This document shows positions 1-64,000 of a stretch of 64,000 nt of DNA, in pieces (within the stretch, counting starts at the first letter, position 1; each line of letters starts with the position of its first letter). Source of the DNA: Octopus vulgaris. Taxonomy: Eukaryota. The stretch is from positions 3,596,001 to 3,660,000 of the forward strand of contig OX597842.1 in assembly GCA_951406725.2 (NCBI GenBank), in the 5' to 3' direction. The notes beneath the pieces are model-generated. The model saw only the letters and a list, made by a program, of their open reading frames with translations, searched no databases and was not told the origin of the DNA. Both the position numbers and the translations under genes were made by a program.

Positions 1-147
1 AAATAGAAACTGCTTTGCAATGTGTCATCTTTACGGTGAAGGGCCCTGCCTAAATCATTATGTCTTCCGTCTTCTTCACAGCAAAGACATATCTAAAAAG
101 AAAATTTGTCAGTTCGACTCGTGGTCCCAGCGGACAAAATGGAAAAC

Positions 148-750
148 CGTTACCCCGGAAGATCTCGAGGGAAATGCTCTAGAACAGCCATTCTGACGCA
201 CGAGGATAGCCATCTCCGTCCCCGATAGAGATGAGCAGATGATAAAGGCGGCGAGCTGGCAGAACCGTTAGCACGCCGGGCGAAATGCTTAGCCGTATTT
301 CGTCTGCCGTTACGTTCTGAGTTCAAATTCCGCCGAGGTCGACTTTGCCTTTCATCCCTTTCAGGGTCGATAAATAAAGTACCAGTTTCGCACTGGGGTC
401 GATGTAATTGACTTAATCCGTTTGTCTGTCCTTGTTTGTCCCCTCTATGTTTAGCCCCTTGTGGGCAGTAAGGAAATAGATATATGATCCGGGGACCGAG
501 AACCCCGGAGGTCTCCACCGCCACCGGCTCGACCATAAACGTGTCAGAGAGCGACCGATACTTTGACAGTTTTTCTCAGCCTCACGAGCAGCGGATCCTG
601 GTCTGGTAGCTGAAAACACCAACTCACCAAGTTGCCGTTGGAGACGATGTAACAGCATGTGGTATTCCCGAAGTGGGGACTACCACCACGGAACGAGAAA
701 ATCGTCATACATTCAGGCCTTTTACCTTCCACTCGGTCTAGTTCCCTACC
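148..750 (-). pseudogene. CRE-like non-LTR retrotransposon, C-terminal restriction-like endonuclease remnant, split by a SINE
   Basis: Minus-strand frames give LDRVEGKRPECMTIFSFRGG, GSAAREAEK, VEPVAVETSGVLGP and, beyond the SINE, PRASEWLF*SISLEIFRGN. These resemble the RPDG / AVET.G..G / QRLS..I.RGN motifs of CRE-clade RLE domains. Frameshifted, with a stop. Confidence 0.75.
247..480 (+). mobile_element. tRNA-headed SINE, family B (Meta/Nin-type central domain)
   Basis: Head GGCGGCGAGCTGGCAGAA, B-box-like AGTTCAAATTCC, central GACTTTGCCTTTCATCCCTTTCAGGGTCGATAAATAAAGTACCAG. Related pieces at 16131-16250, 30725-30860 and 36845-36890. Confidence 0.75.
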
Positions 751-829
751 GGGGCACAAGTCCGGGCAATTTTTTTTAATTTTTTATGGAAGACCAGAAG
801 TTACCCATGCCATTATTTATACATAGGGT

Positions 830-1133
830 AAAGAGTAAAGACCCCCTTCGGTCATGAATGACCATCGGATTGCACCTAGAACGTTTTCCTCCAAGGTACA
901 AGTCCGGGCAAGGCTGTTTATGGAAGACCAGCAGTCGCCCATGTATCCAAGGAAAAGACAAAGGGGCCGATACAGCTTGGCACCAGTGACATTGCAACTC
1001 ATTTCTACAAATGAGTGAACTGGAGCAACGTGAAATAAAGTGTCTTGCTGAAGTATGCTACACATAGACCAGTCGAGGAATCGATCTCACTACCTCATGG
1101 TTATGAGCCTGACGCTCTAACCACGGAGCCACT
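830..1133 (-). mobile_element. tRNA/CORE-like SINE (head D, tail type 3)
   Basis: Minus strand reads TGGCTCCGTGGTTAGAGCG...ATCGATTCC...AGCAAGACACTTTATTTCACGTTGCTCCAG, the same body as 37937-38257 but with a different 3' half. Confidence 0.7.
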
Positions 1134-1213
1134 GTCTGCGTCACCGCCAAGATCATCTTCAGCAACGTCATCATTGACATCCTCATCTTCATCCACCAGT
1201 AAAGCTATCACTT

Positions 1214-1249
<36 letters not shown>

Positions 1250-1677
1250 CCACCACCACAACTAACAGCAGCAGCAACAACAGTATCACTCTCCCCCCCG
1301 CCACAACCTCCACCAGCGTTATTATCACCGTCAATACCATCACCAATATCATGGCCCCTGGACCACCACCACCACCGCTACTACATCAATTCCACCATGA
1401 CCACCACCACAACAACTAACGACGATAACACCACCAACGTCAACACCGCAACCATCCCCCCACCACGACCACCACCGCTGATGCGTTGTCCCTCTCGATC
1501 GAGGAACCAAACGAAATTTGACACCTGTCTTTTGTTCTGTCTGATCACGTGACCAACATCCACCCACCCAGCCCGTCTGCACCCCCAACTCTTCTAGTCG
1601 GTTCCTACATGCAATTCCCGTCTCCCTACTTTTCCATTACCTTCTCGAATTACATTTTCTCTGCATCATCTTCACGG

Positions 1678-2600
<923 letters not shown>

Positions 2601-2665
2601 TGATTGTCACTAAAATGTATATGTATGTGTGCTCGGGCACATATATTATTATATATGCCTGTATA

Positions 2666-2797
2666 TCTTTCAGTTTCCGTCAACCAAAGCCACTCACAAG
2701 GCTTTGGTTGGCTCGAGGCTATAGTAGAAGACACTTGCCCAAGGTGCCACACAATGGGACTGAACCCGGAACCATGTGGTTGGCAAGCAAGCTATTT
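2666..2797 (-). mobile_element. SINE family A, 5' half
   Basis: Reverse complement of the head seen at 44690-44852. Confidence 0.85.
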
Positions 2798-3339
2798 AGC
2801 ACATGTATGAATATATGGTATTCATGCACAAGAGAAAACATTTACAATTTTTGGAGCTCATTTTCAACACTTCGTTAAACTCCAAAATATATTATAACTT
2901 CAATGGAATAACCACTACTGAGCATAGTATAGAATGGGCTACAACGAATGCCGAGAGCAAACCATATTCGAAAATGTAGAAGACGATGATAACATTGATA
3001 TTTTTTTAAAATGCTTGGCACCTGTGACGTCGCAGCTCAATTATTAACGTGCAAGTGGCTGAGCAGACCACAGGCACGTGTACCCTTAACGTAGTTCTTG
3101 GGGAGATTCAGCGTGACACAGAGTGTAACAAGGCTGGCCCTTTGAAATACAGGTACAACAGAAAGAGGAAGGAATCACGTAAGAGTGCGAAAATGATTTG
3201 AAGTTAAACTCTGAAGTCTTTACCAAGGACCAAGTCCTCCGGGTAAAAGGTGGCAACAAAAGGAATCCAGGTGAGCCGATATGGAGATAGTAATGGCGAT
3301 AAACATGATTAGACTTTATATATACATATATATATGTAT

Positions 3340-3388
<49 letters not shown>

Positions 3389-3646
3389 CAAAATAATAAA
3401 AAAACATTTTACCTTCGCCCATATAATACAATAAATGAATTAATTGCATTGCAATTCTTAGCATTTATGTATTAGCCTTCTGGCTACTTTACTGGCAGTA
3501 TATTGGATAAATGATATCCCATAGTGGGTTACACTCATAACCCCTATCTCACTTTGTAATATATATATATATGCACACACACGTATATATGTATACATAT
3601 TATTTCATGCAGATATGTGTGTGTGTGCGCGTGTGTGTATGTGTGT

Positions 3647-3697
<51 letters not shown>

Positions 3698-4052
3698 TAG
3701 ATAACATGTACATATGCGTACACATATGAGTTTATCTTCAGGATATGTCTACTATATATAGAGACAGTTATGAGGATAAACAAATTAAATGTCTCTCTCT
3801 CTATATATAAAAGTTTATATGCTTGTACATGTATTTTGTTATATAAATGTACGTATGTATCAATCTGTGTGCATATCTCTCCCCTTCCCCACTTTTCTGT
3901 GTATGTGTATATATGTGTGTGTGTGTGTGTGTATTTATATCTATATATATATATACTATGTATGTACGTATCTATCTCTATGTCTTTCTCTCCCCTACTC
4001 TCAGTCTCTTTATATATATATATAATAATAATAATAGTAATAAATAGTAATG

Positions 4053-4105
<53 letters not shown>

Positions 4106-4175
4106 GGATAAAATTGTTAAAAATTTCATAGACCTATTTTCAGCATATAGGCTAGAATTTTTCTATGCCCTAAAT

Positions 4176-4213
<38 letters not shown>

Positions 4214-4338
4214 GATATGTGTATATGTATATACGTATATTCATATATATCAAACCTAATCGAGTTTATCTGCAACACTGTCTCCACGTATATATATATA
4301 GAGAGAGAGAGAGAAAGAGAGAGATAGACATATACATA

Positions 4339-4398
<60 letters not shown>

Positions 4399-5729
4399 GA
4401 GATAGAGATAGAGAGAGACATAGATGCATATGCATAATACGTAACACCTATCGACTGAGGTAGATTCCCAACTCTGCCTTCCTAAAAGTACATGTGACCG
4501 CGGTAACCTATTTCGGACGAGCTTCAGTTAGAGCAACTCACACTTTGAAGGTTATACTTTGAGAACAAGAAATGGTAAAATGGCAGCGAAATTCTTGCTT
4601 CAGGAAATGGATACAGACGCAGAGACACGAATTCAAAGTAGCAAATGGAGCCGACGGTTTTACAGCAGATACTGGTAATATCCTTAATAGCAGTCCAGAA
4701 ATATCATCACGTTACCATGAGACAGGATGTAGTGGGTAAATTGTATCTTTTTTTCATGATGAGACTTTTGGGAGCTGCTGTTTGGTCGCTGGCGATTTGG
4801 CGGTGCTGAAGTGGACAAAGAACCTATTTTAGCGACAGTATTTTATGATACTGGATGAAAGGACATACACACATTACACATACATCACACACACACATAC
4901 ATTTACACACATTTGCGTGTAGAAATATACACATATTCAGAGAAGAGTAAGTGCGTGTATAAATATATACACATGCAGATAAAGAATGAGAGAACGAAAG
5001 GAAGAGAGAGAGAGAGAATAGCTTAAGAATATAGTGATTAAGCATAATCGATACAAACGCTTTCCTTCTTCTCTTGGTGCTCCAGCATGGCAGTACCCAT
5101 GTGGTTGAAACTGGTAAGTTAGAAATATAAATGGATATACTCATAGGCGTAGAGAGAGAGGGGGAAGGAGAGGGAGGGAGAGAGACAGACAGACAGACAG
5201 GCAGAGATAGGGGCAGAGAGTGAGTGAGGAATGACAGAAAGAAAGAGAGAGAGAGAGAAAGAAAGAGAGAAAGAGAAAGAAAGCGGGAGAGGTGGTGCGA
5301 GAGACAGAGCACGATTGACTTAAAAATTTTTCCTGTCGTCATACACATAAGGAGAATTTGTGCTGACACACTTAAAAAGAGAGAGAGAGAGCAAGATACG
5401 GAGATATGGAGAGAAAGAGAGACACAGAGAGATAGAGTAAAGGAAAGGAGAGATAGAGACACTACAATTTCTTAATTGAAAACGATTGACAACACTTTCT
5501 CTCTCCTCATAAACATGAAGGTAAATATGTTGACACACATTAAGAGAGAAAGAGTTAGACAGAGAGACAGGGAGAGGGGGAAAGAGAGACAGGGAGAGGG
5601 GGAAAGAGAGACAGAGACACTACAATTAGAAATTGAACATAAGACACATAAACAAATTCCTTCTCCTCAGATGCATAAATAGAAATGTATTCACACTGAT
5701 AAAAATAGAAAAAGAAAGAGAAAGTGAGC

Positions 5730-5760
<31 letters not shown>

Positions 5761-7173
5761 GAGAGTAAACGAGAAGCATGAGAATTAGACAAATTTTAAA
5801 ACGAGAGAAACGTTAGAACGTGCCATGTGAAATAAGCTAACGTCGAGTCGGCGGCGCCAAAACGGCTATACCCGAATGTCTCATACGCATCTTTCCTACA
5901 AGGTTGTGAAAGGGAAAAACGTTGCTTGGGAGTAGTAAAAGTGTTAATAAATACTCGGAAGACTTTCCTTTATGGGATGGCCATCAATCCGCAGGTAGGG
6001 GACATTTACATGACGCAGTCATATGAAAACCTGTGACCTCGTGGTTACGGTGTTTGGCTCATGAACATAGAATCTTCAGTTCGATTCCTGGAGCGGGTAC
6101 GGTTATGTCCTTGATCCCGACACATCATTTCGCATTGCTTCAGTCTATTCAGCTGCAAATGAGTACCATCCGGGTGCAGCTCACCCACCCACCGCGGTCA
6201 CCGTATGCTGGATGTTGCGCTTGGTCAATGCTTATCTATGTCTGTTTGTAAACAATTAGAGAAATCTCTGTCCATGTCACCAGGTCATACTTGCTCGAAA
6301 GTGAAGGCTGGCTCTAATGTGAACTCAACTGTACATGACGTAGTTGCATAGAAAAAGGGCCCCTTGCGTCTGAAGAGGTTTGAGTAATAGCTGTGAAAGT
6401 CCAGAGCTAACAATACATTGGTCCCGTAAAAGGCTTATCAACCACTCTGCGGGCGGCACAGTTTTCTTTCGTCCGTCTACGAGCGATATTTAGATATCGC
6501 TCGTGACGGACGAAAGAAAACTTGGCAAAACTTTCAAAGAAAGGTTTAGTCCTGACCAGAGGTTACAATCGCTCATAACACGACAGAGAAACAGTGATGG
6601 GGAATGTTTATACCAACACTTATGTAAAGTAGAACCTCAGCAGACCAGACATAACGTTTTGGTATTTGAAAATTTATTCACAATGATATAAACGAATGCC
6701 CCAGTAGATGTTAACAAAGTGGTTCTGAAAAACACTGTGCCAAAGTTAGCAGATTCAATATGCGGTTAATAGCGTTAGATAAATAAGTAGAGTAATTTAT
6801 TTTGGACCAACATCAAGGCATAATGTCTGAGGATAAGAAAAAAAATATGAATCAGAGGTCGTAACAGATGTTAAACAGAATTTCTCAAAAATACATCCGT
6901 GACGAAATTTATAGATTCGATACCCAGTTAGTAGCTTAAGATTTATATCCAGAGAGCAGAGTGGCGCATTTTGCACAAACATGATTTAGGTTTCTGGAAA
7001 AGAAATTCTACTCAATAAGATACAATAGTGGTTCCAGCAGATGTTGATTTAGTATTGCTGAAAAACTCATTTGTAATGCAATTTACGGATGTAACAAGTC
7101 AACATCTTCAGATTTTTACATGCAATTATTTGAGCAGTTGCTTAGATAAGTACCGCAGTACGAAGCAGAAACG

Positions 7174-7228
<55 letters not shown>

Positions 7229-7241
7229 GTATATATATATA

Positions 7242-7876
7242 TAGTCATCCCATATAAATGATGCTGTTTTTTTATACTTTTATTTTTCAGAATTAAGATA
7301 AACAAAGTTCTTTTTTAATCTAAAATATGCTCTCCTTCATTTTCTACAATGCTCTTCCATCTGTCTGGTAGACTTGCAAGGCCCCTCTTCCAAAATTCAC
7401 TTCACCGTGACGAAAAATACTCCTCCAGTACTGTTCTGAACTCGTCTACAAAATTCATATTTTTTCCATCCAAATGATTTTGAAGACAGCAGATTTTCAG
7501 ATAGAGTAACGAGTGGCGCGTCATTTCCCATTAAAACTGATCCAGCCTTTGGAATGTCAACCTCGCTGTATATTAGCGGGCATTAGAAGAACACCTTTCT
7601 CTGCATTAATATTCCCCACACTTTCCGTTGTGTTGTTGCCTTTATTGAAAGCAAAATATGCCGAATACGCTCCTTTGTGACTTCCATTATAGCTTTGAAA
7701 AAACAACTGTTAAAATCGAACTTCACGCTTCAAAACTTGCACTAAGAATAAGCACAGTGTAAAATTACTACCTGCTTTTATAGCAAGTTGATGCAGGTAG
7801 TTTAACCCATCTCATCTCCCTCCCATTTTTATTTCATGCAGTTGAAAAAAACTGCATTCTTTATGAGATGACCTAA
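7242..7876 (-). mobile_element. Internally deleted mariner element with TIRs
   Basis: Termini TAGTCATCCCATATAAATGATGCTGTTTTTT and AAAAAAACTGCATTCTTTATGAGATGACCTA are inverted. The minus strand encodes EFWKRGLASLPDRWKSIVENEGEHILD*, a mariner transposase C-terminus. Same family as 45284-45925. Confidence 0.85.
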
Positions 7877-7897
7877 CATATATATACATATATATAC

Positions 7898-7942
<45 letters not shown>

Positions 7943-8139
7943 CATACATGCATGCATACATACATACATACATACATACATACATACATACATACATACA
8001 TACACACACGCGCGCGCGCACGCACACACATATAATATATTTATGATCCAAATATAAAAAAAAATTATTTCAACACCCTTTTAATAATCAGTTACAACTT
8101 TCTGTTCGAACTCTGCTATCAATGTCTGTTCAGGCAGAA

Positions 8140-8278
8140 GTATGTATGTATGTATGTATGTATGTATGTATGTATGTATGTATGTATGTATGTATGTATG
8201 TATGTATGTATGAATGAATGAATGAATGAATGAATGAATGTATGTATGTATGTATGTATGTATGTATGTATGTATGTA

Positions 8279-8311
<33 letters not shown>

Positions 8312-8324
8312 GTGTGTGTGTGTA

Positions 8325-8361
<37 letters not shown>

Positions 8362-8431
8362 ATGTATGTATGTATGTATGTATGTATGTATGTATGTATG
8401 TGTGTATTATGTATGTATGTATGTATGTATG

Positions 8432-8460
<29 letters not shown>
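8140..8460. repeat. (TATG)n/(TG)n/(TGAA)n microsatellite
   Basis: Direct reading. Confidence 0.95.
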
Positions 8461-8462
<2 letters not shown>

Positions 8463-8542
8463 CAAGGTAAACGGCGACATGTCTCACATATCAGTACGTG
8501 ATAACCCGATTCATCATTTCTTCTGAACTCAGAAGGATTGAA

Positions 8543-8968
8543 GGATTCCTAAGCAGATGCTCTATGGAGAACTTGTGAATGGAAGGAGACTGCGGTAGAA
8601 ACCAAGGCTGCCATTTAAGGACTGTGTCAAGTCCTCATTAAAGGCCTTTGATATGCAGGACACCAACTGGGAGAACAGTGCCTGTCATCGCCACAGATGG
8701 AGGAAGCAGGTTAAGGAGAGGATCGACACTTTTGAGAGAGCATGTATCCAGCATGAAGAACTTAAGCGAGCTGCGCGAAAGCGCACGGCTCTTATAGTGA
8801 ATGAGGAAAGCTTGGTCTGCAATGTTTGCAGTTGTGTATGCTTGTCAAGAGCAGGGCTCATTAGCCACCAACGGAGCCGCAAATGCAAAATATAAGTTAG
8901 TCCTAGAGCGCACAATGTTCCTGAAGGTCGGCAATGGTCTTCCTCGGTCACGAGTGGACGGCCATCAT
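8543..8968 (+). pseudogene. RTE-clade LINE 3' end (post-RT region plus C2H2 zinc finger)
   Basis: RIPKQMLYGELVNGRRLR*KPRLPFKDCVKSSLKAF...WENSACHRHRWRKQV...CNVCSCVCLSRAGLISHQRS, followed by a short 3' UTR. Confidence 0.85.
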
Positions 8969-9084
8969 GTATGTAAGTATCAATTCAAATAACTATATAA
9001 TAAAAAAAATTAACCATAACAGACAATGAGAGTATATGTACATGGAATGTATTAGCTTGACACTCAGTAAAAGAAGAGAGTTAT

Positions 9085-9115
9085 TGACGTTTTGAGCGTA
9101 GCTCTTCATCAGAAA
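9085..9115 (-). ncRNA. Minimal type-I hammerhead-like motif (degenerate), PLE-type end
   Basis: Minus strand CTGATGA-a-GAGC-tac-GCTC-AAAAC-GTC; the core GAAA has become AAAA. Confidence 0.5.
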
Positions 9116-9453
9116 GGAGAAATGGAAAAGTCCAAATAAGGAAAAGAAATCGCCAACAGCAGATGTAGAGTTACATATATTTACCGACCATCGACGTGAG
9201 AAGGTGCATGTTTGGTATAAAACTATATTTATTGATTTCTGGCATGGGCACAATATTTCGTTTTACAGCCATAATATACTACCATGTTTATTACGGGTTC
9301 CCGAGTCAATATTGTCTTTCTTTGTGTTAGCAGTGCGATATTCTCACTTTCAAGTTTATTTCTTTAGAGATGTTCTATAGATTCCCGAGCGAGCACTGTC
9401 AGTTGCAACATTTCGGAAACGTATGTATACACACGTATGTATGCAAACAGATA

Positions 9454-9505
<52 letters not shown>

Positions 9506-9585
9506 TTTGCGAAACGTCGTAACCTCCACAGCTTGCTCTGAATTCTATGGAATATCTATAGAGAAAATCTTGAATATATTATTTT

Positions 9586-9978
9586 ATTCTTTTACTTGTT
9601 TCAGTCATTTGACTGCGACCAAGCTGGAGCACCGCCTTTAGTCGAACAAATCAACCCCAGGACTTATTCTTTGTAAGCTTTGTACTTATTCTATCGGTCT
9701 TTTTTGCCGAACCGCTACTTTACTTAGTTGTAAACACACCAACATCGGTTGTCAAGCGATGTTTGGGGTGACAAATACAGACATACAAACATATACATAT
9801 ATATCTATGTATATTCGACGGGCTTCTTTCAGTTTCCGTCTACCAGATCCACTCACAAGGCTTTGGTCGGCCCGAGGCTATAGTAGAAGGCACTTGCCCA
9901 TGGTGTCACACAGTGGGACTGAACCCGGAACCATGTGGCTGGGAAGCAAACTTCCTACCACACAGCCGCTCCTGCGCC
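9586..9978 (-). mobile_element. SINE family A, full length
   Basis: Reverse complement of 44690-45085 over its whole length, including the internal (TA/TG) tract. Confidence 0.9.
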
Positions 9979-10102
9979 TATATATTCGTTTCATACGCAA
10001 TGAATGCCTTCTCCGACATCAATACCAAAATTACTGATCTTACATTAAATAAGAGGTTATTTCCCTGATTATATTCACGGAAGTAACAATTTGGTCCCAT
10101 TT

Positions 10103-10476
10103 CGCAATGGCCCAGTGGTTAGGGCAGCGGACTCGCGGTCGTAGGATCGCGGTTTCGATTCCCAGACCGGGCGTTGTGAGTGTTTATTGAGCGAAAACAC
10201 CTAAAGCTCCACGAGGCTCCGGCAGGGGATGGTGGTGATCCCTGCTGTACTCTTTCACCACAACTTTCTCTCACTCTTACTTCCTGTTTCTGTTGTACCT
10301 GTATTTCAAAGGGCCGGCCTTGTCACTCTCTCTGTGTCACGCTGAATATCCCCGAGAACTACGTTAAGGGTACACGTGTCTGTGGAGTGCTCAGCCACTT
10401 ACACGTTAATTTCACGAGCACTCTGTTCCGTTGATCGGATCAACTGGAACCCTCGTCGTCGTAACCGACGGAGTGC
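10103..10476 (+). mobile_element. tRNA-headed SINE family C (head C, tail type 1)
   Basis: A box TGGCCCAGTGG, B box GGTTTCGATTCCC. Second copy at 34240-34595 (-); tail fragment at 3040-3165 (-). Confidence 0.85.
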
Positions 10477-10813
10477 TTCCATCCAATGATTATCCATCTG
10501 GAATGTGAATCTAAAATGGCGGAATGTAGAAAAATAATATGGCTGGATTCTACAGTAGCGCTTCTGAACACATATTGAAGTAAGACACCGTAAAGACAAG
10601 AACACACATTTCATGTTACATGTACATATGCAGACATGCAGACATGACATATATACAAACATACGTACATGCATAATACATACATACGTATATGTATACT
10701 TACATACATATATGTAACGTAAATATACATGCGCATATACATAAACATGTGCATACACACATACACACATATACGCTAATACAAGCATACACACGTATGC
10801 ATGCAAGCAGATT

Positions 10814-10886
<73 letters not shown>

Positions 10887-10948
10887 ATATATCAGTGGTC
10901 CTTTGTTTTCTTCTTTCTTATTTGTGTCTTTCCTTACTAACCGTCAGC

Positions 10949-10998
<50 letters not shown>

Positions 10999-11460
10999 GC
11001 ATACATACATGCATACATAAACAGACAAAATATATAAATACATGTATATACACATACAGACACGTATATAGAACCACGTATACATTTATATACGTACACA
11101 CATATATACGTTTAATCATAGACATACGTCCACATTTATTCGTTCATACTCAGACACACACACAGACGTGTATGTATATATATGCGTACATAAATGCATA
11201 TATACGCGTAAAATAAGTAGGTACACATATCTTCTTTCACTTTCTTTTACTTGACGTCAGTAATTAAAATGTGGTCATGCTGGGGCACCACCTTTAATTT
11301 TTCTCGAACGAATCGGGTCTGGTACCTATTCTATCAGTCCCTTTTACTGAGTTACGGGGATGTAAATACACCAACAAAGGTTGTCAAGCAGTGGCGGAAG
11401 GACAAACACAGACACAAGGACATTCGCATACACACACACACACACAAACAAACTCACATC

Positions 11461-11494
<34 letters not shown>

Positions 11495-11760
11495 CACATA
11501 GGAGGGGCGTCTTTTAGTTTCTGTCAACCGAATCCACTAACAAGGGCTTTGTTGGCCGAAGGCTATATTAGAAGACATCTACCCAAGGTTCCCCGGAGTG
11601 GGACTGAACCCAGAACCATGTGGTTGGGAGGCAAGCTTTTTACCACATATAAACAGTTACTTTTGAGTTTACCTCAATAGATTTTCCATATAATTATAGA
11701 CTATATACCTTGTACTGCAGCTTACGACATTTTGTATACAAATACTTCCATGTAAACAAT

Positions 11761-12190
11761 GCAATCAGAGATAGAAACATAGGTAATGAATGTATATACA
11801 TATTTCAAGACTTATTGCTCTTTCATCAGCACCACATCAAACCCATCAACCATCCATGAACACATTACTAAATTTAGAGGTATAACACTATCTGAACGAC
11901 CAAATTAAATATTAAACACATTCCTGGCAACTTTACATACATATTAAATGCTGGCAAAGAAACCGTATTTCGTTTTGGATGCATAATATACTACCAAGTA
12001 TATTAAAGACTTACAAGTCAATATTGAGCCTTGCTCTATAGATTTCAGAAAATAGGTAATGAGTGTATACGTTACAGCACTAAACTTGTTCGTGGATAAT
12101 TGATGAGTTGCGTGTGGTACTGATGAAAGAGCAATAACTCTTGAAATATGCATATACAGTCTTTACCTACTTAGTTATCTTCAATCGCAT
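11761..12190. mobile_element. Foldback element with ~95-bp inverted arms, each carrying a hammerhead motif (PLE-derived)
   Basis: 12116-12160 (+) reads CTGATGA-AAGAG-caataa-CTCTT-GAAA-TATGCATAT-A; an inverted, diverged copy lies at 11789-11833 (-). Confidence 0.7.
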
Positions 12191-12672
12191 TCTTTGCATA
12201 GTCTATTCGATTACAAAATGTCGTAACTTGCTGCGCTGGTTCTGAATTCTATAGAGAATCTATAAACTTAATAGTGAGAAAATCGCATTGCTAACACAAG
12301 AGCAAGGCAAATTATTGACTCGTCGACCTTTAATATACTTCGTAATATATCATGGTTTCAAGATGGAATACAGCGTCCTTGCAAGCAATTAATAGATTTA
12401 CTTGTCTAAAACGATTGTGTTGCAGTTATGCTGAGACAGAACCTGAAGTTCAAGTCTTTTACATGGAATATATCGATATCCAGAATGTTGATTGGTGAAT
12501 ATATTATCGATCTGGTAAGATGTGCGACTCTAGAAAAGGGTCAGGAAGGAAACTGGGATGGTCAGAAGAACTGGTTAGTACCAGTATGAGGTATTTCTGT
12601 CCAAATGCATCGGTTATACAACACACACACACACACACACACTTATATACATACATACGTATATACATACAC

Positions 12673-12704
<32 letters not shown>

Positions 12705-13005
12705 ATTGCATACTTTTGCAATACGACATACTTAGACGCAAATACGCGATATATATACATACCCCCACTCATATATATACACCTATATGTACGCATATAT
12801 ATAGACCACACACATGCATTATACATATATATATATATATACATACACACATCTACATTTTCACTTTTTCACAAACACACACACGCATATATACCAATAT
12901 ATATATATATGTACTCCAACGCATATACATATACACCTACATATTCATGTACACACATACATACATACATACATACATACATACATACATACATACATAC
13001 ATACA

Positions 13006-13037
<32 letters not shown>

Positions 13038-13629
13038 CATACATACACACACATACATACATACATACATACATACACACATACATACATACATACATAC
13101 ATACATACATACATACATACATACATACATACATACACACATACACGCACACACACACACACACACACATACACACACACGCACACACGCACACACCACT
13201 CACCCATATATTATGCATATTTCTGTAAACAATCTGACATTCTGGAATGACCGAATACTATGTCTTGCCTGCCTGTCTGCATCACACACAATGTCCCCCC
13301 CCCCCCCACACCTGACCCCCGACCCCACCCGCCTCCGACCTCATTTGCATAAAGCGTCTGTGGGCCGAGGCGTGAGGCAGAGTTTCATTGTTTTGGCAGT
13401 CACGCAAGCGCCCCCTATATCACTGACACAGTTCAGGAAGTACAACGGACAATTTTCACGAGATCAGCATCATCATCATCATCACCATCATCATCAACAA
13501 CAACAACAACAACAACTACAACAACAACAACAACAACAACAACAACAGCCACAACAATAACAATAAAACTGTGATTAAATATTAAAATAAAACAAACACA
13601 GGACTAGCAAAAAAATATACATAAAAATG

Positions 13630-14455
13630 CGTTTGGTGTATGTATATGTATGTGTATATGTATGTATGAATATGTCTGTGTGTGTTATGGTATATGTATG
13701 TTTACATGTGTGCGTGTATGTACGTGCGTATATTTGTATATATGCATGTATTTGTGTCTGTATTTGTGCATATGTGTGTATGTGAATATGTGTGTATATG
13801 TGGGTATATGCATGTATGTGTGTGTATAAGTGGGTGTATTTTTGTATGCATTTGTGTGTGTTTGTATATGTGTGTTTATGCTTATATTTGTGTATATGTT
13901 TGTATACATGCATATGCATTTGTGCCAGCATTTTTGTGTCTGTTTGTATGCATTTGCTTGTATATATGTGCATGTGTATATAATTGTGTATATGTATATA
14001 TTTGTATATGTTTGTATATATATGTGCATATATGTGTATATATCTTTGTCAATTTGTGTGTACGTATGTATATGTGTAAATGTATGTGTATGTGTCCATT
14101 TGTGCGTAAATGTATATATGTATATATGTTTGTGTGTATATGTGTATTTGTTTGCATGTATTTGAGTGTCTGTTTCTACACACATGTGTGTATGCTTTTG
14201 TGTATGTATATGTGTGTATATATGTGTATGTATGCGCATGTGTGTGTGTCATTGTGTGTATATTTGTCCATGTGTATATGTGCATATATGCGCATATTTG
14301 TATGTCCGTGTGTAGGTGTGTATATGTCTGGATGTACATAAGTTTGTATACGTACGTGAGCGTGTGTGTGTGTATGTGTGCGTGTGTGTGTATGTATGTG
14401 TGTGTGTGTATGTGTGTGTGTGTGTGCGTGTGTGTGTGTATGTGTTGATGTGTGT
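13630..14455. repeat. Degenerate (TG/TA)n low-complexity tract
   Basis: Direct reading. Confidence 0.9.
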
Positions 14456-14613
14456 TGCACCAATAAAAAGGTGTCTGTTCTATGATAATCCGCCACCCAA
14501 ACCGGTACCGCCGCTAGTGGCCTCTCTACCTTCTATACCTCTCACGCCCAGTACCATCATTAATACCACCACCACCACTACTACCACTACCACCACTACT
14601 ACCACTACCACCA

Positions 14614-14899
14614 CGTATGCTGACACGGTTCTACCACGTCTTAGTTCGCGTGGGATGCCGCTCGAGACTCCCAGTTTCCGCAGTAATAGCTCTAGAGACA
14701 TTCCATACAGAAGAGACGAGGAGAGGACACCATTGGTGGACTGAGCGGATGATGCTGAAAGGCTCCGATAGGTAACCATTCACTCGAACTACAGACCAGA
14801 TGTCGCTGTACATTGCCGTCAGAATAGCCGCCAAATATTAGTGGTCGACCCTATCGATTGATCTAATTTGATCAGAGCTCCACCCAAGTTAGCATACAC

Positions 14900-14941
<42 letters not shown>

Positions 14942-16128
14942 TGCTTAGCCTGTGTATGAAGTGTTGCTTGAGGTGGTCGTGGATGGATTTGCTTGAAATG
15001 CCGCATGTTTGGGCATCAGGAATCAGTTCCTCAGCGATAAGCGACAACCTCTTCACAAGCACCATGGGCCAAAATTTTGATGTTTAGGTTCAGCAGCGTT
15101 ACGGGCCGAACATATTCTATTTATTCCCCCTTATTTGGGTCCTTTCTCAGCAGTGCCACCGCTCCTCCACTCACAGAACTAGGAAATCTCCCGTTCTGCT
15201 GCCAGTAGCTATCTGCTAAAAGGCCGTCAAAAAAAAGTCTGTCAGACCATCCAAACCAGGCGATTTACTCCTTGTGCAGCCCATCATCGCATCCCGTATT
15301 TCTGCAGCTGCTATCAGCCTTTCACAGCGCCCACCACCACTACCACCACCTGCCGAGAGCCGTGCCATGCCGTCGAGATAGGCACTTAAGTCCATCCTGC
15401 GTTCCGGACCGACATTCGTCTCAAAGAGCTGGACAAAGTGCCGCTGAAACGCCGCACAAATCTGCTCTGGCTCAAGTACCGTACGCCCACTTTGGTCCAC
15501 CAAAGACTGAACTGGGGCTTTGTCACTGGGACCCCTCGAGTGGCTTTAGTTCCCTCATTTGTTAGACAATGCATCCTTTGTGCTTAACCTTGAAGTATTG
15601 GTGCAGAATCAATCATGCCGCCAGCGCGTCGGTCGCAATGTCTCTTCTGAACACCTCTTCTAAATTCCTAACTAGGTTTCCCTCTATTATATTTTTTTCT
15701 ATCGCTAGTGCCTTGCTAAACCTAATCAATTCTATTGTTATTGCCCTTTTCAGGGCGTACTACCATTTGTTGTTGAGGATTAACCCACGTTAACGCCTGC
15801 TAATCCGGTCTCTGTAAGCTTATGTGTTCAGCTTCCAGTAACCGGGCCCCTGCCCACAAAGTCTATCTAAATCCACTGTACAGATCACAAATTTGTGGCC
15901 TGTGTAGCTGACAATTTTAAGGAGTCGACAACTTATACTATCCTTATCTATTGGCCTACAGAATATTCTATCCAGATACGCCCTGGATGACCCAATGCAG
16001 TTAGACCAGGGTCGATGCTGGCACATCCGGGAAATTCAGACAGTACCCGCCAGACAGTTGAAATCGTCCGAGCAGGTTTACGTGGCTTTTGCACCCACTT
16101 CTGCTATCCGCTAGTCCCACATGGTCCA
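14614..16128 (-). pseudogene. Tx1/L1-like LINE ORF2 remnant (AP endonuclease end through reverse transcriptase)
   Basis: YLDRIFC...GPGYWKLN (endonuclease end), SKSPGLDGL, VRVNGYLSEPFSIIRSVHQWCPL (VRQGCPL-like) and VSAY, truncated at the YADD position. Many frameshifts; (CA)n insertion at 14895-14940. Confidence 0.85.
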
Positions 16129-16373
16129 GACCTAATCCCTTTGTCTGTCCTTGTTTGTCCTCTCTGTGTTTAGCCCCTTGTGGGTAGTAAAGAAATAGGT
16201 ATTTCGCCCGTCGCTGCGCTGAGTTCAAATTACGCCGAGATCGACTTTACTTGAACACTGGAATCGATTTCATCCACTATCCTCCTCCCCCAAATTTCAG
16301 AATTATTATTATTATTATTATTATTATTGAGTGAGAGAGCAGTGCATGCCAGTCAAAGTAGTAGTATTATTAT

Positions 16374-16435
<62 letters not shown>

Positions 16436-17334
16436 TTGGTGGTGGTGGTGCAGGTGGTGTTGGTGGTGGTGGTGCAGGTAGTTGTAGGTGGTAGTAGTAG
16501 TGGTGGTGGTGATGGTGGTGGTGGTATGCAACGAAGAAAATGATGGGATTAAAATTTTCGCTTCGAAACAAGAAATGCCAGTCCATCAACCTTAAACCTT
16601 TTGGAAACATCTTTAAAAAAAGAACGCGGTGAAGGAGGAGGAGGGGGAGGAGGAGGAGGAGGAGGAGGTAGAAGAAGAAGAAGAAGAAGAAGAAGAAGAA
16701 GAAGAAGAAGAAGAAGAACAACAACAACAACAACAACAACAGTAGCAACAACAACTACAACAACTTAAATAAACCACTAAAGAATGGAACACTTTCCAAC
16801 TGGAACGGAATGTAAACAACATCTAAAACCTGAAACAGGATTTGTGGAGCAACAGACAAAACCAGGAACTCTCATTAACCATCTTCGAGATAACAACAAC
16901 ACGAATAATTTTGGTAAAAACAATTCATAAAACGCGAAATGGCATTAGAAATAACAGACCGAAACCAGAGCTCCGACTATAGGGGCAGGCGTCGCTGTGA
17001 GGTAAGAACCTGGCTTCCTACCTACAGGATTCCTCTGCTAAAGCCCTGGGCCGACCAAAGCATTGTGAGTGGATTTGGTAGATGGAAACTGAAAGAAACC
17101 CATCATTTATGTGTGTGCGTGCGTGTTTGATTCCCACCACTTCGTGACAACCTATGTTGGTGTGATTACGTACCCGTACTTAGCGGTTTGGTGAAAGATA
17201 CCGACAGAATAAGAATCAAGCTTAAAGAGGAAATAAGTACTGAGGGTCGATTTGCTCGACAAAAATTCCTCAAGATAGTGCCCCAGCATGGCCGCAGTCT
17301 AATGCTTGAAACAAGGGAAAGATAAAAGATATAT

Positions 17335-17504
17335 AGGAGTGGCTGTGTGGTAAGTAGCTTGCCTACCAACCACATGATCCCGGGTTCAGTCCCATTGCAT
17401 GGCAAGTGTCTTCTACTATAGCCCCGGGCCGACCAAAGCCTTGTTAGTGGATTTGGTAGACGGAAACTGAAAGAAGCCCATTGTATATATGTATATGTAT
17501 ATAC

Positions 17505-17540
<36 letters not shown>

Positions 17541-17690
17541 ATATATGTTTGTGTGTCTGTTTGCCCTCCCCCTAGCATCGCTTGACAACCGATGCTGGTG
17601 TACGTACGTCTCCGTAACTTAGCGGTTCGGCCTAAGAACCGACAGTATAAGTACTAGGCTTACAAAGTCAAATGACTGAAACAAGTAAAG
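17335..17690 (+). mobile_element. SINE family A (a more diverged copy precedes it at 16981-17320)
   Basis: Head GGAGTGGCTGTGTGGTAAGTAGCTTG, tail ATGACTGAAACAAGTAAA. Confidence 0.85.
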
Positions 17691-17899
17691 GGGAGTAAAA
17701 GATATATATAAATGGCGGTGCCCCAGCATGGCCACAGCTCGTGAGCTGAAACTAGATAAAATAAAATAAAATTAAAAAAATATATGTATGTATGTATGTA
17801 TGTGTGTATGTATGTAGGTATGTACGTATGTATTGATAGAAATGGTAAGATAACAAAAGAATGAAAGAGACTCCGATATTATGTAAATGAGAGGAATTT

Positions 17900-18013
17900 A
17901 TCTGTAAATATAATATGCGACACTTATTCAGTAGCCATGATAACACTCCGACATCCGAAACTCGGAGTTTTATCATGGCTACCGAATAATTGTCACATAT
18001 TACATTTACAGAT
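17900..18013. mobile_element. Short foldback element, same family as 20634-20900
   Basis: About 52-bp inverted arms around CATCCGAAAC; only the GAAAC/stem III half of the hammerhead remains. Confidence 0.7.
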
Positions 18014-18020
18014 GTATATA

Positions 18021-18074
<54 letters not shown>

Positions 18075-18305
18075 TATTTGCGTCCTTCATCTTTCATCTG
18101 TCATTGATGTGTGTGTGTGTGAGCGCGCGCATATAAATGGAAAGTGGAGATATCTAGAGGCTAAAAGCAGGCGACAAGCACTATCACGTGATATACAGAC
18201 ATTTGCATAGCTATCTCTGTTTTCTTTTATACACACACATATTCAGGCGTATGTATGTATACATATATATATATTTAAGAGGCAAGATGAAAGATGCAAA
18301 TACTC

Positions 18306-18341
<36 letters not shown>

Positions 18342-18396
18342 CAGGATACAAAAATATACATATATCGGTGTACGTACACTTTGGTCTCTGATATAC

Positions 18397-18466
<70 letters not shown>

Positions 18467-18549
18467 CATATATGTATGTATACATGTGTACAAAATACAG
18501 TTATACATATACGTGTATTTGTACGCTTTGTATATATATATATATATAT

Positions 18550-18610
<61 letters not shown>

Positions 18611-18637
18611 AGACCAAAGCGTGTGTGTCATATACAA

Positions 18638-18670
<33 letters not shown>

Positions 18671-19091
18671 TATACACATATATATATATGTGTATATATA
18701 TCTAGAGAAGGACTCAAATATCTATGTCGTGCAAATTACAGCTACTAAAACCCTGCTATAAATATCTGTAAGAGGACGTGGAAATTTTACGACTCCATGT
18801 TCACATATCAACTCCCTAGCCGCCGCCCCACCCACGACCACCACCGCAACCGCCGCCACCACCATCTGCCCACTCCGTTTCGTCCGCGCCACCATCCCCC
18901 TCCGCCGTCCTCAAAAGACTACAAAACCCCATCCCTAACCCCTAAACCACCCCTAATCCATACATCACCCTTTATTGAATGTCATTAATAAAACAAAAGC
19001 ATTCTTTGCAGACCCCTTAAATCTATTTTACTAAGTAGGGGAACACTTCTCTCTGCCCCCACCCCCCCAACCTCCATCACAAGTCAATGTT

Positions 19092-19580
19092 ATAGTAGTA
19101 GTAGTAGTAGTAGTAGTGGCGTTGGTAGTCGTCGTTGTCGTTCTACTGGTAGTGGTAGTGGTGGTAGCAGTATTTGTGTTGGGGGTTGTAGTAGAGGTGG
19201 TGACTCTAGGAGTAGTAGTAGCGGTGATGGTGGTTGATTGTGGCGGTGCTGGTAGTAGTGGTAGTAGTAGTAGCAGCTGCAGTAGTAGTAGTAGTAGTAG
19301 TAGTAGTAGCAGTCGGAGTAGTAGTAGTAGTAGTTGTAGTAGTAGTAGTAGTGGTGGTGGTGGTAGTAGTAGAGGTGATGTTTTGGTGGTCCAGTTATAG
19401 TAGTAGTAGTAGCGGCAGTAGTGGTAATGATAGTAGTATTGGTAGTTGTAGTAGTATTTGTAGTAGTTGCTGTAGTAGCGGTAGTAGTGGAGGTGATAGT
19501 AGTGGTAGTTGTAGTAGTAGTAGTACTACTACTAGTAGTAGTACTACTACTAGTAGTAGTAGTGCTGGTAGTGGTAGTCG
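19092..19580. repeat. Compound (AGT/GGT)n microsatellite
   Basis: Direct reading. Confidence 0.9.
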
Positions 19581-20035
19581 TTTTTGCTAGTATTTAGCTC
19601 TAGGTCACCGCAAGATTTTTTCAGATGTACTACCGTCAAAAGACGTTCCATGCGTGACCACCCTCTATAGTTTTCCTTTCTGACCATAGTATATTTAAGA
19701 TTGTATTAATTAAGGTATAGTATAGTAGTTAGTATTCGGTTTTATAGCTGCTACTGTTGTTTAGCCCATGGTCAGTGCTGATCCAGTAACCGATGATCAA
19801 AGAAATTCCGGCAATGACCATACCGTCTTTTCTTCAGTCATAGTATATCTAAGGCTACATTACCCAATGTTTAGTATAGTAGCTAAAATTAGTGATTATA
19901 GTTGCCGATATATATTCAGGTAATTAATGATCAAGACGTTCCAACTATGGCCATCTCACTAATGTAGGAGAAAGGGTGCGACTACGAATAGAATTTAGTA
20001 ACTTTTTTCGGAAGTGTATATATATATATATATAT

Positions 20036-20463
20036 ATAATCAAAATAAACAACAAGGATATCCAGAGGTAATGCAGTACGATCGTTTCATGCGACTTCAT
20101 TTAATTGAACAATGCAAACATTACATCAATTTAAAATGTAGAGCAATCTTCAGCTGCATAAAAATATAGAATTTAGTTAAATTCGAAGGACTCATTTGTA
20201 TAATTTTTATCCAAAATCACCAAGAGGATAAGGAGATAGACAAAGATAAAAATTATACAAGTGAGTCCTTCGAATTTAACTAAATTCTATATTTTTATGC
20301 AGCTGAAGATTGCTCTACATTTTAAATACTAGCAAAAACGACTACCACTACCAGCACTACTACTATTACTACTACTACTACCACTACCACTACTACTACT
20401 ACTACTACTATAACATTGACTTCCATTACCTCTGGATATCCTTGTTGATTGTTTTGATTATAA
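20036..20463. mobile_element. Foldback element between (TA)n tracts, with a hammerhead in the left arm
   Basis: 20129-20212 is inverted at 20244-20328, and 20036-20073 is inverted at 20424-20463. Confidence 0.8.
20071..20159 (-). ncRNA. Type-I hammerhead ribozyme candidate
   Basis: Minus strand ATGCAG-CTGAAGA-[long stem II]-GAAAC-GATC-GT-A-CTGCAT: 6-bp stem I, palindromic stem III ACGATCGT, GUA cleavage triplet. Confidence 0.7.
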
Positions 20464-20556
20464 TCACCTTATTTTGAATTACATGGATAATACCATACCA
20501 AATTCTGGTGCCTTTAACTTAAGTACCATATTCATCTGAATCTAAATTTTACTGAA

Positions 20557-20606
<50 letters not shown>

Positions 20607-20633
20607 CATGTGTGCGTGTGTGTGTGTGTGTGT

Positions 20634-20900
20634 GTAAAATAATATGTGACAATTATTTGGTTGCCATAATATAACTCCGAGTTTCGGATGTCAGGGTGGA
20701 AATCTGCTCCGGCATCTCGTCAGTTATTAAGACAATCAAAAGATGTCGTAATAACTGACGAGATGCCAGAGCAGATTTCCGCCCCGACATCCAAAACTTG
20801 GAGTTTTATTATGGCTACCGAATAATTGTCACATATTTTACAGATAAATTCCTCTATTTACATAATATCGAGGTCTCATTCATTCTTTTGTTGTCATACT
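20634..20900. mobile_element. Foldback element with paired hammerhead motifs
   Basis: Arms 20636-20728 and 20749-20841. TAATAA-CTGACGA-GATG...CATC-C-(G/A)AAAC-TYGGA-GT-T-TTATTA occurs at 20749-20811 (+) and 20670-20728 (-). Confidence 0.75.
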
Positions 20901-20930
20901 TTTACTATTAATAATTAAGATATATATATA

Positions 20931-21148
20931 CGTGGAGGTGCTGAAAAGTTTCTGGTTTTAAGGATATCGTCAACGGCTTGGTTGAGGGGGCCAACCATCC
21001 GAGTTCCTTTACAGGGTTCAGAAAAACTGAAGGACCGCCGGAACAAGTGTGTGAATCTAAGAGGGGAATATGTTGAATAAAATCCTAATTAATCGATCCT
21101 CCTGTATTTTCTTTTACCCAAAGATAGGGACTTTTTCAACACCCGTCG
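20931..21148 (+). mobile_element. Mariner-derived MITE
   Basis: TA-flanked imperfect TIRs (CGTGGAGGTGCTGAAAAGT / ACTTTTTCAACACCCGTCG); encodes KLKDRRNKCVNLRGEYVE*. Inverted second copy at 23368-23584. Confidence 0.8.
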
Positions 21149-21174
21149 TACATATATGCACATTATTATTATTT

Positions 21175-21472
21175 ATTATTTTATCTAGTTTCAGCTCACG
21201 AGCTGTGGCCATGCTGGGGCACCGCCATTTGGTGTTGCTACATGATTTTACTTCACGAATGCTTTTTAGCAATTGCCATTTGGTGCATGAGAAAGTTCGA
21301 TGCAGCTGCCCTCATCTGCACCTCCTGCCGTGAAGTTGGTTCATCTGGAACACCTGACAAGAAGAGATCCAGTTTTATTTTAAAGACATCTGCAGCCACC
21401 CCATGCAAGTCGTCTCTCAGGTTCTTTGGGAGGATATTGAAGAGCTGTGGGCCTCTGAAGCCCAGAGATTCT
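21175..21472 (-). pseudogene. CR1/L2-like LINE 3' end with tail
   Basis: SLGFRGPQLFNILPKNLRD...VFKIKLDLFLSGVPDEPT...RAAASN, then tail ATGGCGGTGCCCCAGCATGGCCACAGCTCGTGAGCTGAAACTAGATAAAATAA. Confidence 0.8.
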
Positions 21473-21587
21473 ACTAAAAAAAGCAACAAAAAAAAATCCT
21501 TGTAGAATGCTGTGCAAAGAGCATCCACGTTTTTTAAACTGTGTGAATGGTAAAAGTATATAGCGAGAAACTTGTTTAAACAGATAC

Positions 21588-21670
21588 CTGAAGAGATGCA
21601 TTCTACACCTGTGATGTGAGAAGCTTACCTGTGAACTACAGGTGTGAGAATGCGTCGAAACAATTGTAGC
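21588..21670 (+). ncRNA. Hammerhead-like motif with a long stem II
   Basis: CTGAAGA-GATGCATTCTACACCTGTG...TACAGGTGTGAGAATGCGTC-GAAAC-AATT-GT-A; palindromic stem III, weak stem I. Confidence 0.6.
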
Positions 21671-22518
21671 AGTTTTGAAGGAAGAATTTCGTAATTCTAT
21701 TTACTGACGTTTATCTACACACAGACGCACACGCACACTCACGCACACATACATATACGTATGTCGCTGTACATATATTAATCTCGCTCTCTCTTACCCT
21801 ATATATATATACATATGTATATAATATACATATGCATATATATGCATATGTATATTATATACATATGCATATACATACATACATACATTACATACACACA
21901 ACTATTTGTGTAGAATTTTGTAATTTAAGTATAAGAGTGTGTATGAATATATGTATATATCCGTGTATTATACATACCCATAATATAACTCACACACACA
22001 CACAAATATATATATATATATAGAGAGAGAGAGACAGAGAGAGTGATGTGTATATATATATATATATACACACATATACATATATACATACTCATATATA
22101 TATATATATATGTGTGTATGTGTGTGAGTACACACACACACACACTGTCAAAATTTATTAGAGCTTACAAAGAACAAAAAAGGAGGTTCTGTTTGTTGTA
22201 ATGGGGTGCCATCTTGGTAAAGATCAAAGCGATCAGGGATCTGATTGAAGATGTGACCTTTGAATTGTTCTACAGTCTGCTGTTGCCATAAACAGGAGAC
22301 GGGAACATAACAGACCCATGTCTCGTAAAGGGGTCAGGTGCCGGCGTGTGTATATGTGTATGGAGGTGTGCAGAGGTGTATGTATCCATACATATATATA
22401 TATATATGTGTGTTTATATATATATACGTTATATATATACATGTGTGTATGATATAAATACATAGATGTATATATATTAGAACTATGTATATACACATAT
22501 TTATATACTTATATAATT

Positions 22519-22591
<73 letters not shown>

Positions 22592-23244
22592 GTACATGCA
22601 CACGCTCATGCAAAATAGAGGTGCGCGCACACGCGTGTGTGAGTGTGTCTGTCGCAATGTGTGTTCCGGTATATGCTTACGTGTCAGATCCATGTAACAA
22701 AGAGGTGTCTTTTAACACAATCACCTGTGTCACTTCGTGCATTTAAAATCATATTTTGAAAGAATTCAATTTTCACTTCGCCGAATATTAACCGTTTTTT
22801 ACGTCAATAATTCCTACACACAAACACACACACAAAGACCGTGACAAAGCCCACCAAAATCACACATACATACATACATACAGGTGGTGATCAAGTATGT
22901 GTGGTAAGAAGCTTACATCCCAACCACATGGTTCCAGGTTCAGTACCACTGAGTGGCACCATGGGTACATATATATATACATATATAAGCAATAACAAAT
23001 CTCTGAACGATGTATAAACACTAAGGGTGGGTGTTACTGTAGCTTGTAGCTCCAGGAGAACATCATCTCCAGCTGGCTTTAGGCACACTTTCTGTGCCCT
23101 TATGGTATTTGCAAAGGGAGGTCACCCTTCCCTCATCAACCTAAGTCATACGCACGGACTGCAGTTTCTAGGTATTGACCTGTCTTCAGCGTACGACAAT
23201 CACCGGTTTTCGATGAAAGGGTTCCAATGCAAATATTTATATCG

Positions 23245-23296
<52 letters not shown>

Positions 23297-23322
23297 TTAC
23301 ACAAACACACACACACACACAC

Positions 23323-23355
<33 letters not shown>

Positions 23356-23367
23356 CATGCACACACA

Positions 23368-23584
23368 CGAGACTGTGCTAATAAATTTGGGCTTTGGGTA
23401 AAAGAACATACAAGAGGATCTGTTAATTATAATTCTATTCGGCATATTCCCTCTTAGAGTCACACACTTACTGCAGCCGCCCTTCATTTTCTTTCCAAAC
23501 CCTATAAAAGAATTCGGAAGAGTGGGACTCCAACCAGGCTTTTCGCGACACCCTTAAAGCCAAGAACTTTTCAGAACTCCTTCG
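23368..23584 (-). mobile_element. Mariner-derived MITE, second copy
   Basis: Diverged reverse complement of 20931-21148. Confidence 0.7.
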
Positions 23585-24017
23585 TATATATGTATCGGCA
23601 GACGATAATTGTATCGAAATTTCTCTCTTTACCTGAAACCATTGGTAGCGTTGCTAATCCACTAATAAAGAATATTTATTCACCAATGTGGTTTTGAGCA
23701 CCCATTCTCACAGTTCGATGTTAGCATCTTACAGCCATTACGTTTGTTCTTAGACCATTGTTTTGAAATCATGGTCTTGTCATTTAGAAATCGTACGAAT
23801 TGCGCGAACCATCTAGACACCGGTAAATCTTTTCGGATATTCGGATGGCTTTAATTCCTCCAGGACAACTAAGATGGATAGAATGATTGATAGATAGATA
23901 GATACATCATAGATATGTATGTACGTATAAACGTGACTATTTCTTTCTCTTTCTCGGTGTATACACCTGTGTATGCGTATTTGTGCGTGTATGTGTGTGT
24001 GTTTGTATGTACGTATG

Positions 24018-24300
<283 letters not shown>

Positions 24301-24377
24301 ACATATATATATATATATATTTCTGCATACATAAGTGTGCGTGTGTAAAAAGAATATATATATAGATATATAATTTA

Positions 24378-24752
24378 AAATGAGGGTGAGAAATTAGATA
24401 TTAATTTAATTAACATCGATTTCACACCAGTGGTCTAGCATATAAAAAAACTGAAGGTTCAGTGAAATCGTATTATATACATATTAGAGGGAAACCACTA
24501 TGTGGACACCCACATGCTAGAAATAGATACGCTATGGTCTAACCACTAAGAAATGTTCTCAAGAAAAATTTAGCAAAACAACCAAAACGTAATCGAGTAA
24601 GACAAAATAATTTTTATTACATTTTTCTTTTGTTTAGCTCGATTACGTTTTTGGTTGTTTTAAATTTTTCTTGAGAACATTTCTTAGTGGTGAGACCGAA
24701 GCGGATCTATTTCTAGCGTAAGGGTGTCCACATAGTGGTTTCCCTCTAATAT
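24378..24752. mobile_element. Foldback element without a hammerhead core
   Basis: 24481-24600 is inverted at ~24635-24752; the left side abuts a TA-rich tract. Confidence 0.75.
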
Positions 24753-24945
24753 ATTTATAAACATATACATACACACACACACACACGCACAACCACGCAT
24801 ACACACGCATATATATCTATATACATATATTAGATGGGCTTCTTTCAGTTTCCGTCTACCAAATCCACTCACAAGGCTTTGGTTGGTCCGAGGCTATAGT
24901 AGAGACACTTGCCCAAGATGCCCACCACACAGTCATTCCTGCGCC

Positions 24946-24976
<31 letters not shown>

Positions 24977-25093
24977 AAATAATAAATAAAACATATGCAT
25001 ATATACATGCATCTATGGGTATATGGTAAGCATACCTACATCTATATATATATATATATATACATACACGCACGCACATATCTGTATATATTT

Positions 25094-25157
<64 letters not shown>

Positions 25158-25419
25158 ATGTATGTATGTATGTACGCATATATTCAGGTCTGTCTGTCTG
25201 TCTGCGGCGCCCACTCATATATCTGTCCATCAACATCCGTTAATATACGTCAACCAATTTTAAAAGGTTCGCCGGGACCCTTCTGTCCCCTACCCGATCC
25301 CAGTTTTGTGGGGGTCAGATTACGAGCATGTGTTAAACAAGTATTTTATAGTACATAGCTATGTCCTTTATTACTGCTTTCATGGGTCCTGTGCCGGTGA
25401 ATGCTAGTTATGGTTGCGT

Positions 25420-26560
25420 GGTGGTGGTGGTGGTGGTGGTGTAGTGATGGTGGTGGTGGTTGTGGTGGTGGTGGTGGTGGTGGTGGTGGTCGTGGTGGTG
25501 GTGTTGGTGGTGGTCGTGGTGGTGGTGATGGTGGTGGTGGTGGTGATGAACGTCGCTGACGTCGTCGGCGGGGACGACGGTATCTGATGGTCTTGGTTGC
25601 TGTGGTACTGGTGATGGTATTGGTGGTGATAGTGATGGTGACGGTGAAGGTGGTGGTGGTAGTATTGGTGATGGTGGTGATAGTGGTAGTGGTGGTGTTT
25701 ACGATGATAATGGCGTTGCTGGTGGTTGTGGTGGTGGTTGTGGTGGTGGTGGTTGTGGTGGTTGTGGTGGTGGTGGTGGTGGTTGTGGTGGTGGTGGTGG
25801 TGGTGGTGGTTGTGGTGGTAGTGTTGGTGATGGCGGTGATAGTAGCGGTAGTGGTAGTGTTTACGATGCTAATGGCGCTGGTAGTGGTTGTGGTGGTGGT
25901 GGTGGGGGGGGGGGTTGTGGTGGTAGTGTTGGTGATGGTGGTGATAGTCGTGGTAGTGGTGGTGTTTACGATGTTAATGGCGCTGCTGGTGGTTGTGGTG
26001 ATACTGATAAAGATGACGGTGGATTTGATAATGGCAGTGCTGGTGATGATGATGATATTGATGTTATTGGTAGTGATGATGGTGTTGGCGATGGTATGGT
26101 GGTGCTGATGGTGGTGGTGGTGGTGGGGGGATAGTAGTGATGGTGATGTTGGTGGTGGCGGTGGTGGTGATGGTGGTGGTGGTGGTGGTGGTGATGGTGG
26201 TTTTGATGATGACTGGTAGTGATGATGATATTGATGGCGATGGTGGTTGTGATGGTAACGGTGATGGTGATGATGACGATTGTACTGGTGCTGCTGCTGC
26301 TGATGATGATGATGGTGTTGTCTTAACGTTGGCGAAGCTGAAATAGTTTAAGCGATGGTTGTGGTGGTGTTAATGATGATTGTAGTTGTTGTGGTAGTGG
26401 TTATAGTGAGGGTGGTGTTGATGGTGGTAGGCAACTGGTTAGTAATTGCTTTAATGGTAGTAAAGATCATAGTAGTGTAGGTGGCAGTTGTAGTCGTACA
26501 GGTGGTGGTGATAGTGGTGGTGGTGATGATGATGATGTGATGCTGTGATGATGACAGTTG
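25420..26560. repeat. (GGT/GAT)n degenerate trinucleotide tract
   Basis: Direct reading. Confidence 0.9.
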
Positions 26561-26579
26561 TGGCGGAGGTGCCCAACCG

Positions 26580-27946
26580 GGGCTGGTTTGACGATGTGTG
26601 CTAGTTTGTTTTCGTCCCCGTAACTTAGCGGTACGATAAATTCTTATCGATAGAATAAGTACGAGGCTTAACAATCAAATACTGGGGTTATTTGATGAAA
26701 ACTCTTTAAGACAGTGCCCCAGCATGGCCGCAATACAATGACTGTGTGTGAGTATGCGTGTTTGCCTCCGTGTGTGTGTGTGTGTACATGCATACATCTA
26801 TCTATATAAATAACGGAACTTTGAAGATGTACACATAACAGTGTGCAGATTTTGTAGCCGAAACGTGCGTAGGCCCAAACAAGAATGCCGTAAATAAATG
26901 TATAATAAAACTGAACCCGGAACCATGTGGTTCGTAAGTTAGCTATGTGGTAAGTAGCTTGCTTGCTTACCAACAACATGGTTCCGGGTTCAGGCCCACT
27001 ACGTGGCACCTTGGGCAAGTATCTTCTACTATAGCCTCGGGCCGACCAAAGCCTTGTGAGTGGATTTGGTAGACGGAAACTGTAAAATAATATGTGACAA
27101 TTATTCGGTAGCCAAGATAAAACCCTGAGTTTCTTCAAGAAATACCAGATAAGCCACCCATAATTGGATACAACTAAATCAACAAGAACTCCGCACTGGA
27201 ATGGGCCATGATACGGCAAAACTTGATTTAAAAATTATTTAGCAAATCCTATCAGGTGGTGCTTTTAAGTTAAACATAGCCTGGACGAATCTTTGGTTGA
27301 AATATATTCTAAGTTATCTAAATTATATGGGTGTATATGTGTGTGCCTACTTTTATTCTTTTATACATTTCAACCCTAAGCGTGCCTACCGACCGCATGG
27401 TTCCGGGTTCAGTCCCACTGTGTGGCACCTTGGGTAGGTGTCTTCTACTACAGCCTCAGGCCGACTAAAGCCTTGTGAGTGGATTTGGTAGACGGAAACT
27501 GAAAGAAGCCCGTCGTATATATGTATATATATATATGCGTGTGTGTGTTTGTGTATCTGTATTTGTCCCCCTAGCATTGCTTGACAACCGATGCTGGTGT
27601 GTTTACGTCCCTGTAACTTTGCGGTTCGGCAAAAGGGACCGATAGAATAAGTACTAGGCTAACAAAGAATAAGTCCTGAGGTCGATTTGCTCGACTAAAG
27701 GCAGTGCTCAAATGACTAAAACAAGTAAGAGTAAAAAGAGTATATATATATATATTTGATATATATATATATATATATATATACGATGGGCTTCTGTCAG
27801 TTCTGTCAACCAAATCCACTCACAAGACTCTGGTAGACCCGAGGTTATAGCCAAAGACCCTTGCCCAAGGTATCACGAAGTGGGGCTGAACTGAAGACTA
27901 CATGGTTGACAAGGAATCTTCCTAACCATACACTCACACCCGCGCC
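26580..27946. mobile_element. Cluster of SINE family A copies and fragments
   Basis: Tail 26580-26742 (+), head 26944-27082 (+), near-full 27385-27735 (+), head 27783-27946 (-). Confidence 0.8.
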
Positions 27947-28726
27947 TATATTTATTTATGTATTTATTTATTTATTTATCTACTTTTTTGCCACATCTGT
28001 AAGTCATTAGAGAAACGACTTATAGAACTTTATGCAAATTATTTTTTTTTACTTCTGTAAACTGGTCACTGGAATCACCATTAATTAATTATGTCAACAG
28101 ATTTGAGAGCTGAAGGAATATTATCAAATTTCATTTTCAATAATGAACTCGTTTTCAAGTCAACAAATTTAATTTGTGTATTACTAAGCATTTTTGATTA
28201 TATTATTATTATTTTCACTATTTAATTATTTTTTGGATCTCTTTGAGAAAATGGAATTGAAAACGTGAATAAAGTCTTCATCGTCAGCAAAATGCACGAA
28301 AACAACTTTTGAAAAGACTCTTACAATAGCCGGAAATTTTTTCAGCGTTTTGGAAAAATTGCCATTAGCCTCTGCACTTAATGGATTCTTGACAGCAACT
28401 CAAGTTTCATGTCAGTTTTCGAAAAATCAACAAGTAAACTTCAGAAAGCCTCATCAGTGTTTGTACTGATGAAGCACGGTCAGAGATCGATAAAGTCGTT
28501 GAAACAAGGTTTTTGGAACCTTCTCTTACGCAATATCAAAGAATCATTGCTTTTTCTTTGTTTGATTTCTTATTTCTTTTTATATCTCTAATACATCTTC
28601 TATCGAATTTTTACTAACCGCTAAATTACAGGTACGTGAAAAACCAGCATCTGTTGTCAAGCAGTGGGAGGTACAAACGAAAACTCAAGACACACATATG
28701 TATCTATGTACGTATGAATGTATGGG

Positions 28727-28752
<26 letters not shown>

Positions 28753-28757
<5 letters not shown>

Positions 28758-28956
28758 AGTTTGGGGGAGATTGTATCTCCTTGCTTCACTCCCTTCTCGA
28801 CCGGCACTCGTATGGGTGATGACAGTAGAGCTATGTCGGTGGTGCATCCGGAATTTGCCTCTCTGAGCAGCTGCACATATTACACTTCGATTCCTTGCCT
28901 CTGCAGCGAGTTCAGCACTGCGTTGGTTTCGACGCTATCGAAGGCCTTCTCATAAT
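28753..28956 (-). pseudogene. RTE-clade reverse transcriptase fragment
   Basis: YEKAFDSVETNAVLNSLQRQGIEV*YVQLLREAN...KGVKQGDTISPKLF. Confidence 0.85.
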
Positions 28957-29249
28957 CTATATATATCTCCCAACACCATCACATTACACCACTACATCTT
29001 ACACCACCATACCACACAACACACCACCACGCACACATCAGCACTGACCATTCCCAGACCCACATTTTCACAACTACACATACACACACGCACACGTCAA
29101 GATCACCAGCCCTCTTCCACACGCACATACAAACTCTCATATACACAAGCACGCGCACCTTCGTTTTGGGATCACCACTACTTTATCATATCCCCTTCTC
29201 CCTAGCTCTCCTGTATGACCCTTTTGTTCGGCATTCGCCATGATAGATC

Positions 29250-29426
29250 GCTGGCCACTACACATTCTTTATTTTCTCTCCTTGTTTCTTTCCGTGTTCC
29301 TTTCTGTGGAAGAGCGTAGGCTCGAAACGTTAAGGACTTTTTCACTTCCCGAGTGTTAAACTAATACATCTGTTTGTTGTCTACACCACCTGTCTTCGTC
29401 TTTTGGGGGTTTTTTTGTGAATTCTC

Positions 29427-29430
<4 letters not shown>
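29250..29430 (+). mobile_element. PLE-type terminal fragment with a variant hammerhead motif (29300-29335)
   Basis: CTTT-CTGTGGA-a-GAGC-gtag-GCTC-GAAAC-GT-T-AAGG. Related copies at 40105-40300 (+) and 43370-43565 (-), both with core CTGTCGA. Confidence 0.6.
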
Positions 29431-29463
<33 letters not shown>

Positions 29464-29465
29464 GT

Positions 29466-29895
29466 ATGGCTTGTTAGCAATTTTTCAACCGAAAAGCAAA
29501 TATATATACATCACTAAAGCGACTGAGGGCGCTATTCGCATGAAAAATTGCTAACAAGCCACCCTTATTATTTATAATTTACATATTTGCCATTTATGAA
29601 ATCAGCGTATGATTTCTACCGTGATCTTATAAGCTGACAGGGGTAGTTGTGTTTAACCCAAGGCGCTGGAGAGATGCACTGACGAACGCTAATGTAAACG
29701 TGAAATCACTGATTATACTCGGTGCTTTAGGGAGCACGCCCCATTTGTCCGTAAATAAGACGTGCGTTATTGTGGCAATGAGTTGGTTTGACTCTTATTT
29801 CTAGCAATACTGGTGCTGAATCACACCCTCAGTTGCTTTATTGACATTATATATTTTTGCCTTTCGGTTGAAAAATTGCTAACAAGTTACCTTTA
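29466..29895. mobile_element. PLE-like insertion with inverted and direct terminal copies and a hammerhead motif at 29674-29718
   Basis: 29466-29532 is inverted at 29826-29890; TGAAAAATTGCTAACAAG occurs at both 29541 and 29870. Motif CTGACGA-ACG...CGT-GAAA-TCA-c-TGAT-T. Confidence 0.65.
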
Positions 29896-30086
29896 TTATT
29901 TGTGTGTGCGTGTGTGTGTGTGTGAGTGTGTGCGTGGCACTGTGGTAAGAAGTTTGCTTCCCAACCACATAGTTTTGGGTTCAGTCCCACTGCGTAGAAC
30001 CTTGAGCAAGCGTCTTCTGCTACAGCCTCGGGCTGACCAAAGCCTTGTGAGCGGATTTGGTGGACGGAAACTGAAAGAAGTCCGTC

Positions 30087-30147
<61 letters not shown>

Positions 30148-31279
30148 CATATATATATATATAATATGATATAAATAATATATAAATATATGCATATATA
30201 TACATACATATATGTACATACCTACATATATATGTATATATACATGCATATATGGGTACAGGACATCAAAAAACCGTTGAACACAATGAGAAACGAAAAC
30301 ATTAAAACAAAAACATAGAAACGAACATGTTTTCGAACAACAAAACAAAACAGAGAAACAAGACTTACAACATAAAGAATATTCCCCTTCATCAGTTGTA
30401 CCTGTTTCATCTATTCCGCGTTACGAAGGTAAGGACAAGACGCGACTTTGAAACAGTCTTTCCCGCAAAGCAAATTAAATAACATTCGGGATTTTTTGCG
30501 GAGGGTGAAAGTGGTAACAAGAACAAGACTTACCTTCGTAAAGACAACAACGTGCTTATACTGTCTCTTCATAAACTCATCCACTCAGCGTTCAGAATTT
30601 CTCTATCGTCTTGGCTTCACAGCCCTCATTGTTTGTTTTTACTGCCTAAGATGCCACGCAGTGGTACTGAACCTAGAATCACGTGGTTGACAAGCAAGCT
30701 TCTTAACAATATATAGACATATATCAAATTCCGCCGCGTCTACTTTGTCTTTCATCCTTTCGCGGTCGATAAATTAAGTGCCAGCTGCGTACTGGGGGCG
30801 ATCTAATCGACTGGCCTCTTCCCCCAAAACTTCGGGCCTTGTGCCTAAAGTAGAAAAGAATATATATACATACATATATACAACGGACTTCGGATATTTT
30901 CTAAAAGATGGACAGAATTTTCTACTTAACTAAATAATTTGAAACTTCGTATACTGATAGAATGTGTCAAAAGAAAACATTAATTTTAATTAGTTTTTTT
31001 GAGAAAAAAGTATTTTGTAACTTTTACGTAGTTTAATTCTTCGAATTTTAACCAATCGTATTCTCTGTTTTGAGCTCAATTCATTACTGCCGTGTTATTC
31101 ATCCTTATCACTGTCTTCTGTCTTCTGTCTTCAAAGACTTTTCGCATGTTTATTTCAATGTCATCCCTGACTTACGGAACGATTACCTGTGTGTGTGTGT
31201 TTTTGTTGTGTATGTGTGTGCGTGTGTGTGTTTGTTGTGTGTGTGTGTGTGTTATTGTTGTGCATGTGTGTGTGTTTGT

Positions 31280-31310
<31 letters not shown>

Positions 31311-31987
31311 GTTGTGTATATCCCGGACTTCATCACAGTTTCCGTCTACCAAATTAACTCACAAAGTATTGGTTGGGCCGAGGTTTTTGTAGAAATTTGT
31401 TCTAGGTGCTACGTAACGGGGAATTGAACCCGAAACACACATAATTACAAATCGAACTTCTTAACCGCACAGCTATGCTTGCGCCTAAATTTAAATAATT
31501 TTCTCCTCACAATGGAGGACAAGACAAACACATTCCAAATCTTACAGTTCGTATTATTCTCTGAATTCTCGTCTGCCTCGTGCTCTTGTTTAAACTGTAA
31601 TTACTTTTTACAACTTTTAACACATCCTACTACAACCTTAATGCTTTTCAATGTAATGATACTTGGTCCTTCATACAATGATATTCTTAGAAGATGACTT
31701 TCTAAAAAGTTGTAATTCCTAGGTCTTTGTCAATCAACGACGGAATTTAAATTGCCCGAGCGCTGAAGAGTTTTGCTGAATGTTAGTAGTTCCTTTTACC
31801 AAGCGTGACATGAAATTTGAGTTGCTGCCAAAAATCAATTAAGTTGCTTTATATACCGTTTAAAGAAAGAATAAAAAATTACGTTTTTAACTCTCTTATT
31901 AATCCAGTGCTTTTAATTGCTCAACCATACACAAACACGTTCAATTTGCTTAGTTTATATATATAACATATGATTTTACATACACAT

Positions 31988-32060
<73 letters not shown>

Positions 32061-32574
32061 TATATACACACATATATGCATACACACACACACATATATA
32101 TACATATACACCCACAAACATTTATGTTCGTCTGTGTATTTAGTATATATTCGTATGATTATTACACGTGCTTTTGAATAATATATATATATATTAGCGG
32201 TTCGGCAAAAGAGACCGATAGAATAAGTACTGGGCTTACAAAGAATAAGTCCCGGGGTCGATTTGCTCGACTAAAGGCGGTGCTCCAGCATGGCCGCAGT
32301 CAAATGACTGAAACAAGTAAAAGAGTAAAAGAGAGAGTAAAGAGTATATATATATATATACATATTGAACGAATGAGAACGAGACAGAGAGGGAGAAACG
32401 AAGAATATAAGAAGTTGATAATGGACACAGTGTATAAGATTCATAAAGATACATTGTCCAGTTTAAAAATTACCGTTTGTGTCTTTCGTTGTTCGAAAGA
32501 ATTGTTCATGCTTCATGTACTCATGCTTCGAACTTTTTTGTTGTACACGTTTCATGACGTCCTCAGCCCACATA

Positions 32575-32640
<66 letters not shown>

Positions 32641-32690
32641 TATAGATGTATGTACATATACGTATGTATATATGCATATATATATATATG

Positions 32691-32773
<83 letters not shown>

Positions 32774-33260
32774 ATACGACGGGCTTCTTTCAATGTCCGC
32801 CTCAATTTCCGCCAAATCCACTCACAAACCTGTGGTCAGTCGGTGGTTATAGTAGAAGACACTTGCCCAAGGTGCCACACAGTGGGACTGAACCCAGAAC
32901 CATGTGGTTGTTAAGCAAGTTACTTACCACACAGCCTCTCATTTAAAGATATCTTGATTGTCATTTGCGTTTAATTATTTTGTATGATTCAAGTACCTTT
33001 TTCATTGTTGCTTCTTGGCTCCGTAATGGTATGTTCTGCTGTATGATGATGGGCTTGTTTCATTCATTAAATTGCGGCCATATTGGGGCAGCTCCTTCAA
33101 AGACTTAGTCGATAAAATCAATACAGTACTGATGATTTTTTTTAAAATCTGGTACTTATTCTATCTGAGCCTTTTGTCGAAACAGTAAGTTAGGAGTCGG
33201 TATGTATGTATATAATGTATGTATGTATGTATGTATGTATGTATGTATGTATGTATGTAT

Positions 33261-33666
33261 GTCATTTTTTCAGCTTTATTTCAAGATTTCTTGCCAATAG
33301 AGAAAGAACCAGTTTCTAACCTAGATCCAAGACTCCTTCATTGGAATTTCAACATCAACAACAGGGTATTTTTGTATGCCTGTATCTATATATGTATGTA
33401 TATATGTATGTATGTATGTATGCATGTATGTGTGTATGTATCTATATATGCATGTATGCATGTATGTATGTATGTGTGTATGTATCTATATATGTATGTA
33501 TGCATGTATGTATGTATGTGTGTATGTATCTATATATGTATGTATGCATGTATGTATGTATGTGTGTATGTATCTATATATGTATGTATATGTGTATGTA
33601 TCTATATATGTATGTATGTATGTATCTATATAAGTATGTATGTATCTATATATGTATATATGTATC

Positions 33667-33700
<34 letters not shown>

Positions 33701-34042
33701 TGTATGTATGTATGTATGTATGTATGTATGTATGTATATATATATGTATGCATATATGTATGTATGTATATATGTATGCATGTATGTATGTATACATGCA
33801 GATTTGTATGTTTTGTTTTATGTATGTCCTCTCATGTATATAGTTGCATATCTAGACATGCTCATATATATTTAACAGCTAAACTTTTGGAAAGTTTTAC
33901 AGATTTTTACAGTTCCTGTGATGGATTGGATCCGTGGTCTTCGAATCAGCTTTCTCCTTTCTAGTTTTGAGAAGCCTAATTTCTCAAGATTGGTACTTAG
34001 GCAGTATGTTACATATTCCAGCGCCCCAATGATTACAGATAC
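33261..34042 (-). mobile_element. 5'-truncated R4/Dong-like (RLE) non-LTR element embedded in (TATG)n
   Basis: 33872-34042 encodes VSVIIGALEYVTYCLSTNLEKLGFSKLERRKLIRRPRIQSITGTVKICKTFQKF (PIVIGALG-type C-terminus). Probable 3' UTR runs to 33261, with a microsatellite inside it. Confidence 0.7.
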
Positions 34043-34239
34043 TATGTATGTATGTATGTATGTATGTATGTATGTATGTATGTATGTATGTATGTATGTA
34101 TGGATGGATGGATGGATGGATGGATGGTATGTATGTATGTATGTATGTATGTATGTATGCATGTGTATATGTATGTATGTGTGTATATATGTATGTACGT
34201 ATGTATGTATGTGTGTGTGTATGTATGTATGTATAGATG

Positions 34240-34595
34240 TCGATTAGGACGACGAGGGTTCCAGTTGATCCGATCACAGGAACAGCCTGCTTCTGAAATT
34301 AACAAGCAAGTGGCTGAGCACTCCACAGACAAGTGTTAGCTTAATGTTATTCTCGGGTAGATTCAGCGTGACACAGTGTGTGACAAGGCTGGCCCCTTTG
34401 AAATACAGGTACAACAGAAATAGGAAGATAGAGTGAGAGAAAGATGTGGTGAAAGAGTACAGCATGGTTTGCCACCATCGTCTACCGGAGTCTCGTGGAG
34501 CTTTAAGTGTTTTCACTCACAACGCCCGACCTGGGAATCGAGACCGCGATCCTACGTCTGTGTGCCCACTATTCTAACAACTGGGCCATTGCGCC
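34240..34595 (-). mobile_element. SINE family C
   Basis: Diverged reverse complement of 10103-10476. Confidence 0.8.
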
Positions 34596-35139
34596 TCCAC
34601 ACGTATAGATGTACCTATGTACGTTCGTAAATACGTACAATATGCGTATGCATTATGGATGTATGTATTATGTATGTAGGTAATTCGAATAATTAAACTA
34701 CGTTAAACTTACAAATTACAATTTTGTTTTCAATGTAGGTATGTATGAATGTGTCTGTTTATCTCTGCCAGTCTATCTGTCTCTCTCTATATACATGTCT
34801 GAGCCAATCCGTCCATCTATCTATGCATCCCTCTGATCATCCCAGCTTTGTAACATACTCGAATAAACACACACACAAACATATCACCACCCTCAGATCT
34901 ACAGGGACCGGGACGCCATCTTTTTGTGTGTGTGTGTGTGTGTGTGTATCGGTCTCCCCATCACACATAGTGCTATATCACAGGAAGAAATCTCCTCTCT
35001 GTAATTCCATATGTGTGTAGGGCTACGTGTTTCTCTTTATCTGTCTCTCAATCTGTCTAAATCACTGTATGTCTGTGTGTCTATCAATTAATACACTCGT
35101 CCGACCATTCAAACATGTATTCATCTAATCTACCGATCT

Positions 35140-35720
<581 letters not shown>

Positions 35721-36994
35721 CTATTTGCCTGTAATATCCGTAACACATGAGTGCGTATGTGTGTATGTGTGAGCGTATATACATACATATATACGACGGG
35801 CTTCTTTCAGTTTCCGTCTACTAAATCCACTCACAAGGCTTTGATCAGCCCGAGGCTATAGTAGAAGACACTTGGCCAAGGTGTCACGCAATGGGACTGA
35901 ACCCGTAACCATGTGGTTGGCAAGCAAGCTCCTTACTACACAGCCACTCCTGCGTCTAATGTATGTATAAGTGTGTGTGTGTATACAGCTACCTCAGTGT
36001 GATATCCCTCCGACAGAGATATCCCCTCCCCTGCCTTATTCCACGATGTTATCAGTTGTCTGTGATCAGCGGTGGTAACCTGGTCAGTCTGGAGGACCGT
36101 AGAATTAGCCATCGCTGAAATTCGATCCCCACCGAAACTTCGCGAGGGGCCGGGACGGTAAGGGGACCGCCAGACGATCACTGGCACTATGTTGCTGTTG
36201 TTCTAGTCGTTGTTGTTGGTGGTGGTATTGTTCTTAATAGTGTACGTTGTTGTTGGTATTTAATACAAGTACCTACGGTGGTGAGGATGGTGGCAGCGGC
36301 GGTGGTGGTGATGGTGACGACGACAACGAGGTCTACGATGGGATCTTTTCATTTTGAAGGCCAGATTTTCCTAGTTAACTAAGCAATTTGAAACTTCGTA
36401 TACTGGTAGAATGTGTCAAAAGAAAACATTATTGTAAACAAAATTGAAAACAAAATTGTAATTCGTAACTTAAACGTAGATTAATTTTAAGAATTTTAAC
36501 CAATGAAATCGCAGCATTCGAGCTCAAATTATTTACGTCTTCTTCTGTCTTCTACATGTGCTAGAAATGACAGCTATATCTCTTAAATCGATTAATTTCG
36601 TCGCCCAAAAAAAATATTAAGGATATTTTTTGAATATTTTCTTTATTTTTTTTTACCGAAAAGGCTTCTCCCATGGTTTTAAAGGGCCAGAAACAACAAA
36701 AATAAAACAATAATATGCCTAAATCGGTCTCGAGTTTGCGCGTGGAGTGTGAGTGGTATTGTAAAAATTTGCGAAATATTTTTTCATAAAAGGATGCCCC
36801 CAGCTTGTCGGAAGCTGTGATATAAATTGGGAAAAAAATCCTCGACACCAGTGCGTAATTGGTACTTAATTTATCGACCCCGAAACGATGAAACATTGCC
36901 CCCCCCCCCCACTTCTGGTTTATTTACCTTTTGTGCAAATTTGTTTCGGCAAGTGGCAAAACACGAACGTGTATTTTTGCTTGTGTGCGTATAT

Positions 36995-37935
36995 GTATAT
37001 GTCCGTTTGTATGTGTGTGTACGCTTATATATTAATTACTATGTGTGTGTATATGTCCGTTTGTATGTGTGTGTACGCTCATATATTAATTACTATATGT
37101 GTGTGTGTGTGTGTGCGTGTGTATGTCCGTTTGTATGTGTGTGTACGCTTATATATTAATTACTATATGTGTGTGTGTGTGTATATGTCCGTTTGTATGT
37201 GTGTGTACGCTTATATATTAATTACTATGTGTGTGTGTGTGTGTGTGTGCGTGTGTATGTCCGTTTGTATGTGTGTGTACGCTTATATATTAATTACTAT
37301 ATATGTGTGTGTGTGTGTGTGTGTATGTCCGTTTGTATGTGTGTGTACGCTCATATATTAATTACTATATGTGTGTGTGTGTGTGTGCGTGTGTATGTCC
37401 GTTTGTATGTGTGTGTACGCTTATATATTAATTACTATATGTGTGTGTGTATATGTCCGTTTGTATGTGTGTGTACGCTTATATATTAATTACTATATGT
37501 GTGTGTGTATATGTCCGTTTGTATGTGTGTGTACGCTCATATATTAATTACTATATGTGTGTGTGTGTGTGTGCGTGTGTATGTCCGTTTGTATGTGTGT
37601 GTACGCTTATATATTAATTACTATATGTGTGTGTGTATATGTCCGTTTGTATGTGTGTGTACGCTTATATAATAAAAAAAACTATATGTGTGTGTGTATA
37701 TGTCCGTTTGTATGTGTGTGTACGCTTATATATTAATTACTATATATGTGTGTGTGTGTGTGTATGTCCGTTTGTATGTGTGTGTACGCTTATATAATAA
37801 AAAAAACTATATGTGTGTGTGTGTGTGTATGTCCGTTTGTATGTGTGTGTACGCTTATATAATAAAAAAAACTATATGTGTGTGTGTGTGTGTATATGTC
37901 CGTTTGTATGTGTGTGTACGCTTATATATTAATTA
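36995..37935. repeat. Minisatellite, about 15 units of ~55-72 bp
   Basis: Unit TATGTCCGTTTGTATGTGTGTGTACGCTTATATATTAATTACTAT plus a variable (GT)n. Confidence 0.95.
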
Positions 37936-38257
37936 GTGAAGGCGCGTGGCTTAGTGGTTAGGGCATTCGGCTCATGATCGTAAGGTTGTGAGTTCGATTC
38001 CCGGCGACGCGTTGTGTCCTTGAGCAAGACACTTTATTTCACGTTGCTCCAGTCCACTCAGCTGGCAAAAATGAGTTGTACTTGTACTTCAAAGGGTCAG
38101 CCTTGTCACTCTCTGTGTCACGCTGATTATCCCCGAGAACTACGTTAAGGGTACACGTGTCTGTGGAATGCTCAGCCATTTGCACGTTAATTTCACGAGC
38201 AAGCTGTTCCGTTGATCGTATCAGCTGGGACCCTCGTCGTCGTAACCGGCGGAGTCT
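37936..38257 (+). mobile_element. tRNA/CORE-like SINE (head D, tail type 1) with probable TSD TATATTAATTA
   Basis: A box TGGCTTAGTGG, B box AGTTCGATTCCC, CORE-like GTGTCCTTGAGCAAGACACTT. The tail is nearly identical to 10295-10474. Another copy at 48950-49196 (-). Confidence 0.85.
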
Positions 38258-38724
38258 TTTTATATTAATTACTATGTGTGTGTATGTCTGTGTACGCTTA
38301 TATATTAATTACTATGTGCTTGTGCAAATGTGTGTGTGTGTGTGTACGCTTATATATTAATTACTATGTGCTTGTGCAAATGTGTGTGTGTGTGTGTGTG
38401 GTGCGTCTGCTATATTTCTTTATCAATATCGATAACGCAGCAATGCTGGGATTTCATTGGTTAAAATTCGAAGATGTTGGGATTTCATTGGTTAAAATTC
38501 GAAGATGTTGGGATTTCATTGGTTAAAATTCTTAAAATTAATCTACGTTTAAGTTACGAATTACAATTTTGTTTTCAATTTTGTTTACAATAATGTTTTC
38601 TTTTGACACATTCTACTAATATACGAAGTTTCAAATTGTTTGGTTAACTAGGAAAATCTGGCCTTCAAAATGAAAAGATCCCTACGATGATGATGATGCT
38701 GACGATGATAATAATGATGATGAT

Positions 38725-39155
38725 GATAGTGGTGGTGGTGATGGTGGGGTGGTGGTGGTGGTGGTGGTTTTGGTGGTGGTGGTGGTGGTGGTGGTGGTGG
38801 TGGTGGTGGTGGTGGTGGTGGTAGTGACGGTAGGGTAGCGATGGTGGTGATGGTGGAGGGGTAGTGGTGGTGGTAGTGACGGTAGGGTAGCGGTGGTGGT
38901 GATGGTGGTGGTGGTGGTGGTAGTGGTGGTGGTGGTAGTGGTGGTGGTGGTGGTAGTGGTGGTGGTGGTGGTAGTAACGGTAGGGTAGCGGTTGTGGTGA
39001 TGGTGATGGTGGTGGTGGTAGTGATGGTGGTAGTAGTGACGGTAGGGTAGCGTGGTGGTGATTGTGGTAGTGGTGGTGGTGGTTGTGGTGGTGATGGTAG
39101 TGATGGTAAGGTAGCGGTGGTGGTGATTGTGGTAGTGGCCGTGGTTGTGGTATTG
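38725..39155. repeat. (GGT)n tract with recurring GTAGTGACGGTAGGGTAGCG higher-order unit
   Basis: The unit occurs at about 38821, 38873, 38971 and 39033. Confidence 0.9.
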
Positions 39156-39802
39156 CCATGACCTTGAGAAAGAGGAGAGTGGTTTTGCGACTCCTACTAC
39201 TGTCACTATTACCCTTGTGACAGATGATGATGATGATGATGGTGTATTCGATTTCGGTAAAGTGAATGAATTAAGTACCCGAGGTACACAACTGAGTACA
39301 TACGGGTAGACAGGAGGGGAGTGAGGTAAAGGAGGTGGGGAGGAGAGAAACATACAGCGGACAATTTCAAGGAATGGAATTATAGTGCGGGAGGGGGGAG
39401 GGGGCGACAGTAAAAGTAACTTGTAGAAAGTCTGTGTGAGCACTTGTGTGTGTGAGATTGTGTGTATGTGTGTGTGTATGTGTGTGTGTGTGTACGTGTG
39501 TGTGCGTGTGCGGTTCCTAGCCAGGAAGGGTTCTACATAAATATATGAACATGCGTAAAAGAATACGTAGAATCGTATGAATAGAAGAGGAAAGAGTGGG
39601 AGTGTGTGTGTATGTGTGTGTGAGGGAGACCGAGGGACACACAACACACACACATGCATATATATATATATATATATATATACACTCCTATACGCACACT
39701 ACATATGCAAACATCCGATCATTTGTGTGTGAAACATACATACATGGATATTGCATACGTTCTTGTATGTTTACCCAGATCTATGTTTTGAATGCGTCCA
39801 AA

Positions 39803-39838
<36 letters not shown>

Positions 39839-39920
39839 TATGTGTGTGTGTGCGTGTGTGTGTGTGTGTGTGTGTGAGTGAGTGAGGGAGTGAGTGAAGA
39901 AGACTGATAAACACGCAATA

Positions 39921-39976
<56 letters not shown>

Positions 39977-40397
39977 ATTCTGTATGGAAAAAGGACCATT
40001 ATCGGTAAAAACTTGTACAAAATGGGTTTTTTTTATATATAATTATAAATATAATTAATGGTTTAGCAATATATATATATATATATATATATATATTGAT
40101 AGATCGTTAGCTCCTACTCGCATTTTTTTCTATCCTTGTTTCTATCCTTGTTTTTTTCTCTGTATCTTTCTGTCGAAGAGCGTAGGCTCGAAACGTAAAC
40201 CACTTTTTCTATTTCTATTCCTGAGCGCCATACTAATACAATTGTTTGTTTGTACTCCACCTGTCTTCGTCTTTTGTTTATTTTCGTAAACCTTCCCGTT
40301 ATCTATATATATATATATATATATACACTCATACACACACATCATGTGCAAGCATGCATTCACATGTGACGAGTTACACGTAAACATACAAAACACA

Positions 40398-40810
40398 GGT
40401 GCAGGCGTCTCTATGGGGTACGAAGCTGGCTTCCTAGCCACATGGTTTTGGGTTCAGTCCCACTGCGTGGCACCTTGGGCGTCTTCTAATATAGCCTTGG
40501 GCCGACCAAAGCCTTGTGAGTGGATTTGGTAGACGGAAACTGAAAGAAGCCCGTTGTGTGTATATATATATATATATATGCGTGTGTCTATTTATATTTA
40601 CGTGCGTGTCTTTGTGTCTGTGTTAGTACTCCGCCATCGCTTGACAACCGATATTGGTGTGTTTATGTCCCAAAAACAATTGCAGTTCGGCAAAAGAAAT
40701 AGATAGAATAAGTACTAAGCTTGCAAAGAATAAGTCCTGGGGTCGATTTGTTCGACTAAAAACCGTGCTCCAGCATGGTCGCAGTCAAATGACTGAAACG
40801 TGTAAAAGAG
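40398..40810 (+). mobile_element. SINE family A, diverged full length
   Basis: Head, internal TA/TG tract and tail are all recognisable. Confidence 0.8.
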
Positions 40811-41357
40811 AAAGTGTATGCATATATATTGAGCGAAACCTAGTAACCAACTGATGTAGCAAGCTGGGCCTTATCTCAGGGATGGGAGGGCTGGTGCGCG
40901 ATGATGCTGTCGAGAGAAAGGCACGCATCTCTCCCGATGACCCCATAGGCTTGCTAGCATCTGGTATGCGTAGCTTTCTACTGGTAACACTTGCATCTGC
41001 AAAATGTTTACGAAAACTGTATAGATACATCGTACGGATACATATGTTTATGGGTCTTCGGAATGTGTGTGTGAGTGCGCCTGCCTGTGTATGTGTATGA
41101 GAGAGAATGGATACCGACAGACACACAAGCATATACACACATACACTATATATACGAACATACATGCATACATATTTATACATACATACGTACGTACATA
41201 CATACATACATACATACATACATAGTACATAAATACATACATACATAATACATACATACATACACACATAATACATACATACATATACACACACACACAC
41301 ACACATACATACATACATACATACATACATACATACATACATACATACATACATACA

Positions 41358-41391
<34 letters not shown>

Positions 41392-41394
41392 CAT

Positions 41395-41730
41395 CAAAGT
41401 CCCAGACACATAGAGACTTACAAACCAATGATGTATTTCCACTTCTGAAGTTTATCAAACAAATAAGAAATTGTTTTACTTTTAGAAATCTCTAGAAAAT
41501 ATTATCAAACCTTTTAATAACAAAAGATTTATGCTTTATTAAAATTCTTACCCCATATACACCAAAGTCCCGGCTACATGCAAACTTTTAAACCAAAGAC
41601 GAATGACCACTTCTGACGTTTATCAAACAAATAACGAAGAAACTATTTTACTTTATTATAATATATATCCAGAAAATATTAAAAAACGTTTTAATAACAA
41701 AAGATTTATGTTTTATAAAAATTCTTACCA
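41395..41730. repeat. Diverged tandem duplication, period ~168 bp
   Basis: CAAAGTCCC...CCACTTCTGA.GTTTATCAAACAAATAA...TTTTAATAACAAAAGATTTATG...AAAATTCTTACC occurs twice. Confidence 0.85.
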
Positions 41731-42399
41731 AGTTTACAGCGAAAGTCTCTCGAAATTCTTATGACTATTTGTTGAGTAAACTTTATTTCGTGTTCATCAT
41801 TTTTATTCTTGTTTAACGTCGCCATTCTCTTTACACTCACACAATTGTTTATTGAAATGAAATATTCTGTGTGAATCTGTGGAGAGTGAAGAAAGGAAGA
41901 TATTTCTGGTTGGAACCCCCAGGTTTTCTGTCCTGAAATGGCCTGGTTAAGAATTCATCCGGGTAGAGGAACACTACCGGACACCTTGTAACTATGTTAT
42001 GCTACCAACCAGCATGTTACATTGGGTGTTTAAGAAGTCAAAGGTGCATAAAATATCCCCCACAAACATCAAAAACAAGGTGAAGATGACTGTCACTTCA
42101 CACTAGTCCTCAGATGTCTGGGTACGCCCCCTGGCGCACACATTCCCTAGCCTCTAATCACCGCCAAAGGTTGAAATAGACTGAAGACTTTTGGAAAGGA
42201 AATCTCTGGAGAAAACCGTTAAGAGACATTGTGACGTCATAATGACAAAATGGAAGAAATGAAAAATGATTCCGAATTTCACACACATACACGTACAAAA
42301 TTAATTGCACACACACAGGCACATACATACATACACACACATACACAAATACACACATACACATACACACACATACACAAATACACACATATGTGCCAG

Positions 42400-42635
42400 A
42401 GGCGCAATGGCCTAGTGGTTAGGGCAGCGGACTCGCGGTCGCAGGATCGCGGTTTCGATTCTCAGACCGGGCGTTGTGTGTGTTTATTGAGCGAAAACAC
42501 CTAAAAGCTCTACGAGGCTCCGGCAGGGGGTGGTGATCCCTGCTGTACTCTTTCACCACAATGGCGGTGCCCCAGCATGGCCACAGCTCAAGAGCTGAAA
42601 CTGGAAAAACAAAAAACAAACAAAAACAAAAAAAC
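42400..42635 (+). mobile_element. Chimeric retrocopy: SINE C head joined to the CR1/L2-like LINE tail
   Basis: 42400-42560 matches 10103-10262; 42561-42603 matches the tail at 21185-21230 (-); an A-rich end follows. Confidence 0.8.
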
Positions 42636-42963
42636 AATACATATATATGCATATATGTATCGGAAGGTTTGGAGATGATGTACAGGTACTTTATATTAGA
42701 AGAAATGAGGTACTCAGAAAATCGGATGGTTTTATATTTACAGATATTTATTTGTATATTACATTTTTTATACATCATATAACTTAGATCATGTATTAGC
42801 TCTTTCTCCCATTCTAGTGGGGTTTTCAAATCAAACTAAGTTCCTGTGTGAGGAGTTCTGACCATTTTATAGTGGTATTGAGTTTGTAGTGGTGGGGAGG
42901 AATATAAAACAGTACAAAAGGGTAATGCATGTATATATGTATGTATATATATATATATATGTA

Positions 42964-43002
<39 letters not shown>

Positions 43003-43324
43003 GGCAGGCATGGCTGCAAGAAGCTAGCTTCCCAGCCACATGGCTCCGTGTTCAGTCCTATTGCGTGGCACCTTCGACTAAAAATTCTGTAAGGCGATAC
43101 TCCAGGATGGCCGTAGTCAAATTGGCTGAAGCAAGCAAAACAGTAAGAGAATAAAAGAATATATTGTATTATATGTATATCTACATCTGTCTTGTGGCTG
43201 TAATACACTTCGAAGTGCTCGAGCCGGTAAATGTAACGGCAGGCAAGTTAGGCAAGTCTGTATCGGCAATTGTGGGGATAATCAAATTAAATATACTCAA
43301 TATAACACCTTGGTTATGAAATAC

Positions 43325-43371
<47 letters not shown>

Positions 43372-43825
43372 AGGGAAAGTTTACGAAAATAAACAAAAGA
43401 CGAAGGAAGGTGAAGTACAAACAAACAAATGTATTAGTATGGCGCTCAGGAATAGAAAAAGGATTTTACGTTTCGAGCCTACGCTCTTCGACAGAAAGAT
43501 ACACAGAAGAAAAAAAACAAGGAGAGAAACAAGGAGAGAAAAAAATGCGTGTAGTAGCTAACGATATACGCAAAATGAGAGATCTCTGCGCTAAGATCTG
43601 TTGGTAACTCTTCCTCAATCACAGTTTTATGTAAATATGAGAGCATGGAACAACTAAGGCGAGAGGGCCTAATTAAAACCCATAGAGGGCCTCAAGACCT
43701 TATGTATGTAATTCAAAATATAAATAATAATAAACCACAAGATAAACTTTTATTTTTCAGAATGAAAGAAAACTAAGAGTCAGGTTGAAAATAACGTTCA
43801 TTTTTGTATACTCCCACTTTATATT

Positions 43826-44055
43826 TGGAACGTTTCTTCCTACTTTTTTGATTGCGAAGTCTTTGATCAGATCCTCAAAATTAATCTTACGTCGCACATC
43901 TGCTTCTATGTTTAGTAGAGATATAAAACATCCTGCCTGACTTGTTGCATAGTTGTTCTGGTGGGATTTCTAATATACTTCAACTGAGAAAATGAATGCT
44001 CAGCTATCATTAATGTCTAAAATATACGAAAGGCAATGTCTACACCAGGAAAGGT
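43826..44055 (-). pseudogene. hAT transposase C-terminal dimerisation domain remnant
   Basis: FPGVDIAFRIF*TLMIAEHSFSQLKYIRNPTRTTMQQVR...SLLNIEADVRRKINFEDLIKDFAIKK. Confidence 0.8.
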
Positions 44056-44689
44056 TCACTCAGCTTAGTTTATTTTAGCAAGTTTCAGATTTCATTTGTG
44101 CCGTAAACCATTAACAATTTCTGTGATGCCCCCACCCTATTTCCCTTGATGCCCTATGCATGTGCTTATTTTGCTTAATGGTTAATCCAGTGCTTGGAGA
44201 GACCTTCCCTCGAATTACAATCAGGTTGGTGGAGATGCAGCAACAGGGCGCCAGGACGAAGCAGGGGCAGGCGATGGAAGGGAGCAACAACTTGACATAT
44301 GGAAGTGAAACTCATAGAGAATCGAGTTCTTGATTTCTGGAGTGCTTCTCAACCGGGGTCAATATGACCCTGGTGAGCGGGACCCACATAAGATTTTCCT
44401 GTTAAAGTTTATCTGCAATAAATTGGTTATATTTCTACAATGCACAAAATATTTTAACAATATGTTAATTCAATTTCCAATAGTATTTAATTATAAAACT
44501 AATCTTTCAATCTTTCAATCTTTCAAACTTTTAATCTTTTAATCTTTTAATCTTTACTTGTTTCGGTCATTAGACTGCTGCTACGCTGGGGCACCGTCTT
44601 GAAGAGCTTTTTAGTCGAATAAATCGACCACATTACTAATGTTTTTGTTTTTTTTTAATTACGTCTGGTACCTTTTTAAAATATATATA

Positions 44690-45090
44690 GGCGCAGGAGT
44701 GGCTGTGTGGTAAGTAGCTTGTTTACCAGCCACATGATTCCGGGTTCAGTCCCACTGCATGGCACCTTGGGCAAGTGTCTTCTACTATAGCCACGGGCCG
44801 ACCAAAGCCTTGTGAGTGGATTTGGTAGACGGAAACTGAAAGAAGCCCGTCGTATATATGTATATATATGTATGTGCGTGTATGTTTGTGTGTCTGTGTT
44901 TGTCTCCCTAGCATCGCTTGACAACTGATGCTGGTGTGTTTATGTCCCCGTCACTTAGCGGTTCAGCAAAAGAGACCGATAGAATAAGTACTGGGCTTAC
45001 AAAGAATAAGTCCCGGGGTCGAGTTGCTCGATTAAAGGTGGTGCACCAGCATGGCCGCAGTCAAAATGACTGAAACAAGTAAAAAAAAAA
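44690..45090 (+). mobile_element. SINE family A, full-length reference copy
   Basis: GGCGCAGGAG-TGGCTGTGTGG (A box), GGTTCAGTCCC (B box), CORE-like CACCTTGGGCAAGTGTCTT, internal TA/TG tract, tail CAGCATGGCCGCAGTCAAAATGACTGAAACAAGT plus poly(A). More than 20 copies or fragments occur in the window. Confidence 0.9.
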
Positions 45091-45283
45091 TTAATAAAAT
45101 AAAATTATAATAAAATAAAATTATAAATCTCTCAGAGAGATTTATACAATAGCAGCACGATAAAGTGATGGTTTGTTGTCAACCTTGAAAACATAAGGAC
45201 ACAATACACTTGTGTCACATGGCCAAATAGAAACGGTGATTCCTGGGGCTAAATAGCAGTAGCATTCTCCCCTTTACTCAATT

Positions 45284-45925
45284 CTCATTACCAGTCACCA
45301 TTCGGTCCCAAAAATGTTCATTCCGTGAGATGTGACAGCAAAGAATAGCACACATTCACTCTCTGCACGCGATTAGACTAAGAAAGTTTGTGAAGAACCC
45401 ATTGACCCAATTTGCTGACTTTTCCGATGGCACACAGGTGTCGATGAATGGTTGAATGACCAAATCCAAGCTTCTTTGGTAGTTCTTCAACAATTACGAT
45501 GAGATTTTGTTCCACCAGGGTTTGCAGGACGTCCTCGTCGAGTTCTACAGATCTTCCACGATGAGGCTCGTCTTCTTGGCTGTAGTTTCCGGCTCAGAAT
45601 TTCTGGAACCACCGTTGACACTGGCTTATGCCTATTGTCCGATCCCCATATGCTGCATTAATATTCCTTGCATGTTCCGTTGCATTGTTGCCTTCATTGA
45701 AAGCAAAATATGCTGAATATGCTCCTTTGTTACTTCCATTAAAGCTTTGAAAAAATAACTGTTAAAATCGAACTGCACTCTTCAAAACTAGCACTAAGAA
45801 TAAGTACAAGGTAAAATTACTACCTGTTTTTATAGCAAGTTGATGCAGGTAGTTTATTCCATCCCCCTCCAAATTTTAGTTCATGCACTTTAAAAAAACC
45901 GCATTATTTATGGGATGACCCAATA
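45284..45925 (-). pseudogene. Mariner element 5' part with decayed transposase
   Basis: TIR AAAAAAACCGCATTATTTATGGGATGACCCAATA. The minus strand gives KLGQWVLHKLS (WVPHEL-like) and, across a frameshift, DRMVTGNE (DRIVTGDE-like). Confidence 0.85.
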
Positions 45926-46006
45926 CATATATTTATGCGTGTGTGTACATATAATATATATACAACACACACATACACATACACACACTCACACACATAT
46001 ATATGC

Positions 46007-46116
<110 letters not shown>

Positions 46117-46708
46117 TACACACTTAGAAAATATATTCATACATACATCACGTACAAATATATATTCATATACGATTAGAAACACATAAAACCAGCACTA
46201 AAATATTCACATACGTACGTGCATACATTAATACATACATACATAAATATATGCATAAGTACATATATACGCATCCACATATACATATATGCATATATGC
46301 AACTATACACACACACACACACAGGTATACAAATCCATATATGCACACATACACACCCGTAAATACACACACGCACAATTGAATGTTTCCAATCTGTATT
46401 TCGCCTCCCTTTGACTTGTATGTCAACGTGACGACATCGTCTGCGATAGACTCACAAAAAGGCGCCAAAATTCAACAAATAACCGGCAGAAAAATAAAAG
46501 TATGCGGGTCAAGTGAGACGCCATATTGGCTGTAGGTTTAATAGAAATGCATAGATGTCGCTGCAAGCGCCAGTCTCTATTTTTATAAAAGTGCTGGACA
46601 ATGAAAAACGGCGCTTGTTCGCGTGTATTGTGCTAATGTGTTAATGTGTGCGCGCGCACGTGTGAATGCGTTGTGTGTCTGTGTTTAAGCGCACGCATAC
46701 AGTCAGCT

Positions 46709-46757
<49 letters not shown>

Positions 46758-46821
46758 GTATATATACATATATATATATAGATATATAAATATATATATA
46801 CGAGAGAGAGATGTGTGTATT

Positions 46822-46896
<75 letters not shown>

Positions 46897-46982
46897 ATAT
46901 ACATGTATATATATATTTATTATATATAGATATATAAATATATATATAGCACAGAGAGAGATGTGTGTATTTATATATATAT

Positions 46983-47108
<126 letters not shown>

Positions 47109-48404
47109 GTGTATGTGTGTGTATGCATATTTATGAAATTATATCAACATACAAATATGCATACATATGTAATTACACACACACATACAGACATACACAT
47201 ACACACATACACAGCACACGCGTATATTTGTGTATTTGAGAAACAGGTAGACACTAGAGGTGGGGAGAGGGAGGGAGAGGGAGAGAGAGAGGTGTTTGGA
47301 GACAGAAAAAGAAAGAAAGAATTTGAGGGGGGGGGGAAGAATGGTCGAAGGAGGGCTTGGAATAGACGCAGGAAATACAGAAGAAGAGAAAGAATTATGT
47401 CAGGGCCCCATTAAAACCCGGGAACGGCTAAATAAGTATCCATTTTTTATTGTCTGTTGGAACCAAGTCAATGTCGCCAAAAACCTTTATTCGAGCCAGT
47501 TCAATAGTACCAAACCAAAAAAAGAAAATGACCCACTCTTTCATAACAACAACAACAACAGGAGGGGGAGGTGGAAGTGGAAGAAGAAGGAAAATAAAGA
47601 AGAATGTTGATAATAATGTTGATGATGATGATGATTATAATTATAATAATGATAAGATTAATAATGATAATAATGAGGATAATAAATGATATTGATGATG
47701 ATGATGATGATGATAGACATAATAATAATTTCTTTTATTTGCCACCAGAGCGACGGATGAGGGAGCCAATTGAAAGACAGGTATAAAGGGTTGGTGGAGG
47801 CGAGTACATAATAAGAGTAAGAGGAGGAAGAAGAAGAAGAAGAAGAAGAAGAAGAAGAAGAATTGGAAGAAGAAGAAGAAGAAGACGAAGAAGAAGAAGA
47901 CGAAGAAGAAGACTACAACGAGAAGAAGACGATGGTGATAATGATGATGATGATGATAATGAAGAGGAGGGGAGAAAAATGCTGATAATAATGATGATGT
48001 TGATGATGATGATAGCCAAAATAACAAGAACAGTAGTAGTAGTAGTAATAGTAGTGCTGGTGGTGGTGGTGGTGGTGGTGGTGTCACTTTAGCAACGGCG
48101 ATAATGAACGGTGGAACTCACAATTGATTGCTGAATGGAATTGGTTTGGCGACGTGAGAATAAGAAGGACAAGAAGAAGGAAAGAAGAAAATCGCTATTT
48201 ATATAACATGGTGTGTCCGCGCGCGCACGCGTGTGTGTGTAGGCCTGGTCGAATGTTTAAGATGTTCACTCTGCGAACATGAGGTTCAGGTTTCGATCTC
48301 ACAGCGTGGAATTTCGGGCGAAATACCATTTTCTGTAACTTCAGATGTCGATCTGGTAGCATTCCCTAGCAGAGAATTGTGTAGAGGGAAAACTACGAGG
48401 AAGC

Positions 48405-48800
48405 CTCTGGCTGTGTGGTAAGCAGCTTGCTTACCATCCACATGGTTCCGGGTTCAGTCCCACTGCGTTGCACCTTGGGCAAGTGTCTTCTACTATAGCC
48501 TCGTGTCGACCAAAGCCTTGTGAGTGGATTTGGTAGACGGAAACTGAAAGAAGCCCATCGTATATATGTATATATATATGTATGTGCGTGTATATGTTTG
48601 TGTGTCTGTATCCCCTAAATATCGCTTGACAACCGATGTTGGTGTGTTTACGTCCCCGTAAATTAGTGGTTCGGCAAAAGAAACCGATAGAATAAGTACT
48701 AGGCTAACGAACAATAAGTACTGGGGTCTATTTATTCGGCTAAAGGTAGTGCTCCAGCATGGCCGCAGTCAAATAACTGAAACAAATAAAAGAATAAAAG
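48405..48800 (+). mobile_element. SINE family A, near full length
   Basis: Matches 44700-45085. Confidence 0.85.
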
Positions 48801-49535
48801 AAAGAATGAAAAGAATACAGTTTTGTCATACACCATGTTCCGCTGGTTTTTTGTTCGGGAATTGTGTTAAGAGTAGAGTCGTCTGCGGAACATTCAGTTT
48901 CAGTTACGCGTTAATTCAATGGAAGTGGCCATGGAGTTGATCGAAACACTAATCAACGGAACAGCCTGCTCGTGAATTCCACGTGCAGGCGGCTGAGTAC
49001 TTCACAGACAGGCGTACCTTTAACGTAGTTCTGAAGGAGATTCAGTGTGACAAAGAACGTAACATGACTGGCCCTTTTGAAATACAGAATTTGCCAGTTG
49101 AGTGGGCTGGAGTAATGTGAAATTCCGCCGGGAATCGAACTCACAACATTACTATCGAGAGCCGAATGCCCTAACCACTGAGCCACGTGCCTTCACTACG
49201 TGTCGATGTTGCAACACCAGTAACAACATTGTGACATTGTGATCGATATCTACCAAGGAATTGGCAAAGTCGCTGCCGTATTCTTGAGAATGTACGCTAC
49301 GTGATACTCTAATAAAATCGGCAAAACCACCAAGATCCAGCTTTGGAACAGTATCCGACGAAAGATAACACAAAACCCCCACTCATTGTATAGGTATTAT
49401 TGACAGCAAACATTTATATGAAAGATTGAAAATATGGGGAAAGATAGAAATGCCAGATGGCTGGCATCAGAAAATGGAATTGGTAATGTCAAAAAGTCGG
49501 GAGAAAGAACTTGAAAAGCAACTTGAGGATGAATA

Positions 49536-49930
49536 TCTTAATATATAAAAGTAAGGTTGTGTGTCTGTCTCCTACGATTTAGATTCCTAACTACTCCCAC
49601 ATTTTGCGGTGCAGTTTAACCAAAACCGGGTATCTTATAGTCGTGATTCATATCGAGCCCTTCTGGGTATTAGCGCGCGTCTACGATGAGTCTACGATTT
49701 TAAAATGTTTACCATAATTTTTTTCCATTTTAATGCATTTTTTTCGCTATTATATAAGGGAAGTAACTCTCTAAAAATGTCTACGATGAGTCTACGATTA
49801 AAATAAAAATTACCATCATTTTTTTCCATTTTTAATGCATTTTTTTGCTATTTTTTTACTATAACTCTCTAAAAATGCTTATATAGTTATTTCCCTTACA
49901 AACCCGAGCAACGCCGGGCGATACTGCTAG
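49536..49930 (+). mobile_element. Non-autonomous Helitron
   Basis: 5' TCTTAATATATAAAA, subterminal hairpin CCCGAGCAACGCCGGG, 3' CTAG, inserted between A and T; internal ~100-bp tandem duplication. Confidence 0.9.
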
Positions 49931-51412
49931 TATATTTATAAAAGGAACATTGGCACCGGAAAAGAGGGATGAACTAGAAGAAATATACGAGATTAAATTT
50001 AGGGACTTTGCGGTTTTCGCGGAAAATTAGGAAAAAAAGGACAATGAAGTGATGTTGACTGATGGGGCAGTTAACATCAATTTCATCTCTCATTTTCACC
50101 CTCATTTTATCATACAATAATTTTTTTGGTGTTTTGTGTCCCTAATGTGTTGTAGTGTCCCCTCTATGTAAGACCTTTATGGTTAATAAAAAATCACACA
50201 GTATTCGACGAGGTGCTGAAAAAGTCCTTGTAGTGATTTTAGTTTTGATCACGTGATTTTGATTGTCTCGATTGCTGTTATATGCCTGCACTGCGACTGC
50301 GCAGAGTTCTGTTCTGTTTACAGACGACATGTTCAGCGTTGATTTCAGTTAGTCAAGAATGTAGCAACTCGCTGCATAAAACTGTTACTGCGTTGAAGTT
50401 TGGCTTTGCTTACAATTGTAGCCATCTTTGTTTGTATTGTATTTTACTGTATTTTTAGTCGATTAAAACCTTTTAAACTTTGATATTTGAGTTTGGGTTT
50501 ATAAGAGAGTAACATGAAAGAGACGAAAACTGAAAAGTACGGAAGCAGAGAACTCTTCAGGCTCCGCACAAACATCCGTAGCCATTTTGAAAATAATCTA
50601 TTCGCTTAACGAACGCATAAACTATAAATTCGTAAATGGATTCTTTTATGGAATAACGAACGTATTTTACTTTCTTCCTCCATTTTTATATCAATTTTGT
50701 TTCAGTCATTGGACTGCGGCCGTGCTGGAGCACCACCTTGAAAGGTTTACTTAAACAAATCGACCCCAGTATTTTATTTTATCTGTATATCTGGTACTTA
50801 TTTGTTTTGTCGATATATGTAACTGAAACGCTAAATTACAAGAATGTAAACAAACCAGGACCGGAGAATTTTTAGCCAAATCTATCGACCTCTGTACGTT
50901 TTTTTAAGCCTGGTACTTATTCTGTCGGTCTTGCTTTGTCGACCCCTAATTTAAGGGGAGACATAGACACACCAGCACTGCTTGACGACATGGATAAACA
51001 TAGGCACAAACACACACAATACGACGGGCTTCTTTCAGTTTCCACCAACACAGTAGGATTGAACCTGGAACCCTGTGGTTCGGAAGCAAGCTTATAACCA
51101 CACAGCCACGCCTGCCCCTATATATATATGTACGCGCGTGTGTGTGCGCATGTGCATGATTGTGTGTGTGTGTGTATTGACACACATATATATATACACA
51201 TATATACATGTGTGTATACGAGTGTAAACTGGTGGTGGCGGAAAAAGTGTAGCTGCACTCTTGGTGAGACGTGATGGGCATGGATAGAGGAATGTCTGAC
51301 TTACCTATAATCCCTACCAAACACATCACTCCCCACATTCCTTATTCATAGTTTCCTCTTCCATATACACCTCCTTCTCTTTCTTTCCCTCTTTCTATCA
51401 CTTACTTAAAAG

Positions 51413-51443
<31 letters not shown>

Positions 51444-51590
51444 CATGTATGTATGTGAATATATAGATACCTATACACATATATACATGTATATATGTAA
51501 ATGTATATGTATTTCTACAGATTGTGTATACGTGCGTATATATGTATATATATGTATATATGTGTATGTGTTTATATATGTGTATTATAC

Positions 51591-51629
<39 letters not shown>

Positions 51630-51723
51630 AACGTGTGTGTAAATATACATGTATGTATATATATGCATATATATATACATATGTGTATATATGTATGTGT
51701 GTGTACACACACGCACACACACA

Positions 51724-51821
<98 letters not shown>

Positions 51822-52331
51822 TACACATATTATATGTAGCTGGTCAGTGACTGCTAGGATTGTGCTCGAATAAGGGTGCATTGAAAAGGAGCAGTGTTAG
51901 AACTCCCTTCTCCTGCCGTTCCCCACTTCTCACTTCGTTAAAAGCATATATATGTTTTTAAATGCAAACATGTGTGTTCACACGTATTAGATTTCACACA
52001 CATAAATTCGCAAACGCAACATATACACCCACACAAGTGGATATGCACAATACGTACACACACATTTCTACATATACATGCACTCATATAAGGATATATA
52101 TATATGTGTGTGTGAGAGTGTGCATGTATATATATGTATGTATTTATGTGTATATATGTATATACATGTATATATATATATAGGCTTCTTTCAGTTTCTG
52201 TCTACCAAATCCACTCACAAGGCTTTGGCCAGCCCATGGCTATAATAGAAAAAACTTGCCCAAGATGCTCACCACACAGTCACTCCTGCGCCTATATATA
52301 CATACGTACATATATACATACATACATACAG

Positions 52332-52370
<39 letters not shown>

Positions 52371-52873
52371 TATATATATATATATATATATATACCCACA
52401 CACTTACCCGCCCATACACACACAGAAATACACACAAACACACAAACGCAATCATAGCAACAAAACTACATTGTACTCACTCGTTCGCCCTCACTGTCAG
52501 AAATACTAAGATACTCAAACACAGGAACCAACTGTCTTTACGATCTGGCTTACTATTTAGGAAATGGTAGCTAAATCTCCCTCAAACCACAAACTGCATC
52601 ATAACGTCTTAAAATTGGACACTTTGGGTAATGTAATCCGCGGTACACTATGCGAAAGGAATAAAATAAGATGGTCGCGAGTAGAATGTCTTGCAGGGTC
52701 TGTTAGCAGGTTATTTCGTTTGATACATAGCGTTTCGAGTTCAAATCTTGTTGCAGTCAACGACATATTTAAATCTTTCTGGGATTGATTGATGAAAGGT
52801 ATTGACTAGGGTGATAGATGGGTGCAAGTGTTAGAATGTCGCACATGATACCTTGTGGTGTTTACCATATTTT

Positions 52874-53120
52874 AGATCAAACTGATTGAAATGTAAGGTA
52901 GATGTAAATATTGTAATTATTCTTTACAAAGATTGCTGGTTCTAATCCAGCCTGGTACCGTGTACACATCCATGAATAAGAGACCTAATGACTATAGATC
53001 GAAGTGATTGGAATGTATAGGGTAGATGTAAATATTGCGAATGTATAATGCAAAGATGACCAGTTCTAATCCAATCTGGCCCTGTGTACACGTCCAGGAA
53101 TAACACACCTGATGACGATC
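52874..53120. repeat. Diverged tandem duplication, period ~122 bp
   Basis: GGTAGATGTAAATATTG...TTCTAATCCA...GTGTACAC..CCA.GAATAA occurs twice. Confidence 0.8.
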
Positions 53121-53367
53121 AGAGATGAAACTGATGGGGATATAGTGTTGATATGACTGTAGGTTTTATCCATGAAGTGAGCTCGTTGAATAAGGCTTGG
53201 CGTGGGAACCTTTACCCTTTCATTCTTGCTACATGTCCTGATCATCAAAAGGACGTTTCATGGGAAAAGACCACGGAGTTGCCCCTCTTCAAAGATACAA
53301 GGATCAAGTCAAAGCAACACTGAAAGCCTAAATCGTTTGAAACACAAGTCCGAGACCATGCCAGGTG

Positions 53368-53369
<2 letters not shown>

Positions 53370-53435
<66 letters not shown>

Positions 53436-53732
53436 GTTCCTTCTCGAGCCATGCCTGGCTCAGAAGGGCCAGCTTCCCGGTTTCCTTGGCGTATAGGTTC
53501 CCCATCTGGACGGGACGCCGGTCCGTCGCAGGTGAGCTGCAAGATGCAGGAGGAAAGAGTGAAAGAAAGTTGTAGCGAAAGAGTCAGCAGAAGTTCGTCA
53601 TTACCTTCTGCCGGAGCCGTGTGGAGCTTAGGTGTTTCGCTCATAAACGCACACATCGCCCAGTCTCAGATTCGAACCCGCGATTCCTCGACCACGAGTC
53701 CGCTGCTCTAACCATTAGACCATGTGCCGCCA
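53370..53732 (-). mobile_element. SINE (head C, tail type 2) plus (TA)n tail, flanked by a 13-bp TSD
   Basis: CATGCCAGGTGGT at 53357-53369 and 53733-53745; minus-strand head GGCGGCACATGGTCTAATGGTTAGAGCAGCGGACTCG...GGTTCGAATC. Confidence 0.9.
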
Positions 53733-54298
53733 CATGCCAGGTGGTGATGTTCCATTACCATCAAAACCAAAATCTTCGAAACCACTAGAAGAGAAAAAGA
53801 AATCAATCAACGAAACAGAAAGGCTTCATAAAACCAGCATCATCTTCCACCGACATTACATTGCAGTCAATGGCATCGACTTTTCTGTGCAAGAATTGGT
53901 CAACAGAGACATCAGCAGAATCAGTATGAAGGAAGCGCTCAGCGAAGAAGAAACCAAATTCTTGGATACGAGATAAAACCGACGGCGATACAATTTCTAT
54001 GGAGAAGAAAACTGTTTGGTCGCTAAAGATGAGGTTAATAAATCGAAGAATAATATTTGTATTGATTACAATTCATCATAGACAATCAAATATTTGATCA
54101 GCTTGTAAATATTGTTTAAGTAGATTATGTCAACTTCAATATTTGTCGAACATAGCTTTGTAATTATGAAGGAATCGGTGTAACACTCGAAATGATGTTG
54201 TCACTGTGTCTCTGTATCTTGTAATATAGGAAGTATACATAGATTGTCGATTAAGACAAGGTCAAGACACACGTAGATGTATGTATATGTATATATAT

Positions 54299-54331
<33 letters not shown>

Positions 54332-54363
54332 TACATATATATACATATATATATATACATATT

Positions 54364-54399
<36 letters not shown>

Positions 54400-54406
54400 T
54401 ACATAC

Positions 54407-54438
<32 letters not shown>

Positions 54439-54451
54439 ATCTATCTATCTA

Positions 54452-54516
<65 letters not shown>

Positions 54517-54517
<1 letters not shown>

Positions 54518-55262
54518 TAAATAAATATAGGGATGGTATTATTAATATACCATCACAAGTGGTAAGCGAATTATTAGCCATTCAGGCAAATTAATAAAAT
54601 ATATACATACAATATTAGATATGTACATATATACACAAGGGTACTACATAAGTACCTATATCGCTAAAGATAGAAGTCAAAAAATACTTCAGTAGCACCG
54701 AATAGTCACAAATACATTACAGACAAGATAGGAAAAAATATCAGTGAACAATAATAATGTCTTACCTCAAATGGGTCAGAACCTAGTACCGGTTCCGAAA
54801 TTTAGTGCCAAATAGACGCGTGATTTCTCATCAGCCAAAGTCCGCCAGCTAAATAACTACAAACATTCTCTCCCATCATGCCTGCGAAAGTTCGTTTGAA
54901 GTGACCAAGCACCGTACGAACAAACGAAATGCGTAAAATTATTTATAAATAAATATAGGGATGGTATAATTAAAATACCATCACAAGTGGTAAGCGAATT
55001 ATCAGCCGTACAGGCAAATTAATAAAATATATACATACAATATTAGATATGTACATATATACATAAGGGTACTACATGAGTACCTTTATCGCTAATGATA
55101 GAAGGCAGAAAATACTTCTGTATCACCGAATAGTCACAAATCTATTACAGACAAGATAGGAAAAAATATCAGTGAACAATAATAATGTCTTACCTGAAAG
55201 GGGTCAGAACAAGTAAATGCCGGTCAACCTGGTACCGGTTTCGAAATTTAGCGCCAAATAGG
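54517..55262 (-). mobile_element. Partial tandem repeat (period ~427 bp) resembling PLE pseudo-LTRs, with a hammerhead at 54783-54838
   Basis: Copies start at 54517 and 54944. Minus strand TTGG-CTGATGA-GAAAT...ATTTC-G(G/A)AA-CCGGT-A-C(T/C)AG. Confidence 0.75.
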
Positions 55263-55635
55263 CATACATACATACATATATATATGTATGTATGTATGCA
55301 TCTATATATGAGTGTATGTATGTATGCATGTATGTATATGTGTATATATAGATATATATATATATACACGACAGGCTTCCATACAGTTTCCGTTTACCAA
55401 ATTCACTCAAAAGGTATTGGTCGGAACGGATCTATAATAGAAGATACTTACCTACGGTGCCTCTGCTTCAGACTGAACCCGAAACTCAGTGGTAGAAAGC
55501 CGAGCTTCTTAACCACAGTCATGCCTGCGTCTGACACAGTTTGACACATTTATGTATATATATGTGTGGTGGGTATGATTGAGTGTGGGTGTGTATACAT
55601 ATATATATGTATATATATATTGACACATTCATATA

Positions 55636-55796
<161 letters not shown>

Positions 55797-56215
55797 ACAC
55801 ATACATATATATATACATACATACATGTATACACTCACCTAATAAGGTCAGGTGTCAATCATATGTCCCACTTGTAAAACAGTCTTCTTCAATTTATTTC
55901 ATAATTTGACAATGAGACCTCCCACGTAGTGACACACGAAGATTGTGGTTGTATAACGGAACTACATATATACCTACATACATACACGTGGGATTATATT
56001 TGTGAGCATGTGCATACTCACACATTCGTACACATTTCTAAACATATATACACCCATACGCATTTGTATATACAGATGTATGTCATTGTATGTGGATATA
56101 TACGTATATACATATATTTATGTTGGTATATGCATGTATATATATACATATATATATATGTATATGTATATATATGTATATATATATATGTATGTATATA
56201 TATATGTATGTATAT

Positions 56216-56296
<81 letters not shown>

Positions 56297-56490
56297 GCAC
56301 GGATTTTTGTCAGTGAACAGGTCGCGGTCTTAAAACGACGAAAATATTTTGACAAATTAAACTTAAATGTTGAAGTGAATCGAACGGCTTTTGTGTGTTT
56401 CTTAAATGGCTTACAAACACCTTCCATGCTGCAGTCGTTTTCGTTTCAGCGCACGATCTCAGATCAAATCACTTGCTATGCAAGTACATC

Positions 56491-56537
<47 letters not shown>

Positions 56538-56681
56538 TAATTAAGGGTGCTACAAGTAGTTCCAGCACACTAGAAGTAGAAGTCGGAGGACGTTTGCGGC
56601 CACAAATTTGCCGCGGCATTAAAAACGTCATCTCACACATTGTTGAGATGGGCAGTCTTCTATGACCCTCGGGTCAGTAAG

Positions 56682-56740
56682 ACTCACTGATGTGAACTAA
56701 GTCGCATTTTCACAAAGTTCGAAATCGTGGCGATACGGGT
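56682..56740 (+). ncRNA. Hammerhead-like motif with one core change
   Basis: ACTCA-CTGATGT-GAACT...AGTTC-GAAA-TCG-tgg-CGAT-A-CGGGT; stems II and III pair, stem I is imperfect. Confidence 0.6.
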
Positions 56741-57001
56741 ATGTCTGGCTTTTCAATTTACGATTCTTTTCGTTATTGGCACGGGGTCGTAGAATTTCTC
56801 ATTCCCACGATTTCAATTAATGTGTATCAGTGAAGATTTCTGGTTGTAGTCGTCTTCTGACTACTATTTTTAGCGTTCTGTTGCTGTTTGTAGCACACGT
56901 AATTATTAATTAATAATTTTTCACCTTATGGTATTTCTTATGCATGCTTTCCACTTGATATCATTGTAAACAATGATATCCTTATATATATATATATAGT
57001 T

Positions 57002-57081
<80 letters not shown>

Positions 57082-57087
57082 GACAGA

Positions 57088-57345
57088 CCCATGCTGGGTG
57101 TCATTCAGCAAGTCATTTGCTTCAAGGGATGCGATTTGTTTCTTGCAGACTATTCGTTCCATGACTTTGCTGAGGTTAGAGAGATAGGTCTATAAATTTT
57201 TGCATCTGCTCTGCTTCCAACGTTATGGAGAGAGCATATTATTCCATCCTTTTGTTTGCCTGGGAGCTTACTACTTGCAAGAAAGCTGTGGAAAAGATGC
57301 TGCAGTTTTGCAAGGACTCGTTTGCGCGATTTGAGAAGGAATGAT
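57088..57345 (-). pseudogene. CR1/L2-like reverse transcriptase N-terminal fragment
   Basis: SFLASSKLPGKQKDGIICSLHNVGSRADAKIYRPISLTS (NYRPISL-like motif). Confidence 0.75.
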
Positions 57346-57346
57346 A

Positions 57347-57386
<40 letters not shown>

Positions 57387-57389
57387 CAT

Positions 57390-58177
57390 TGTACTTTTAA
57401 ACATATAAGAGGCATCCATCATAGGATTCCTTGCACGCTAGAGAGAACAGTTAAATTCCAAACCACTATTAGCGATAAAATTTCGAAGGGGATGAAAAAT
57501 AAAAACATTACCATCTAACACCTGGACCAATGGTTTCAGAATTTCTTTAGCAAATAAAATAATTTGCTAGGCGAAGTCTTCTTCAGCAGGTACACCTTAG
57601 ATTAAATATATATACTCGAAGCAATCCAGTATATGCCCCGTGCTTATACATTCTAATTTTTCAAATTTATTGCGCAGGTGCAGCTCCTTGTCGGCAGTAA
57701 ATAAAATTCCGGCTTTTCAATTCGAAATTATCCAGAAAAAATTATCAGTAATTAATAATATCAAAGGGTAATCAGAAATATTAGAAATTTCCATTACCAG
57801 TGGCCTAGCATTTAAAAATTTAGTCAATAGCCTATATATTATTCATATAAATACAGTGTACATTTAAACACATAAGAGGCATCCATCATAGGACTCCTTG
57901 CATGCTAGAGAGAACAGTTAAATTCCAAACCACTATTAGGGATAAAATTTCGAAGGGAATGATTATTTTTATTTTTATTTTTCATTCCCTTCGAAATTTT
58001 ATCGCTAATAGTGGTTTGGAATTTAACTGTTCTCTCTAGCGTGCAAGGAGTTGGATGCTTCTTATGTGTTTAAATGTACTCTGTATTTATATGAATAATA
58101 AATAATCTATTGACTAAATTTTTACACGCTAGGCCAATGGTAATGGAAATTTCTAATATATCTGATTACCCTCTGAT

Positions 58178-58180
<3 letters not shown>
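57390..58180. mobile_element. Foldback element with ~205-bp arms (57757-58180) plus an upstream direct partial copy (57390-57505)
   Basis: 57757-57962 is inverted at 57982-58180; the right end abuts (TA)n. Confidence 0.85.
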
Positions 58181-58265
<85 letters not shown>

Positions 58266-59044
58266 TGTATGTATGTATGTATGCATGTATGTATGTATGT
58301 ATGTATGTATGTATGTATGTATGTATGTATGTATGTATGTATGTATGTATGTATGTATGTATGTATGTATGTATGTATGTGTGTATGTATGTATGTATGT
58401 ATGTTTGTATCAAACTAATATAAACTTCACTTTGCAATGTATTACCAAAAAGGAGAATTATAATTGTCACTAGAGTTTTGGAAAACACATACATTACTAG
58501 AAATAAGAGATAAAATGCTCTAAGGCCGTAGTTAACGCACATGTATGAAGGTATATACACTAACAGGGACCACAATTGACCGAAAAATGCCGATTCAGAA
58601 TTCTTTATAATGTCGGTGTTTCCTAAAACCCTAGTCACATTTAGTGACTTATTTTTAAGTCGCATATTCATCTGAATAGTTAAGTTACGCGAGTGTAAAC
58701 GGACTAATATTTGGTCAAACAGTAGAGAACAAGCACGAACACAAACACACACACAAACACACACACACACACATATATGTATCCCTTCGGGTTGTCCCGA
58801 GTCTATAGTAAAAGAATCTTGACCAAGGTGCCTCGCTGTGGGGCTGAACCCGGAACCACGTGGTTCGGAAGCAAGCTTCTTACCGCACAGTCACGCCTGC
58901 GCCTGTACACACAGCTACGCCTGCGCATATATATATATACATACATATTCACATACATAAGCACACTTATATACACACACACACACACTCACACATGCAT
59001 ATATACATACATGCATACATACATATATACATATCTCTTTTACT

Positions 59045-59260
59045 CTTTTATTCTTTTACTTGTTTCAGTCATTTGACTGCGGCCATGCTGGAGTACCACT
59101 TTTAATCGAGCAAATCGACCCGGGACTTATTCTTTTGTAAGCCCAGTACTTATTCTATCAGTCTCTTTTGCAGAACCGCTAAGTAACGGGGACATAAACA
59201 CACCAGCATCGGTTGTCAAGCAATGCTAGGGGGACAAACACAGACACACAAACATGCACA

Positions 59261-59309
<49 letters not shown>

Positions 59310-59470
59310 GACGGGATTCTTTCAGTTTCCGTCTACCAAATCCACTCACAAGGCTTTGGTCGGCCCGAGGCTATAGTAGAAGACACTTGCCCAAGATGCC
59401 CCGTAGTGGGACTGAACCCGGGACCATGTGGTTGGTAAACAAGCTACTTACACACAGCCACTCCTGCGCC
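59045..59470 (-). mobile_element. SINE family A, full length, with an expanded internal (TA)n
   Basis: Reverse complement of 44690-45085; another diverged copy at 59845-60218. Confidence 0.9.
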
Positions 59471-59491
59471 TACATATATATATATATATAC

Positions 59492-59726
59492 TTTATTTAA
59501 AAGCAGCAGAAAATTCAACAAAACCTGTTACTCTGAGTTTCACGTTCCCGTTCGTCGGACAGTTTTTGCAAGATTCTAGCAAAAACTGTCCGACGAACGG
59601 GAACGTGAAACTCAGAGTAACAGATTTTGTTGAATTTTCTGCTGCTTTAAATAAAGCATATTACTCTACCACTGGTATTTGAGTCCTCTTTTTTCCACCT
59701 TGTTTCACATTTCTGTGTTTACTTCG

Positions 59727-59730
<4 letters not shown>
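59492..59730. mobile_element. Near-perfect foldback (~78-bp arms, 9-nt loop) with two variant hammerheads, between (TA)n tracts
   Basis: CTGT-CCGACGA-ACG-ggaa-CGT-GAAACTC-a-GAGT-A-ACAG at 59586-59623 (+) and 59525-59562 (-). Confidence 0.85.
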
Positions 59731-59812
<82 letters not shown>

Positions 59813-60216
59813 ATATATATATTATATATATCTTTTATTTTTTAATCTTGTTTCAGGCAATTGACTGCGGCCATGTTGGGGCACCGCCTTTTTGTCGAAC
59901 TAATCAAGCACAGGACATTTTTAAGCTTAGTACTTATCCTGTCGGTCACTTTGCCGAACCGTTAAGTTAAAAGGACCTAAATACACCAAAAGTGGTTGTG
60001 AAGTAGTGATGGGTGTACAAAGATAGACACAAACATAGACACAAACACACACGCACGGATATATATACGACGAGCTTCTTTCAGTTTCCGTCCACGAAAT
60101 CTACTAACAAGGCCTAAGTTGACCCGCGGCTATAGTAGAAGACTCTTACCCAAAGTGCCATGTAGTGAGACTGAATCATGTGGTTGGGAAGCAACCTTCT
60201 TACCACACAGCCACGC

Positions 60217-60264
<48 letters not shown>

Positions 60265-60475
60265 TCAGAAACATCCATTCAAAATGTGACCGCGTGTGTA
60301 CCGTTGGCGATTTTTTTCTCTGTCTTCCCTTCTCTGGATCTTTCCTTCTCCTATGTTTCCGACGAGGAGCTCCGCTCGAAACGTTAAACCCCGCTTCTTT
60401 CCTCAGCGTCCAATAATACTATATTTGTTCCACGTCCTCGCGTTGTTGTGTTTTTTTGTGCTTTCTTGTTTGGAT

Positions 60476-60518
<43 letters not shown>

Positions 60519-60619
60519 GTTCCATCTTCTGTCTTGCTATCAATATACTTTATCAAAAAAGCAGCAAAAATGTCACAAACACTGTTACTCAGAGTTTCGT
60601 GCTCACGTTCGTCGGACAG

Positions 60620-60800
60620 CCGAAGCAAAGCCTAAAGCTGACTGGAATCACTCCCAAAGTCTGGGACATTGAAATTCAGGAGAGGCCCGGCTGGCATCAT
60701 TTCATCTCCACTGTGACAGATCATTTTGAAACTGAACGACAGAGGAAGAGAAACCACAAGAAAGAAAATGGAGGCTGCAACAACCAATGAACTTCCAGAC
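60620..60800 (+). pseudogene. RTE-like LINE C-terminal fragment
   Basis: KQSLKLTGITPKVWDIEIQERPGWHHFISTVTDHFETER resembles the post-RT region at 8630-8745. It directly follows a PLE-type end at 60558-60619 (-). Confidence 0.55.
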
Positions 60801-61079
60801 GCTTCCATGCAAGAATCGGTCCCATTAGGCACCAGAAGCATTAACACGGGGAAGAAGAAGCGCTCAAGAAGAAACCAAATAAACTATCGATCACACGATA
60901 AAACGCCGACGATTCTACATTAAAGGTTCATTAGTCAATACCGTGTCCGACATTTTGTGATCGTGGTGTGGTACAATCACTTTTAGGATGTCTCTACAGA
61001 TATTCTATAGAATTTAAAACCATTACTAAAAGTTACAACGTTTCGAATATGAATGAGATGTTTTACTGAAGAACACAGT

Positions 61080-61306
61080 TAACTGGTTTCCCAGTTTCCA
61101 TGTCGTATAAGGGACGGAAATCCCAACATTCCCTCTGAAGAGATCGCCGGCCCTACGTTGGGTTACAGGTGAATGGACTGGAGCGAAAAGATATGTAGTG
61201 TAGTGTCTTACGGAAAAATCTAATGCTGCAACCGGCCCTGAAATCGAAACTACAATCTTGCGATCATGGGCACAACACCCTAATCACTAGGTCAAACGCC
61301 TTCACA
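61080..61306 (-). mobile_element. Diverged SINE (head D, tail type 2-like)
   Basis: Minus-strand head GTGAAGGCGTTTGACCTAGTGATTAGGGTG; tail TATACGACATGGAAACTGGGAAACCAG resembles 53465-53495 (-). Confidence 0.55.
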
Positions 61307-61503
61307 CCCACCCCTTGTACTATGTCTTTCTAAAGATATTCGTATAATTGGAAATATCGAGATTCTCCCGAGGTGACGAAATCACGATGACGTCCGATTC
61401 AATAGCTGATGAAGGGATAATTCTGTTTATATCCATTTTATTTTGATCTTGTTTCTCTGTTTCCGTTGTCTTTTCTGCTTATTTTCTTTCCGTATTATGT
61501 ATG

Positions 61504-61571
<68 letters not shown>

Positions 61572-61739
61572 CATAACAAAAAAACCTCAGGATGAAATTT
61601 AGTAGAGATATCCGCCATATGTTATCGTCCATTCTGACATCTCGTGTCTCGTCTGCAAACTCAAACGAGAAGTGACATTACATTCCACATGTCCTGAATA
61701 TTTTGGGAGTGTAAGGGCACAATTCCACGCTCCCTTACC

Positions 61740-61778
<39 letters not shown>

Positions 61779-61861
61779 TCATACATTGTTCGGAAAGTGC
61801 TTACACTACACTCACATACATATGTACGCACACTGGCCTATATACAACACCGCATATATGC

Positions 61862-61945
<84 letters not shown>

Positions 61946-62259
61946 AAGTATATAAGTATCTATATGTATATATATACACATACACACAAACTGCCCATTT
62001 TCTTCCGCGAAAATTCACTCAAAACACATCATCAGTGACACGTATATATTATGCATGCGTGTGTTTCTGTGTATGAGAATGTGTGTGCGTATGTTTGCGT
62101 GTGTGTGTGTATGTGTGGGGGGACGTGTGTGTGCGTGTTATGGAGGGGGTGTAAATATACATATGCTGATACATATCTTGGAATAAATGTGTATTTTACT
62201 ATTTATATGTATACATATGCGTGTGTATATGGATATGTATATATGTATGTGTATATATG

Positions 62260-62300
<41 letters not shown>

Positions 62301-62723
62301 ACCAAATCTTCGTGTATATACATATTAAAGAACATATTTAACTGTAAATATATATATTTATGTATATATGTATAAATATATCTAGACAGACATATACGTG
62401 AGTATATTTTTGAGTGTACATGTCTGTATGTGTGTTTCTGTTTGTATGCATAAAACGTAAGCCTGTCTCTACATACATACACAATAGCAAATTCATATGT
62501 GTGCATAGGTGTGCGTGCGTGTTTGTATTTACACACATACACACATACTTACAAATACACACACACACACACACAAGCTTAATATGTAACCCATAAATAT
62601 CCGAGACAAGAAAAGGTCAGTGCTGACCTCTACATTGACAGTGACAACGAAATCTAGACATCTTGAATACCTGGGTGTCACTGAAGTATGTGGCGGGTGG
62701 TGGAGAGGTGACATACTGGTAGC

Positions 62724-62766
<43 letters not shown>

Positions 62767-62959
62767 ATTGTTGTTGTAGCAATGGTGGCGGTGATGGTGT
62801 TGGCGGTGTTGGTGTCAGTGGTGGAGGTTGTGGTTATGGTGGAGGATATAGGTGATCCGGTGTTTTGTTGGTAGTGATGCTAGTGGAGATCCTAGTGGTG
62901 GTGGTGGTGGTGGTGGTGGCAGTGACTGAAATGACGGGCTTAGATGTTACTACAAAAGT

Positions 62960-63390
62960 GGTAGGAAGGTGCTGATGATGATGATGATGAGGAGGAGTAG
63001 GAGGAGGCGGAGGAGGATGAAGAGGAGGTGGACAACGACGATGATGATGATGATAATGATGAAAATGATGATGATGAAAATGATGATGAGGAGGAGGAGG
63101 AGCGGGAGGATGATAATGATGATGATGATGACGATGATGGTGACGACGACGATGAAGATGATGATGATGTGGAGAAGATGAAAATGTGGACGTCGATGAT
63201 GATGACGATGACGCCGACGACAACAATACTGATGTTGAGGAGGAGGAGGAGGAGGAGGAGGAAGTGGAGGGCAAAGGAGATGAAAATGACGACGTCGATG
63301 AAGCTGGTGCTGATGATGTTGCTGCTGATGCTGATGCTGATGCTGATGATGACAAAGATGATGACGCCAATGATGGAGGTGGTGTTTGTT
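62960..63390. repeat. (GAT/GAG/GAC)n trinucleotide tract
   Basis: Direct reading. Confidence 0.9.
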
Positions 63391-63758
63391 GATAAGTTTT
63401 TGGTGTGGAAGCAGGAAAGAAAGAGAGAGAGAGGAAGAGAAAGATCCGGTGGGTGGGGAAAGTGGGGGTGGGGTACCTTTGTTGTGTTGTTTGTTTTGGG
63501 GCCGTAGGTAGATCTAGGGAGGATAGCGATGGCGGTGGTGCAGGGGTTTAGATAAAGACGGGGGGTATCAAGGGGTCTATATCCGTTAGCCGGGTTAACA
63601 TTAGTGGGTTCACTTACCGTAATGTAGAGAAGTGGTTGTCTTTGGAGGGTGTGTATGTGTGAGGGTGCGTTGATATGTGTGTGTGTGTGTATGTGCGTGT
63701 GTATGAATGTATGTCTGCGTGTGTATTTATGTGTGTGTGGCTGTGTGTATATATATGG

Positions 63759-63804
<46 letters not shown>

Positions 63805-64000
63805 TAGTACACACACACATATATGTCTGTGTATATACATGTGGCTGTGTGTATATGAGTATGTGTATGTGCGTGTGTGCTTATATATATATATGTGTGT
63901 GTGTGTGTGTACATGTGTATGAATGTATGTCTGCATGTGTATATATGTGTGTGTGGCTGTGTGTATATATATGGCTGTATATATATATATATATATATAT

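Follow-up and report, generated by a model that had tools for sequence, protein, structure and literature searches.

The question raised by this locus of Octopus vulgaris is how 100 nt of local DNA came to lie, in inverted orientation, inside one arm of a foldback made by a transposable element. The window is the whole stretch of 64,000 nt that was analysed, and all positions given here are positions in it. The insert is found at 20323–20422 on the reverse strand, where its first five bases (20323–20327) are microhomology, and its source is an old, degenerate (TAG/TGG)n tract with two unique ends at 19081–19596 on the forward strand; the interior of this tract departs from TAG/TGG at 16% of positions. 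The initial annotation described the insert as the reverse complement of both unique flanks of the microsatellite, with about 516 bp of source represented by about 100 bp, and both statements hold. The reverse complement of the insert is identical to the left end of the source over 34 nt (19081–19114) and to its right end over 43 nt (19554–19596), and 516 nt of source are condensed to 100 nt. In the 2.80-Gb assembly, an 18-nt word of the left flank and a 24-nt word of the right flank each have two exact occurrences, one in the source and one in the insert, while the reversed words used as controls have none. A piece belonging to the element consensus at other loci, which the same annotation had proposed to look for, or to some other repeat, is ruled out by this distribution of the flank words. 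The template is unique DNA near the target.

The foldback (20035–20560) is a head-to-head pair of element 3' ends between two (TA)n target runs, at 20017–20034 on the left and 20559–20605 on the right. The left arm (20035–20246, reverse strand) is the inverted, 5'-truncated 3' end of a Penelope-like element and ends at the short 3' end of the element; it is 97% identical to other copies and 94% identical to the terminal repeat of the near-full-length copy L276. The right arm lies in sense orientation on the forward strand and is interrupted by the insert. Its 5' part (20245–20327) is identical to the left arm at 82 of 83 positions, and its 3' part (20424–20560) starts 3 nt after a predicted ribozyme cut and bears a one-sided tail of about 100 nt. 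Between the two arms, 3 of 122 positions differ. No minority variant is common to both arms across 83 nt, and therefore the timing and origin of the arms are not further constrained.

The family to which these arms belong is abundant, with 2452 candidates; of two short words, one has 1751 exact matches and the other 1694. Two alternative 3' ends, separated by about 100 nt, are used by its copies, many of which lie in TA runs and many of which have a truncated copy in inverted orientation on their 5' side. The arrangement seen in the window, namely an inverted, 5'-truncated copy with a tail at one end, in which a left arm that stops at the short end stands beside a tailed right arm, recurs in many of the copies L002–L020. 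Long copies (L263, L265, L267 and L276) have a cysteine motif ahead of an endonuclease. Copy L276 (2832–7690 of that locus) is degenerate with broken frames, and shows in order reverse transcriptase (RT)-like fragments, a long asparagine-rich linker, the endonuclease, an AT-rich UTR of about 1.6 kb, the hammerhead and the tail; its RT-like motifs were assigned by eye and are putative. The endonuclease piece of L268 has GIY-YIG as its top Atlas match (0.94; 182/256 features; Pfam on 52% of members); against this, Pfam gave no significant match for 7/7 fragments. Judging from this order in the long copies, the host is an endonuclease-bearing Penelope-like element, with an RT followed by a C-terminal GIY-YIG domain, and it is probably of the Neptune or Nematis type, a clade marked by a CX2-5CxxC-type motif between RT and endonuclease. 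In the accessible text of PMC8557442 and PMC11167929, endonuclease-bearing elements of the Neptune/Nematis type are described as 5'-truncated, with an adjacent inverted copy and a one-sided tail; they insert into microsatellites, their terminal repeat contains a hammerhead, and their RT is followed by a CxC/CxxC motif and then GIY-YIG. The family differs from those descriptions in its tail of about 100 nt instead of 30–40, in a hammerhead stem II much longer than the 7–8 bp described, and in the captured host DNA, which is absent from the accessible parts of both sources.

A non-LTR retrozyme, consisting of head-to-tail non-coding monomers that each carry a hammerhead, was considered as the host and rejected, since the window is head-to-head and the long copies lead into a coding body; as far as the tandem retrozyme is described in the accessible part of 10.64898/2026.07.22.740005, the foldback of the window is not one. 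The copies L039–L138 and L160–L259 form at least three subfamilies with a common hammerhead region; upstream of it and in the tail, the subfamilies part from one another at fixed points.

The left arm holds an intact type I hammerhead motif with a long stem II (20072–20158, reverse strand), and its predicted cut falls between 20077 and 20076. In the right arm, the 55 nt whose mirror is 20074–20128 have been lost and the insert stands in their place. The lost segment held the predicted cut together with the GAAAC-GATC-GTA core and the distal half of stem II, in agreement with the earlier reading that the GAAAC half of the hammerhead had been displaced. That reading also placed a TAAAT microhomology at one junction. 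It is present at the left junction, where the 5 nt at 20323–20327 are common to element and source, and at the right junction the single base 20423 matches neither of them. In the accessible text of PMC4209133, the minimal type I hammerheads of Penelope-like elements likewise have a short helix I, an unpaired base before helix II and a tiny helix III with a palindromic loop, and occur as opposite-strand copies 100–700 bp apart; here helix II is extended and the right-arm copy is destroyed by the insert.

The match between source tract and insert is not due to chance, and the insert junctions are read from the assembly alone. An artefact of assembly or polishing would therefore have to be weighed, and inverted repeats are reported to trouble assemblies made from short reads in the part of PMC8557442 that could be consulted. 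We regard such an artefact as scarcely credible, because there are differences between insert and source and, at the 3 positions given above, between the arms, and because comparable structures occur at other copies. A fold-back read chimera would, moreover, be expected to give one pivot, against the three pieces that lie here inside the element.

The three pieces are given by the best colinear parse of the insert, which needs 2 mismatches in 100 nt, against 6 for a parse with one jump. Piece A derives from 19081–19107 (27 nt, no mismatch; the exact match can be extended to 19114), piece B is likely to derive from 19497–19523 (27 nt, 1 mismatch) and piece C derives from 19551–19596 (46 nt, 1 mismatch, the last 43 nt being exact), all on the forward strand. 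The placement of piece B is modestly favoured, as a 30-nt scan gave 2 mismatches at the 19497 site and 3 at 19322. The pieces are joined through TAG repeats. The second gap of the parse takes out the TAC blocks of a perfect 38-nt palindrome (19524–19561, a TAC/TAG inversion), which are missing from the insert, and the DNA hairpin of 19512–19561 has a predicted energy of about -14 to -15 kcal/mol. By eye, 19386–19412 inside the tract resembles the left flank plus a TAG run, a hint of an old internal duplication.

The interior of the tract was either passed over in copying or absent when the copy was made. The initial annotation left both ways open, and proposed in the second case that the insert preserves a snapshot of an ancestral tract that later expanded about five-fold. 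The insert does read as a seamless short tract with both ends. In the window, the element copy carries about 6–8 minority bases in 432 nt relative to the family majority (1.5–2%). The insert and its source differ at 0/48 unique positions and, under the best parse, at 2/100, which gives the insert about the same young age as the element; a divergence of 2% fits the age of the element. The skipped interior holds 173 distinct 6-mers that are missing from the insert. When the insert repeat was grown to source length by duplication and mutation in simulation (300 runs per rate, with ordinary point-mutation rates assumed inside the repeat), 173 novel 6-mers were reached in 0/300 runs at 1.5%, 0/300 at 3%, 2/300 at 6% and 235/300 at 12%. 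The raw edit count of 71, which was reached in 1/300 runs at 1.5% and 20/300 at 3%, is less discriminating and taken alone is compatible with expansion, as duplication amplifies variants. For this same reason, a Poisson test of interior degeneracy (P<1e-15) was overstated and was set aside in favour of the distinct 6-mers.

Further evidence on the age of the interior comes from its repeats and from the assembly. The longest exact internal repeat of the interior is 21 nt with one variant unit, or 16 nt with two, which does not indicate a long recent duplication. Two 29-nt interior probes (≤2 mismatches) matched only this site in the assembly and revealed no donor, and import of the interior in one step from another tract was rejected on this basis for the two probes in this assembly. 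Long degenerate trinucleotide tracts are, furthermore, common in the window. Since the variety of 6-mers needs a mutation level of about 12%, no long recent internal duplication is present and no donor was found, the interior most likely predates the copy by far, and was already in place but passed over when the copy was made. An ancestral snapshot is thus very improbable. In a weak form of it, only the 27-nt TAC block of the palindrome may have arisen after the copy was made. Of the earlier proposal, local templated copying by template switching and the skipping of the repeat interior are retained, while the snapshot before a five-fold expansion is not. Such copies are mosaics, and an earlier repeat length should not be inferred from them.

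A short tract may also have existed as a contracted allele, on the homologue or in cis and later gene-converted, in which case the insert would record a derived allele with a deletion, copied in a single pass. Loss of sequence between TAG runs is a plausible event. Fewer template switches would be needed, and the locus is polymorphic, as two contigs of run X1 differ from the window by 3 and 9 of 196 nt just downstream. Public contigs were compared for 4 of the 24 runs listed; each of the four shows the unique upstream flank of the element, which is about 5% diverged in X2, X18 and X19. We nevertheless hold a contracted template to be improbable, because the long allele would have to be placed in cis, within about 440 nt, by a second event, and because the unique ends of the insert are identical to the source in cis (the 0/48 above).

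Skipping of the interior may have occurred during integration or afterwards, and other copies of the family were surveyed for inverted unique local copies at their edges. For each of two anchors, the first 100 matches were taken, and all of these lie on contig C1. Of the 200 loci fetched, 4 were second arms and 20 were shared or duplicate loci; without these, 176 independent loci remained. Inverted unique local copies were found at the 5' edge in 5/176 other copies (L050, L088, L099, L160 and L179), against 19/4994 control positions (0.4%; Fisher P=0.001). These copies are 27–46 nt long and come from 85 to about 900 nt away, and in L179 the inverted local piece lies between two arms, as in the window. 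The pooled figure of 5/176 was reached after the scoring rule had been changed to count both members of a pair. Under a strict one-sided rule, the first set gave 3/96 (P=0.02) and the replication set 0/80, with a pooled P=0.057; under the symmetric rule, the second set rose from 0/80 to 2/80. At the 3' edge, inverted local copies were found in 3/176; L229, at a 3' edge, may belong to another palindromic repeat. The enrichment at the 5' edge points to template switching during integration. In L082 (1600–1962), the 3' end is joined to a 95-nt inverted copy of downstream DNA, and by its motif this downstream DNA resembles another Penelope-type RT fragment.

At its right junction the insert meets the element 3 nt from the predicted ribozyme cut. 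Among copies anchored beside the predicted cut, 12/100 start within 3 nt of it, a strong hotspot in that set. In a tail-anchored control, with its anchor distant from the cut, the cut itself scored 8 events per 395 nt at risk (P=0.011 relative to the overall background), the 8 including one duplicated locus and loci in common with the first set. The same control gave 17 events per 1421 nt at risk in the 21 nt just 3' of the cut, and 1 event per 351 in the 7 nt just 5' of it. Per nucleotide at risk, the cut exceeds the 21 nt on its 3' side by a factor of only 1.7, although it stands well above the 7 nt on its 5' side, and for this reason run-off of the RT at the hammerhead cut is a lead and not a result. 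Palindromic words near the cut also draw fold-back junctions. Across 44 aligned sequences the hammerhead core and its palindromic loop are conserved; position 7 is variable. Rfam gave no match of the hammerhead region at the gathering score, and the fold is no better than that of shuffled sequences (MFE z-score -0.32). Genomic support for self-cleavage of the predicted hammerhead is indirect and weak. According to the accessible text of PMC11167929, hammerhead cleavage is unnecessary in vitro and no RNA reads end at the cut. In L085 (1177–1895), a near-perfect palindromic copy turns at the hammerhead cut, and 175 nt of host flank are duplicated in inverted form outside both TA runs.

Templated insertions have been reported during L1 integration (10.1101/2024.08.27.596794; PMC11702581). 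As far as the accessible text of these reports goes, genomic DNA from near the target is copied into the new copy in stretches of less than 250 bp, which is attributed to growing cDNA leaving the RNA or to end processing, and the usual template lies within 15 bp of the site, against 0.7–1.2 kb here. The present case also differs in that the host is Penelope-like and that the copy, inside the sense arm, skips a microsatellite interior in about two hops. Considering the L1 precedent together with the enrichment at the family edges and the junction beside the cut, we favour copying at the time of integration. We think, with a slight preponderance of confidence, that the insert is an inverted copy of the two tract ends made in several hops during integration, with the old interior skipped.

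As far as we can infer them, the steps and the parts played in them by enzyme and ribozyme would then be as follows. The endonuclease would have cut a (TA)n run, and both DNA ends would have been extended on element RNA, the right arm from the long 3' end and the left arm from the short 3' end and then back into sense. The right-hand cDNA would have stopped at or beside the hammerhead cut, and its 3' end may have paired with exposed DNA upstream, at a distance of about 1 kb from the target, through an imperfect microhomology of about 2 nt. About 27 nt would have been copied, followed by a forward slip of about 390 nt through TAG-to-TAG register and the copying of a further 27 nt, and finally by a slip past the 38-nt hairpin and the copying of 46 nt. 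The product would have been joined to the other extended end through TAAAT, so that 55 nt of the element were never laid down. The DNA-templated part could be the work of the element RT or of a host polymerase.

The same hops could have been made later, during repair of a break inside the foldback after its insertion, by microhomology-mediated break-induced replication or polymerase-theta end joining with multi-hop skipping, for example after the hairpin arms had been cut as a cruciform. The element lies on both sides of the insert, 55 nt were lost and a 5-nt microhomology is present, which speaks for such repair, and the ages fail to separate simultaneous from slightly later events. In the accessible text of PMC7165422, microhomology junctions and iterated templated synthesis, with direct and inverted local copies made in several rounds, are typical of polymerase theta, but its tracts are rarely longer than 10 bp per round. 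Here the rounds are 27–46 nt and the source is about 1 kb from the junction (0.7–1.2 kb). Inverted local copies are also enriched at the 5' edges of the family, and a random break would be expected within 3 nt of the predicted cut in only a few cases in 100. Later repair is in our opinion the less likely course of events, albeit one that deserves serious weight.

Copying during integration, if it holds for this locus, may extend to the family. We would suggest only tentatively, and with more doubt than belief, that the Penelope-like RT leaves the 5' end of ribozyme-cut RNA and jumps to DNA up to about 1 kb away, hopping between microsatellite registers. If this is true, thousands of copies would hold a readable record of template cutting by the hammerhead in vivo, and host DNA would have been copied into about 3 in 100 insertions of these elements. 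A literature search, mostly without subscription papers and supplements, found no description of host-DNA capture by Penelope-like elements. The single locus is a clear example of a known scar, and at the level of the family such scars offer a cheap test of how the 5' junction is closed and of whether hammerhead-cut RNA serves as template.

The window contains other repeats. At 20641–20837 there is a second, unrelated foldback of 197 nt, which is MITE-like with arms of about 94 nt (90% complementary), and 54 nt of one of its arms recur at 17948–18001. The interval 19639–19905 holds two decayed copies of a satellite unit of about 150 nt, and the tandem relatives of this satellite are almost all on the same contig, C29. 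A tandem array with a unit of about 62–70 nt and about 14 copies is found at 36994–37935.
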